From: Lophium mytilinum | Taxonomy: Eukaryota | DNA: 64,000 nucleotides | Direction: 5' to 3' | NCBI GenBank assembly: GCA_010093605.1 | Contig: MU004183.1 | Span: forward strand, 2,418,001 to 2,482,000 | Shown: positions 1-64,000 of the stretch, one piece after another | Layout of the letters: each line of letters opens with the position of its first letter | Numbering within the stretch: the stretch's first letter is position 1 | Notes under the pieces: model-generated | Database searches by the model: none | What the model saw: only the letters and a program-made list of their open reading frames with translations | Told to the model about the DNA's origin: nothing | Made by a program: the position numbers and the translations under genes

Positions 1-31
1 ATTACAAAACGCTTTCTCCTGCCTTTCTCTA

Positions 32-236
32 TATAATATTTCCAATTATGTAATGTAAGAATTTAGAGAATAATAGATATTAATTCTATATAGAAATCTA
101 GCTAGGCTATATATATATTAGAGAGGCCTATATAGGCCTTAATTATACTAGATCTATATAGAAAAGTATTTCTATAGTAGATCTATATATTATATATATA
201 ATATCTAAATATTAACTATATATTAAAAATTCTATA
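32..236 (-). repeat. 3' LTR of element A
   Basis: Aligns with 26258-26462; differences are almost all C/T and G/A transitions; adjacent to the PPT. Confidence 0.9.
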
Positions 237-3200
237 TTCTTCTCTTCTAGATCTAATTTACTACTAAATTATATTTATAATAGTATATTACGCTTACTAC
301 TTTACGCTATATATTATTAGTATATTAGGCTATTAGCTTCTTTAGAAGCTTTAAAGCTTCTAGGGGTATATAATACTATAAAAGGTATATTAGTAGGTAG
401 TAATATTATAGTAATATTACCTAAGAGGGGTTTAGAATTCTTTAGAGGTCTACTACTATATTAGTAGGAAATAATAGAGGTATTAGAATATTTAATAGCT
501 TAATAGTAAGAAAGAATTAGAAGAGATTATAAAGTATTTATAATAGAGGAAACTATAAGGTAATATAAATATTAGTATACTAGCGCGCATTAGATTCTAA
601 TATATAATTAGAGCTATAATAGCTAATAATAGGCTTATTAGAGATCTTATAAAGTCTCTTATAATCTAGTAAAAAGCTTATAATCTTATATAGGTCTAAG
701 AAGCTATTAGTATATTATAGAGTAGTAAGTAGTAATCTAGAAGTAATAGATTTAAGAATCTAGAGTATATATAAGGCCTTCTTAATGCTTTTATACTCTT
801 TTTTCTATACTTAACTTTCTTCTTTAAGGTTTAAGCTTCTTTTAACTTTAAAGATTTATTAAAGACTTTTATAGCTTCTCTTCTTATTACTATTATCTTT
901 CTTTATTAATTTCTTTATTAGGATTTTCTCTCTCTTAGCTTCTAGGCTACTTCTTCTTACTCTAAGTTAGTATTATAATATTACTTAATATCTAGCTAGG
1001 TTCTATAGCCTCTAGCTTACTCTATAGAAGAGGTAGAGATAATAAAGGTAATAATTCTTTAGACTCTAGCTATAGTTATAAGGTTCTACGCTCTTATAAA
1101 TACTTAGATATTTTAGCTTATAAAGCCTTATAGGCCTATAGTAAGTTTCTAATAATAGTTTAGCTCTTTCTTTTAATAAAGCTAATAAGATCTAGTTACT
1201 ATTATACTTATATTAATTATTAACCTTCTAATAGTTTAGAGGTTCTATAATCTATACTATATATAGCTAATAGCCTTTAATAACTTTATTCTACTTTCTT
1301 AAGCCTTTTAATGCTATACTATAGCTCCTAATTATCTAAACTACGCTAAATACCCTCTAAAGTTTAAAGGTAGTAGTAGAGCTTAGAGAAATATACTACT
1401 TTAAGGATTCCTTAGTAATATTAGAGATAATAAACTAATTTTAAATAAGAACTATAGCTATACTTTATACTTTATAGGGCTTCTTAAATAGTATTTAGGC
1501 TTAAGGGTAGATTATAGTAAGAATTCTAGGGCTTCTTCTACCTTTAGGGCCTATAACTACTACTTAAGAATATTCTTAGAAGGCTATTAGTTTAGTAAAT
1601 ATATTTAGGCTTATAATCTAGATAGTTCTTCTCTCTACTAAGAATTCTATATAGAATATTATTAGCAGGGTAGTAAGAAGACTTATTTATTCTAAGATAA
1701 GTTTAGCTTTACTTTTAAAGTATCTTAGAACTTAGCTAATACCTATTATAGAAGGGTAGACTCTAATAGCTTATTAAAAGACTACTAGGGCTTATATTTA
1801 ATAAGGTTACTATAATATTACTAAGTTTATATCTTCTCTTTATAACTAAAAATCTATTAAGAATCTAGCTAAGAATATAGTGCGCTTAGCCTTAGCTATA
1901 TAGCTACTAATAGAATTAATTTAAAGAAAGACTACTATACTACTATATAATCTAGGTATTTCTTATACTTCTAAATCTTTAATAGCTTAATATTATCTAT
2001 AGGGCTTTAGTAGTACCTCTACTTAGGCTTCTAGTTTAAGATCTAGCTTTTAGTAATTATCTATAGCTATATTAGGTTTAGAAAATATAGCTACTTTAGG
2101 TTCTAGTACTTAAGGTTTAAGGTAATACTTTCTAACCTCTTCTACTTAGCCTTTAACTTCTCTAACTTCTTTAACCTTTTATTATTTTTCTTTAGGTTCT
2201 CTATAGCGCTTTTAAGAGCCTACTTCTAATATACTATTAAGCCGCCGCTTATTCTAGTTATTTATTAGTAATAATAATAACTCTACTAGAGAGACCCCTT
2301 TAAACTCTACTTAGTATTAGATAGGCTCTTTAAATGCTATTCTCTAGAAGAATAGGGCTAGTAAGTATAGCTAAAATATATTAACTTAGAGCGCGCCTCT
2401 AAAATAGCCTTAGAAGAATAATAATAGCTATTCTAGTAGTAGTAGTAGCTATAGAAGTCCTAGTAGAAGAAGTCCTAGTAGTAAAATAGCTACCTAGAAG
2501 AACTAAGAGTATATTAGCTTAGCTAGTATTAATAGAAAAGTATTAATTTTCCCTTCTCTTCTAGATATAAGAAGGGTTAAGTATAATAAAAGTATAAGCT
2601 TAGCTTAGTTAATCTCTAATATAGGTTCTTAAATTTATTATCTTTTTAATTCTCTAAAGATAAAATATAGCTAAATAAGTAATAATAAAGAATTAAATAC
2701 TTAAATCTAAATTAATAAAGGAAATCTAGGTAATAAATATATAGAGTTCTTCTAACACTCTATTAGCTTAGAATAGAAGTGCTATTTAAGCTCTCTTACG
2801 CTTTCTTCCGCGTAACTCTATATTAAGAGCTTAGGTGGGTTATATTATAGGTGCATTAAAATTACTATCTAAATCTAACTTATAATTACTACTAGTATTC
2901 TTATTATCTTTAATATCTATTATACTAGTATTACTACTAGAGGAGCTCTCTAATTATATATTAGAGCTAGCATTCTTATTTAAGGACTTATTATTTATAC
3001 GCATTTTAGTATTCTTAGCTCTTAAGTTAATCTCTTTATTTTATAGCTCTGCAGTATTATTAGTTTAAATAATAGTATTACCCCTTAGCCGTATAATAAT
3101 AGTATCCCTATTATACTTATTATTATCTTAGTGCATAGTATTAGGTAATTAGGTAGTAGTATTTATACTCTTAGATATTCTATTACTATCTTAAGCTATT

Positions 3201-3699
3201 TTTAATAGTTTCCTCTTATTAATATCTATAGCCAGCACTAATATATTATTAGGTTATTCTACGGGTGCTATATAATTACTAGTTCCCTACAGAATATTAA
3301 GGTTATTTTAACTTATCTCTAGCTTATATATATAAACTTTCTAATAGATATTTATAGTAGTCTTACCTATATCTTTATATTATATAACTATAAAGCTAGT
3401 AATCTATACTAGTATAATAGTTAATTAACTCTTCTTAGGTTTCTTTTTCTTAGTAGCCTATTAGTTTCTCTTAAGAACTCTCTTTTTAAAATCTCTTAGT
3501 GTTTAATATAGCTTTAGTTTAGGTAGTTTCTAAGTATTCTCCTTCCCTTTCTAGAAGAGCTCCGCGCCCTTATACTACTATTTTAATTAATACTTAGTAA
3601 TCTTTTAATTCTATTCTACTTTAGAAATTATAGTAAACTTAGACTATAGCTTTCTATTAGTATTATCTATATCTAATATATCTATAATAGCATTATTAC

Positions 3700-6400
3700 T
3701 AGGTTTAACTTCTTCTTAATATATAGTATACTCTTTATTAGTGTTATTAAAATCCTCTTAGTTTTAAAGTACTTAGTTGTCTTCTAATATATTATTAGAA
3801 TATTCTAAGCTATATTTAGGGTCTTTTTAGTTCTAAAACTTTATATAAGCATTAATGCGTATATTTACTAACCTATCGCCGTAAATAAGGTTCTTTAATA
3901 CTTAATTAGTAGGCGTTTAAAGTATATAGGTACTAAGAGAATAAGTAGTAATAATCTTAAATAGACTAAACTATTTTACTCTAAATTTCCTCTTAACCTT
4001 ATTTTAAAGGAGTACCTAGAAACTAATCTTTTATTAAGTAACTAGGTACTTCTTAGATAGAGGTTGTAGATTCTATAGGCCTGCTATAATTACTTTCTTT
4101 AGTAGCCAATCTTCTACTAGTATATATGCGTGTTAAACTTTTCTAATATAGGCTAAATAATACTCTAATTTAGCTTCTTTATCTATAGTCTTATTAAAAG
4201 CCGGTATTAAAGTATTATTAGGCACTTAAGAACGTCTACTATATATAAGGTAGTAGAGAGTATAGCTATAGAAGGTATTTTAAGTATATATTATATATAC
4301 TGCAGCTAGCAACTAGGTATTCTATATAGCTATATCTTAATTAATTATTAGCTTTATAAGGATATTCTCTAAGACTCTATTAAGCCTCTCTATTTTACTA
4401 TTTACCTAAGGGTAATATAGTATTATAATATTATAGCGAGTCTTAATAAGCTTTTATAGTACTATAATAACTTTAGAAAGAAAGTTTAAACTATTATTAG
4501 AAGTAAATACTACTAGGGGTCTATACTAGTAGTAGATTCTTTTATAGATAAATATTACTATAGTCTTAGCTTAAGTATTAGAAAGTACTACAGCTTTAGG
4601 CCAACCTATAGCATAATTAATAGTAGTAATAATCTAGTAATTCCTATAGATTAATTATAGTAATCTACTAATTAAATTAATACCCTATTTATTAAATAGA
4701 TCTTAATCTTTAACCTAATAAAATATTAGTTTATAAATAATCTTTTCCTTCTATACTAGCTAGTATAAGGTATACTTATAAGCGTATTTATTAGTATTAT
4801 AACTTATTATTAGCTACTAGCTATATACTTATAGGGCCTTCTACATACTATAGTATATAAAGTAGCCTAGCTAGTAGATTCTATTAAGGACCTATTAATA
4901 ATAGAATAGTATAATATATAGTATAGTATTTTTAAGAGTATATAGATTTAAATTACTATTAGGTTTATAGAAGTAATAGTATAGTTCTTCTTTTAGAATT
5001 ATAAAGTTCTAATATAGGGATAGATAGATTCTTTAGTAGTAAAGCTAGTGTTATTTTAATTTAGCCTCTAATAGCTATTTAGAGAGAGTAGACTTAAAGC
5101 CTATNNNNNNNNNNNNNNNNNNNNNNNNNNNNNNNNNNNNNNNNNNNNNNNNNNNNNNNNNNNNNNNNNNNNNNNNNNNNNNNNNNNNNNNNNNNNNNNN
5201 NNNNNNNNNNNNNNNNNNNNNNNNNNNNNNNNNNNNNNNNNNNNNNNNNNNNNNNNNNNNNNNNNNNNNNNNNNNNNNNNNNNNNNNNNNNNNNNNNNNN
5301 NNNNNNNNNNNNNNNNNNNNNNNNNNNNNNNNNNNNNNNNNNNNNNNNNNNNNNNNNNNNNNNNNNNNNNNNNNNNNNNNNNNNNNNNNNNNNNNNNNNN
5401 NNNNNNNNNNNNNNNNNNNNNNNNNNNNNNNNNNNNNNNNNNNNNNNNNNNNNNNNNNNNNNNNNNNNNNNNNNNNNNNNNNNNNNNNNNNNNNNNNNNN
5501 NNNNNNNNNNNNNNNNNNNNNNNNNNNNNNNNNNNNNNNNNNNNNNNNNNNNNNNNNNNNNNNNNNNNNNNNNNNNNNNNNNNNNNNNNNNNNNNNNNNN
5601 NNNNNNNNNNNNNNNNNNNNNNNNNNNNNNNNNNNNNNNNNNNNNNNNNNNNNNNNNNNNNNNNNNNNNNNNNNNNNNNNNNNNNNNNNNNNNNNNNNNN
5701 NNNNNNNNNNNNNNNNNNNNNNNNNNNNNNNNNNNNNNNNNNNNNNNNNNNNNNNNNNNNNNNNNNNNNNNNNNNNNNNNNNNNTAATATAGGTATAGTT
5801 ATAAGGTATTATTTATAATAGCTTAAAAGGTAGTAGAAGCATTATAGAGGCTAAAAAGTATAACTAGAAATTTAAATTTTTCTTTAATTATATTAAAAGT
5901 AGTTTTATAAATGTCTAATTAATAAACGCGCAGCTAGTAATATCTAGAGGTTAAATTAATCTTAGTAAAGAATCTAGCCTTTCTAAATAACTATAGGTAG
6001 TTATTAATATATAGTAGGGGGTAGATATTCTTTTAGGTTACTAGATTAAGTACTCTATAGTTAATATATATTTACTACTTACTATTTAGCTTTAGAATAA
6101 AAAGAACTAGAGATCTCTAGGCACTAATAGACTCTTAGATAAGGCCCTATTCTAGTAGCTTATAGATCTATTAAGTCTATTCCTCTATTTAATAATATAA
6201 GAGGCGGTATATAGTATTATTTACTAGCTTTATATCTCTAGTATTAATTAAATAGTTATATCTACGCTTAGGTAGTAGAACATTAGAGAGAATATTATAG
6301 AAATAAGGTCTATACTCTTTAAAAAGCTTTTAAAACTTCTTTTATATAGAAGTAGTAATATAATTAATTAGGGGTAATAAATTCTTATCTTCTAATAGTA
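3700..6400 (-). pseudogene. RIP-inactivated pol of element A (RT, RNaseH probably in the gap, integrase, GPF/Y motif)
   Basis: Recognisable RT and integrase motifs in RT-then-INT order (gypsy order), with many TAA/TAG stops. Boundaries approximate. Confidence 0.8.
5105..5784. other. Assembly gap (680 N)
   Basis: Run of N. Confidence 1.
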
Positions 6401-6559
6401 GATTAGTGCCGGGTTATAGTACCTAATCTAGTGTTAGTTTATTAGAAGCTTTTATAATATAAAGGTAAGTAGAATTAAGCTTATCTACTAAGAGCCTTTT
6501 ATACTCCTAATAGGATATTACATTAATAAAACCCTAGTATTCTAGTTTAGGAAGACTAA

Positions 6560-7657
6560 GGTCTATAATAGAGCTTAATGCATTAAGCTAATAAGCTACT
6601 AGTTTAATCTTTAGATTGCGGCTAACCTGCGTTTATAAGGTAATAGAATTAGTAAAGAAGTTAATAATAGCTTAGTATTACTATAGCTAGGTTATACTAA
6701 GAATATATTAATACTTTTTAAGGTTAAGAATATATGCGGTTAGAGTACCTAATAGCGTATAGATCTTAAATAGAATCTCTAAGGCTTTTATACTAATTAT
6801 AGTTATACCTAAAGAGAGTTTAACTACCTTAGGGGCTATTATTTTAACATTTCTTAGCTAATATTAAGCATGCTTTAATAACATGTAGACGGAATTAGCG
6901 CTATAGTTAATTAAGAAGGTAGTTCTTTTCTAATAGTTAGATAGTTCTAAAGTTCCCTTATATTTTAAAAGATATTTACCTAGAAAGTTAAGGTAGTAGA
7001 TTCTTTCTTTTATTAATTTAATAATAATTTAGTTAGAAGGATTATTAAAGGGCGGCTAATTCTTTTCTATTATAAGTTTATAAAAAGTAGAAGTCTTATC
7101 TTTNNNNNNNNNNGGTCTATAATAGGGCTTAATATATTAAGCTAATAAGCTACTAGTTTAATCTTTAGGTTGCAGCTAACCTGCGTTTGCAAGGTAATAG
7201 AATTAGTAAAGAAGTTAATAATAGCTTAGTATTACTATAGCTAGGTTATACTAAGAATATATTAATACTCTTTAAGGTCTAGAATATATATAGTTAAAGT
7301 ACCTAATAGCATATAGATCTTAAATAGAATCTCTAAGGCTTTTATACTAATTATAGTTATACCTAAGGGGAGTTTAACTACCTTAGGGGCTATTATTTTA
7401 ATATTCCTTAGCTAATATTAAGCATGCTTTAATAATATATAGACGGAATTAGCGCTATAGTTAATTAAGAAGGTAGTCCTTTTCTAATAGTTAAATAGTT
7501 CTAAAGTTTCTTTATATTCTAAAAGATATTTACCTAGAGAGTTAAAATAGTAGATCCTTTCTTCTATTAATTTAATAATAATTTAGTTAAAAGAATTATT
7601 AAAGGGCGGCTAATTCTTTTCTATTATAAGTTTATAAAAAGTAGAAGTCTTATCTTT
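6560..7657. repeat. 544-bp duplication (6560-7103 / 7114-7657) flanking a 10-N gap
   Basis: Same sequence on both sides of N 7104-7113; the copies differ by transitions. Confidence 0.9.
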
Positions 7658-9649
7658 TAGATTAGTTAGTTGCTTTAAGGCTACTAACCCTTCTAGTTTT
7701 CTAATAGCTTCTTAGCTAGCTAAGTATAGTTGCGTTTAATATAGCCCTTCTTACTATAATTATAGTACTTATGCATATTAGTATTCTATTAAGTATTATC
7801 TTTACTATATTTACTATAGCCTTAACCGCGTTCTTAAGATCTAGTAGTATTTCTACCTTTAAAGGCATTAAGTTTAGCATTATCTTTAGTATCTAGATAT
7901 TTATATTTATTAGAATTAATATTAGTTTCTTAGAAGTAATTATTATCTAATTCTTTATTAGCCCTAGAGATAGTATTAAGGCGGCCCTAATAGTCTCTTA
8001 TTCTCTTATACTAGAAGATCTAATACTTATTAGTAGTAGCAACCCACGCTATCTATTTATTAAAATTAGAAGGGGCCTACGCTTAGGCGTTAATATAAAA
8101 CTTAAGGCTAGGTTTTAAACCTGCGCAGGCATATTAATATACTTTAAGATTAGATAGAGCTATATTAAGAGGGTATATATAAGCAGCTCTAATAAGCTTA
8201 TTAAAAAACTAATAAGTACTAGTTATCTACACTATTTTATTAAAGTAGCATTAGCGTTACTCTAGCGTATCTGCACTCTTATAGCGGCGGCTAAAGGTAG
8301 TAAAAAACTAATCTAATATAGTAAACTTAGTATTACCTTAGTAGTACTATTAAATATCTTAGTTCTATTAAATAGCCATAGTTCTAGCTATATAGCTGCT
8401 AGCTAGCTAAATCTTTTAAGTTTCTAGCATCTACTAGTAAACCTATTAATAGGCGTCTACTTATATAGTAATAAAGTTATATATTTAAACTATCTAGATA
8501 GGGTATATATTATTATTAACTTTACCTAACTATATAGCGGGAGTCCTTATAAGGACTTTAGGTAGCGCTATTAAATAAGGTTCTTTTATAGCTAATATTC
8601 TTTTAAAGGCTTATTAGAGCTCTTATATAGTTTATTCTAATATAGGCTTATTATAGTCTAGCATTAGATAATCTAAGAAAGCGTTAAATAATAGACTCTA
8701 GGAGTTAGTAGCACTCTAAGAAGTAGGCTGCTACTAGGGGTTATCTAATATATTCTTAATACAGGTATAGTAATTAGAGACTATAGCTTATAGCTATTCT
8801 AGTATAGTAGCCTACTACTATTATATAGAAGAAGCTAATATAGAACTAAAGAGTTCTAGTTTCTAGTAATCTATTATATACTCTATTATAGGGGCTTAGA
8901 AGCGTTAATAGCTATTTAAAGAAGATATAAATAATAGCCCTTAATAGGTAAGCTCTAGATTATAGGCTAGGGTACTACTATAAATAATTAGAGGACCTTA
9001 AACTAGTAGCTTAATAGGTTCTAGGGTAGCGGCCTACTTAGCCTATAAGGCTAACATTAGATTAGATAGATTATAAGATATAGTGCTAAACTAAGAGAGC
9101 CTTTAGAAGAGTCCTTAAAGGTTAAAAGGTAATCTATTAGAATAATAATATCTATTACTAGATATAAAAGAAAGCTAAGGGTTATAGAATATCTAAGAAT
9201 AAGAAAGAGTAGAAAAGAGTTAATAACTATAATATAATTAAAGTAAAGAGTAAGAAAAGGGTACTAAGATAGTAATATTAAGTTTCTTTCTTAAATGCTT
9301 TTTAATATCCCGTTAGAGAGGGAGGATTCTTAGAAGGACTTCTCCGCCTTCTTCTTATAATTAACTTATAAGAATTTCTAATTACTATATAATTATTAGG
9401 CTCTATTAAGCTATAATATTATTCTTCTTACTATCCTACTATTAATCTTACTTTAGTAGCTAATAGAACGCGTAGTTAGTTGCGTAGAAGTATTAAAAGG
9501 AATAGGAAAATCCTATAGTAATATTCTAGCTAAGGGCTCTTTAGACCTATACTATTTAATTTTTATAAGAATATTTATAATAGGTAGTTATACTATAACG
9601 CCGGCCTAATACTAATTAGGGGCTATTATTAATAGTTATTATTAATTAC

Positions 9650-9850
9650 TATTATAGCTATATATTTATATATAATATATAACTAGAGGTTATATAATAA
9701 AGGCTCTATAGAATAGGTAAACGTTGCTCCGCCCCTTTAGGTTATTATAATATCTATTCTAGAAACCTCTTCCTCTCTTATATTTATCTTTTATTAATAT
9801 TAATACTATTTAATTTAATAATTCTAATATTCTAACCTTAAGCCCTAATA
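9650..9850 (+). repeat. 5' LTR of element B
   Basis: Near-identical to 25838-26038; TSD adjacent. Confidence 0.93.
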
Positions 9851-12800
9851 TAAGATAAATACCCTTCTAGCTTCTAGGAGTAATAAAAGTAACCCCTAGA
9901 AAATTTTCCGTAATAGAGTACGCTCTTATAATAAGCTATAGTATACCTATATCTAGATAGCAACTATTAGTAGTATTATAGACCCCTAATAAAGACTATA
10001 CTTAATAATATAGTATCCTTCTATTAGCAGCGCCGCGGGCCCCTAATAAAGTAATCTAGCTATTATATATAAAGCTAGATAATAGACCTTATAACTATAG
10101 TAGATACTCTATAATAAGCCCCTATAATAAAGGGGTAGTAGTAGCACCCTAGAAAGTTCTTACTAATTCTTATTAATTACTTTAACGGCTCTATAACTTC
10201 TTCTTCTACCTATTACTATTATTAAATAGAGACTAATGCCTAGAAAGCTTAGTATAGATAATAGCGCGCGCGCGCCTAGTATTACTAATTAATTACTATT
10301 ACTATATAGAGACTAACACCCGGAAAGCTTAGTATTAATAATAGTAAGCCTAAGTATATACCTAGCGTTATAGAATAAGTACCTATATACTATCTATTTT
10401 CTATATACTATTTATTTTCTATATACTATCTATTCTAGTATACTACCTGCGCCTTATAAATACTAAACTTATTATTTACTATAACCTGCTAGGTAGTCCC
10501 GTAGATAGGCGCAACTAGTGCTACTAGTACTACCCTCTTAAACCTTCTACGCGTCTAAGAGTGCATAGTAAATAATCTAAATTTAACGGGTTCTTATATA
10601 TAAATTTAATACCTTACCCCTTTAAGTTTTCTTTCTTCTATACTAACTTTTTCTACCTTTTTATATAGCTAACTCTAACTACTATACTTTTAACCGCGCT
10701 AAAGCTCTATAGTTTAGTAACTCTATCTCTAGTAGATGCTCTACTGCTAGACGCCTATTTAGTAACGCTAATAGTATTTCTATTAACCCCCGCCGCATTA
10801 GCATTATATTATATTAAGAAGGCGCCTTTAACCTATAGTACCTTCTTATAGGAGATAATAATAATAATATAATATAGATTAATTATAGCCTATAGCCTTC
10901 TTTTATTTAGCCTATAAACTAACCCTTCTAAGCAACTTAATTCTAGTTATAGATACTAGCTACTACTTCTTAACTAGCTCTATCTATTAGACTAGTTCCT
11001 CTAGTAATACCCGCTAACCTATAATATTATTAGAATAAGTTTAGTACTATAGGTAAGCCTCTACTAGTTACTCTAGCTTCTCTAACTATAGAGAAGACTA
11101 TACTTCTACTTTCCTACATAGGTAGCTATATACTAGGCAACTTTAATTTACCTAAAGAACTTAAAAATATAACTGCTAGCCTTAATAATATAACTACTAG
11201 TCTTAATAATATAACTGCCGCCTATAATAAGAACTTCTTCTCTAACTTTAATTTAGCTAATAAATATAATTATTAAGAGAAGAAACGCTACTTTAGTAGT
11301 AATATAGATAATAAAGTTAATAAGCTCTAGATAGCCTACTAAGGTATTACTATTAATATTAATACTTTTAAGGTAACGGCCTACTATAATACTACCGCTA
11401 GGCCTAACTGCTAGTCCTGCAACTCTAACTATCTAAGAATAGTTCCGCCTTATAGTATGCCCTTCTCTAATATATTCCCTTTATAATACTAGTCTACCTG
11501 CATTAAGTTAATTATTAGATTTAATACCCCGGACCTAGCTTAGTAAGCGGCGGGTATAGAATAGAGTAATAAAACTAAGACTACTATAATACGTATTAAA
11601 AACTATTAATAATTGCGTATTATAATTATATAGTATATAAATAGCTCTATCTTTAAGATATACTATAGAGACGGAGCCTATAAATAATATAAACTATAAA
11701 CCCTATAGAACCTTATTAAGAATATCTAACTTATACTATAATAGTAGTAGAATTATATTATATTAGCCTATATAGACTATATAGACTATAAGTATAAAAT
11801 AAATATTACTATATAAGAATAAGACGCTGCTAATATAATAGTTCTTAGCCTAAATAAGAAGTATTTAAATACTAATACTAAACTCTTTAAGCTCTATATG
11901 TAGGTACGCACTCTTAGTAATATACTAGAAGCTGCAAAGATAGACTTAGTATAAGTGCGTTATAGGTAAGATAAGAAATACACCTAGTTTTAAGCTTAAA
12001 TAGGCTAGCTTAATAAGCTAGATATTATATACTAATAAGCCCTAGACTATATTACTTAGCTTAAAGCCTAACTCTATTAAAACTTACTAGTAGAATAACC
12101 TAATAATATATACGCGGCCCTACGTAGACATTAATCTAACTATAACTCTACTAATAATAACTCTCCTCCTCTACTAACGGGACTATATATACTTAACCTA
12201 GATAACTTCTAATATAATTATATGCTAGGTTAACACTTTAGTACTATAGAAGGTAGAGGCGGAGGTAATCTAGACCTAAGCTAGCTAGGCGGCTTTACCT
12301 AACTATAGGTTTATAGCCCCGCGTACCCTTAATATAAATAACTAGAATCTAGGCCTAAATATATATACCTATAGGATTTTAAATTAGAAGCTAAGGTATA
12401 CGCGGCCTAGAAGAATTACCTAATTTACTTAGTTTAAGTAGACTAATAGACTTACCCTACTACTATAACCTAGATCTAGCTTACTATTAGCTATTATAAG
12501 GGGCGCGCATATAAGGTTATAGAAGATTATAGTCTTCTTATATCTACTAACCTATATTAATTACTTAATAAGCTTATCTAGAACCTAGATACTATATTCT
12601 AAGAAAGTAACGCAGTCTATTATAATTGCCTTCTTAACTAGCTTAATAGCTATAGCATAAAATAGCGTTCTAATAAGAAGACGTCTAACTTTCTATAATA
12701 CCTTAATATTATTCTTAATAGACTTAAGTATAGTTAAATTAATAATAGTCTTATAACTTATTACTAACACCTTAAGAAAACGCTGTATATAAATCTTACT

Positions 12801-15264
12801 AAATATATTAACTTTAGTTTATTAATCTAGTACTAGGTAAAAGATAATATTCTATATAAAGACTATTACCGCATTTAATAAGAAAAGTAAGCTAAAGATA
12901 AACTTCTAGCTATATAAATCTTAGCATGCTATCTAAATAATATATACGCGTAGAATAGCTATTATAATTTAAATTAAGCCTAGCGTAGTAAAGTATCTAC
13001 TACTAAGACTAATAATTAGGTTATAGTTAAGAAGACTACTACTATTCTACTACTAAGTATCCTACTATACATCCGGCTACGCCTTAGTAAGAAAGAACGC
13101 TGCTTTAGCTGCTTTAAGAAAAACTACCGCGCCGGCAACTCTAAGTATCCTATAGTTAGAAAGACTATAATAGAGTTTTAGCGTAATAAGCGCCTTATAG
13201 CTGCTAGTATTAATAGTATTAAACTTAATACTTTTAAGTATAGTAGTAATAAGAAGTGCTAGTATAAATATAAATATAAGAACTATAACTAGAAGAAAGA
13301 TAACTACGCAGTTTACTCTAATTACTTAGAAAATACTTAATCTCTAATAAAAGTTATTATTAGAGATAGTTAGAAGACACGCTAGCTTAAGTTCTTATAT
13401 ATATTTAAGAGCTTAAGCTACCTCCTCTAAAACTACTAGATATTAAGCTCTCTATATACGCTATTAGACTTACTCCTCTCTCTAGTAAGTAAATAGACTT
13501 TAACTATAAGATTATTACTTTAACTAGAATAGTTAAATTAACTATTCTTATAGATTCTAGATATAGCGGCTTTATATTTATTTCTATAAGCTTTATAAAC
13601 TACTATAAGCTTAATATCTATAAAGCTACTCTATATAATATTAAACTACTAAATAGTTCTATATTAGTTATTAATAAAGCGGCTAAAGTTACTATATAAA
13701 TTAAGAGCTACTATAATAAGTTCTAGGCTCTAATTTATAACCTAAAGGGCTATAATATTATTCTTAAAATAGGCTAGCTTATAATGCATAATGCCTATAT
13801 AAAATTTAGTACTAGAATAATATAACTAGATTTAGACTACTACTATTTTTAATACCTAGTTAATTATAAACTAGTCTATATCTAGTCTAAAGACCCCATT
13901 GCTTGCACTAGTAAGCGCCTATTCTAGTAGAAGCTTAACGCTTAGCTTACTACTTTTAAAGCACTTAATATTAATATAGTATCTAGTAATAAGTATTTAT
14001 ATAACTTCTAGTAATTACTAGAAGAAGATACTATCTATATATAGCCTAAATATTTTAAGCTAGCGCTTATAGATAAGAAAGTAGAAGCCTAAGCGCGCGC
14101 TAAAGAACGCCTATATAAACCTAGTAATATTATTCTAGGTCTAGCTAATTTTACTAATAACTTAGTAGCTATTAGTCTCTATATAATATTAAAAGACAAC
14201 TAATAGAAATTCTTTAAGAAAATAGAGCGTAAACTAATAACCTGCAATAAACTTAAAGTATTAGTACCTATAGAATATTATAGCTTCCTTAATATATAGA
14301 ACCTAAAGAAAGCTAATAAGCTACTACTATACTATAAGGCTAAAGATAGTATAAATATTAACTACTATATTAATATTAAACTAGAAACTAAGGCCCTAGC
14401 TTATAAAGTCTACGGCCTTTTATAAGATAAAATATTAGTTATTAAAACGTTTATTAATAAGATATATAGAAAAGAATATATTTATAAAAGTAATAGTTAG
14501 TATACTACTCTAGTAATTATTATTTATAAATTTAGAAGAGGCTTATACATCTATATTAACTACCGCGGACTTAATATAGTTACTATTAAGGCCCGTAATA
14601 TACCTCCCGCTATAAAGGATACTCTTACACTTTTAAAACACGCTTAATACTATATAAAATTTAATATTATTACTGCTTTTAATACTATTAGAATATAAAA
14701 GAGTAATAAAAAGTATATAGCATTCTTTATAAGGTATAGTTTATTTAAATTTACTATTCTACCCTTTAGCCTATGCAACGCCCTAGTAACCTTTTAGGCC
14801 TTTATTAATAATATACTCTTAGAGTACCTTAATAACTTCTATATAGCCTATCTTAATAATATTCTTATCTTTAGTAAGATATTAGAGAATTATATAGGCT
14901 ATATTAAGAAGGTTCTCTAATAACTCTATAAGGCTAGTCTCTTTCTTAATATTACTAAGTATAAATTCTATAAATAAGAAGTTAAATATTTAGGCGTTAT
15001 TATTAGTATTAACGGCCTTAAGATAGATCTAGCTAAAGTTAAGATAGTTATTAACTAGCCCTAGCTATAAAACCTATATAATATATAAGCCTTTCTAGGC
15101 TTCTATAACTTTTATAGACGGTTTATTATTACCTATTCTAATATTATAGAACCCCTTACTAGGCTTACTAAAGTAGAGGTCTATAAATAGTTTATATTTC
15201 TATAGTAAGAAGGTAGTTTAGAAGACTTCTTCTTTAAGTAAATAAAGTAAGCATTTATTAACGC

Positions 15265-15475
15265 TGTAGGGGGCCGATATAATATAAGTAATAAGGTGTA
15301 TTAACTATTATAAAAATCTAAGCTAAGGAGGAGAAAGAGAGCTAGGAGCTCTTAAGAGGTTATAGTTTAAGGCCGGCGCACAGGCCGCAGCCTAGCGCGT
15401 CTTGCTTAGGTTATGTAAGGGGCGGCACGTAACCTTAGCATATAATTATTAGAATTCTAGGTTTATACTATAATA
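15265..15475 (-). repeat. 3' LTR of element C
   Basis: Direct repeat of 22750-22960; PPT adjacent. Confidence 0.95.
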
Positions 15476-18400
15476 CTACCCCTCCCTTTAAAAGCTAAAG
15501 TCCTATAAGGTTTATAACATATTATAGCTCCTTTATTCTTTCTATTCTATTTATATTAAGCTGCTTATGCAGCTCTCTTCTTTATATACTTACTATTATC
15601 TATAGTTATTAGTGCAGCCTTACTATATCTATTATTTCTATTCTTATATTCGCCCTTATATTTATCCTTATATTTATTCTTATAGTTACCCTTATATTTA
15701 TTCTTATAGTTATTCTTAAGTGCTGCAAGCAGACTATATAAATTAATCTAAGGCCTATTATTAACTTCTACCTATTAGAGTTCTACTTTAGGTTACCTAT
15801 ATAGAATAGCCTTCTTGCGAGATAACTTAGCTACCTAATAAGGTTGCCGTTTAAACTTACTTAGGCTAGTGCTAAGAATATTCTATAGGCCTACTATTAC
15901 TGCGGCAGCGCTTATACTCTTACCTATTATCTTTATAACCTCCTATTTAGACATGCTAAATATTAGATAAGGTTCTACTTTAAGGCTATGCTTATTATAG
16001 TACTCTATAAGGAGCTTATTATAGCTATCCGCGTTCTAGTAAGGTTTCTATTTAGGCCGGGTATTATTATAACTAGTCTAGGCCATCTTATATATAAGGT
16101 ATAGCTTCTTACCTATATATAGATCTAGTTAGCGGCCGTTAAATCTAGAATTAAGGACTTTATTAATATAGTACTACCCTATAAAGCTATCTTCTTCTAT
16201 CTTAAGTATAGGTAGGGGTTCTAGATATTATTCTAGAAGGGGCGGATTCTTATTAATTTAATAAAGTAGCCACGGGTGGAATACTAGAAAGATTCCTTTT
16301 ATAGACTTAGAAAGTTCTAGCTTATATACTATATTATTAATAATACGTGTTATATAGAAGAGACTAAGATTCTTATAGTTAAGAGACTTACTTAGTCGCG
16401 TAGTATAGATATTCTTAGTATTAAGCATAACTATATTATTAACTTTAAACTTAGGGGCTAGTAAGCAGTTCTAGTTAGCTAGTTTCTTTATTTTAGATTA
16501 ATTCTAATATAGTTTACCTTTAAGGAACTTACGTAATTTATAGATCCGTGTAATAAGCTTCTTAGCAGCGTCTACACCTTATTTCTCGGGCCCTAGTACA
16601 ATAATTTCTTGTAAAAAGAGTTTAAGGCCACTTTTTAGCGTGTATCCTTTAGTAGCCTTAAAGGGGGAGACGCTAGTAGACTAGTTAATATCTATATTAG
16701 CTTTAAACTTAGTAAAGGTAATAAGGTTTACCTAATTATTCTATAGGTAATAGATGTACGCGCGTAGATACTATTTTAAGCCCGCGTTAATAATTTTAGT
16801 TTATCTATTAGTCTCTAGATATACTATTATAGATAGCTTTAGGCGCGTCTCTACGCGTTTATATAAGTGTTTCTAGAAGAATAAGGTAAATTACATACTA
16901 TAGTTAGAAATAATATAGTCTAGATAGCCTTCTTTATACTAAATCTAGTTAATAAAGGCTTATATAACGTTCTCTAGCTCTATAGAGTCTAGAGAAATAA
17001 ACTTGCACTTCTTAGAGAGCCTATTAACTACTACTATAACGTGTTAGTACGTTCGGCCCTTAATAGTATAAGGGGGCAGCTTAGTAATAAAGTTAATAGA
17101 GATATCTATTTAGTAATAATTTAGAATTAGTAGTAGTTTAAGTAGGCTATACTTACTATCTTTATAAACCTTTATATATCTATATATATAGTAGGCGTTA
17201 ATATATATAGTAATAGAGTTTATAATTCCTAGCTAGTAGTACTAGAAGAAGAGGTAATAGTAGAGGGAGTTTCTTCTAGTATAGCCTTCTAGTAAAGAGT
17301 TATAGGCTTCCTTAATTAATTATATGCGGAGCTTTGCGTTATATAGAATATATAGGCGGCTATTAATAAATAGCCTATTCTTATAGATTTTATAGTTGCT
17401 AAGCTTAATTTTAATTTCTTATTTCTAAATTAGTTTAAGTAGAATTTATTATTTGCCTATTTCTTTAGCGTATATAATATGCTAGAGAATGTTATCCTCT
17501 ATATACGCGTAATTAATCCACTAAATAGTAGCGTTATTAGTATAGTTCCCTAGTAAGTCCTTATCTAACTTATTACTAGGCTTAGATACCTTTAGCGCTT
17601 CTTCTTTAGTAGTAGAATCTATAGGTACAGGTTTAGGGGTAAATAGTATAGTAATATTAGGGGTAGCGTTATATAGATCTTTATCTAACTTACTATAGTT
17701 AGCTATAGCCTTAGTTAAGCGCTTCTTCTTTTCTCTAGTTCTATTAGCAGCGAGAATAATATATAGAATATTAGTAGGGTGTTATTCTATAATATTATAT
17801 ATTAGTTAGGTAAGCCTCTTAATAGGGACTTCCTACTTATTTAGAAGCATGCTAGCGAGTTATAAGGCTTAATATATTTCTTCTAGCAGGTTTCTTTTTT
17901 TTAATACTATTTATATTTAATATTTAGTCCTAGAATTATTTAAATTGTCTAGAATATTGCTAGGCCTATAAGTAAGGCTATTAGGCTTAGTTAACTGCTT
18001 GCCTGGTCGCCAGTTTAGGATAAAGTTAAATTAAGAGAGATACTTAGCCTATCGGGCTTAACGGCGGTTTAGTTGCTTAAATAATATAAAGTATTCTAGA
18101 TTCTTATAGTCCGTCTATACTAGTATAGGGTTAATAATACTAGCGAGCTTAGGGCGCTATTTCTTAAAGGCGCAGATAATAGTAAGTAATTTCTTATTAT
18201 AGATCTTATAGTTGCACTTAGCTAGGGTTATCTTTTTAGAAAGAAAGGTAATAGGCTAAAGAATTCCATCTAGTTCTTATTAAGAAAGAATTGCGGCTAT
18301 AATATAGTTTAAGGCGTTAGTCTCTAGTATATAGTCTAGATCTAGATTAAAGTAGGCTAGAACTAGTGCGGATAGGAATAAGGCTTTAAGCTTCTTAAAG

Positions 18401-21400
18401 GCTTGCACTGCTAGACTATTAGTAAGTAAGGGAAAATTACTTTATTCCGTAGTTTTCTTAGTAAGCTCGGTTAATAGAGTAGTAATTTATAAGTATCCTA
18501 TAATAAATTATTAGTAAAAGTTATAGAAACTAAGGAATAATTATATATTCTTAATATTCCGGGGTAGCTTCTAGTTCTAGATAGCACTAACTTTAGTAGA
18601 GTCTATTTCTATTCTATTAGGTATAATAATTAGGCCTAGGTATTTAACTCTCTTAACTAAAAAGTAACACTTATTAATATTAAGGTAGAGGCCGGCGTTG
18701 CGTAGTATAGTTAGGACGTTTATATAGTCCTTCTTATAGTCTTTCTTATTATTACTATATATAAGAACGTTGTCTATATAGGCTATATAGTAGATATTAA
18801 AGTATAGTTATAGTATAGAATTAATAAAGAATTAGAATATTCTAGAAGCATTATATAAGCTAAAAGGTATAATATTAAATTTAAAGATACTATATTAGAT
18901 GCGGAATACTATTTTAGATTAATTACCTTCTTTAACACGGATATTATTAAAGGCTACAATAATATTAAAGATAGAGTATATCTTAGCTTTATAGAGCTAC
19001 GTAATTATATTATATAGAAGAGAAGGGGCGTTTCTATTCTTAACTATAATTTTATTTAGTAAGTAGTAATTAATATAGATATAGAGTCCTCTACCTAGTT
19101 TATAGATAATAATAACCGGCGCTATAAAGAGTAATATACTAGAATAGATAAAGCTTTTACTAAGCATTTTATTAATATAGGCTTTAACGGCCCGTAATTT
19201 ATTACAGGAAAGGCTATACTAACGCGGGACTAGTAGTTTTATATTAGGGTCTTTAAAATTAATAGCGTAATTAACGCCAGGCCTATATAGGGGTAGCTTA
19301 TTAGCTACTTATAGATTAAATATATTTAAAATCTAGTAGAAGAAGGGAGGAACCTTCTATTATAGCTAGTCCTTAGTATATAGTAATTTAGTTATTTTCT
19401 CTTTAAACCGGCGGTAGTTCTTAGTAGTAATACCTGCTAGGTTTACTACCTATTATCTATATATATATTACTTGTCTATATTCTATAGTTAATCTAGTTA
19501 CTTAAAGTTTTATAAACTAATAGTTATTACTATATCTTTATTACGTTTAGCTATAATAGAACAGGCGTACGCGGAGATAAATTAAATATTATATGCTAGC
19601 GGCTTATTTAGTAGAACTAGTTTAGGCGGAAGAGGCTTACTATTATAATTAAGCTAAGGGAAGTCTTCCGCGTCGTCGGGGCCTTTAACGGTCGGGGTAA
19701 GGTTAGAGTTAGAGTTAGAGTTAGGGTTAGGGTTATATTAAGAGCCGTAGAAGTCGCCTAGATTCTAGTATAGTTTAATTTTAATATATTTTAAATAGAT
19801 AAGGCTCTTTATAATAACTAGCCTACTATAATAGAGGTAGTTAGATATGCAATAGTTAGATTAGAAGACAAGTTATATCTTTCTAAAGCTAATAGTAGGG
19901 TTATAAAGTTAAAGCTAGGGCATGCCTAGAATTATATTATATTATCTAGTATTAGTAATATAGTAGGTAATAGTATTATAGTAGTTGCCTATATAGAAGG
20001 TAATATCTACTATATAGTCTAATATAATAGAGGGCTTACTATTAGTAAGCTTAAAAATAATAGGTTATAAAAGGGATTAGGTAGGTATCTTATAAAGGCG
20101 CGCGGTCTTTAAATAAAGAAACTAAGAGCCTAATTCTATATTAGAAAGGATCTTAGTAGTAAATAAATTAGAATTAGATTAGAGAATGCTACCTAAGAAG
20201 CTAAACTATTTACCGTTAACTAGTTAAGGCGTAAGCGCAGATATATGCATAATAACCGGTTTAATTTCTTATTCTAAAATAGTAATTCTATCTATAACTA
20301 CTCTTAATTTTCCATTATTAAAGGCCGTTAGAGGTCCTTAGTAGTAACTATTACTAAGGACTAAGTATTTTCTATTATCTTATTATAGGCAGAGCTAGTA
20401 TTTATAGCGCTAACGTTAATACTAGCAAGATTAATCTTATTTATAAGGCCGCTAACCTTATAGATTAGAACTAGCTATTAGCTAATATATAGTATATTGC
20501 TATTAGCTATATATCTACGCTCTAGATAGTTCTAGCAGCGGCCTAGCTACTTAAGGCGCGTAATAGTGCGGTAATCGCGACTAAAGAGGCCTAGAGAGTT
20601 ATTTATAGCGGTGCTTAAAGTAGCATTACTAGTATTATTCTTAGATATTTATTCCGCGTTAGTAAGCGGCGGGCAGCGAGGCGTAGTAGAGGATAATCTA
20701 GCGCTAGTAGCTTTATAGTTATTACATGTAGACTTTAGAGCGTTCTTATTCTTATAGGTATCCTTATTTAGTTTAATAATATTAAGCTAGAATTTTAAGG
20801 TCTAGAGAAACGCGATAAATATTATTATATTACTATCTTATCTATTAGCGGCCTTATATTTAAGGCTGTTAGTAAGATTATATTACATATAATAGATCTT
20901 CTCGGGGTCTTTAAGGTAGAGAGAGGCTACGCTAGTATTAAAGCGTTCTACCTAGGTTATTATACACTTATCTTTTTTCTATATAAACTTACTATTATGC
21001 AAATTAGTATATATATTAGCCGCCTTATTAAAAGGTCTATAGACCTTATCTAGATTATTAATTAGTTCTTCTATAAATAGGTATAGCTTATTACTATTAG
21101 GTTTAGCCTAATAGAAGATTATATTAAAGGCTTTTCTCTTAAGCCTATTACAGACGTATACTATATAATAATGCGCGGTGGCGTATAGTAGTATATAGAT
21201 ATCTAGCTTACTAAGTACCTATATGCGCCACTACTAATAGAATAGCTTATCTTTATTACTACTACTAAACTTATCTAGATCTAGATAGTAATATATCGCC
21301 GCGTACGCGCCTAGATCTTAAATAGGCGTAAATAGAGTAGTAGACTTACTCTTAATAGGTTTAAACTATAGAGGCTAGCTAATAGAATATTAATAAAGTA

Positions 21401-22269
21401 GAACTATAGGTATAGAAGAATAAGTACTATTATTATCTAAATTATAGTCGGGGTCTAGAGGCTATAGGTATGCAGCCCCCTATTAATAAATATATTATTT
21501 AAGCTCCTTAATATAGGTAGTAAGCTATTTACATATATTCTTAATTACGCAATATTTGCCACGCTAGTAATTACAGCAAAGGCGCATCTAGTTAAGCTTT
21601 TAGTTGGCCTAGCGGCTACTAGTAACATGCTAGAGCTACTTAGTATAGTAAGCCTCTAATTCTTATTCTACTATAGTAGTATTATTAGAGGTATTCTATT
21701 TATACTTCTAGTATTTATTCTAGAGGTTATTATAGAGCTTATCTTTTTTATTAGCTTTTTTAAAGCCTACTTTATACTCTATATAGAGCTTCTAGAAGAA
21801 TTTCTACTATACTAGATTATTTTTATTTACTGTAGCGGTAAACTCTATTTTATTAGTAACTATAGTATTAATAGTTATAGTACTATTACTATAATAGTTA
21901 AGAAGCTAGACCGGCAGCTATATATAGCGCTATAGGTTAGTTTCTTATAGTTTCTCTAGAATATCTATATACTTAGGTTTAGTATCTAGAACCTATTTAG
22001 TCTTATAGTATATAACTAGAATAGAGGCTTATTAGTCTACTATAGATACTTAGTAATAGGCGGCGCGCAGCTTACTACTACTAGCTTAAGCTTAAGGTTT
22101 ATGCATATTATCTTCTATAATAAATTAGATAGCGCGCTTATTTAATATATTAGCGCTAGACGTTATAAAGCCGCCTTTATTATTAGAGTTATAGTCTAGG
22201 TTAAGCTTATTAGTAATATTCTAGTTTAAGGTTCTAGTAGCGTAGACTTAATTATCTACTAAGCGTTTA

Positions 22270-22343
22270 GGGCGCTAAGTATTAGCGCGCTAGGCATTAG
22301 CGCGCTAGGCATTAGCGCGCTAGGTATTAGCGCGCTAAGTATT
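22270..22343. repeat. 15-bp minisatellite (ATTAGCGCGCTAGGC) x~5 in the gag region of element C
   Basis: Visible tandem units; period is a multiple of 3. Confidence 0.8.
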
Positions 22344-22749
22344 ATCTATAGTCTATAAGAAGGCTTAGGTCTCTTCTTAGGTATTTAGAATTAGTCCTCT
22401 AGTTCTATACCGGGAGCTAGAAATAATAGCTAGAATAGAAGAGCCTTTTACTGCGCCTTAAAAGCGCGTAAGGCGCGCGGCGCAGCGGGCTTTCTTATTG
22501 CTAGCGGTTAATAGGGTTATAGAAGTATTTAGGTTATCTTAAAGCCTAGCTATTAGATTAACTAGCTTATTTAAAGGGGGCGGTGCTAGATTATAGTCCG
22601 CTAGGTTAAATTTAGGTGCCGCGCGTAGCTATATAGCTAGGCCGGCAGGTAGATATTTAATTTATTTTAGTAGAAAATGCCTAGATCTTATAATAGAGTT
22701 CTAGAAAAAATTAATAAGATTCTAAGTATAGAAGAGTAAGCTTAGATTA

Positions 22750-22960
22750 TATAGGGGGCTAATATAATATAAGTAATAAGGTATATTAACTATTATAAAA
22801 ATCTAAGCTAAAAAGGAGGAAGAGAGCTAGGAGCTCTTAAGAGGTTATAGTTCGAGGCCGGCGCATAGGCCGCAGCCTAGCGCGTCTTACTTAGGTTATA
22901 TAAGGGGCGGCATATAACCTTAGCATGTAATTATTAGAATCCTAGGTTTATACTGTAATA
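22750..22960 (-). repeat. 5' LTR of element C
   Basis: Direct repeat of 15265-15475; TSD adjacent. Confidence 0.95.
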
Positions 22961-25539
22961 AACGCCCCCTAGATAGCTTACTTTAACCTAGATCTAGAAA
23001 TATAGGTAGAATATAATATATTTAATACTATTACGGTAGCTATACTATCTTAAATATAGACTAATAGTATTCTATATTCTATTATATTTATATTCTATTA
23101 AATAAGTATAGCCTAACTTAACTACTAGATTTATAATAAAGAACTTCTAGTAATTATCCGCGCCTTTAAGAAATAGTGTATAGAACTTACTAGATATAAA
23201 TATAGTAATCTAATTAAAGTTCTTTTAGATTACTATACCCTATAATACTTTATAGAAACTAAGTAGCTTAACTAATAATAGGCTAGATAGGCCGAGTTCC
23301 TCTCTAAATTTAACTTTTAAATTACTTACTAACTAGGTAAAAATAATAGTAAGGCTAATCTACTAACTAGACGCCTAGGTAATATACTAGATTAAGATAA
23401 TAAATGCTATAAAATCTAATAATAAATAATCTTAAAGAACTATAACCTAGAACTAGAAATATATTACGCTATTAAACTAGTATATATTATAACTAATAGT
23501 ATTACCTATAATATAGTCTCCCTTATAGTAATAATATATAACCTTAGTAAAGTAGAACTTAACTAAAAGAAGTCTTAGAATAACCTTAATAAAGAACTAT
23601 AGAAGCTACTAATATAGGGGGAGTTATAGAGAAACCCTATTAATAGTACTATAGAATAAGATATTATAGATTATATATAGGAAGCCCTTATTAATAACGC
23701 CGTTAGCAACGCTATTAAAGACGCTATTAGAGCTAAGCTACGCCGCCTACTAATAGATATTATTAAGAACTATAGCGTTAAGCTTAAACTCTATAATTAT
23801 ATAATTTATAATAGCCTTATCTTTATTTAGAAGAACCGCCTATATATTTCTACTAAGAAGAAACTCTATTTAGCTATTATTAAGAGTCTCTATAAGCCCC
23901 CTCTAGTTAGTTATAGTAGAATAATATCCACGTATAATTACATCTCTATGTACTATTTCTAGCCGCGTATAATATTTAATATTAATTATTACATTAAAGC
24001 CTATTAGCCGTGCAATTAAATTAAGCACGCTTATAAAGTAAAATAAGGCTTTCTTAAACTACTTCTAATTTCTAAATAATATTAGACTAATCTTATAGTT
24101 AATTTTATTAGACCTCTACTAATCTATATATAATTTAGACGAGACTACTAATACATTATAGTAGTTATTAATAGGCTTTCTAAGATGCATAAGTTTATTC
24201 TAATAGTAATAATAGACGCTAAGAAAGTAGCCTAAGCTTTTCTTAAATAGATATAGCGTACTAAAGGATACCTATAGACTATTATTTCTAACTAAGAATT
24301 ATAATTTATCTTAACTTTCTAGTCTTACTTATATAAATGCGTTAGAATAAAACTAAAACTCTCTACTACTTTCTATCTAGAAATAGATAGTTAAATAGAA
24401 ATTACTAATATAGGCCTAAAGTAGTACCTTTAAGCGTATATTAACTACTAGTAAGATAACTAAATTAACTTTTTTATAGTTACTAAATTTAAGGCTAACT
24501 TATTAAGAAACGCCTCTACTAGAGTAGCGCCCTTTATAGCTACTAAGGGCTATATTCCTAGTATAGGCACCGCGCTAGCCGCGCAACTACCTAAGAACGT
24601 AAACGCGAATATAAATATAAATATAAATATAAATGCACTAATAGTTTATCTTATAAAACTTATAGATAAATTTATTAATAGAATAGATAAGTTGCGCGCA
24701 TTTCTCTGCACGGAAATTAAATAGGCTTAGGCTAAGTAAAAGAAATATACTAACGCAGGATAATAACTAGCTTATACTTATTACCTAGGTAATTAAGTTA
24801 TATTAGATAGATACTTTATTAAAATAACGCGCCTAAATAAGAAGCTTAACTTTAAGAAGCTAGGCCCCTTTAAGATTCTAGAGAGCTATAAAAATAAAAG
24901 CGTATATAAGCTTAACCTACTAAAAGAAATAGAGAATATCTATTTAGTATTTTACCTATAGCTCCTCTATCTAGCTAACGCTATTCCTATAAAAGAATAA
25001 TGTAATTCTAAGCCTCCCCCTATTTAAATAACACCTATATACTAGAAAGGCAATACTAAAGAAGTTATAGATAGCTACCTAGATAGAAGACGTCTTAATT
25101 CTACTACTAGAAAAAGGGGCATACTATAATATAAGATTAAGTTTATTAGATAGAATAATAAGCCCTAATAGAATAACTATAACTATGCTAATAGTTACCC
25201 CTACCTTATTATAGATTTCTATAACTAATACCTAAAGAAACTAGGCCCTTACTTATTATTCTAATTACTATTAGACTAGAAACTAACCTTAGCTACTATT
25301 CTTGCCGTAATAGACCTTTATATAACTAATACTATAAAAGCTATATAATTTAATTACTAGACCGGCGGTTAAATTAATTTATTAAGAAGGCCTAACTATA
25401 GATATACGCAATAATTAAATATAATATAGCAGCGTAGATTATTATAAGTACCTAGTAGTAGGCTAGTAGCTATAAAGGCTATATAGCTTCTTATAGCCTT
25501 ATTATAGCTAGCCCTAGTTTAAAATAAATAATAAGATAA

Positions 25540-25592
25540 TAATACTATATATAGTAATACTATATATAGTAATACTATATATAGTAATACTA
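25540..25592. repeat. 15-bp minisatellite (TAATACTATATATAG) x~3.5 in the 3' region of element B
   Basis: Visible tandem units. Confidence 0.8.
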
Positions 25593-25837
25593 ATAGACTA
25601 TTAGAAGTACTATATAAGACTATACTAAGTAGTAAGACTATAGAAGGCTATATAAAAATAGAAAGAATAAATAATTCTCTATAAATTAATTTATTTCCTC
25701 TATTTAAATTATAACTATAGTATAACCTAGCACTTTATTTAATAGATATTTAAGTAATTATAGATACTCTAGTATAGAAAGAACTCTCTTATAAGAAGAA
25801 GGCTTTAATTAGGGGGCTTCTTTAGAGGGGGAAGACG

Positions 25838-26038
25838 TATTATAGCTATATATTTATGTATAATATATAACTAGAGGTTATATAATAGAGGCTCTATAGA
25901 ATAGATAAATATTACTCCGCCCCTTTAGGTTATTATAATATCTATTCTAGAAACCTCTTTCTCTCTTATATTTATCTTTTATTAATATTAATACTATTTA
26001 ATTTAATAATTCTAACGTTCTAACCTTAAGCCCTAATA
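25838..26038 (+). repeat. 3' LTR of element B
   Basis: Preceded by the polypurine tract and followed by TSD ATTAC. Confidence 0.93.
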
Positions 26039-26257
26039 ATTACTAATTAGGTTAATTTTTAGAAACCGTTAATACGGCTTAGTATTATTATAATAATCTA
26101 AAAATTCTACTAATTATAGAAGCTAATATCTTTTATTATTACTAAGAGTTAATTATAAGAATATAGCCTTAGCTAGCTCTATACTATTAAGTTTAAGGAC
26201 CTAATAGCTCTCTAAGAAGGCCTTAGAGGCGGCTAGAACTATAACTAAGCTACTAGA

Positions 26258-26462
26258 TATAATATTTCTATTTATATAATATAAGAATTTAGAGGATAAT
26301 AGATATTAATTCTATATAGAAATCTAGCTAGGCTATATATATATTAGAGAGGCCTATATAGGCCTTAATTACACTAGATCTATATAGGAAAGCGTTCCTA
26401 CAGTAGATCTATACATTACGTGCACGACATCCGAATATTAACCGTATATTAAGAATTCCACA
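26258..26462 (-). repeat. 5' LTR of element A
   Basis: Direct repeat of 32-236 ending ...AATTCCACA, exactly where AT-rich DNA gives way to GC-balanced DNA. Confidence 0.9.
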
Positions 26463-26862
26463 TCTGCACTCGTCGTAACAGCCCGACTTGGTTTCGTACC
26501 TGTGTCTCCGCAAAAAGCTGTCTTCGTAATAGCTGCCGTGACAGTGGTCACACGGATAGAGTGGTTTTGCGTTCATTGCGGAAGGAAAGATAGAATCATT
26601 AATTAGCTAGACGCGAAGGGCGTTGTTATAGAATTTCATGCTGTGTTTGTCCTAGGAAGATAGAAAGTCGGAGAATTGGAAACCTGAAGCAATTGGAGCA
26701 AATATCTCAAGCAAATGAAGCAAATCACCTCACGCAATTGTAGCAAACATAGAAAATTTGTAGAATGAATGAAACATCTGATGTTGGAGGTCTGGGAGTA
26801 TCTACATCCAAGTCACCTGGGTTCTACGCGTCACCTCAAAGGCCGCACTGAGAGACTGCTTT

Positions 26863-27255
26863 TCAACCGGCAGCCTCACTACCACCTCTCCCGCCCCTTG
26901 CTTCCATCCTAGTCACAGCCCTCTCAATCCTCTTCAAATTCTTTTTGATCTCCTTCAACGTCCTATCAACCGGGTAGTCCGCCAGAGTCTTGGAAGCCTT
27001 TTCCAACTCCCGCGACCATTTTACAAGGTCATCGATATCGTTGGTAGTATTCTGAGATAGTAACAGCCTGGCGATACGCATGTCAAGAGTTTTCTTCTTG
27101 GCTTCGAGACTGTCAAGGTCGCGTTGACAATCGGGCGCGATAGGCGCAGGCTCATCGAGCTCAGAGGACGAAGGGCTGGAATAATGGGGTCGGTTTTGAG
27201 GCTGATCTCGGGGATCATCGTCAGGAGTGGCAGATGGTTGAGTGGATTGTGTCAT
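26863..27255 (-). CDS. Hypothetical 130-aa protein with a coiled-coil-like C-terminal half
   Basis: ATG-initiated ORF, intronless as read, with heptad-like segments; no recognised family. Confidence 0.55.
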   Translation of the reverse strand: MTQSTQPSATPDDDPRDQPQNRPHYSSPSSSELDEPAPIAPDCQRDLDSLEAKKKTLDMRIARLLLSQNTTNDIDDLVKWSRELEKASKTLADYPVDRTLKEIKKNLKRIERAVTRMEARGGRGGSEAAG

Positions 27256-27452
27256 GTTGGGTGAACTCTCGTGACCTGATCGTCGCCTTTACACTTTATC
27301 TTGCGGATCCGTAAAGAAAGGCGTGGGTAGTGGCTGAAGTATCAGATGGCACGATCAAACTCTTTTGTAAAGCAAATCATTTGCGTTTGCCTGTGATCGG
27401 TTTGGTGGGATAGAAAGGCATACTGAGGAAAGATTGCCATTTGACTACATGT

Positions 27453-27968
27453 CTAGTTCGTGCCATCTTCACCCCAAACACCATCATCTGCGTGCCCTGG
27501 GGGGTTTGGCCCTGACCGAAATAAGTCCTCGCTCTTCTCCCATTCACTCTCCATATCCGTCAAGAATCCCTCCAGCCTGTGAACTTCAAATTCGACGCTG
27601 TCTATCTTGCTGCTCATATCCGCGATATCTGCGTCCGACATGTCTCTAGACACAGTGCTCATGTCCGCATCCGAAGAGACCAATGAGGTAGAGCCGAGTT
27701 TTGAGATGGCTTCTAGAGCGGCCTTATCGCTCTCGGTCTTTCCCGCAGTCGGTCCAAGTTTGGTAATACGTGATTTCATGTCTGCTTGTCTTGCCGCGCA
27801 TTGGTCTATACGGCGGTTCAGATCGGCCGCTGTAGGTTTAGCGTCCGTCATTTCAGGGGCTGCGATGGTATATCTGCTGGATGAAGCTGAGTCTCCAAGT
27901 CTGTCGTCCTGATACGGTATCGTAATCTTCGAAACAGTTGGCGGTGACCAACAAGCCTGAGGGGCCAT
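27453..27968 (-). CDS. Hypothetical 171-aa coiled-coil-like protein
   Basis: ATG-initiated ORF with a TATA-like TATATAAA just upstream on the minus strand (~27974-27981); no recognised family. Confidence 0.55.
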   Translation of the reverse strand: MAPQACWSPPTVSKITIPYQDDRLGDSASSSRYTIAAPEMTDAKPTAADLNRRIDQCAARQADMKSRITKLGPTAGKTESDKAALEAISKLGSTSLVSSDADMSTVSRDMSDADIADMSSKIDSVEFEVHRLEGFLTDMESEWEKSEDLFRSGPNPPGHADDGVWGEDGTN

Positions 27969-28244
27969 AGAGCTTTATATAGAAGTTGAGGTTGCGATTG
28001 CGCCGAGAAAGTGAATTGCCGCCTGACTTGGAAGTTTGATAAAGTGAAAAGGCACAGGTCTGGGGAGACTTTCCTCAAGCAGTCTCTGAAGTCGCTGAAC
28101 AACTTCAAATAGCGACAGACGAGTGTTTAAATGACTGCCTATATTTCGAGAGTTTCTGTCAGGAGACCTTGTTTGTTGCAACAATTCGGGTATCGAGCAT
28201 CTTCTAGAACATTCCAACACCGGCATAGCAAGTAGTAATGACGC

Positions 28245-29095
28245 TCAGTCAAGACCGTCTTCGTCGTCCATGACCAACTCTCTCAAGACGTTGTCGTCCG
28301 CCCACTCAACACCGCTACCGACAATCATTCCTGATATGATGCTCTTCAAGATACGCCATCGTCTTCGGGACAGCTTGACGTCCTTATCTAGGCTTTGTAG
28401 TCGTTCTCGTAGCTTTGGATCCTCAACTTCGTCTGTGGACTGACTCTTGGTCTCTTCAGCAAGCTCGAGTAGGATCTGAGACAGCTCTTTGTTCTTTTCA
28501 TTTGCAATGAGGCTGCCTTTTTCTGCTGCTGCCAGGGCAGATAGTGTTGATGACAGCCTCGACTCGAGAGTGCTGTGATACATAGATATCACGTCTCTCT
28601 CGTTGACCATCGGCAGCAGTCTCCTGATAACGTGAGTAAGCAAAATCAAAATGAGTGCCAATGCACGTGACACACCTCTCCGCGTCTGTGATGTTTGCAC
28701 CACCATGAACTGTCTTAAGAACGGGGTCTATAGCGAGTATACTTTGGGTGACCTTGTTTCGTAGCAGATACTCTGCTCGTGCTTCCAGAGCTTCGCGTTC
28801 GGCGATGATCAGCTGCTCGTCTAAGACATCATCTGATATGGCGGCGAGATCCCGCGGCTGGCCTGCAAACAATTAGTTATGATCGAATACGTGTCACCTG
28901 GACTCGACATGTACCTTGTGCTTTGAGCAGGGCAATCTCAAGCTGGAGTTCTTGCTCCTCGTCATAGCGGTCCAGAATCAGCTGCTCACTCGCGGAGAAC
29001 GCGAACGCATCGTTGTGTGTTGTTTGAGTGAAAATCTCATCGCTGGACTCTTGCGTCTTTGGGTCCGATATTTGATGTGTAGTGGGATTCTCCAT
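28245..29095 (-). CDS. Centromere protein H (CENP-H/Fta3-like) kinetochore subunit; 3 exons (introns 28863-28914 and 28624-28675)
   Basis: Spliced product has long coiled coils and the C-terminal RRRWRILKSIISGMIVGSGVEWADDNVLRELVM motif typical of fungal CENP-H. GT-AG introns restore a single frame. Confidence 0.85.
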
Positions 29096-29332
29096 TGTTG
29101 GATCCAAAGCTTCGAACAAGGTTGTGGTGTGTGGTGTCTAAAAGAGTGAAGGTGTTGCCTCGATGTCCAATATGCAAGGGTCTCAGCCTTGAGGCTCCAG
29201 AGCCGGTCCGTGCGACAGTAGCGCAAGACATCGACGACTGCCTGTGAATGTGTATGAGCTCCCCATCTCCTCCACTTTCCATCCTCACAGCTTCGAATAT
29301 CGGGTAAGCTGAGCATAGGGAGGGAGTCGCGC

Positions 29333-32300
29333 ATGTCGCTGCAAGTCGCTGTCGCCCATACGGGTCAGCGGCTCGAGGCCGACCCCGTTTCCTTCAACTC
29401 GATAGACGCCCTCAAAGCGTGGATAGCCAAAGCTACTCAGATCCCGCCCCAGGACCAGATCCTCCTCACCACCCGGAGCAAGCATGTCAAGCCCCAGACG
29501 CTCTTGACCGAGGTACTTTGATCATATGTTTAGCTATAGGGTCTTGCTAACGGCTTCCAGACAGAGATATTCGTCTTCGACCGCGACCTCTTCTCCCTCT
29601 CCTCTAATATACAAGGCGACTTCATCCAGCCTACACCTCTACCCGAACCCTACACGGCCGACGACCCGCCGCGTAACCTTGCAAGCGACACCGACCTAAA
29701 GGCATGGCAGGCCCTCTTCAAAGCTCGCCGAGATTGGGCACTCGGGATTCTGCAGAAGTCGCAATCGCTGTCGCGCACCGCCCAACGCTACTTCGAGGAC
29801 CAAGGAGTCATCGACCGAGCTGCGCGAATAGCCGTAGGGAATCATGATTTATACATCAAGAATCTCGAACAGAAACACTCCGAGGCGCAGAGCTGGTACG
29901 ACGATGTCTCGAAGGAGCAAGAGGACAATGTGCGCTTTTGGGAACGGGACTTCTCGCAGTTAGAGTACCTGCCGGCGAAACGAGAATTTCTATCCTTCAT
30001 CACCAAGGGCACGCACCAAGCACAAAGTGGTCAAAAGACCTCCCCCAAGCAGGGTACCACCCTCAAGCAGTACATTGACTACGATACCGCGAAGAAGGCG
30101 AGCTCGGCCAGCCGGAAAACCATAGAGACCTTTGGAAAACGAGTGTCGAGTATGGGCTCACAAATTGAGAAAACCGCTTCCGATTATCAGGAGCTCCTTG
30201 GTACTGTAGACCAAAGCCAGAGCCGATCCGCCATAGATGACGTTGGAGAGCCTCTCAGGCTACTTGACGAGATCGAGGCGGTCGTCAAGAAAGTAGGTTC
30301 GGACTATGAGCACGTGCTTAGCCTTACACCGAGTCCCAAGTCTGTTGCTCAAGTATCGAAGATGGCTTTATTGCATACTAGGAACTACTTGCCTGCTATT
30401 CAGGAATACAGCGCTGAGATGGGCGACCTCGTAAGGAGGTCCGTGGAACAGAAGAATGCGTCGGTCGCAAACGCAGTGGACAGTATGCGTGGTATTGCGA
30501 AGATCGAAAACGTCATTTCAACCCTAAATGAGGAGATAAAGAAACTCGACTTCTCACCGGAAGGACTCGAGGCATTTGAAATGATGTCCCTCGTATCAAG
30601 AATACCTTTTATCTACGGCTCCCTGCTTATAGAGGCTGTACGCCGACACGAATGGGTCGAAAAAATGAAGAAAGACTCATCTGCACTTGCCGAAGAGATG
30701 GCCGGGTTTCAAGACGAAGAAGAACGGCGGAGAAAGAGATGGTTGAAACCTTTTCAGGACCTAGTGAATATAGAGGCCATCCAAGGTAACATGATTGGCT
30801 TTGAGATGAACATTCAAGGAGAAAAGCAGCATTGGCCCATTGTCACCCGAGAAGAGGTCCAGGACTATCTTCAGACTCTACAGACGATGGAAGGGCAGGA
30901 ATCTTCGGTTGGGCCGCTGATCCAGGCGTTCAAGGACCTCGACAAACCCACGAAGCAGCAAGTCAAGAGGGCGAAGAACTTTAAGGCGGGAAGCGTGCAT
31001 GAAGGCGCGTTCGGACAGGCGTCTTTGCTTCTGCGTGGAGATGATGAAGCACGCGTATTGAAGGAAGCCAATGTGAAATTGGAAGAGGAGCTGAAAGGCT
31101 CCAAGAGCCGTGTTCGTAGGCTCGAAGACTTGTTACATCGGCAAAGTACGCTCAGTCGACTATCAATCGGAAGTGGGTTCCAGCCCCAGGGTCTCCAGAG
31201 TCCAGCCGAGCCTTCCACTCCTAACCCGGATCGACCACAAGACCAGCTGTCGAGACGGTCTTCAGTCTCTTCTCGTCGATTCTCTTCCAACCAAGGCCCC
31301 GACGAGAAAGCCCTCGCTCGTAAAACACTGAAACTCGAAGCTGATCTAGCAGCTGAGAAAGAAACAGTGGCTGCTCTGCGAAAAGAAGCGCAGTCAAGGA
31401 ACAATGAAGACGAGGACCTCAAACGCCAAATCGAGGACGCCAACTTCACAAAGAAGGATCTGATGGAGAACATGGAAGCTCAACAAAAGGAGTTTGCCAC
31501 GGAGCGCCGATCTCTGGAGGACGAGCTCGCCAAGTATAAACTCAAAATTGAGGACGCCGAAGACGAGCTGGATCGTATCCTAGGAAGCCGTGACAACGAG
31601 CGGACCGGAACTGATACTAGGATCCAGACGTTAGGTGCAGAGATGGACCAGCTTCGAACTGAGGCTACGGAAGCGGCAGACAGAGCCGCCTCGCGAATCA
31701 AGGATCTCGAATCTAGGCTTCAAACACGGGACAATATGGAGGCACATAGACGAACTTCTCTCGTCACTGTCTACCGCCATCTGTCTTCTGATGACACGGA
31801 GCCTGAAGATCATGATCAACTCGTATCTCAACTGGAAGATCTAGCCACAAGGTCGGTGACCCATCTCCAAGAGTTGACGCAAGCCGTTGCTATTGCCAAG
31901 TCCGAGAACCAAGCCATCAGATCCGGAGCAGAGAAAGCAAAGTCAGAGCTGTCAGCTAAGGCAGATTCTTCCGAGAGAGAGAGGGATTCCCTTCGCGAGC
32001 AGCTAGACATTGAGAAAGCGAAAGCTGTTTCGATCAAGGCCGAGCTCGAGGAGGAACGTGGGCATCTCGAGGACCTGCGAACTAAATTTGCTGCAGGCGA
32101 GACAGGATCTGAAGCACTTCGCCAACGAGTAGCTGAAGAGGAGTCGAAGGTCGAAAAACTGTCCAGCGAACTCGCAGAATCGAAGTCTCATGCTATCAGC
32201 TTAGACGTAGCACTCATGTCACTGCAGAAGCAAATATCAAAGAACTCCGAGACCGGGACATCGAGGCTACAACACACTTGCGCGCGTGCCAAAGAGGTTA

Positions 32301-33496
32301 CTCAACGATTGTACACTGTGCATCAGCGGCTCCTACGATTACTAGAGTCCTTCGGGTTCTTAGTATCATACGAAGGAGAATCCATGGTCCTGCAACGGGC
32401 CTCAAGAGCAAGCGCAAGCACTATGCTATTGAACGACCCCTCTAGCTCCATCAATCGGGGCGTCACGACCCCTTCGCCAACACCACTAAAGATGCATCTA
32501 GAGGACCTGTCGGATCTCACATTCCTCCAATGGCCTGAGAGTGATGACATAGCAGAGGAGACTCAGAGATATACTGAGTTGATCAGTACCCTTGATCAGT
32601 TCGACATGGAAATGTTCTGTGAGGCAGTACTGAAGCGAATGCGGGACATGGAACACACAGCACGCAAATTCCAGAAAGAGACCAGAGCTTATCGGGAAAA
32701 GTACCACCGCACTCAGGGCGAGGCACACGAGAAGATTGCGTTCCATTCATTCAAAGAAGGCGATCTCGCGCTGTTCCTCCCAACGAGAAACCAGGTGACT
32801 CGCCCATGGGCCGCATTCAACGTGGGCGCGCCTCACTACTTCCTCCGCGAACAAGACTCACACAAGCTGCACGGACGCGAATGGCTCGTTGCGCGCATCT
32901 CCAAAGTCGAACCGCGCGTCGTCGACCTCTCCAAGACGATGGAGAACGTCCGAAACAGCAGCGACTCCCGCTCCATCACCAGCGGTGTGTCTTATGAAGA
33001 CGACAACCCTTTCGAACTATCCGACGGCCTACGCTGGTATCTTATCGATGCTGCGGAAGAGAAGGCCGGAGCCCCTTCTACGCCCGGTCTCGGTAAAACG
33101 ACTGTCGCGAGCGCGAATGTAGACGCCAAGGGCAGCATCCGCATGACGAAGAAATCCGGATCCACCGACCCGGCCAAGACGCTGAACAAGAGCCTCGACA
33201 GCCGCCGTAGCAGCGCCAACTCCCGCAAAAGCGCACCAGCCGCGACAGGGCGGCAAGGCTCCTCCGAAGCAGTCTCGCTCGCAGACGGAGGCGAAGCTTC
33301 CAACGTCAATGCCGCCGCGAACCCAGCAGCTGCACTAGGCACATCGCCCAATTCGAACTCCGGCCCTGGGCCCTCTCACCTCCGCACGCACGCCGAGAAC
33401 GAAGCATCGTCCTCCTCGACCCCCGCCCAGCCGCCGTCAACGACCCGGGTGCAAGATGCAGACGAGGTTCGCAAAGACCTGCTCTGGGGTCCGTGA
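29333..33496 (+). CDS. ATG11: Autophagy scaffold Atg11; intron 29513-29560
   Basis: N-terminus MSLQVAVAHTGQRL..QILLT, extensive coiled coil, and C-terminal ATG11 domain (KIAFHSFKEGDLALFLPTRNQ..WAAFNVGAPHYFL..DNPFELSDGLRWY). Confidence 0.95.
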
Positions 33497-34153
33497 AAAC
33501 TTTCTTCCACGGATCTGCTCTCCGAATCCTGGGCTGACTGTTTTTGATCTAGGGAGACTTGTGGGGGAGCGGTGGGACTAGCTTTGCTCCTGCATCTACG
33601 ACAACGTCTGCGGCTGCTTCTCTAGCGAGGTCGGCGGCGGGGAAGGCGAAGGGGAAGGAGGTTGTTAGGGCGGCGAGTGTGAGCCCGAGTAAGAGGAGTG
33701 GGGGTGTTGCTGGCGGGTTCTTGAACTCTTTGTTTCAGCTGGATGTTAGTTATGAGAGCGGGAAAGGCGGGAAGGGGAGGAGGTGAGGCGAGTAGGATCG
33801 GGCGTTCGGGGGGTTTCGAGAGCAAATAGCTGTTCATCGGCATTGCTAATCCGGGACGGGTAATTAGGGAGTGCATAATCTATTGATAATACAACTGTCT
33901 CGTAAGTGCTTCGCTCCTGGTGTTCTTAACTCATCGTCTCCTGCGTCTGAAGCTTCGAGGACAAAAAAAGCGACCTGCATATACGCTACTGCTGTCACAC
34001 ATCCCAGAGCACCCCTATTGGACAACCTTGCGACTGCTTGATTGGAAGAAGATCGCAACGCAGAGCGAGCTGATAGAGCTGCCTTGCTGCGGGGTATGCC
34101 TCTCTCCTCAAAGCTCTCAATCTTACCATCTCGTCTACTTCATTCCATCCACC

Positions 34154-35179
34154 ATGTCTCTAGACGACATCACCGCCCTCGTGCAGAGCATGAGCATACA
34201 ACCCACCAACCCTCCATCCCGTAACTCCACCAGCGACAAACCGAAATCGTACCATGCCGTCCCACCACCCGCTGCCATCCAACCGCAACCGCGGAAACAA
34301 CGCTACACCCCTCGTCTAAAGCCGAAATCAGCAGAAAATCCCAGCCCCCAGAACCTTCCTTCCAACAGACCCCGTCCGCCCCCACAAACCTTCAAAAGCG
34401 ACAGTACTACCGCGCCTCCCGCCTCCCAACCCGCCCCTACACCTCAACCCCGCCGCCGCAAGCCGCGCACCCACCCCCTCCGCCAGCATCAGAGCTTCGT
34501 CCCGGAGTCTCCGGATATCGCGCCGCCTGCGGAATCGCCGGAGAGGGTGTACACCGTGATGTTCGAGCCATACGGAATTATCGTCGGCGTGTTTAGGTCT
34601 ATCACTACGGCGACCTCCGCTGTCAAGGCGCTGGGGGCAGGGCAGGGATCGAAGGCGGGGTTAGATGGGTTGCAAGTTTTTTGGATGAGGGGGGGACGGT
34701 TGGAGATTGTGCCGGTGCGATTGCAGGGAGTTAGAGCCGAGGGGGAGGGGACGGAAGGGCAGGCGGCTAAGCAGACTTCACGACAGGGTGCGAGGGATGA
34801 TATTGTGTATCTTGCGGTAGATGGGTCATTGATTATTGGGGTGTTCAAGGGGAAGGCGGAGGCGTGGGACGCGTGTTTGGAGCATCGGGAGCAGCTATCG
34901 TGGTGTGCGACGGCGCCGTTGAAGGAGGGGAGTGAGTGGGTTGATACGAGGGGGTTGCCGAGGGCGAGGGGGCGGATTGAGGGGGGTGGGTGGCATGAGT
35001 GGGGTGTGGAGGTTTATGAGTTGGATGAGATATTGGGGTTGAGGGAGAAGGAGAAGGAGAAGAAAGAAAAAGAGAGATCAGAGGGGGATTTGGAGAGGAG
35101 GTTGAGGGATGTCGAGACGAGATTAATGGGTATTGGAATTCGGGACACGGCTGACATCCTGAAATCCTTGGCCGGATAG
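34154..35179 (+). CDS. Hypothetical protein (~341 aa) with a Pro-rich N-terminus
   Basis: Long ORF; ATG in a good context (CACCATG at 34150-34156); no recognised family. Confidence 0.7.
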   Translation: MSLDDITALVQSMSIQPTNPPSRNSTSDKPKSYHAVPPPAAIQPQPRKQRYTPRLKPKSAENPSPQNLPSNRPRPPPQTFKSDSTTAPPASQPAPTPQPRRRKPRTHPLRQHQSFVPESPDIAPPAESPERVYTVMFEPYGIIVGVFRSITTATSAVKALGAGQGSKAGLDGLQVFWMRGGRLEIVPVRLQGVRAEGEGTEGQAAKQTSRQGARDDIVYLAVDGSLIIGVFKGKAEAWDACLEHREQLSWCATAPLKEGSEWVDTRGLPRARGRIEGGGWHEWGVEVYELDEILGLREKEKEKKEKERSEGDLERRLRDVETRLMGIGIRDTADILKSLAG

Positions 35180-35987
35180 GCAATCGAGGGCATGATGGTA
35201 TGGCGGTTGTACGCTGTATTACATGATGTAGAGTCCGGTGTCTTGTCGAATCTTTTTGAGTAACCTAGGTAAGTTTCTCGTACGCAGCTGAGGACTGTCA
35301 TTGTTTTCGTGCGGTTGGCATGTAGGAAGCTCCAAGACGTGACTGAGTATGCAAAGTCAATGCTTCAAGCACTGTCTTCCACTTCTCGAACTACTGTTCT
35401 TCTTTTCCTTCTTTACCTTCTTGGACGTTGAGGAACGACGCGGATAATTGATGGGTAGCACGTGGCCAATGGATCTTTGGACATCAAAGAAACGGTAAGA
35501 TGTATGGTCGATGCCAAGTCTTTTTAATACACACTGATCCTAGAAAAATATGAAGACTTTTCCTCGAACTGAAGCAGTTGATGTTCTCGGTGGTATTTGA
35601 AAAGCACGTGACGTGAAATAGGGCCAGAAACTAGCAAGGCTTCCCAAACCTGATCTCGATCTTGATCACCTCAGATACCTCATCTTGCGTCCGTCTCTTG
35701 CCGGCGACCGAGCTCCGGACAGGTAGAGTTTGCGAACTGCATCAGGAACCTTGGACTGTCCCTCAAAACACAAGCTCCTAAGCGAATCGGAACAGCTTCA
35801 GCCCTATGACATCACCGCGCCGCCAGGGTCTTGTTTGCCCTGAGCAGTCTAACCAATAGGAGAATAAGCGTATGGTGTCACACATGGCGCTTTCAGGTTC
35901 CACTCGGCTGATCGCGAACTGCAATGACGAAGGCGGCCACGAGACTGAAGGCGCCATGGCCGGTGCAAATGGTTGCAGCGAGCCTGA

Positions 35988-36041
35988 TGACGTAGGCAGC
36001 GCTTTGTAGGAAGGAGCGTTGTGTGACCTTCTATATAAATA
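35988..36041 (+). promoter_or_regulatory. HSP12 promoter: CRE/ATF-like TGACGTA (35988-35994) and TATA box TATATAAATA (36032-36041)
   Basis: Motifs seen directly 110-160 bp upstream of a stress gene; function inferred. Confidence 0.55.
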
Positions 36042-36148
36042 CAGCTCTGGTTTCTGACTTCTCTTCCCCACCACCACCCTCAACAAACGAACCATCAATT
36101 CAACCTAAACTTTCTCACCTTCCAAACCCCAATCAACCAACCAGCATC

Positions 36149-36527
36149 ATGTCTGACTTCGCTCGCAAAGACTTCTCGACCAAGGTCAAGGAGAGTGCCA
36201 CTCCCGACTCCACAAAGGTACGCTGCCCTCGCCTTCCGCCCACGTCATGCAAGTAACTAACATCTATCCAGTCCACCGGACAGAAGATCAAGGAAGCCGT
36301 TACTGGCTCTGGAGACAAGATCGCTCGGTATGCTTCTCCTCCATTTCCCTCCACCCGTACGATCCCCACTAACACATAATAGTGGTGCCCAGCCCGACTC
36401 ATCCAAGTCCGACACTCAAGAGATCTCGGATAAGTTTGGCCGCTCCAAGGACCGCAACACCCACGGCAGCACTGGCGAGAGCATTGTCGACAAGACCAAG
36501 CACGCTCTCGGCGGGGACAGGCACTAG
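36149..36527 (+). CDS. HSP12: Hsp9/Hsp12 family small stress protein; introns 36218-36271 and 36328-36382
   Basis: MSDFARKDFSTKVKESATPDSTKSTGQKIKEAVTGSGDKIARGAQPDSSKS matches the Hsp12 signature; canonical introns with CTAAC branch points. Confidence 0.93.
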
Positions 36528-37724
36528 ATCCTATCCTTACCTCAACCTCGATGACATCTCGACTGGACCTCAACTGAGATTCGACTGAGATTCGCAGGAA
36601 TGACGTTACGACGGATCAGCTCGATGAGTTGTATTATTAGGATGCGATTATGATACCAACAAGCCACTGCGGCTAAAGAATGAACAATTGATCAATCATT
36701 AAACACTTTACCCCTGCTGTGATGTGACTGTTCGTGACACATCTGCTATGTTCTAGCCGTTTGTACTAATCTGAATTGTATCAGGAGCAATAATGAGGAT
36801 CCTATAATTTGGTGGACGGGCTGGTTAATGCTTCATATATGTAAATTACTTCACAGTGACGTGCCGCCCATTGGAGCTTGGTTGTCGTAATCCAAGCAGT
36901 ATTCACCCGCATTGGCCAGCTATATCCATAGGATAGCGATACAGGTCATGACTCTACTGATCACTGGAGGATTCGACGTCGATATGAACACGTCACGGAG
37001 GAGGTTGGGAGCTCTCCAAGTCAGCCTTGGGACCGGCGCTCGCCCCTGCAGACGGCAACACGGGATCTTGAAACTGACACGGCCCGGTCTCGACCGACGC
37101 AGGTCGCGCGGATTCTCTAACCGCTATCGGAATACTCTAGCTCGTGCTGGTCTAGCCGGCCTCTGTGACGTGGGCGCGGCGCGGGTGGCTGGTTGGTGCG
37201 CGTTGCCGGGGCGGCGTCGCGTGTTTGTATGGGCCAAAATCTCGAGGCTGGGCCCAACCTCCTCGAACTCCAAAAGTACCAGCCACAGCCATTATCGACA
37301 CCCACCACCGCAATTAGGACTGCGCATTCCTGCACAAGGGGACGACTTCTGAGCTAAACTCCCTTTCCTTACTCTTCTCAACTTTGAGACTGAACATCCC
37401 TCTGACTATTTGCAAGTGTGCCGCAGTTTGTTGCTTCCTCAAGAACACCGACCATCCATCGAGCACCCTCAATACACTCTCGACCTCACCATATACTCTT
37501 GTTCCACGCACACTCGCTGAAGACCGACAAGCCATCTCTCGAGCGAGGCCCAAGGGCTTTATACGGCTGCGACAACTCCCACATTCTTGAGCAACCTCCA
37601 CATTCTTCACAGCGGCTGCTGGCTGCATTCCTCCCTCAGCACTCTCCCGGCCCTTCGGGAGCCGTAGGAGACTCGTCGCAATCCCCGCCCTCAGTGGCAG
37701 ACCTCCACATTCCAATCTCACACA

Positions 37725-38713
37725 ATGGCGAACCTAAAGTTTGCGGTTAGCATGCAACGTGCGTATCCCCCTTGGAAACTTCACAGCAGTGGAACATGAC
37801 GCTAACATTTGCGACCTGCAGGGCTAATACCATTCCTGGGCTACCATCACATCCTCATGATACTGATTGCCATCGCCATAATACTGCTATGTACGTCCCC
37901 CTTTCCCCTCCGTCCAACTGCATCAGTCGCTAACATGTCCTCTCACAGCACTCCTCCTAGCAGGCTGCTCCTCCACCTCCCCCCTCATCCCCGGCATCTT
38001 CCTCATCTCCATGTACTACCAACACTACACACCTTCGTACGACACCTCCCAAGTCGACCCAGGCGTCACCGCCGCGATTGCCAACATCGTCGGCCAAGCC
38101 CAACTCGGCGTCCGCGTCGGCTACTTCGGCATCTGCGTGTCCCCCGACGGCGGCGACTTCCTATGCTCGAACAACGCGACAGCGCTCGCTGAGCAGGTGT
38201 CTGTGGATCAGGATCCGCTAAATCTGATCTGGGTTGCGAGCACGTTTAAGGACAGCATCATTTTCCCGTATCTACTGTAAGTGATCCTGAAACTACAAAC
38301 GAAGGAGACAGAAAGCTGACCTCTTTTATAGCATTGTCGCCATCATCCTCGCCTTCATAACCTTCATCCTTCTCGCCACCTTCCCCGGCTGGCACGAAGA
38401 GCGCGACCTACAAACCGGCTCCGACGTCGACGTCAAGCCCTTCCCCTCGCGGCCCGTCTCGCAAGTCGCCCTGGCTCTCATCTTCATCGCCTCCATCTTC
38501 GTCCTCGTCTCCGTGCTCTGGCAACACACCGCCTCCGTCGCCGCCGCCACAATCGCCCAAGACCTCGGCAACGGCTCCGTGAAATCGGGCGTCGGCACCT
38601 CCGCGATGGTGCTGGGCTGGTTCGGCTTCGTACTTCTCATAATCGTCACGATTGGGCTGCTGGTTATGATCCTGAGCATCATTGTTCTCGACCGCTTGAC
38701 GGATAACGATTAA
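37725..38713 (+). CDS. FIG1: Fig1-family Ca2+ regulator / membrane fusion protein (claudin-like, 4 TM); introns 37759-37821, 37891-37948, 38277-38331
   Basis: LLLAGCS, VRVGYFGIC..C, KPFPSRPV, WQHTASVAA and AMVLGWF motifs; canonical introns give one frame. Confidence 0.9.
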
Positions 38714-40243
38714 GCCGGGCTGGGAAGCCAATGAAGAAAAAGAGCGACGAAAACCTGAAAAAAAAGAAAAGAGATGTTGATGTTGATGTTACATGCGAGC
38801 GGTGTGGATAATGCTTTACTTTACTTTCTCTTTCGTTAGCGCTGCATGGGCCCTAGTTGTCGTTTTCTTCAGAAGTCAACTTCGCTCCTCATACCCATTG
38901 TATAGAGCACGCCTTTGTGCTGGTTTGAAAGCAGGCATATTTCAGGCGTTGGATGGGCACGGTTTACGGACTCACTATGGGATTTGGATTCGAGAATGAT
39001 TATGGAAACAGGGGGTGCTGATAGATGGATGGACGGGCTGGGCGGTAGCCATTGTATGGGATGGAAACGACGGGATGGGATGGGATGGGATGTATTTAGA
39101 ATCACCAAAACAACGACGACGATGGAAATGTCGTGCCAATGCAAAAGACATATGGCTATTATAACGCGAACTCTTCAGGCTTTGACTCTTTTGTGATGTG
39201 ATACTATAACGACTCGTCATCTAGCAGGACGGCCCAGAGCCTCATTAATCATATGACGCGGAACCACAAGAGACTATCTCAATTACCACAACGCCCTACC
39301 TCTATCTGCATCTTTCCACTTACGCATTGGAGTCGCTTACTTCTCAGAACGAACCAAGCGTACCTCGAACACAAAGATGTTAACAGGGTTGGATCTCGTG
39401 ATGTTCAAGTTGCAGTGTTTTCATAGCGTTTCCCTTAGAAGCAGCAAACAGGGCGGGCGTCGCCTAGAAAATCGAAGACCGGAATACTACCCGCTCAGGG
39501 AACTGGCGACCTTGAGGTTGAAGAAAGCGAATCTGTCCCTCGATCTCAAGAATTTTCGGTTTGCCTACAGCATCGCGAATGAATTCGAAGGATAGTCCCT
39601 GCTGCTGCAGCCGTTATCACAGCATGATACATGTTTCACAATGGCTTACTATCACTATTCCTTTGCTAGTTTTGACGTGGTTCCGTAACTTATGATTTGA
39701 GGGCGTGTGCGAATCCCCCGCATAGTTCTGATAGATGATGTCGACGGTGCTTGGCCAGTGACTCCACCTAGCTATCGAAAGGGTTGCTGGAGTTTTCTAT
39801 TCTGGAGTTTCAACATAGATTCAGAAAAGGATCAGACAAAGGCGAATAACAAGTGTGCAGAAAGCGTGTTTGAGAGAGGAAAAGAACTTTCATTAAATAT
39901 GATACGATGCCATACCGCCAAAGTCTGTCCACACTGAAGGTCGAGCCTCTTCTCCTTCTCACTCGTCCTCTTTCAAATTGAACTCCAGTGGCGTGCCTGG
40001 CTCCATATGTTCAATACCTCGATGCCATCTGCGTGCGACAGTTGCTTGAGGTAATTTGCTGTACAAGAAAGGGACTACATCGCTCTTCGCATGCTTTCAC
40101 TAACACATTGTAGGCCGCAGGCTCTAACGCGAATCCGATACTAGGCTTCCTTTCAAGCAGCCTGCCGTGACTCGATGAGGCTGCGACGACGCTTCTCTAC
40201 AGCTGATGCCCGACATGCTGAGCCTCACTTCTTTCTTTAGCAA

Positions 40244-41524
40244 TCAGACGGAGTTCAAGAAATCTCTCGTCATCTCCTCCCTAGAGAAACGCCATTAGTG
40301 TCTTTTACACCAATTGGAGAAGCGCACATATGCACTCAGACAGCTTACCTCGTCACCTTAACTCTCGTATAATACTTAGGAAGGCTGTCCCCGAACTTGA
40401 CGAAACTCTCTTGATCAGTGAATCTCAGATCAAACCAAAGTGTGGGGGGGTAAGAGAAGGGTCTAGAGAGTCGAAGGCTGCGCGATTCAGCACACTCACG
40501 TGTACTGAAGGAATTGTGAAGACTAATCTGACCAACGACTGTGAGAGTACTGGAAATGATGCGTCGAATGTCATAGCGGCATGCCTTATCGTTGAAGATC
40601 ATAGTCAGGTCTGAATTATTGAGATGTACTCCGTTGGTAGCGAAGTAATTTAGTTGATACTCAGACTGTGCTCCGCGTTCTGGTGGATCCTGATGCGTCG
40701 CTACCGTGCCTGGGGAACTCTTGACAGCGTCGTCTTCTTCGTGATATCTGGCACTTGAGAGAGTAGTCGGAAACCTATCTCTCTCAACCTTGCTCTTGTT
40801 GAAATTGCTAAGCAGTAGCGCTATGAACTGCGTGGCGTCATCCATCTTGCAGAGCTCCTGTAACGCTTCGAACGTCTCTGTGGTTTGGCAAGTGAAGTTC
40901 TTAGCATCGTTCCAACCCACGGAAACCATGACGAGAAGATAATTGAAGAGCTTGGAGTCCGGTGCCGTGTTCTGACATACGTATAGGATGTCATCAGCGC
41001 GAATTTTGTATAGGTGCGTCGACGCTGAGCGATTGTTGACATGTCTTGGTGCATGATTCACGCCGATCTGGTCCATGGCATAGTTCTTGAAACCTACGAC
41101 ACCCAACTTGTCCCCTAGAACCCAAGCCCGAATGTTGGTCCTTGGCTTGTGTATGCCTAATTTCGAGCCACCCTCGGTCGTCTCGGCTGGGAGATCCTCC
41201 AGAGGCTCGGGAGTGAAGTAATAACCTTTGGAGAACAGCCATTGGATGAATAGCTCGAAGATCTCGGGCTCATCTTCGGGAAGGCTGATCAGCCTCTCTT
41301 GCGCTTCCTTGAAGGCACCTTTGCATGCTGCACGAAAAAATGCCGAGGTCTGGCACAATAGGTCTTCAGGCAGATACCAGCGTCGGGTGTGAGGATCTCT
41401 GCCGACCCGAACCTCCACCGTGGGTGAAGTGAGGCTAGAGAGCAAAGAGTCAGCTAGAGACTGCGAATAGATAGCGTTCGACTTACATGTCCGCAGAGAA
41501 TACGGGCCGCACAGAAGCCGACAT
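40244..41524 (-). CDS. BTB/POZ domain protein with an uncharacterised C-terminal region; introns 41435-41486 and probably 40281-40348
   Basis: VEVRVG..LLCQTSAFFRAACKGAFKEA..ISLPEDEPEIFELFIQWLF..WVLGDKLG is a fungal BTB fold; GTAAGT/GTAAGC donors with branch sites. Confidence 0.85.
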
Positions 41525-42641
41525 AGTAGCGGTGGATCAAGTTTTCGTTGCGGATGACGCGTCGTGAGCTGGCTAAAAGCTAATTCAATGTAGATATGTT
41601 TACTCTGTACGCCAGTCAGTGTCTATGAGCGAAGGAACTTCGTGATGAACTAACGTTGGGAATGCGCCTCGCGCAGCGGCCGTCAGTTGGGATGGTGAGA
41701 ATCTGGGTGGTGCAGGGGGTTGGCCGTGTCGACAAATTCCTCGGAGTTCACAACCTACGGCCTCATCTCTACGTGGATGAGCCGAAGGCGTGGGTGGATG
41801 TTGAAGGAGAGGGGTGAGGTGTAGTTGAGATAGTCGGGGACGGAAAAAGGTTTCGCCAAGGCCGGCTTCCAAAAAGAGACGTCACGAAGGAAGGTGGCCG
41901 ACGAGAGAACGTACATCTCACACATCACAAATCACTACAAAGAAAGATCATCGCAAAAAGCAGCATCCATAGGTATCCTACAATATATGCAGCCGTCCGA
42001 CCGGCAAAACCGCAAAAAATATGATACACACATGGAGAAGTAGAAAGAACCTGGATTGTCCGTGGCCTCCCCGCTACCCACAAACGCCATGCTTTTTATC
42101 TCGGAGAAATCAGGAGAAAAAGTCTTTAGAAGGACCCACAGGAGAACAAGACCGTTCACCCTAGGTTCCGCATCCCATCCCATTCCTTCCATCGACACCT
42201 TCTTGCCCACTAAGCCCACCCGACATATATCACTCGTCCTCCAAAACTGGCTATCCACGGCAAATGGGGGACGAGAAGGTGATGCAGAAAGAAAAGGACA
42301 TTCAAAAGGTAGAGTAAAGAAGGGCAGACAAGAGAGTTAAAGGGTTGGTAAGAGGGAAGCAATGAACAACCGAAGAAGCCCAATGGAAGATATGTAATCC
42401 GACTCCGACTTCAAAGTATTCGCCTTCAAATCCGTCCCATGCAATGAATTCCCAGAATACCGTTAGACCCCCCACGCACGTAAATGCATTGAAGAAAGTG
42501 AACCAGACATTACTAGGTGATTGCTTGATGCATTTGGAAAAATGCTTAAGCAGAGTTTTAGAGGAAATGGTCGAGTCGTAGTTTAGAAGTTGAGATATTC
42601 AAATGACCGCTGGTGGTGCGAGACATTTCAGAACGCCAACC

Positions 42642-45600
42642 CTATAGTCCGACATGAGGGCTATGTTGAGCGTGCGAGAAGAGCGCATGGAACAACCTCC
42701 GGACCTGGGACTTCCTTTAGCCGGAGAGTCGTAACAAGGAGGAAAGAATTCCACTGACCTCAGGCGCTGACTCGATGAATGGCAAGGTCCAGAATGAGTA
42801 TTCACCATTCTTGAGGATTTCCAAGAGTGTGATGATGAGACCCCATGGATGTGGGCGATGGACTAAGAGCCTCTCCAAAAGCACCCTCGTAATGGTTTCT
42901 TGCACATCCAGCGTCTGCTGATCGGGAGGGCCAGTGGATTCAAAAAGATGAAGAACCGCATAGCTGAAGAAGTGGGTGTGGCTATTGGGCCATCTAAGCT
43001 GGTTGGCCATGGCGCTGATGAAGTGGAATCGAGCCTCAGGTTGGAGTTCTCTCGCCAAGTTCTCGAGTAACTTGGTAGAAGACGAGGCTTTATTGAAAGC
43101 TGGTCCTTTGGAGCCCTGTGCCTCTAGTGCTGCTGATCCGATGTACAGGACCATAGCTTGGATAAGGACGGAATTTGCGGTGGTCCGCATCAGCTCAAAC
43201 CCGTTGTCTTTCGGCTCGAGATAGGACGTAGCCTGGCATATCATCTTGATGTCTTCTGCGCTTTGATCCGTGGTCCGGAGGAGGTTGTCCAGGGTATCCT
43301 TGATTCCAGCTCGGCGAATAGGGTCTTCAATATCACCCCGGATGATCGGGGGTTGTCGAATCTCTTCCAGGCGATCCACCTTGAGATTGGCCGTGAAAGG
43401 ATCGGGCATTTCGAGAATCGTAGAAGGGTAGGCACTGATGATGAGGTTTCGAAGCTGGGTGCAGTGCATCGGGATGCTATTGCAAAGCTTGAAATGGTTC
43501 TCGGCAAGGAACTCTGGGTAATCATGATGAATGACCAAGAGGACTCTGAGGACCCCGCGATAGAAGCTCTGTGCTGCGCTAGCAGTACCAATGGGCCTCA
43601 CTTTCTCGCCGGTGTATCTGAGGAGAGCTTCCATGAGCTGTGTATAGGTATCCCAGCGTCGTTCCTTAGAGTGTAGGTCTTGATGGTCCTCGTCAAGAAG
43701 GGCCGGGATGAAGATCCGATGTGCGACCAAGCCGAGCCATGAAAACGCAAAGTTTTCGAAGTATTGCGGCTGAAGCGCCAGGAACGCTCTACCTAAAACC
43801 AGGAAAATATCGGTTTTGAAGCCAGAGAGTTCGTCCTCGTTGGCTGCGATGTGCAGTTCCGAAAGAAGCGTTGAGAACAGGCGGAAGAACACCTTGGAGT
43901 TGAAACGCTCACCGCGGGAGCGGTGATGGTCGCAAAGGATCAACACCACTATGCACAAGATGGCGTCGAGATATCTGGCCTTGCTCTCCTTTACCGCACC
44001 ATCTTCTTCACCTTGATATATGACCAGTGACACGATCAGTCTACCCAATGCATCCACATTGATGTAAGCGGTGTCCAAGTTTCCGTAGTTGTCTGCTTCG
44101 CGCTCGAACGACTCTATGGAAGCCTCAACGCAGACGCGGATCAAAGAAGCCGTCTCTGATGGTGTATCAAGGACCTTCCGCTCGTGCAGTTGGTAGATGA
44201 AAGCCGCAATGGACTTCTTTGGAGTGTCCGGATACTGCAAGCCCACCCATTCGTCAAAGGTGTATCGGAGTTGGTCGTTTCGGCTTCGGCTTGGGGTCGG
44301 AGGCGTGGGTAGAGCTGCATCGCTCGACCGCATTTGTAGCTTTTCGACGATCTGGTTCCCTGTCACGAACCCAGGATCTTCTGACAGCCATTGCATGAGA
44401 GCATCGATGGACAAAGCGAACTCGGCCCGAAGCGCGCCAGGCTGCTCGTTCAGCAGAATCTCATCTACGAGATCGGAGAGGAGCTCTGCTGCCGGTACGC
44501 TCCGTCTCTGAATCGCTTTGGCAATGGTAATGTTGACGCGATGCAAATCCATAAGGTCAACATTGATCAGGGATACAATGACTCCGGAGTTGAAGATGCG
44601 GTCGTCATCAATCGTGGTCAGCCACATGATCACTTGCCTTGAGGTTGTCACAGACGACCGGCAGAGTTGGGCTAGTAGATGGGTCATCACTTCCGTCTCT
44701 AGACGCTTCGCAGGCTCGGAGAACAGATGCAAGGTGACTTTCATGGCGATATTCATGGCAACCATGTCCTTGTTCCCCGCATTCAAGATAGTGTCCATCA
44801 GTTCACGGAAGATGTTAAGAGTCGGTGCCGTCGGTGACAAATCGTCCGAGTGTTCTTCGGGTGCCTCGGTGACAGCCTGGTGAAGGTCCGCGACGAGTTC
44901 GTCTGCGCGCTGGCTGCTATCAGGTCCTGACTGCTCCATGTAGCCGTTCAAGTGTTGTTGAGCGGGTGGGGCATGGGTAGAAGGAAGAGCCTGCATACGG
45001 GGCTGCTGCTGTTGAAGTGCTTGACGCGGTACAGCAGGGGCCTCAGCCGGCGTTGCCAGGTTGGGAACAGCAAACTGGTCTTGCAAAACGTCAGGCATTT
45101 GTCGTCCACTATCTTGTGAGACATTGTTGGCATGCGGCAATGCTCGCGGTTGGCGACCAAACTCTTCGTAGATGGCCAGCTGCTCCCGGTTGAGACCACC
45201 AGAAGTCTGCTTATACGGATCCGGAATATAAAAGGCCCATTGACTGATGGAGGTGTCCTTGCTTCCGAAAGGTTCATTTGTTCGAGAGTTGCGATACGCG
45301 CGACGGTTTATCGCTTGATCTTCAATCTGCATGTCGATCTCAGGCAAAGACTGGTTCTCCGCTGCCTGTTCAACAACACTGCAGACCGTATCGAGATTAT
45401 CGTTGACGAACATCAGGACATGTCCTTCAGGAAGAGCGTGTTCAGGAAGATCCCGAGCCATCACTCGAATGTTGTTCATGATGCTCATACGCAGCGGTTC
45501 CTTGCAAGTCACAAGCGCCAAGGCACCTGACAGTGACTTTACCACGGTATGAGCGGAGTCGCGAAGCTTGTTCTCGTCTGGTTCCATGGCGAAGTCCTTG

Positions 45601-48600
45601 GCGATCAGCTGTGACGTGGAGATAGCCGCAATGGTAACAGATCGTTCCACAACCGGTGCAATGATCTCTTGAATCGCTTGATGCACTGCAGAATGAAATA
45701 TCTTCTTAAGGGATGCCTGGGCAGCAGCACCGCCAGTGATGGGCGGATATGTCAACCGAGTACTGAAATCTGGCAGAGAGGCTGTGATTGCTCCAGGTGA
45801 GAAGCGCTCGTTTTGGCCACGAGTCCGGCTCAAGCCCATGATAGCAAGCTCGCCGAAGGCTTCCATGCCATCGGGTACCATTGCTCCTAGATATTCGTCG
45901 TCTTGCGCAGGTCTGGAACGGATGCAGTCAGAAGGGGTCACCTTGTTGTAGTCCAGATCCAAGCCTTTGCACAAAACCTCAATCTCGAACTTTTGATTGA
46001 GTTTGAGATCCGCGTGCTTGTACAGTTCGAGGAGGATGCGGACAATTTCCATAGTCCAAGGATTAGGTGGCTTGAAGACGGTAGACTTGGCGGCCTGGAT
46101 CAAGACCTTGCAGGTGAATGGGATTACCAGCAAAAGGCGGTCTGTGTCATAGCCTTCGATAAGCAGGTCTTTGAACGAAATGTTCCTGAACTTGATCGGC
46201 TTATCGCGGGCAATGGTCAAAGAGCCAAGCCATCCAGCAAGATTCTTTAAATGAGTCCGTTCTGTGGAGGAGCCAATGGTAGACTCCGAATTCAGCATCC
46301 GAATGACGGAGTGGTAAGTTTCTCTGAGAACCTCCGCCCACAGTGTCTTGTCGTTGAACAAATCCAGCATATCCAGATACAGCTGCTGGAAGTTTGGCTG
46401 CATCTTCGCTCGCTCTTCTACGAGATACCCGGCAAACCATTGATGGTGTTTCTCTTCGAGAGCTCCCATAAGGTCTTTGATCTTGTCCCTTAGATTGCGT
46501 TCCGACACGTTGTTCAAGACAAAGAGTACCTTGTCCTGGACCTCCTCGTCAGGCTCTTCGAAGTGATCTTTCTCAATTGGAGGATCGACATGCAAGCATG
46601 TAAAGTGTGGAATCGCAGGCTCGGCCTGGACGAGGTCGTCCACATTGGTACCATTGCTCATGTTGACGCCATTTTGTGTCTCGCCGTTGACAGCAGCAAT
46701 CTCGTGCCCAACAACCTGTTCCACTTTCGCGAAAGCCTCAGTTCCACGAAGATGAGGGACATTGAGAAGCTCTTCACAGTAATGTGGCCACTCCGGAAGT
46801 TTGCTCTGGAAGTGCAGTAGGGCCTGGAGGCCGAACTTATACATGGAGTCTTCTGGGCCGTACTCCTGGATGGCTTCCAGAACCATCTTTAGCGCGACTT
46901 GAAGGGCGATCCTCGAGAGTAAATCGAAGTTGATGATGCCACCGAAAAGAACTGCGGTGGTTGCCAAGGCCTCTAGAGGGTATTCGCCGAAGCAGTTGTA
47001 CTCGTCGAACAGGCCATGGATCATGCAAGCAAAGAGGTCCTGCTCAGATGGGTCTTCGGAACTCTTGTAGCGGCGAAGAACTTCGATGATGTCGCTTACA
47101 CTACTTTCGCCGCTGTACATATTCTTGTAGTGCTCCTGCATTTTCTTATCGGCCTCTTCTGGCAAACCGTTGTCAGGCAAGCCGTTGCTGCCTTTGCCGT
47201 TGGCGTCTGTTATCTCATCAAACCCTTCTCCGTAATTGATGATGCGAGGATACGCCTGAATGCACGACCTCTGCAGGGTTAGAAGATCTCTCTCTGATGT
47301 CAAATCGGTGTCTCCGCTTTCCGCGATAATCCCGAGAAGAGAGTACACGGTTCTAACGGTTAATGACGGACTCGTCGTCATAGCTTCGCGTTGTGACTGC
47401 AACTCATACTCTGTCTTGGATACAAGGAAACGGCTTAGAACGCCGCGAAACAGAGGTCCCAGCCGGTCATATGCTTTCTGCGCCCATGGCTCAATGTCCC
47501 ACAGGCCTTGCGAGTGAGCTTGAGCGATTAGGTCGAGACTCAAATCGTTGCTGGCATCTATCAGAGGCTCTAGCCATCCGTAGGCTTTGGCATGGTCCAT
47601 TACGACCAGAAGTGTCATCGGGTCCTGATTGTAGGCCTCGATGAACTTTGATACTAGCCAGGTCGTGTCTTGTTGCCATAAGCCGTATAGGACGAAGTCG
47701 TAGTGGTCGAGTTTCTTCAGCAGGAACGGATAATAGAGTTGCTTCATGGCCTGTTCTTGGAGAGCGCCCCACGGCTTTGGGGTAGCAGCGGCAGCAACCA
47801 AAAAGATGTCTGTCTTAGCGTTGATAACCAATTCGGGTATGCCGAGAGCTTGCGCCGTGCTGTACCATTCCTGAGATCGGAAGATCATGCTAAAGAGTGT
47901 GCTCGTTGCGTCGAGAGAAACCAGTGGATGTTTGGCAGCTTGCTCAGCGTGAGCTTTTACGTCATTCGAGGCGCTTTCGAACAGCTCGTTCGTGAATGCT
48001 TTTCGTAGTCGAGGGATCTTGGTGGCATCTACCTCGTCCGGGGTGCATGAGAGGAACGCAACAATGAATGACAACTGGGCGAGTTCGGAGTTCCAAGATC
48101 CTCCCCACAACAGCTGTAGGTCGAAGTTGTCCGTTTCGATTGCCAAGGGATACAGAGCTTCGTAAAGAGCCAGGAACTGTGCCTTAGTGACACGGAGTCC
48201 ATCTCTATCGAAAGCATGCACGACATCTTGCCAGTCGAGCTGTTGTCCAGCGCGGTGCTGCCGCAGAGCGGCAACGAAATTGCTAGCATTGTAGGCTTGG
48301 CCGCTGTGGGAAACGACTTGGGAAATCACCATGAAGAGCAGGGCGCATGCGACCTGCTGGTAGCTGATATTTCGAGTTTCCACGGATTCTAGCAATGCTT
48401 TGCTCGACTCCACTGTTGCCGTCGCTTGGGGTCCTGCACGCTGCAGGGTATGAACCAAAGGATTTTGTTTGGCATCGGTGAGCTCTACAAGGTGCAATGC
48501 GGCACCAACGTCTGCTGGTAATGGCAGGCCAACGGATTGGTATCTGTATGTCACAGCAATCGATAGCGACTGTCTCTGCTCCTCGGTCCAGTCGCGTGGG

Positions 48601-49750
48601 GGATCTTGGATGAGGCGGTCGAGGATCGCGACAAGGATATCAGAGGGCAACTCATCTTGAGCTTCGATAACTGGGCGGGCGACTGTTTGCATAAAATCGG
48701 TGTAGTTGTTGGCAAGGATCGCATCGGCTGGATGAAATTAGTGTACTGAAAATGCCGTCCCAGGACTAGACTCACCTTTTGTTCGGAGGTCCGATTTTTG
48801 AGCGGATTTGAACGCAAGTGCGAGCATTGTTTTTTCGACGGGATCTAATCTGAAGTGCGCCATAAACGTGGAGAGATCGAAGTCGCGAAAGATCTCGCCC
48901 TCGGATGTATCGATGGATTCCGCGATTTTGGACGCCTGGTGAGGATCCTCCCTAATCTTTTCCACTTCGGAGAGAAGCAAGGAATAGCTTCCAGAGTTCT
49001 CTGAGCTCCTGGCACCGGGAAATATCTGCCCGGCACTACCCTGCAGCAAGCGCCGGAAAGATTTGGTGTAGACCTCCATTCCGTGAGAGTTCATCAACTG
49101 GGGTAAGGTTAGATATGAGATTGCACATGCGAATGATGGGCAGGCGCGACGTGACTGACCTCGCGAATCTGATCCGCCTGCTTCTCCCACCTGGCCTTAT
49201 CTTTGTCCTCCTTGATGGACTGCAGTTGGGTCAGGCTTAGGAAGACCTGCGCAATGACGATCTTGGCCAATGACTGGCCAGACTGGGCGGAATTGGAGTT
49301 GATGGAAGTGCTAGGTGAGCCCACGGCACTAGATTGTGAGAGTGAAGGTGAGGCCCGAGCAAGTTTGGCTCCTCCGCCGCTGCTCGGCGTACCTCCACCA
49401 CCCTTCGACGCGGTAGACAAGGCGGCGGCGGAGGAAGCCAGCTGAGATGATGCCGAGGAAGCTATGGTTCTGGTGCGGGCGGAAGACAGCAGCTGGTTGG
49501 CCGGCGGCTGCTGTCCCGCTTGCGAGGGCGAAAATGGGAAGGAGGTTGAGGATGTGGAGGATGCGCGGCTTGCACCTTGTCGGGAGGAGGGCGGTGGCAA
49601 CGAAGGAAAGCCAGCGGTGGGCGGAGAGAAGCCAGCGCGTGACGGGCTGCCGGGCGAGGGGGTATGGCGTTGAGAGGAGGTGAAAGCGGTTGAAATGGGT
49701 GTTAAGCGGCGGTTCTGGTGCTGACTTGAGCCCCACGGAAGTTGGCTCAT
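42642..49750 (-). CDS. NOT1: CCR4-NOT complex scaffold subunit Not1; introns 49098-49159, 48728-48775, 42705-42758
   Basis: Hallmark Not1 motifs (FACMIHGLFDEY..YPLEALATTAVLFG, LKNLAGWLG, NQLRWPNSHTHFF, RVLLERLLVHRPHPWGL). Splicing adds the last exon VRRLFHALFSHAQHSPHVGL*. Confidence 0.97.
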
Positions 49751-51062
49751 CTAGACCAGCGTTTCCATCGAGGCGCTTCAAGGCGGGAAAGGGCAATGGG
49801 GAGAGTGAGATGGGGGGTGGGGGTTGAGGATGGTCGACAGATGGAGAAGGAAGACAACGCGCTGTGGATGAGGTTCGGCCCTCTGCGGCAAGTTCCGTGA
49901 GCCGTGTCCAAAAGAGGGCAGCAGCAATGCGACAACCACTCCTGCGGTTTTACAGCAAGGTGAAACACTGAAGCGCAGTCGTTTTCATAGGTATTGGATC
50001 CATTTCATGCGACAGCCTCGACCGCCTGACTACTACACTTCGGGTTTGAACGCATGCTGGCACAGGAGATGCCAGCTGTTTGAACCACGTGACCCAGGCC
50101 ATCAGCCTCAAATGGAGGACTCTCCTAATATCACAAACCATGTTATATGAACTGTAATCATTGGCCATTTCTCCGGTGTTCCAGATGCCATAGTAAAGGC
50201 TTTGGAGATTGCGAACCCTCATACGTACATGCAAGGCCGCAGCTGTTGATTGCCCACGACAAAGCCTGCAACATGTACACAAAGGGATCTGATTCATATT
50301 CTCAAGGGGAATCTCCAAGCTCTACGTACGATGGAATCGAACTCGACATCGAGTTGCGCTGAGCATTGGTGAAACAGTGTGCAAGTATTTGACCGACCCT
50401 TTCTCATCCTATTGGTCGAGAGACGCGCCATACACGCCTCTATGCACTGATACTAAGCTATCTGAAGAAAGCAAAAGTGAGACACGGGATGGCATCGTGT
50501 GGAGTGCGCCCCTATAGCATAAAGTTGCGGTGTGGCTGACAGTACCGCAAGTCCTGATACAGGCTCACATATGAATCTGAGATGTCCATCTGCAAACGTT
50601 TGACACGGTCTGATGTGCTCATGAAAAGTCCAGCCTCGACATAGCAAGTGAAATTGAACTACGGAAGAAGACTTATTGCGATTTAGGCAATTCTTCGGTA
50701 CTCAGAAAATAACTCCGGGACTTGAAATAGAGGTTGAATCGACGGGACCTGACAGCTGCTGCTAACCGCTGTGGGAAAAGGTGTGGGGAGCACGCGGCTG
50801 TGATGCGATTGGTGGGGCTATATGGTTGTCGTGGTGAAAAAGTGCCAAGGATTGTTTACTCGGGACATCCATCTTGAATCCCTGCCCTGCCTCCGCAGCT
50901 TCATGCCACGCTCTTCCGCAACCCATACCGTCTCTCATATTCCAATATCTCCGGCACATCCTTAAAGGCGCCTTGGGTCCAAGGCCTCCCGAAGTCCTAT
51001 ACAGGCAATTTAATCCCACTCGCTCAAAGTATCTGCGTCGAACGACGTAAACAACAGGCGCG

Positions 51063-54000
51063 ATGCCTGGCACTTCCGTCTCAGAGCCGCCCTCAGTGTC
51101 TCTATCCTGTACGCAGAACTGTTACACCTTGATCAATCGACATTCTAACTCGTGCCAGTTGCCAACAATTTCTGGGGCAAGGATGACGCTGGCGTCAGTC
51201 CACTGCTGGAGCGACTTCACAACGCAAAAGTCACCGGCGACGAACTGAAGTCTTTTTATACCAGTACATGACCCCGCTCGCATGATCGACTACATCACAC
51301 TGACACACGAGTAGCTCGCGCCGCCATTGAAGATGAATACTCTCGGAAGCTTCTCAATCTCTCCCGAAAGCCCCTCGGCTCCTCCGAAGCCGGCACCCTC
51401 CGCATGTCCCTCGATATTGTTCGAGGCGAGGTCGAATCTATGGGCAAGTCCCACCAAAATATTGCGGGCCAAATGAAGAGCGAATTAGAAGAGCCACTGG
51501 CTGCATTCGCTGGTGGAATGAAGGAGCGTAGAAAGATTGTACAGTCTGGCATTGAAAAACTGCTAAAGACCAAGACACAACAAACGATGACAGTCAACAA
51601 GGCGCGTGACCGGTACGAACAGGACTGTCTGAAGATTAAAGGTTTTCTCGCACAGGCGCACATGGTCATGGGTCAGGAGGAACGGAAGAACAAGGCGAAG
51701 TTAGAGAAGACTCAGATCCAGCTTTCCAGTACCAGCAGCGACTACGAAGCCGCTGTCAAAGTACTAGAGGAAACTACAGGCCGGTGGAATCGAGATTGGA
51801 AGGCCGGTTGTGACGTGAGTAGACCCGCCTGTGGCTCAGTGCGATATTGATACTGACAATCGGGTAGAAATTCCAAGATCTCGAGGAAGAGCGCATAGAC
51901 TTCATGAAAGCCAGTCTATGGACTTTTGCGAATATCGCGTCAACTGTCTGTGTCAGCGATGATGCCGTAAGTCTCACACACACCATCTAGCCAGTAAGTT
52001 ATAGTCCTAATTGATAATCTAGTCATGCGAGAGGATTCGCTTGTCACTCGAAGATTGCGATGTCGAAAAAGATATCATGGGCTTCATCAAAGATGCGGGA
52101 ACTGGCCAAGAGATACCTGATCCGCCTAAATTCATCAACTTTTGCAGGGGCGATGTCAACGACAATGCGTCGGAGACTTCGGATGACGGTAATTACTCCG
52201 TGGCCCAATTCCAGCGCACCATGAATCCAGCATTCCGGAGCTCTTCACCTCAACCATCCGTCTTTGAATCTCACCACGATCCAAGCAACCCACTCGCCAA
52301 AGAGTTGGGCCTGAAAGAGCCCCAGGTGGTCCCAGATACCGAACCACTAAAGCCGCAACAACCGCAGCGGCCGCAGCAGCCGCAGCAGCCTCAAAATCCC
52401 CCGTCATCGCGAGGAATCCAACCAGACCCTCGATTGATCCAGGCGCAACAACAGGCACGCCAGCAGTACCAGCAGAGCCAGTATGAAGATGTTCCAAAGG
52501 TGTCTCACAACGAGTTCCCAATGGACGGGATGACGCAGTTCTGTCGGCCAGGCGCTCCCTCCGAACGAGGCAATCCTAGCCCCGTACGACCCTCGAGCAG
52601 AGATTCGCACAGTGATTATTCGGGTGGCTCAAACTTCTCCAACATCGACCTTCCCAGTGGTTCGAACTCCCCAGGAAAACCTATGGCTCCCATTGCGCAG
52701 CCGCTAGATGATAGGCAGATCCAGAAGAAGAAGAGCGGGTTCTTCCAAGGTCATAGTCCGTTCCGTAGGAGGAGCAAACATGAGAAGGAGCCGCCCCAGG
52801 CAGCCGTCACCACTCCTAGCAGCCGTAACACTTGGGCGCCACCGTCCAGGAGAAGCAACAACGAAAACATCAGTCCCACCCGTCAACAAGGCTATGGCCA
52901 AGGTGCGCGTGGGATCCTAGGAGGAGAAGGACGGTCGGCAAGCCCAGAGCCAGTCGACCCTCGCGCAAACTTTCAGCTGAACATTGGGAACAATGTGTTT
53001 GATGTTGCATCTCCCGACAAGCGTAAGCAAAAGCAACAGGTTCAGAGTGATGAGCCGGAAGAGCTTGACCCTATCGCCCAGGCCCTGGCAGAGCTGAAGG
53101 GCGTCACAAAGCAAACATCCGTTCGCATGTCAGCAGATCGATACCACGGTCTTTCCACGCCCGCACCTCCGGCAACGCCAGGAAACGCCAACACGCCAGT
53201 CGGAGGAATCCTTACTCCACTCGCCAATGGCGCAGTGAACGCAGCAAAGCGCGGCACGCCTCCACCGTCCTACGAACAGCCACCCATGTCTCGTCTTGGA
53301 GCACCACAGCCTGCCCACACGGCCCGCCAGATGCAGCAAACAACTCAGAGATACCTTGACCAAAAGACAAGCATGTTCAACACAGGGGCAACCCAACGTA
53401 ACTCAGGCTCCAATCAGAATCCGAGTTCTCGTCCGACTACGCGCGGCGTTGCAGGACAAAGCCAAGAAGTCGTTCGAGCTCCTTCTCCCGGCCCTCCGCG
53501 CGCAACTAGCCCTCGTCCAGGGCTCTATCAAACACCATCTGCGCAAGCACCCCAGACCTTCCGTGCTCCGTCGCCTAATCCGTATGCTGCGTCGAATGCG
53601 GGTGGCCGGCCTCGTGCACAGTCTTCCAGCCCCATTAAGCAGTACAACCGCGACTCATACACTCGTGGCGGCTCACCAGGCCAAGCGCCCATTCCCCGCG
53701 CCGTGTCTCCCAATCCTTCTTACGGCGGGGGTCGTCAAGTTCCCGCGTCGCGCGACTCTTACAGCCATGGCGGCTCCCCAGCCCAGGCTCCAATCCCTCG
53801 CGCCGTCTCTCCCAATCCTTCTTACGGCGGTGGTCGTCAAGTTCCCGTACCGCGCAACTCTTACACCCGTAATGACTCGCCAGCCCAAGCTCCCGTTCCT
53901 CGCGCCGTCTCTCCTAATCCTGCTGCGTACAGCAGTAGTCGTCAAGGTCCCGCTTCCCGTCCCGCTTCCCGCGCGGTGAGCCCAGCACCACAGTTCCGTC

Positions 54001-54523
54001 AGTCATATGACCGCCCCAGCAGCTCGCGAGGCAGCGATATGGCACTGCAGCTTGCCCCGGGTCCCGGCAGCGAGCGAGGCGAAGGAAGTGTGTACGGCGG
54101 CAGCCAGCGCAGCCGTGGCGGCGGAGGCAATCCTAGGCCACAGAGCGCTTACTATGCTCCCAGCGAAGCTGGATACAGCAGCGCTGGGGGCGGCGGCGGC
54201 ACTTCGAGTTCTAACCAGGTCAGCGCCAGAGTTCGAAGCCAGAGCGTTGCTGAGCCGAGGCAATATACTAAGGAAGGTCGTATGATTATGCATTATGGTG
54301 AGTGCCTCTTCTTTGACGTTTTGACATTTGGATGTTTGCTAACGATCTCACAGCTCGCGCTATGTACATGTACCAAGCCCAAATCCCCGAGGAACTCAGC
54401 TTCGCCAAAGGCGACATCCTCGCTGTGCTGCGCCTGCAAGACGACGGGTGGTGGGAGGCGCAGGTCATCGGGAAGAATGGCAGGCCAGGCCTTGTGCCTA
54501 GTAACTACTTGCAAAACTGTTAA
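51063..54523 (+). CDS. HOF1: F-BAR/SH3 cytokinesis protein (Hof1/Cdc15/Imp2 family), multi-exon
   Basis: FANNFWGKDDAGV at the start of the FCH domain, F-BAR helices, long disordered middle, and C-terminal SH3 (ARAMYMYQAQIPEELSFAKGDIL..DDGWW..GLVPSNYL); several canonical introns. Confidence 0.9.
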
Positions 54524-55289
54524 GCGGGATTTTTTGATGTCTGGTTGTATGCGGGAGATGTGTTTGATAGCGTTCTGCAAATTGCACAAGGTTTGTTAGT
54601 TCTTATTGGCTACTGCATACGTGCTGGATAGGCTGAGTATGTGCAGACGAGATGAGTGAGAGGTGTTTGGGGTTTGGGTTGATTTTACTGCTTGGTTTGA
54701 TGATGTTGTTGATGTTGGTGAGGGGATGTAGTATATGGCAATGATAAATTGTGTATGAAACGAATCTCTTTTGGTGCCTTTGGACTGTGTGTGCTGTGAG
54801 TTGGGCTTTTTGTCTTCTAACATAATTCTTGAGCACAGAGTAATAGTTGTATATAGTATTCAAGGGTAGCGACTTAACACCTAGTCAGCGCACTTCATTT
54901 TCTCCTAGGTGTTTAGATCATCACTCGTGTAGCCGATATAAAATAATCAGAGTATAGGTGTATAGATTTGAGTTTCTAGAGTGGTAGCTTTTAATATGAA
55001 ATAGGAATTTTTCATTTCAACTCTGTAATTGTGATTTCAGTCTTCCGAATCCCAGTAATCGAGCCCGTATGATGTGCTGCTCATTGTCGAGAGCCCCACC
55101 TCAAGTGAATGACGTTGCATTGCATCCCAGTCCACTTCTTTAGATGTAAATCAGAAAAGAACCAAGCTGTCCCAAGCACGTTCCATCTTTTGGCAATCTC
55201 ATCGTAGTGCTCACAAGTTTGTGTTGGTAGGAAGAGGGTTGCTCGTTGCTGTTTGCCCGTCAACGTTTGTCTGCGTCAAGTTCAAGGCT

Positions 55290-56034
55290 TCACTCGGCCT
55301 TGACAGTGAACTTGGCGTCACCTCCCTTCTCCCAGACTTCGTGGTAGAGCATGGTTGCGCAGAGTTGGCCTAAAACAGCACGAGCTGTCATTCCATCCCA
55401 AGGATCCTTCATCGTGTGAGTCCTCAGGTCACCCCACAGCTCCTTACTGTCGGCATGAGCGACTCCAAACACATGCGTCCATGCTCCAGTCAAGCTGATT
55501 GTCGCTTCAGCTCTATTCTCCCAGATGATCCGATTTCCAACACGCTTGTACATGCCGGCCTACCAGGATTTAGTTGATTAGAACTTGAAGAGCGTATGTT
55601 TAACATAGTTCGCATACCTTGACTACGTTACCATCGCGCCGGATGATGCAGCTGGATGTTGTGGTACTTTCGCGCCTTCACTCGACAGTTTTGAACTGGG
55701 GATTCAGAAACTGCTTCAGGACTGTGTCGTCCTCACCGTCGTAGTTCCAGAGAACCGTCACAACACCATCGGCAAGGCGCAAGCTGAGCCTTGTGTCCAG
55801 GCGGTCGATGATATTGAAGAACTCATCGTTGACCACATGTGGCCAAGCTCGAGGAGTGTTCGCTGGTAGTAGCTTGCAATTTTCGACGAAGGTGATTTCG
55901 CTAGTTTTGTCAATGGCCTCATTACCACTATCGTCCCCCATGTAGTCGCTGCTGATACCCCAATCTTCGAAGAGTTTGTTCTCAAGTTCTTCGTCTGTGT
56001 CCTTCCAGTTTTCAAGCACGTCTCTGAAAGACAT
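55290..56034 (-). pseudogene. Orphan gene, paralog of 56401-57274, with an in-frame TGA at 55678-55680; intron 55560-55617
   Basis: Shares LADGV.TV.WNY and an intron followed by AGMY with its neighbour; the frame continues through the TGA to the splice donor. Confidence 0.6.
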
Positions 56035-56400
56035 ACTGGACCTAGCTGATGGTGTCTTGAAGATTTGTAGGGCAGGTAAAGGTCGAACAAACGTAGATTA
56101 AAGGTAGAGAATAAGAGAAAGGTAGAGTGAAGGGTGAAGAAGTTTCAGCAGAGCCATTCTACTATTGAATCACGGTGAAAGGGCGAAGTGAAGTGGTCAC
56201 CACTACTCTTGGCATTTGACTCATGTAAATGCCTTTGCATTTTTGGCATTACTCACGAAGCACACAAATGTGTGTACAGGTTCTTGCCATTGTCATCAGT
56301 CCTCTGGTATAATTCATGAATCCGACAAGGAGGAAAACTTATATTCCTGTGCAACCTCAAAGCTCGCTAGCCCACCTCGGACAGCGCCATGCTCAGGGCC

Positions 56401-57274
56401 TTAGTTTAGATCAACCCACTTCATCTCCGGGTTGACGTACTTGACAGCAATCGTGACCTCTGCGGTGGAAACCCACACTCTCTTCGAGATCATGGTAGCA
56501 GCAATCTTGCCACCAACAACGCGAGCTTCCTCCTCATCTTCCGAAGTCCTGCCATATGCAAGACCCATTTGACGCTTAGGGACTCCCACCATGTGCAACC
56601 CCTTGCATCCTTTGCTCCACCAAGGACCTATGCTGCGGCAAGACTCCCTCCCTAGAATAGGCTCCCAAGCACCCGAATAGTTGGTCTTTGCCTGTGCTAA
56701 ATTCTTCCAGGTATGGTTCTCTTGGCCTTGTTGGAACAAGGTCCTGTACATACCAGCCTGTGAACCATTCTATTAGCAAGGCCGAGTTGTGTGAGCATGT
56801 GAGGTTTCTGTCACATACCTTGACCATGGTGAGGGTGCGAACAATCGCATAGTTGAACTGCTCGCTATCCTGTGGATACTTGACTGTGAACTCGAACTTG
56901 CTAACATTTGGATCGAGGAAGATCTCGAGGGCTTTCGGATTGTAGTTCCAGATCACCGTCGCGACACCGTCAGCGAGACTAAGCTCCGTAGCCTCCGAGC
57001 TGGCCTCCACAACGTGAGCATGACTTGCAGGGCTAGCTGCCGGTAGGTGCGGATGAGCGTCGATACGCTTGAAGGGGTACAAGTTGTGGCTGATCTTGGC
57101 ATACTGGGATGTGGTAATAATCTCGGTCTCATCGCTCTCCTCGCTCTCATATTCGGAGTCAGTCGCATGGATGTCGTCGCCCGTTTCAGCTCTCTTCGAC
57201 GTGGGTATGCTCTCCGAGGCTTCGGCTTTCCGCTTCGTGCCTGGGTTCAGCTCGTTGTTGTCGGTTGAAGCCAT
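56401..57274 (-). CDS. Hypothetical protein (orphan family); intron 56758-56818
   Basis: MASTDNN... ORF spliced via GTATGT..GCTAAT..CAG in frame to AGMYRTLF...VDLN*. Confidence 0.75.
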
Positions 57275-57619
57275 GATGGGGGTGACGTGAAGATGTGATG
57301 GCCGGCGACGGAAGCCGTGGCAATGTCTAAAGAGATGGCAGTCGGATGACTCAGCAGGCAGAGTAGCGCGCCTGTGGATGTGCGGTGTGAATGGTGAAGT
57401 GAAGAGTTGACTCTTGGCAGAGCTGATCTCGCCTTGAGACACCTCTGGACTAACCACAAACCACGACACTACACTACAACATCCTCATGTCCCCAATCTC
57501 GACTCGTCGCTGTGCAAAATCGTAGATCTGGGTATGGCGTCCGGAGGGTCCTACAGGTACTGTCAACATTAGCAGGAAGTCATAAATGTGCGCCTACTAA
57601 CCACTTCACTTGCAGCGCA

Positions 57620-58386
57620 ATGGATGTCCATTTCCCGTTTAATGAGTCAGGCGGTCTTCCGGAGGACTTCAACAAGCTGTGAGTTACTTTAGAGACGAAC
57701 ACTTCTGCTTCTCTGAATGCGTTCTGATTTGGCGCAGATTGACAGGACCTACGATCAAAGTAGTCGTGGGTCGCTCTGGTGAAGACGATGCTACCTGGGG
57801 CATTCCACGCAAGCTTCTCTGCAACCACTCGAAGTTCTTCCAAAAGGCCACAGATCCCAGCCATGGCTTCAAAGAAGCGCTAGAAGGCATGGTGCTTCTT
57901 CCCGAAGAAGACCCCGAAGTATTCGCCCATTTCGTGAGCTTCATCTACACAGGTGGTTATTATATCGATGATGACGCGATCGCGATCTCGATGAATAACT
58001 ATGACGCTCCGAACGCACATGCTGCGATTTGGATGCTGGCAGATAAGCTTTTCTCACCTCGCCTCCAATACCAGGCAATGAAGAAGTTGTACGAGAACTA
58101 CATTCCCACGAACCAGGGGTCCATTTGGTACCTGTTGCCCCACGCGGTATCATTCGTCTTCCGCAACGTCCCCGAATCATCAAAGTTGCGGCTTTTCATG
58201 GAGGATACCGTGGTCCAATACTGGGACAATCGGGACGTTGTTGATATGAATTGGAGGGACGAGTGGATCAAGTTGTGTCTAGACAATCCGGACTTCAACA
58301 AGAAGCTGCTTCTTCGCCTTTCTTATCCGGCCGTGCAGGATGGCCAGTATCTCAAACCCATGAAGCACTACTTCGTAGGGTTCTAG
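57620..58386 (+). CDS. BTB/POZ domain protein; intron 57679-57737
   Basis: TIKVVVG..IPRKLLCNHSKFF..FKEA..LPEEDPEVFAHFVSFIYTG..WMLADKL. Confidence 0.9.
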
Positions 58387-58659
58387 GGATGAGCCGGCCT
58401 CGAATCCGGATGAGCATATCCCCGCTTCCAAATTCTTCCATATCGGAGAACACGACGGTTGGACTTCTATGCTTAAATCAAACTAAATTACTTGTCGATA
58501 TCACCGGAATACGGAAGATCGGCATTCCTATCATTTCTCTGCATGCCTCGTACACTTTGCAAGAAACTCTTGTAGCTGGATTATGATAGGGAACGAACCT
58601 TCAAAATGAAACATCTTTCACAAACCATATGAACTTGCCACAAACGAGAGAGAGAACTG

Positions 58660-60716
58660 GCCTCTAATCTCCGCCCTGTTGACTATGACATCGCCTCCTA
58701 GATTATCATGGCTATGCAGGGTCAGTCTAACATCGTCACTATGCGGGCAAAGAGCTGCAGATTTTCAACCTCTGATCTTCGTTTCGCGGCTTTTGACACA
58801 GTCGCCCGAACTCGATTACGGAAAGAAGGTACTTCAAGCGGTGCTACGTACTTGTGAAAAACTTTCGAAACCGCGCCCTGCGATTAACGCCTCACCGTCT
58901 TTGACATTAGCGCCAGATCCTTTTTCTTATGTGAGGCACCTCAAACGGCGGCGTGTACCTGTCAAAAGAGCTTCAAACCCACAGCCTCCAATTCGTGCCT
59001 CATGATCTTTGACACCACAGCCACATCCTGTTTCCGTATGTGAGGTACCTCAAACAGCGGCGTGTACCTGCTAAAGCGTCCAGTTAAGCGCCATCTAATT
59101 CGAGCCCTATGGATTTGGACATCATCAGTAGATTCGGGATCTGTACGCGGCGCACCTCAAACAGTACCACGTACCTAGCAAAGTCCTCCGATCTCGTAGT
59201 GTCCAATTTGCATCCGACGGACTTTCGCATTGCCTTCTATGTTCGGATCAGCACATGAAGAACCTCAAACGGCGTCACCTACCTGGAAAATGGCCATGCT
59301 TCACAGCCCGATCTGCGTCGCGACTGCTTTAACATCGCCTCCAAGCTTTGCAATCATGCCTGGAGGACCTCAAACACCGCTACTTAGGTGGGAATTCACC
59401 GTGACTTCGGGCTGTTCAATACGCGTCCTGTAGATTTTGACATAAGCCTCCGATCCTACATGCATATGCATGGCGCGTCAGACGATATCACATACTTAGA
59501 AAATCATTCCGATTCGAGGGTGTCCAATTCCCATCTTGAGGCTTTTGACATCCTTACCGGGAAAGCCATCCGTACCGAAAGGACCTCAGACAACGGCACG
59601 ACATAGAAAACTACTACGATTTCGTAGCGTCCAATATACAACTTCCAGAATGTGATATTCTTCTCAAAAATATCAGGCTCACGGGGAAACCCCTTCCATC
59701 GCTATCCAGCTGGAAAAGTGCTGTAATTCCGCAGTGTCCAATATACGACTCCCGGAACGTTCTAACCATCTCGAAAATTTTAAGCTTACGGGGACACCCC
59801 TTCCATCGCTAACAAGCTGGAAAAATAGTGTAATTGGAGGTAGTTCAATATGCGCTTGGGCGAGCTTGACATAATGGCTGGAATTTCTAAGCCCTCGGGG
59901 GCGCCCTTTCCAGCGCTATCTTAGTGGAAAAGGGCGTCGATTCGACGAGGTTAGATATAAGAGTTGGATACCTTTACATCCTAGTCGAAAATTCTAAGTA
60001 CCTGGGGGCACTCCTTCTAGCGCTATCTTATTGGAAAAGTACCGCGATTCTAATACTCACGATCGAGAATATTACATCGGTTTTGCAAACTTTAAGCCCC
60101 TCGGAGGACGCCTTCCAGCGCCATCGTGTGGGAAAATTACGGGACATGACGATGTCTGATATACGAGTTCCGGAACGCAACATCGTCCCTAGGTCCCGCT
60201 CGGCACCCGAGACCGCTCCTGACGTTGTTAACGTGTTGGAAATGAGCTGATAATTCGCTCTCTCAAATTCACGTGTTTCGGAATGGGACATCGTCCCAGG
60301 TCTCGCTCGGCATCCAAAATTGCTCCTGACAGTGGCGACGCGTTGGAAAAGGGCTAGAATTTCGCAATCTCCAATTCAAGCGTTCCGAAACATGACATCG
60401 GTACTGATTTCCGCTGAACCAGTAGGGGCACCTCAAACGGTGTAATCTTGCTGGAAAAGTACCATGATTCCAACAGGTGCAATGTACGCCTTCTAGAACG
60501 TGACATCTTACCCAGATCCCGCTCGCCACCCGAGAGCGCTCTTGACGGTGCCAACGTGTTGGAAAAGACCTATTAATTCAGGTTGTTTGAAATAGACCTT
60601 CCGGAACGTGACATTGTTGTTCATCTCCGCTGAACTCGTAGGTACACCCCAGACGCCGTCACCCTGCGAGAAAAGCGCCCGACATGGCAGCGTGTGATAC
60701 GCTATACCTTGGACAA
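58660..60716. repeat. Diverged tandem array of about 19 units of ~107-108 bp, apparently non-coding
   Basis: TGACAY-like anchors at 58686, 58794, 58902, 59010, 59117, 59225, 59330, 59438, 59546, 59653, 59760, 59867, 59974, 60072, 60178, 60286, 60393, 60501, 60609. CACCTCAAAC or CCCTTCCA recurs at ~+36, GGAAAA at ~+60 and TCCAAT at ~+85. Confidence 0.9.
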
Positions 60717-61189
60717 GCCAACTTGAGACTTATTCGGAATGGTTTTGATTGATCTTTTACCCACCTGAAGCAACTCTGCACCTCTTTCAGGAAAGAAAAC
60801 GCGACGGCGGAGAAGCTGATTCGAAGAGGAAGATATATGAGAAGAACACATAGTGTAAATTGTACCTACCCATTTTGGGTCAACAAACCCAATACTTCCA
60901 CAACAACCCACAAAAACACCGAGAGCGTAGTGACTAATCCATCTAGAAAGACTAACACAAGCGACCCACGGTGGCCACGTCGTGTCTCTCGAAAAAACAA
61001 CAAATCTCCCAAAACTTACAAAAACAGCCCCCTTATGTAAGAAAAACTCCCAAGAGAACCGGAAGCCTAGTCATTTTTACTACCCAGAAGGACAGACACA
61101 ACCACCAAAAGGTCGTCACGTCATGTCTGTAGTAAAGCTCCTGAATGTCCCAAAAACACCTAAACGCCTAGAAGCACCCAAAGTCCCCC

Positions 61190-62653
61190 CTATCCGTGAC
61201 TCGCCACCGCCCTCTCCAGCCACGCCGTCTCCAACTTCAAGCAGCATTTCCAGCACACCTCCTGCCGGCACGCCCGGAGCTCGCACTGCCAGACACTCCT
61301 TCCAACATTTCTCCCGCAAGCGTCACACCCCACCCGGACCTCACACCCCACGCGTACCCCTCTCTCGTTCAAATAAGTGACCGGAACGTCGTTGATGCTG
61401 CCGCTTTGGGGGACGCTCTCGAGCCTAATTTCGCGGAAAAGGTGCCCAGAGATGACGCAGTGGTGCTTTGGGTACGTGAATGAGCCTTCTTCCTCAACAT
61501 TGAACATTTGGGGTGAAAGTATGGGGATTTTAAGGTATTTACCTGGACGCTGTGTAGCCTCTTGCGCGTTGTTCGCGTTGAAAGGCGCATTGCGTCGACG
61601 CCGAGGGGACGCCGCACCTCCACGCTGCGTATCGATCGCGGACACAATGGCCGCGATGCTGTACCCTTCCGCCTCTCTTGCCAGATCTTCGAGCAGGCCG
61701 CGTTCCAGGCTCTGCAGAGGACTTGTGACGCTGAGGCGGGCCATTTGGGGCGGCCTCCGGAGGTTGTGCGCGATGTTGTAGGACTTTCGGCGCGACGGGA
61801 CGTCCACGATATGGGGGCTTCTTGCGGGCTTTGTGTACAGCACCGCTCGCTGTCCGCCGATGCCGGACTCCAGAACATCGGTGTCGTATTCACTGGTTGC
61901 AGGGTCAGCTGACGCGTTGGAGGGCTTCAGGGAGGCGCGATACTCAGCCGAATCTGGCTCGTCTTCTTCGCGGATTGAAGGTAGTATCGCGCGCATTCTT
62001 TGTCGAGTCTTGATTCGCGGGCCTCGGACTCGGGATGCGCGGACGGCCCTCAGAAGGTCAATGAGTTCCTATGCGTTTAGTACAATCTCGATAATGCGTT
62101 GAGGGACACTTACACCGCCATCAGCCTTGTCAGAGACGCTCCGTTCTTCGCCTCGAAGACTGTCCATTTTCTTCACCCTCTTCAAGGTAGGCAGATTTGA
62201 AGCCTTGCCCTTGCCCTTCTGTCCAGCCTTATCTTCCTTCAAGACCACCTTGACACCGCGAACCAGCCGCCCACCAGAACCAGTCTCAGACCCAGATCCT
62301 CCAGCGCCAGAAACAGATTGTGCTTGTGTACGTGCAGCGGCGCGCTCAGAATACGTACCTCGAGATAGAGTCTGTGTAGCTTTCAAGTTGCCGATGTGTG
62401 CGCGCCTCCGAAGTCCTCCACGAGTCATCGGCGACAACGGGTCCCTAGTCCTGTTCGAGTCCCACAGTGCCAGCGAGCGCATCTGCGGAATCGGTGATGC
62501 GGGGATGATCGATTGGCCGAGCGTCGGTCCTGACAAGTCAGAGTCAGATGCTGAAGTATCCGATCGAGGGGTTTCGTCGTCCTGCCACCATGGTCGCGGG
62601 AAGGTCGGGGCGGGCGGAGGAGGGAGGTTCGTGTCAGACATTGCGGCGGTCAT
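61190..62653 (-). CDS. Hypothetical protein with a C-terminal Cys/His-rich putative zinc-binding domain; intron 62069-62113
   Basis: A GTAAGT...ACTAAA...TAG intron joins the two ORFs in frame; C-terminus HHCVISGH...CDAC...CELRAC..VCWKC. Confidence 0.7.
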
Positions 62654-63414
62654 AGAGGAGGAGCGTGCGTGTGTGTGATATGACGTGGCTGATGAGAGGC
62701 GTGTGCTATGCGTGACGGTTGATGCGTGACGGTCGAAGCGTTTTGGCTGTAGCGTGGTGGTCGTTGTGATGAGCGAGCGGGAGCGCTGGCGGAAAGACAA
62801 GAATAGTTGGCTCGAGACTTGTGGATAGACAGCCGTGAAGGAGACCGCACACTCTCCGAGCAATGAGCGCTCTGGCGAGTGGAAAGCGGTGTTCTGTACT
62901 CGATCGTGCGTGAAGATAGGGCTCGAACGGTGGTGTAAAGGTTCGGAGGTGGAGGATGGTCGGACGGTTTAAGAGGTTGAGCGAGCAGGAGTGAGATGAA
63001 GAAGCGCGCTTAGACGCGCCGCGCTTCGATGTGATGAAGGAAATGGGCGACTGAGTGACGGAGGTGAGAAGGGTGTCGTGTTCACATGAGAGCAGGCGGC
63101 CAGAGACGTTGTTGAGGGTCGAACTAGAGCTCTGCGCTTCTTCACCAATATGTGCAGTAAGAAAAGTGATGATACGAGGCGATCATTGAACTATACGAAC
63201 CATCTTACAGTCAACTGTGCTTGGGGTATTTCAATCATAAGTACCGACTCATCATGCGCTAGACACCTTCGCAATGCCTCTGAAAACGTCCTAATACCCC
63301 CGTGACCCTTGGTCGCCTTGAAGCAAATATGAAAACGCTGTTATTGCCATGTATGCAAACCATAAACTATCGACTTGAAGATGACCTACCGCTATGAGAA
63401 ATCAAAAGCAAACC

Positions 63415-64000
63415 TCAAGGACGATCTTTCGAAAAACTCAACCGCGCAACCTGTTCCACCCGTCCACTGCTGCTTCTCTTGTGGTCTTCGCTTGGCGATG
63501 TTGGAGTTGTTGGAGATGTCAGCTCTAGAGAACGACGAAGACCTAGACCAGCCGTGTTACCTAGGCTTCGGGAGCTGTCAGGGCTCTTTGGTAGACGAGA
63601 GATGTGCATTGATTCGAGCGAATCAGGTTCGCGGGGAGATGCAGAGGCCTTGCGTGGAGAAACACCAAGCCCTCGATGACCCTCAATAGGCGGCGGCGAC
63701 CTCGTTAAGAAGTCCGTGATCTCTGCTTGACTTGTCCCAGAAGTAGAAGCTGCATCACTGTCCTTGTCGCTTGGTTGGCTAGCAGTTCGTCTGTGGCTTT
63801 TCGGTGGCTGGAGTTGGAGGAATTTCTGAATGGCATTTCGGTCGTCACCTTCATCATCGTCGTCGTCGTCAGATGTACCGTCGAAGTAGGAGTCGTCCCA
63901 TACCGTCGAGTCTCTGCTTTTAAGACTCCGATTGGACGCACTATGGGCATATCCACCATCAAGGGAGCCCTTAAGCGGGGCTAATTCATCAGCCACCTCC
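63415..64000 (-). CDS. 3' part of a Ser/Asp-rich hypothetical protein (truncated by the window edge)
   Basis: Open frame running off the right edge; low complexity; no recognised domain. Confidence 0.55.
   Translation of the reverse strand, partial: EVADELAPLKGSLDGGYAHSASNRSLKSRDSTVWDDSYFDGTSDDDDDDEGDDRNAIQKFLQLQPPKSHRRTASQPSDKDSDAASTSGTSQAEITDFLTRSPPPIEGHRGLGVSPRKASASPREPDSLESMHISRLPKSPDSSRSLGNTAGLGLRRSLELTSPTTPTSPSEDHKRSSSGRVEQVARLSFSKDRP

Follow-up and report, generated by a model that had tools for sequence, protein, structure and literature searches.

The window, as we call the whole 64,000-nucleotide stretch of Lophium mytilinum DNA analysed here, carries a head-to-tail array of 19 diverged units between two convergent genes (Table 1). 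A BTB/POZ-domain gene, whose product is 100% identical to a Lophium mytilinum protein record, lies on one side, and an orphan gene on the same strand as the array, whose product has a 71% identical relative in Mytilinidion resinicola, lies on the other; the placement of the array 3' of both, given in a preliminary description of this DNA, was borne out. At 61190-61465 (minus strand), a frame of the orphan gene reaches a Cys-rich end at 61190 only if its 77-nt intron is kept, while the spliced form stops near 61425, as the Mytilinidion protein does, and the annotated model P0003 (203 aa) uses a different frame there. The 5,041-nt RNA contig spans the orphan gene and the gene upstream of it, which is presumably lipase-like, with no intron between them, reflecting either overlap or read-through.

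Elsewhere in the window, a five-intron gene at 51108-54760 (plus strand), which we take to resemble an F-BAR/SH3 protein of the Hof1 type, contains a 102-bp coding tandem repeat at 53649-53921; the exon tested gave no Pfam match. Two BTB-like genes, at 40581-41322 (minus) and 57780-58374 (plus), are related (26% identity over 226 aa). Positions 1-26500 form an AT-rich block (GC ~27%) with a strong RIP signature, in which one 21-bp unit recurs at 86-135 and 26312-26361.

Table 1 Features of the array and its surroundings, in window positions unless stated.
Feature	Position	Strand	Basis or remark
Two family boxes in inverted orientation, separated by 97 bp (98-bp class)	56284..56389		Behind another minus-strand gene
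Convergent BTB/POZ-domain gene, 235 aa (P0001)	57620..58386	+	
Head-to-tail array, 19 diverged units	58686..60715	-	Strand set by family box and transcript
Intron, 140 nt, GT..AG	58712..58851	-	RNA contig joint
Intron, 60 nt, GT..AG	58899..58958	-	RNA contig joint
Best-scoring family box, GTYTGA core	58931..58954	-	Matrix score
Intron, 46 nt, GT..AG	59237..59282	-	RNA contig joint
Probable fourth intron, 68 nt	59428..59495	-	From a 16-nt loose contig end
First core base, boxes 1-7 of 13	58842, 58949, 59058, 59165, 59273, 59378, 59594	-	
First core base, boxes 8-13 of 13	60119, 60226, 60333, 60441, 60549, 60657	-	
Five-unit sub-clade	59653..60177	-	Common 1-bp deletion, changed box core; G3, G7, G10 mostly kept
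Upstream same-strand (orphan) gene, ~368 aa, no Pfam family	61425..62653	-	Introns ~62069-62113 and 61466-61542
RNA contig, 5,041 nt	62113-64000 and L002 2416-5859	-	

Autocorrelation across 58660-60716 peaked at lags 107 (0.393) and 108 (0.391), about 7 s.d. above the mean (0.251, s.d. 0.019), and the periodicity was limited to ~58600-60700. Nine units are 108 bp long, seven 107 bp, and one each 105, 106 and 98 bp, with a mean pairwise identity of 47%, a recount that agrees with the lengths and strong divergence given earlier. The array thus consists of head-to-tail non-coding units of conserved length, as a satellite does. In both the identity matrix and the unit tree, adjacent units are the most alike, as expected of local duplication in a satellite; branching order tracks position along the array, total tree length is ~8 substitutions per site and 76% of it lies on terminal branches. 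In 13 columns, 17 or more of the 19 units carry one and the same base; when units were simulated 500 times at a uniform rate on this tree, such columns averaged 3.65 and never exceeded 11. The four short motifs that the preliminary description had found in register are confirmed to be so, and the excess of conserved columns runs counter to the uniform divergence along the unit that the same description had named as evidence against constraint. Variation in rate among sites is otherwise mild (gamma shape ~3).

Aligning the units takes ~10 indels, of which eight are single-base, one spans 3 bp and one 9 bp, against ~860 substitutions (~1.2%). The available text of a Neurospora mutation-accumulation source gives 231 indels per 1077 point mutations (10.1101/2022.03.13.484164); as homopolymers account for many of those indels, the shortage of indels in the array is a rough estimate. 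The 98-bp unit belongs to the five-unit sub-clade, is 9 bp shorter than its 107-bp neighbours and matches one of the length classes of the wider family described below. Decay of the array by RIP was rejected, as the signature is absent (TpA/ApT 0.78, versus 1.76 in the AT-rich block of the window).

The contigs of run X1 are taken as RNA because they are spliced, with 12 splice joints among the pieces listed. Minus-strand RNA covers the whole array, in assembled contigs that give neither ends nor levels, and the array is therefore not a tight stop; one contig (60122-61892) links coding exons of the orphan gene to the right-hand units. The minus strand is probably the functional sense of the array. 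All four donors, that of the probable fourth intron included, share one repeat column ~9 nt before the box, although the donor base stands at this column in just 7 of the 19 units, and the longest ATG-started frame of the spliced RNA within the array has at most 87 codons. On the sense strand of 16 arrays, donor (65 versus 60), branch (41 versus 38) and acceptor words (25 versus 39) showed no enrichment. We infer that the in-array introns arise incidentally, when transcription reads through into units of one sub-clade.

The element that defines the family is a ~24-bp pseudo-palindromic box on the minus strand of the window, about TGRYRCC-GTYTGA-RGTSSYY (short form RYRCC-GTYTGA-RGTGY), in which inverted arms surround an asymmetric 6-bp core and around which A/T tracts are phased. 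Thirteen of the 19 window units pass the matrix threshold for this box and six fail; five units share a changed core. Two of the motifs reported earlier fall within this anatomy, GGAAAA as the T-tract before the box and TGACAT as the ATGTCA element after it. The slow columns of the window include the family positions G3, G7, G10, C-1 and T-4, of which G3, G7 and G10 are kept in 17-18 of the 19 units, and when slow positions of window and family were matched, the true register ranked first of 108 shifts (rho 0.27).

A nucleotide search with the whole array recovered its own locus only, and such a search therefore misses the family. A translated unit gave a weak match on contig C18, where two 108-bp units scored 45 and 40 bits with the sequence-only model R1, and by way of this copy a long array, in which R1 likewise recognises units, was reached on contig C23, behind an XRN-family gene. 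In the 43-Mb assembly, 508 exact copies of an 11-mer from the box were counted, compared with 115 for a reversed control, and 46 of a 15-mer, compared with one. Across 443 kb in 37 regions chosen for box matches, the matrix found 589 boxes, versus 30 in shuffles. As 110 of these 589 are exact 11-mers, extrapolation from the 11-mer share gives roughly 2,000 boxes genome-wide. These counts rest on exact patterns and on the 37 regions, a non-random sample drawn from the first 100 listed 11-mer matches (14 regions) and the 46 15-mer matches (20), together with C18, C23 and the window. A GGAAAA..CCAAT pattern occurred 85 times versus 31 for its control but did not cluster, and was dropped.

In all 10 other array classes, conservation is higher in the box than elsewhere in the unit, partly because units were selected on the box. 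Among 504 boxes, covariation of paired arm positions did not exceed that in shuffles, and arm mismatches were about equally G-U (484) and A-C (443), so the box behaves as a double-stranded site rather than a hairpin. AA/TT steps peak at -17, -6, +5, +28, +38 and +48 from the box, with a best period of 10.6-10.8, the two flanks tested overlapping in 108-bp arrays. This phase is similar in most length classes, weak in 120-bp pairs and absent from far spacers. The module measures ~65 bp, with T-tracts and A-tracts spaced by one helical turn on either side of the ~24-bp box. For the window array itself, a 10-11-bp recurrence of AA/TT/AT steps had been noted by eye: AA/TT alone agrees modestly, 10.8 bp ranking first of 29 harmonics, while AA/TT/AT/TA pooled peak at 11.9-12 bp.

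Boxes form either head-to-tail arrays or inverted pairs, the latter with separations of 88, 98 or 120-121 bp. In the head-to-tail arrays, periods group around 65, 98, 108, 130, 141, 151, 161, 172 and 226 bp. Over 7-16 bp, the 288 spacings were best fitted by a common period of 10.65 (R=0.71), and the 48 periods taken locus by locus by one of 10.66 (R=0.74). Forty of the 48 periods fall within 1.5 bp of n x 10.75, a value fitted on these same data, where 28% would be expected, and eight are off phase; all seven length classes found at two or more loci lie within 1.7 bp of such a multiple. By comparison, n x 10.5 fits 5 of the 48 periods and n x 10.4 fits 3, which argues against a relaxed or nucleosomal repeat. 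A period of 10.55 fits the back-to-back spacings (39 votes; p=0.0025 across 7-16), inverted pairs fit 11.15-11.2 and not 10.7, and of the 15 repeat lengths measured over whole inverted elements, nine fit n x 10.75. Phasing is weaker when each length class is counted once: p is 0.18 for the 14 tandem classes, and for the full set of 23 it is 0.05 with the period confined to 10-11.2 and 0.28 across 7-16.

Equal lengths recur in different subgroups of modules, on a weak module tree with 5 of 47 branches well supported, and no hidden boxes were found in the spacers, which together point to a repeated origin of the lengths and not to simple multimers. Multimers of 54- or 65-bp monomers were accordingly rejected, autocorrelation at those lags being absent as well. 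A phased DNA-level platform had been proposed from the window array alone; the idea gains support, chiefly from the family, in periods near multiples of 10.7 bp, box-phased AA/TT steps and the lack of covariation. On contig C1, as an exception to whole-turn spacing, off-phase periods of 74, 79 and 83 bp lie beside a regular 108-bp array (L021 5510-7163). The largest array observed, on contig C17 (L036 4404-9905), holds at least 41 boxes, mixes 108-, 65- and 161-bp units and follows an orphan frame of 1,200 codons at a distance of 160 bp.

Positions relative to genes were assessed in the 37 chosen regions with heuristic, codon-bias-based gene calls. Coding stretches make up 34% of these regions and contain 19 of 504 strong boxes. 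Thirty gaps hold a head-to-tail array; an upstream gene was called for 29 and lies on the same strand as the array in 25 (p=1e-4), with 27/31 and 25/29 at other thresholds, at a median distance of ~550 bp from array to upstream coding stretch. Downstream genes show no strand bias (8/22), and gaps holding inverted pairs do not stand out from gaps as a whole. A neutral satellite is expected to be oriented independently of genes, which these 25 of 29 arrays are not; as at Reb1-type sites, oriented sites lie downstream of genes, as far as the heuristic calls define them. Frames next to the arrays match a Pfam family in 12 of 30 cases, all different, and few are related to each other. Related upstream genes are limited to the C18 paralogues and one 74-aa match, and co-duplication with one gene family was rejected as the source of the bias, since upstream genes are mostly unrelated. 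The C18 paralogues are four minus-strand orphan genes at C18:1074589-1086696 (25-31% identity), with boxes behind three of them.

Searches beyond this assembly, which covered metagenomes, viral contigs, prokaryotes and other scanned genomes but not those of related fungi, recovered no second species with the family. Prokaryote genomes gave 22 box matches, close to the ~17 expected, and no matching family, viral contigs gave 0 family matches, and no look-alikes turned up in the other genomes. A metagenome scan with the neighbouring lipase-like gene found one distant locus, which lacks the array. On a Saprospiraceae metagenome contig (L067 1371-1504), 10 matrix matches within ~250 bp are probably a short local repeat.

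Two readings would place the meaning of the array in its product. Descent from a decayed gene for a 36-residue repeat protein is suggested by the unit length, 108 bp being 36 codons, by frame +1 scoring best, if non-significantly, and by the frame +1 translations that found the C18 copy. Codon-position identity bias is absent, however (p=0.85; best frame z ~1.3 versus shuffled columns), stops number 19-37 in each of the six frames, as the earlier claim of no open frame had it, and both stops and a 1-bp deletion are common to duplicated units. None of the family periods 65, 98, 130, 151 and 161 is divisible by three, and the C18 match carries stops as well. With neither codon bias nor a stop-depleted frame, a repeat-protein pseudogene was rejected, and we hold this origin to be extremely improbable. 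An RNA-level element in long 3' tails, whether it provides splice or RNA-binding signals in series or is a precursor of small RNAs, fits the transcription of the box-carrying strand, the three introns and one deduced intron that start from one repeat column, and the sense orientation behind genes. It fits less well with a donor base in so few units and with splice words that lack sense enrichment over 16 arrays; RNAalifold found 0 consensus pairs in the plus-strand alignment, covariation is absent with G-U and A-C mismatches near parity, and whole-turn spacing has no clear RNA rationale. Five of the 19 minus-strand units, folded singly, behaved like shuffles (z -0.3 to -1.8), ARAGORN found no tRNA genes in the array, and Rfam gave nothing near the gathering score, its one match (E=1.1) lying outside the array. 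The polycistronic small-RNA precursor proposed earlier thus finds neither structure nor an Rfam family on its side, and we consider an RNA-level role very unlikely.

The other readings concern mobility and neutral descent. The family includes 74 inverted pairs with ~22-bp arms and ill-defined ends, whereas in the window array each unit holds a single box. Pooling these pairs gave no target-site duplication signal of 2-9 bp at 0-21 bp outside the box, though age could erase one. Within 1.5 kb of 34 transposase matches (10/10 DDE_1, 12/18 MULE and 12/12 DDE_Tnp_4, most copies RIP-mutated), 115,926 bases held four box matches, a background level; a DDE_1 copy at C23:244271-244780 (L078) and a MULE copy at C2:1523762-1524052 (L087) are stop-free, with no box cluster nearby. 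A Helitron family search gave no match, as did its control, and the box arms lack covariation. The units could be selfish recombination cassettes, the box serving as a recombination site at which units are cut out as small circles and integrated into boxes elsewhere. Short circles would close only in phase, giving whole-turn lengths with no host benefit needed, and phased A/T tracts would help bending, although a 65-bp DNA circle would be highly strained. The available text of PMC5389552 states that relaxed minicircles consist of a whole number of helical turns, in keeping with this proposal. The arm-core-arm layout without covariation fits it too, as do single-orientation arrays in which 65-, 108-, 161- and 226-bp units stand together, and the similarity of 108-bp units at distant loci. 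Alone, however, cassettes leave the position behind same-strand genes unexplained; box bases are conserved in units with long terminal branches, neighbours in the window are closest relatives, as in local duplication, and no recombinase has been linked to the boxes. We judge this account unlikely.

An old satellite- or MITE-derived family in neutral decay, which we rate as equally unlikely, would have inherited its lengths and A/T phasing from a few ancestors, with slow columns reflecting mutation bias and alignment. The few distinct length classes, the weak significance when each is counted once, the MITE-like inverted pairs with their ~22-bp arms, the mild rate variation and the tree ordered by position all accord with it. 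Against it are the orientation bias, column conservation beyond simulation and the slow positions common to window and family in register. G7, moreover, is kept in a TpG context, which is a RIP target and would be mutated by it. Neutral decay also sits poorly with the few indels, the lack of target-site duplications and the merely background level of box matches near the 34 transposase loci.

Known repeat systems each resemble the family in part. Alpha satellite consists of head-to-tail non-coding units with conserved monomer length, a short conserved CENP-B box and local homogenisation, features shared here; in contrast, this family forms short arrays at many gene-proximal, non-RIP sites, in many length classes stepped by ~10.7 bp, with an inverted-pair form and a strong polarity relative to the upstream gene. 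Fungal MITEs (mimp, Guest, EFT) are ~96-130 bp long, with ~22-bp inverted arms and many intergenic copies. The family is similar in size, copy number, location and length of arms, the ends of its inverted pairs being ill defined; no target-site duplication was found here, nor a transposase with these ends among the DDE_1, MULE and DDE_Tnp_4 matches, and most boxes stand in one-box head-to-tail arrays. Bacterial REP/BIME elements are extragenic, often behind genes, transcribed, and arranged as inverted pairs and tandem mosaics; the gene-tail location, transcription and both arrangements recur here, although REPs are hairpins read as single strands, whereas the present box lacks hairpin covariation. 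Introner-like elements of Dothideomycetes, from the same fungal class, are repeats spliced in sense orientation, according to the available text of PMC4457414. Sense-orientation splicing is likewise seen here; compared with that account, the boxes avoid coding stretches, splice signals are not family-wide and units have no stable fold. An introner-like element was therefore rejected, on the share of boxes in coding stretches (19/504), the donor base in 7/19 units and the unenriched splice words. In budding yeast, the available text of PMC7618759 describes Reb1 as enriched ~30-40 bp past some polyadenylation sites and as a proposed roadblock. Like the family boxes, such sites, as that text describes them, are specific DNA sequences placed downstream of genes; the family differs in its motif, in having 3-41 boxes in phased arrays and in its repeat-family origin.

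In our preferred reading, the window array arose by tandem expansion in place from a dispersed, lineage-specific non-coding element, known from one genome, that works as double-stranded DNA. For the family at large, we put at about even the chance that it is a constrained, putatively protein-bound, helically phased double-stranded DNA element. The gene-tail position and whole-turn spacing suggest that the arrays are predicted docking sites for a DNA-binding protein. A dimer-like protein may bind each box and bend or wrap the DNA; neighbouring boxes would then have to share a helix face, such that lengths would persist only near multiples of ~10.7 bp, and polarity would come from the asymmetric core. 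Once units have duplicated locally, selection would act to keep the bases of the box and the whole-turn lengths, with which the low indel count of the array is consistent. In the least certain step, the arrays behind genes might form polar barriers or chromatin boundaries that slow or end read-through by RNA polymerase II, by analogy with a Reb1-type roadblock. That oriented, phased docking arrays (~2,000 boxes by extrapolation) behind unrelated genes are polar barriers or chromatin boundaries read by a putative dimer is a tentative proposal, which we regard as possible rather than probable.

To our knowledge, gene insulation and the ending of transcription are poorly mapped among the closely packed genes of filamentous ascomycetes. 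In the literature searched, which included PMC12910237 and excluded supplements and most subscription papers, we found no published description of the family. What is new here is the single box that unites array and pair forms, the multi-locus test of phasing and the orientation bias. A defined 24-bp box, whole-turn spacing and a fixed gene-tail polarity make the family directly testable. If its units instead move as small circles by way of a recombination site, they would represent an undescribed kind of fungal mobile element.
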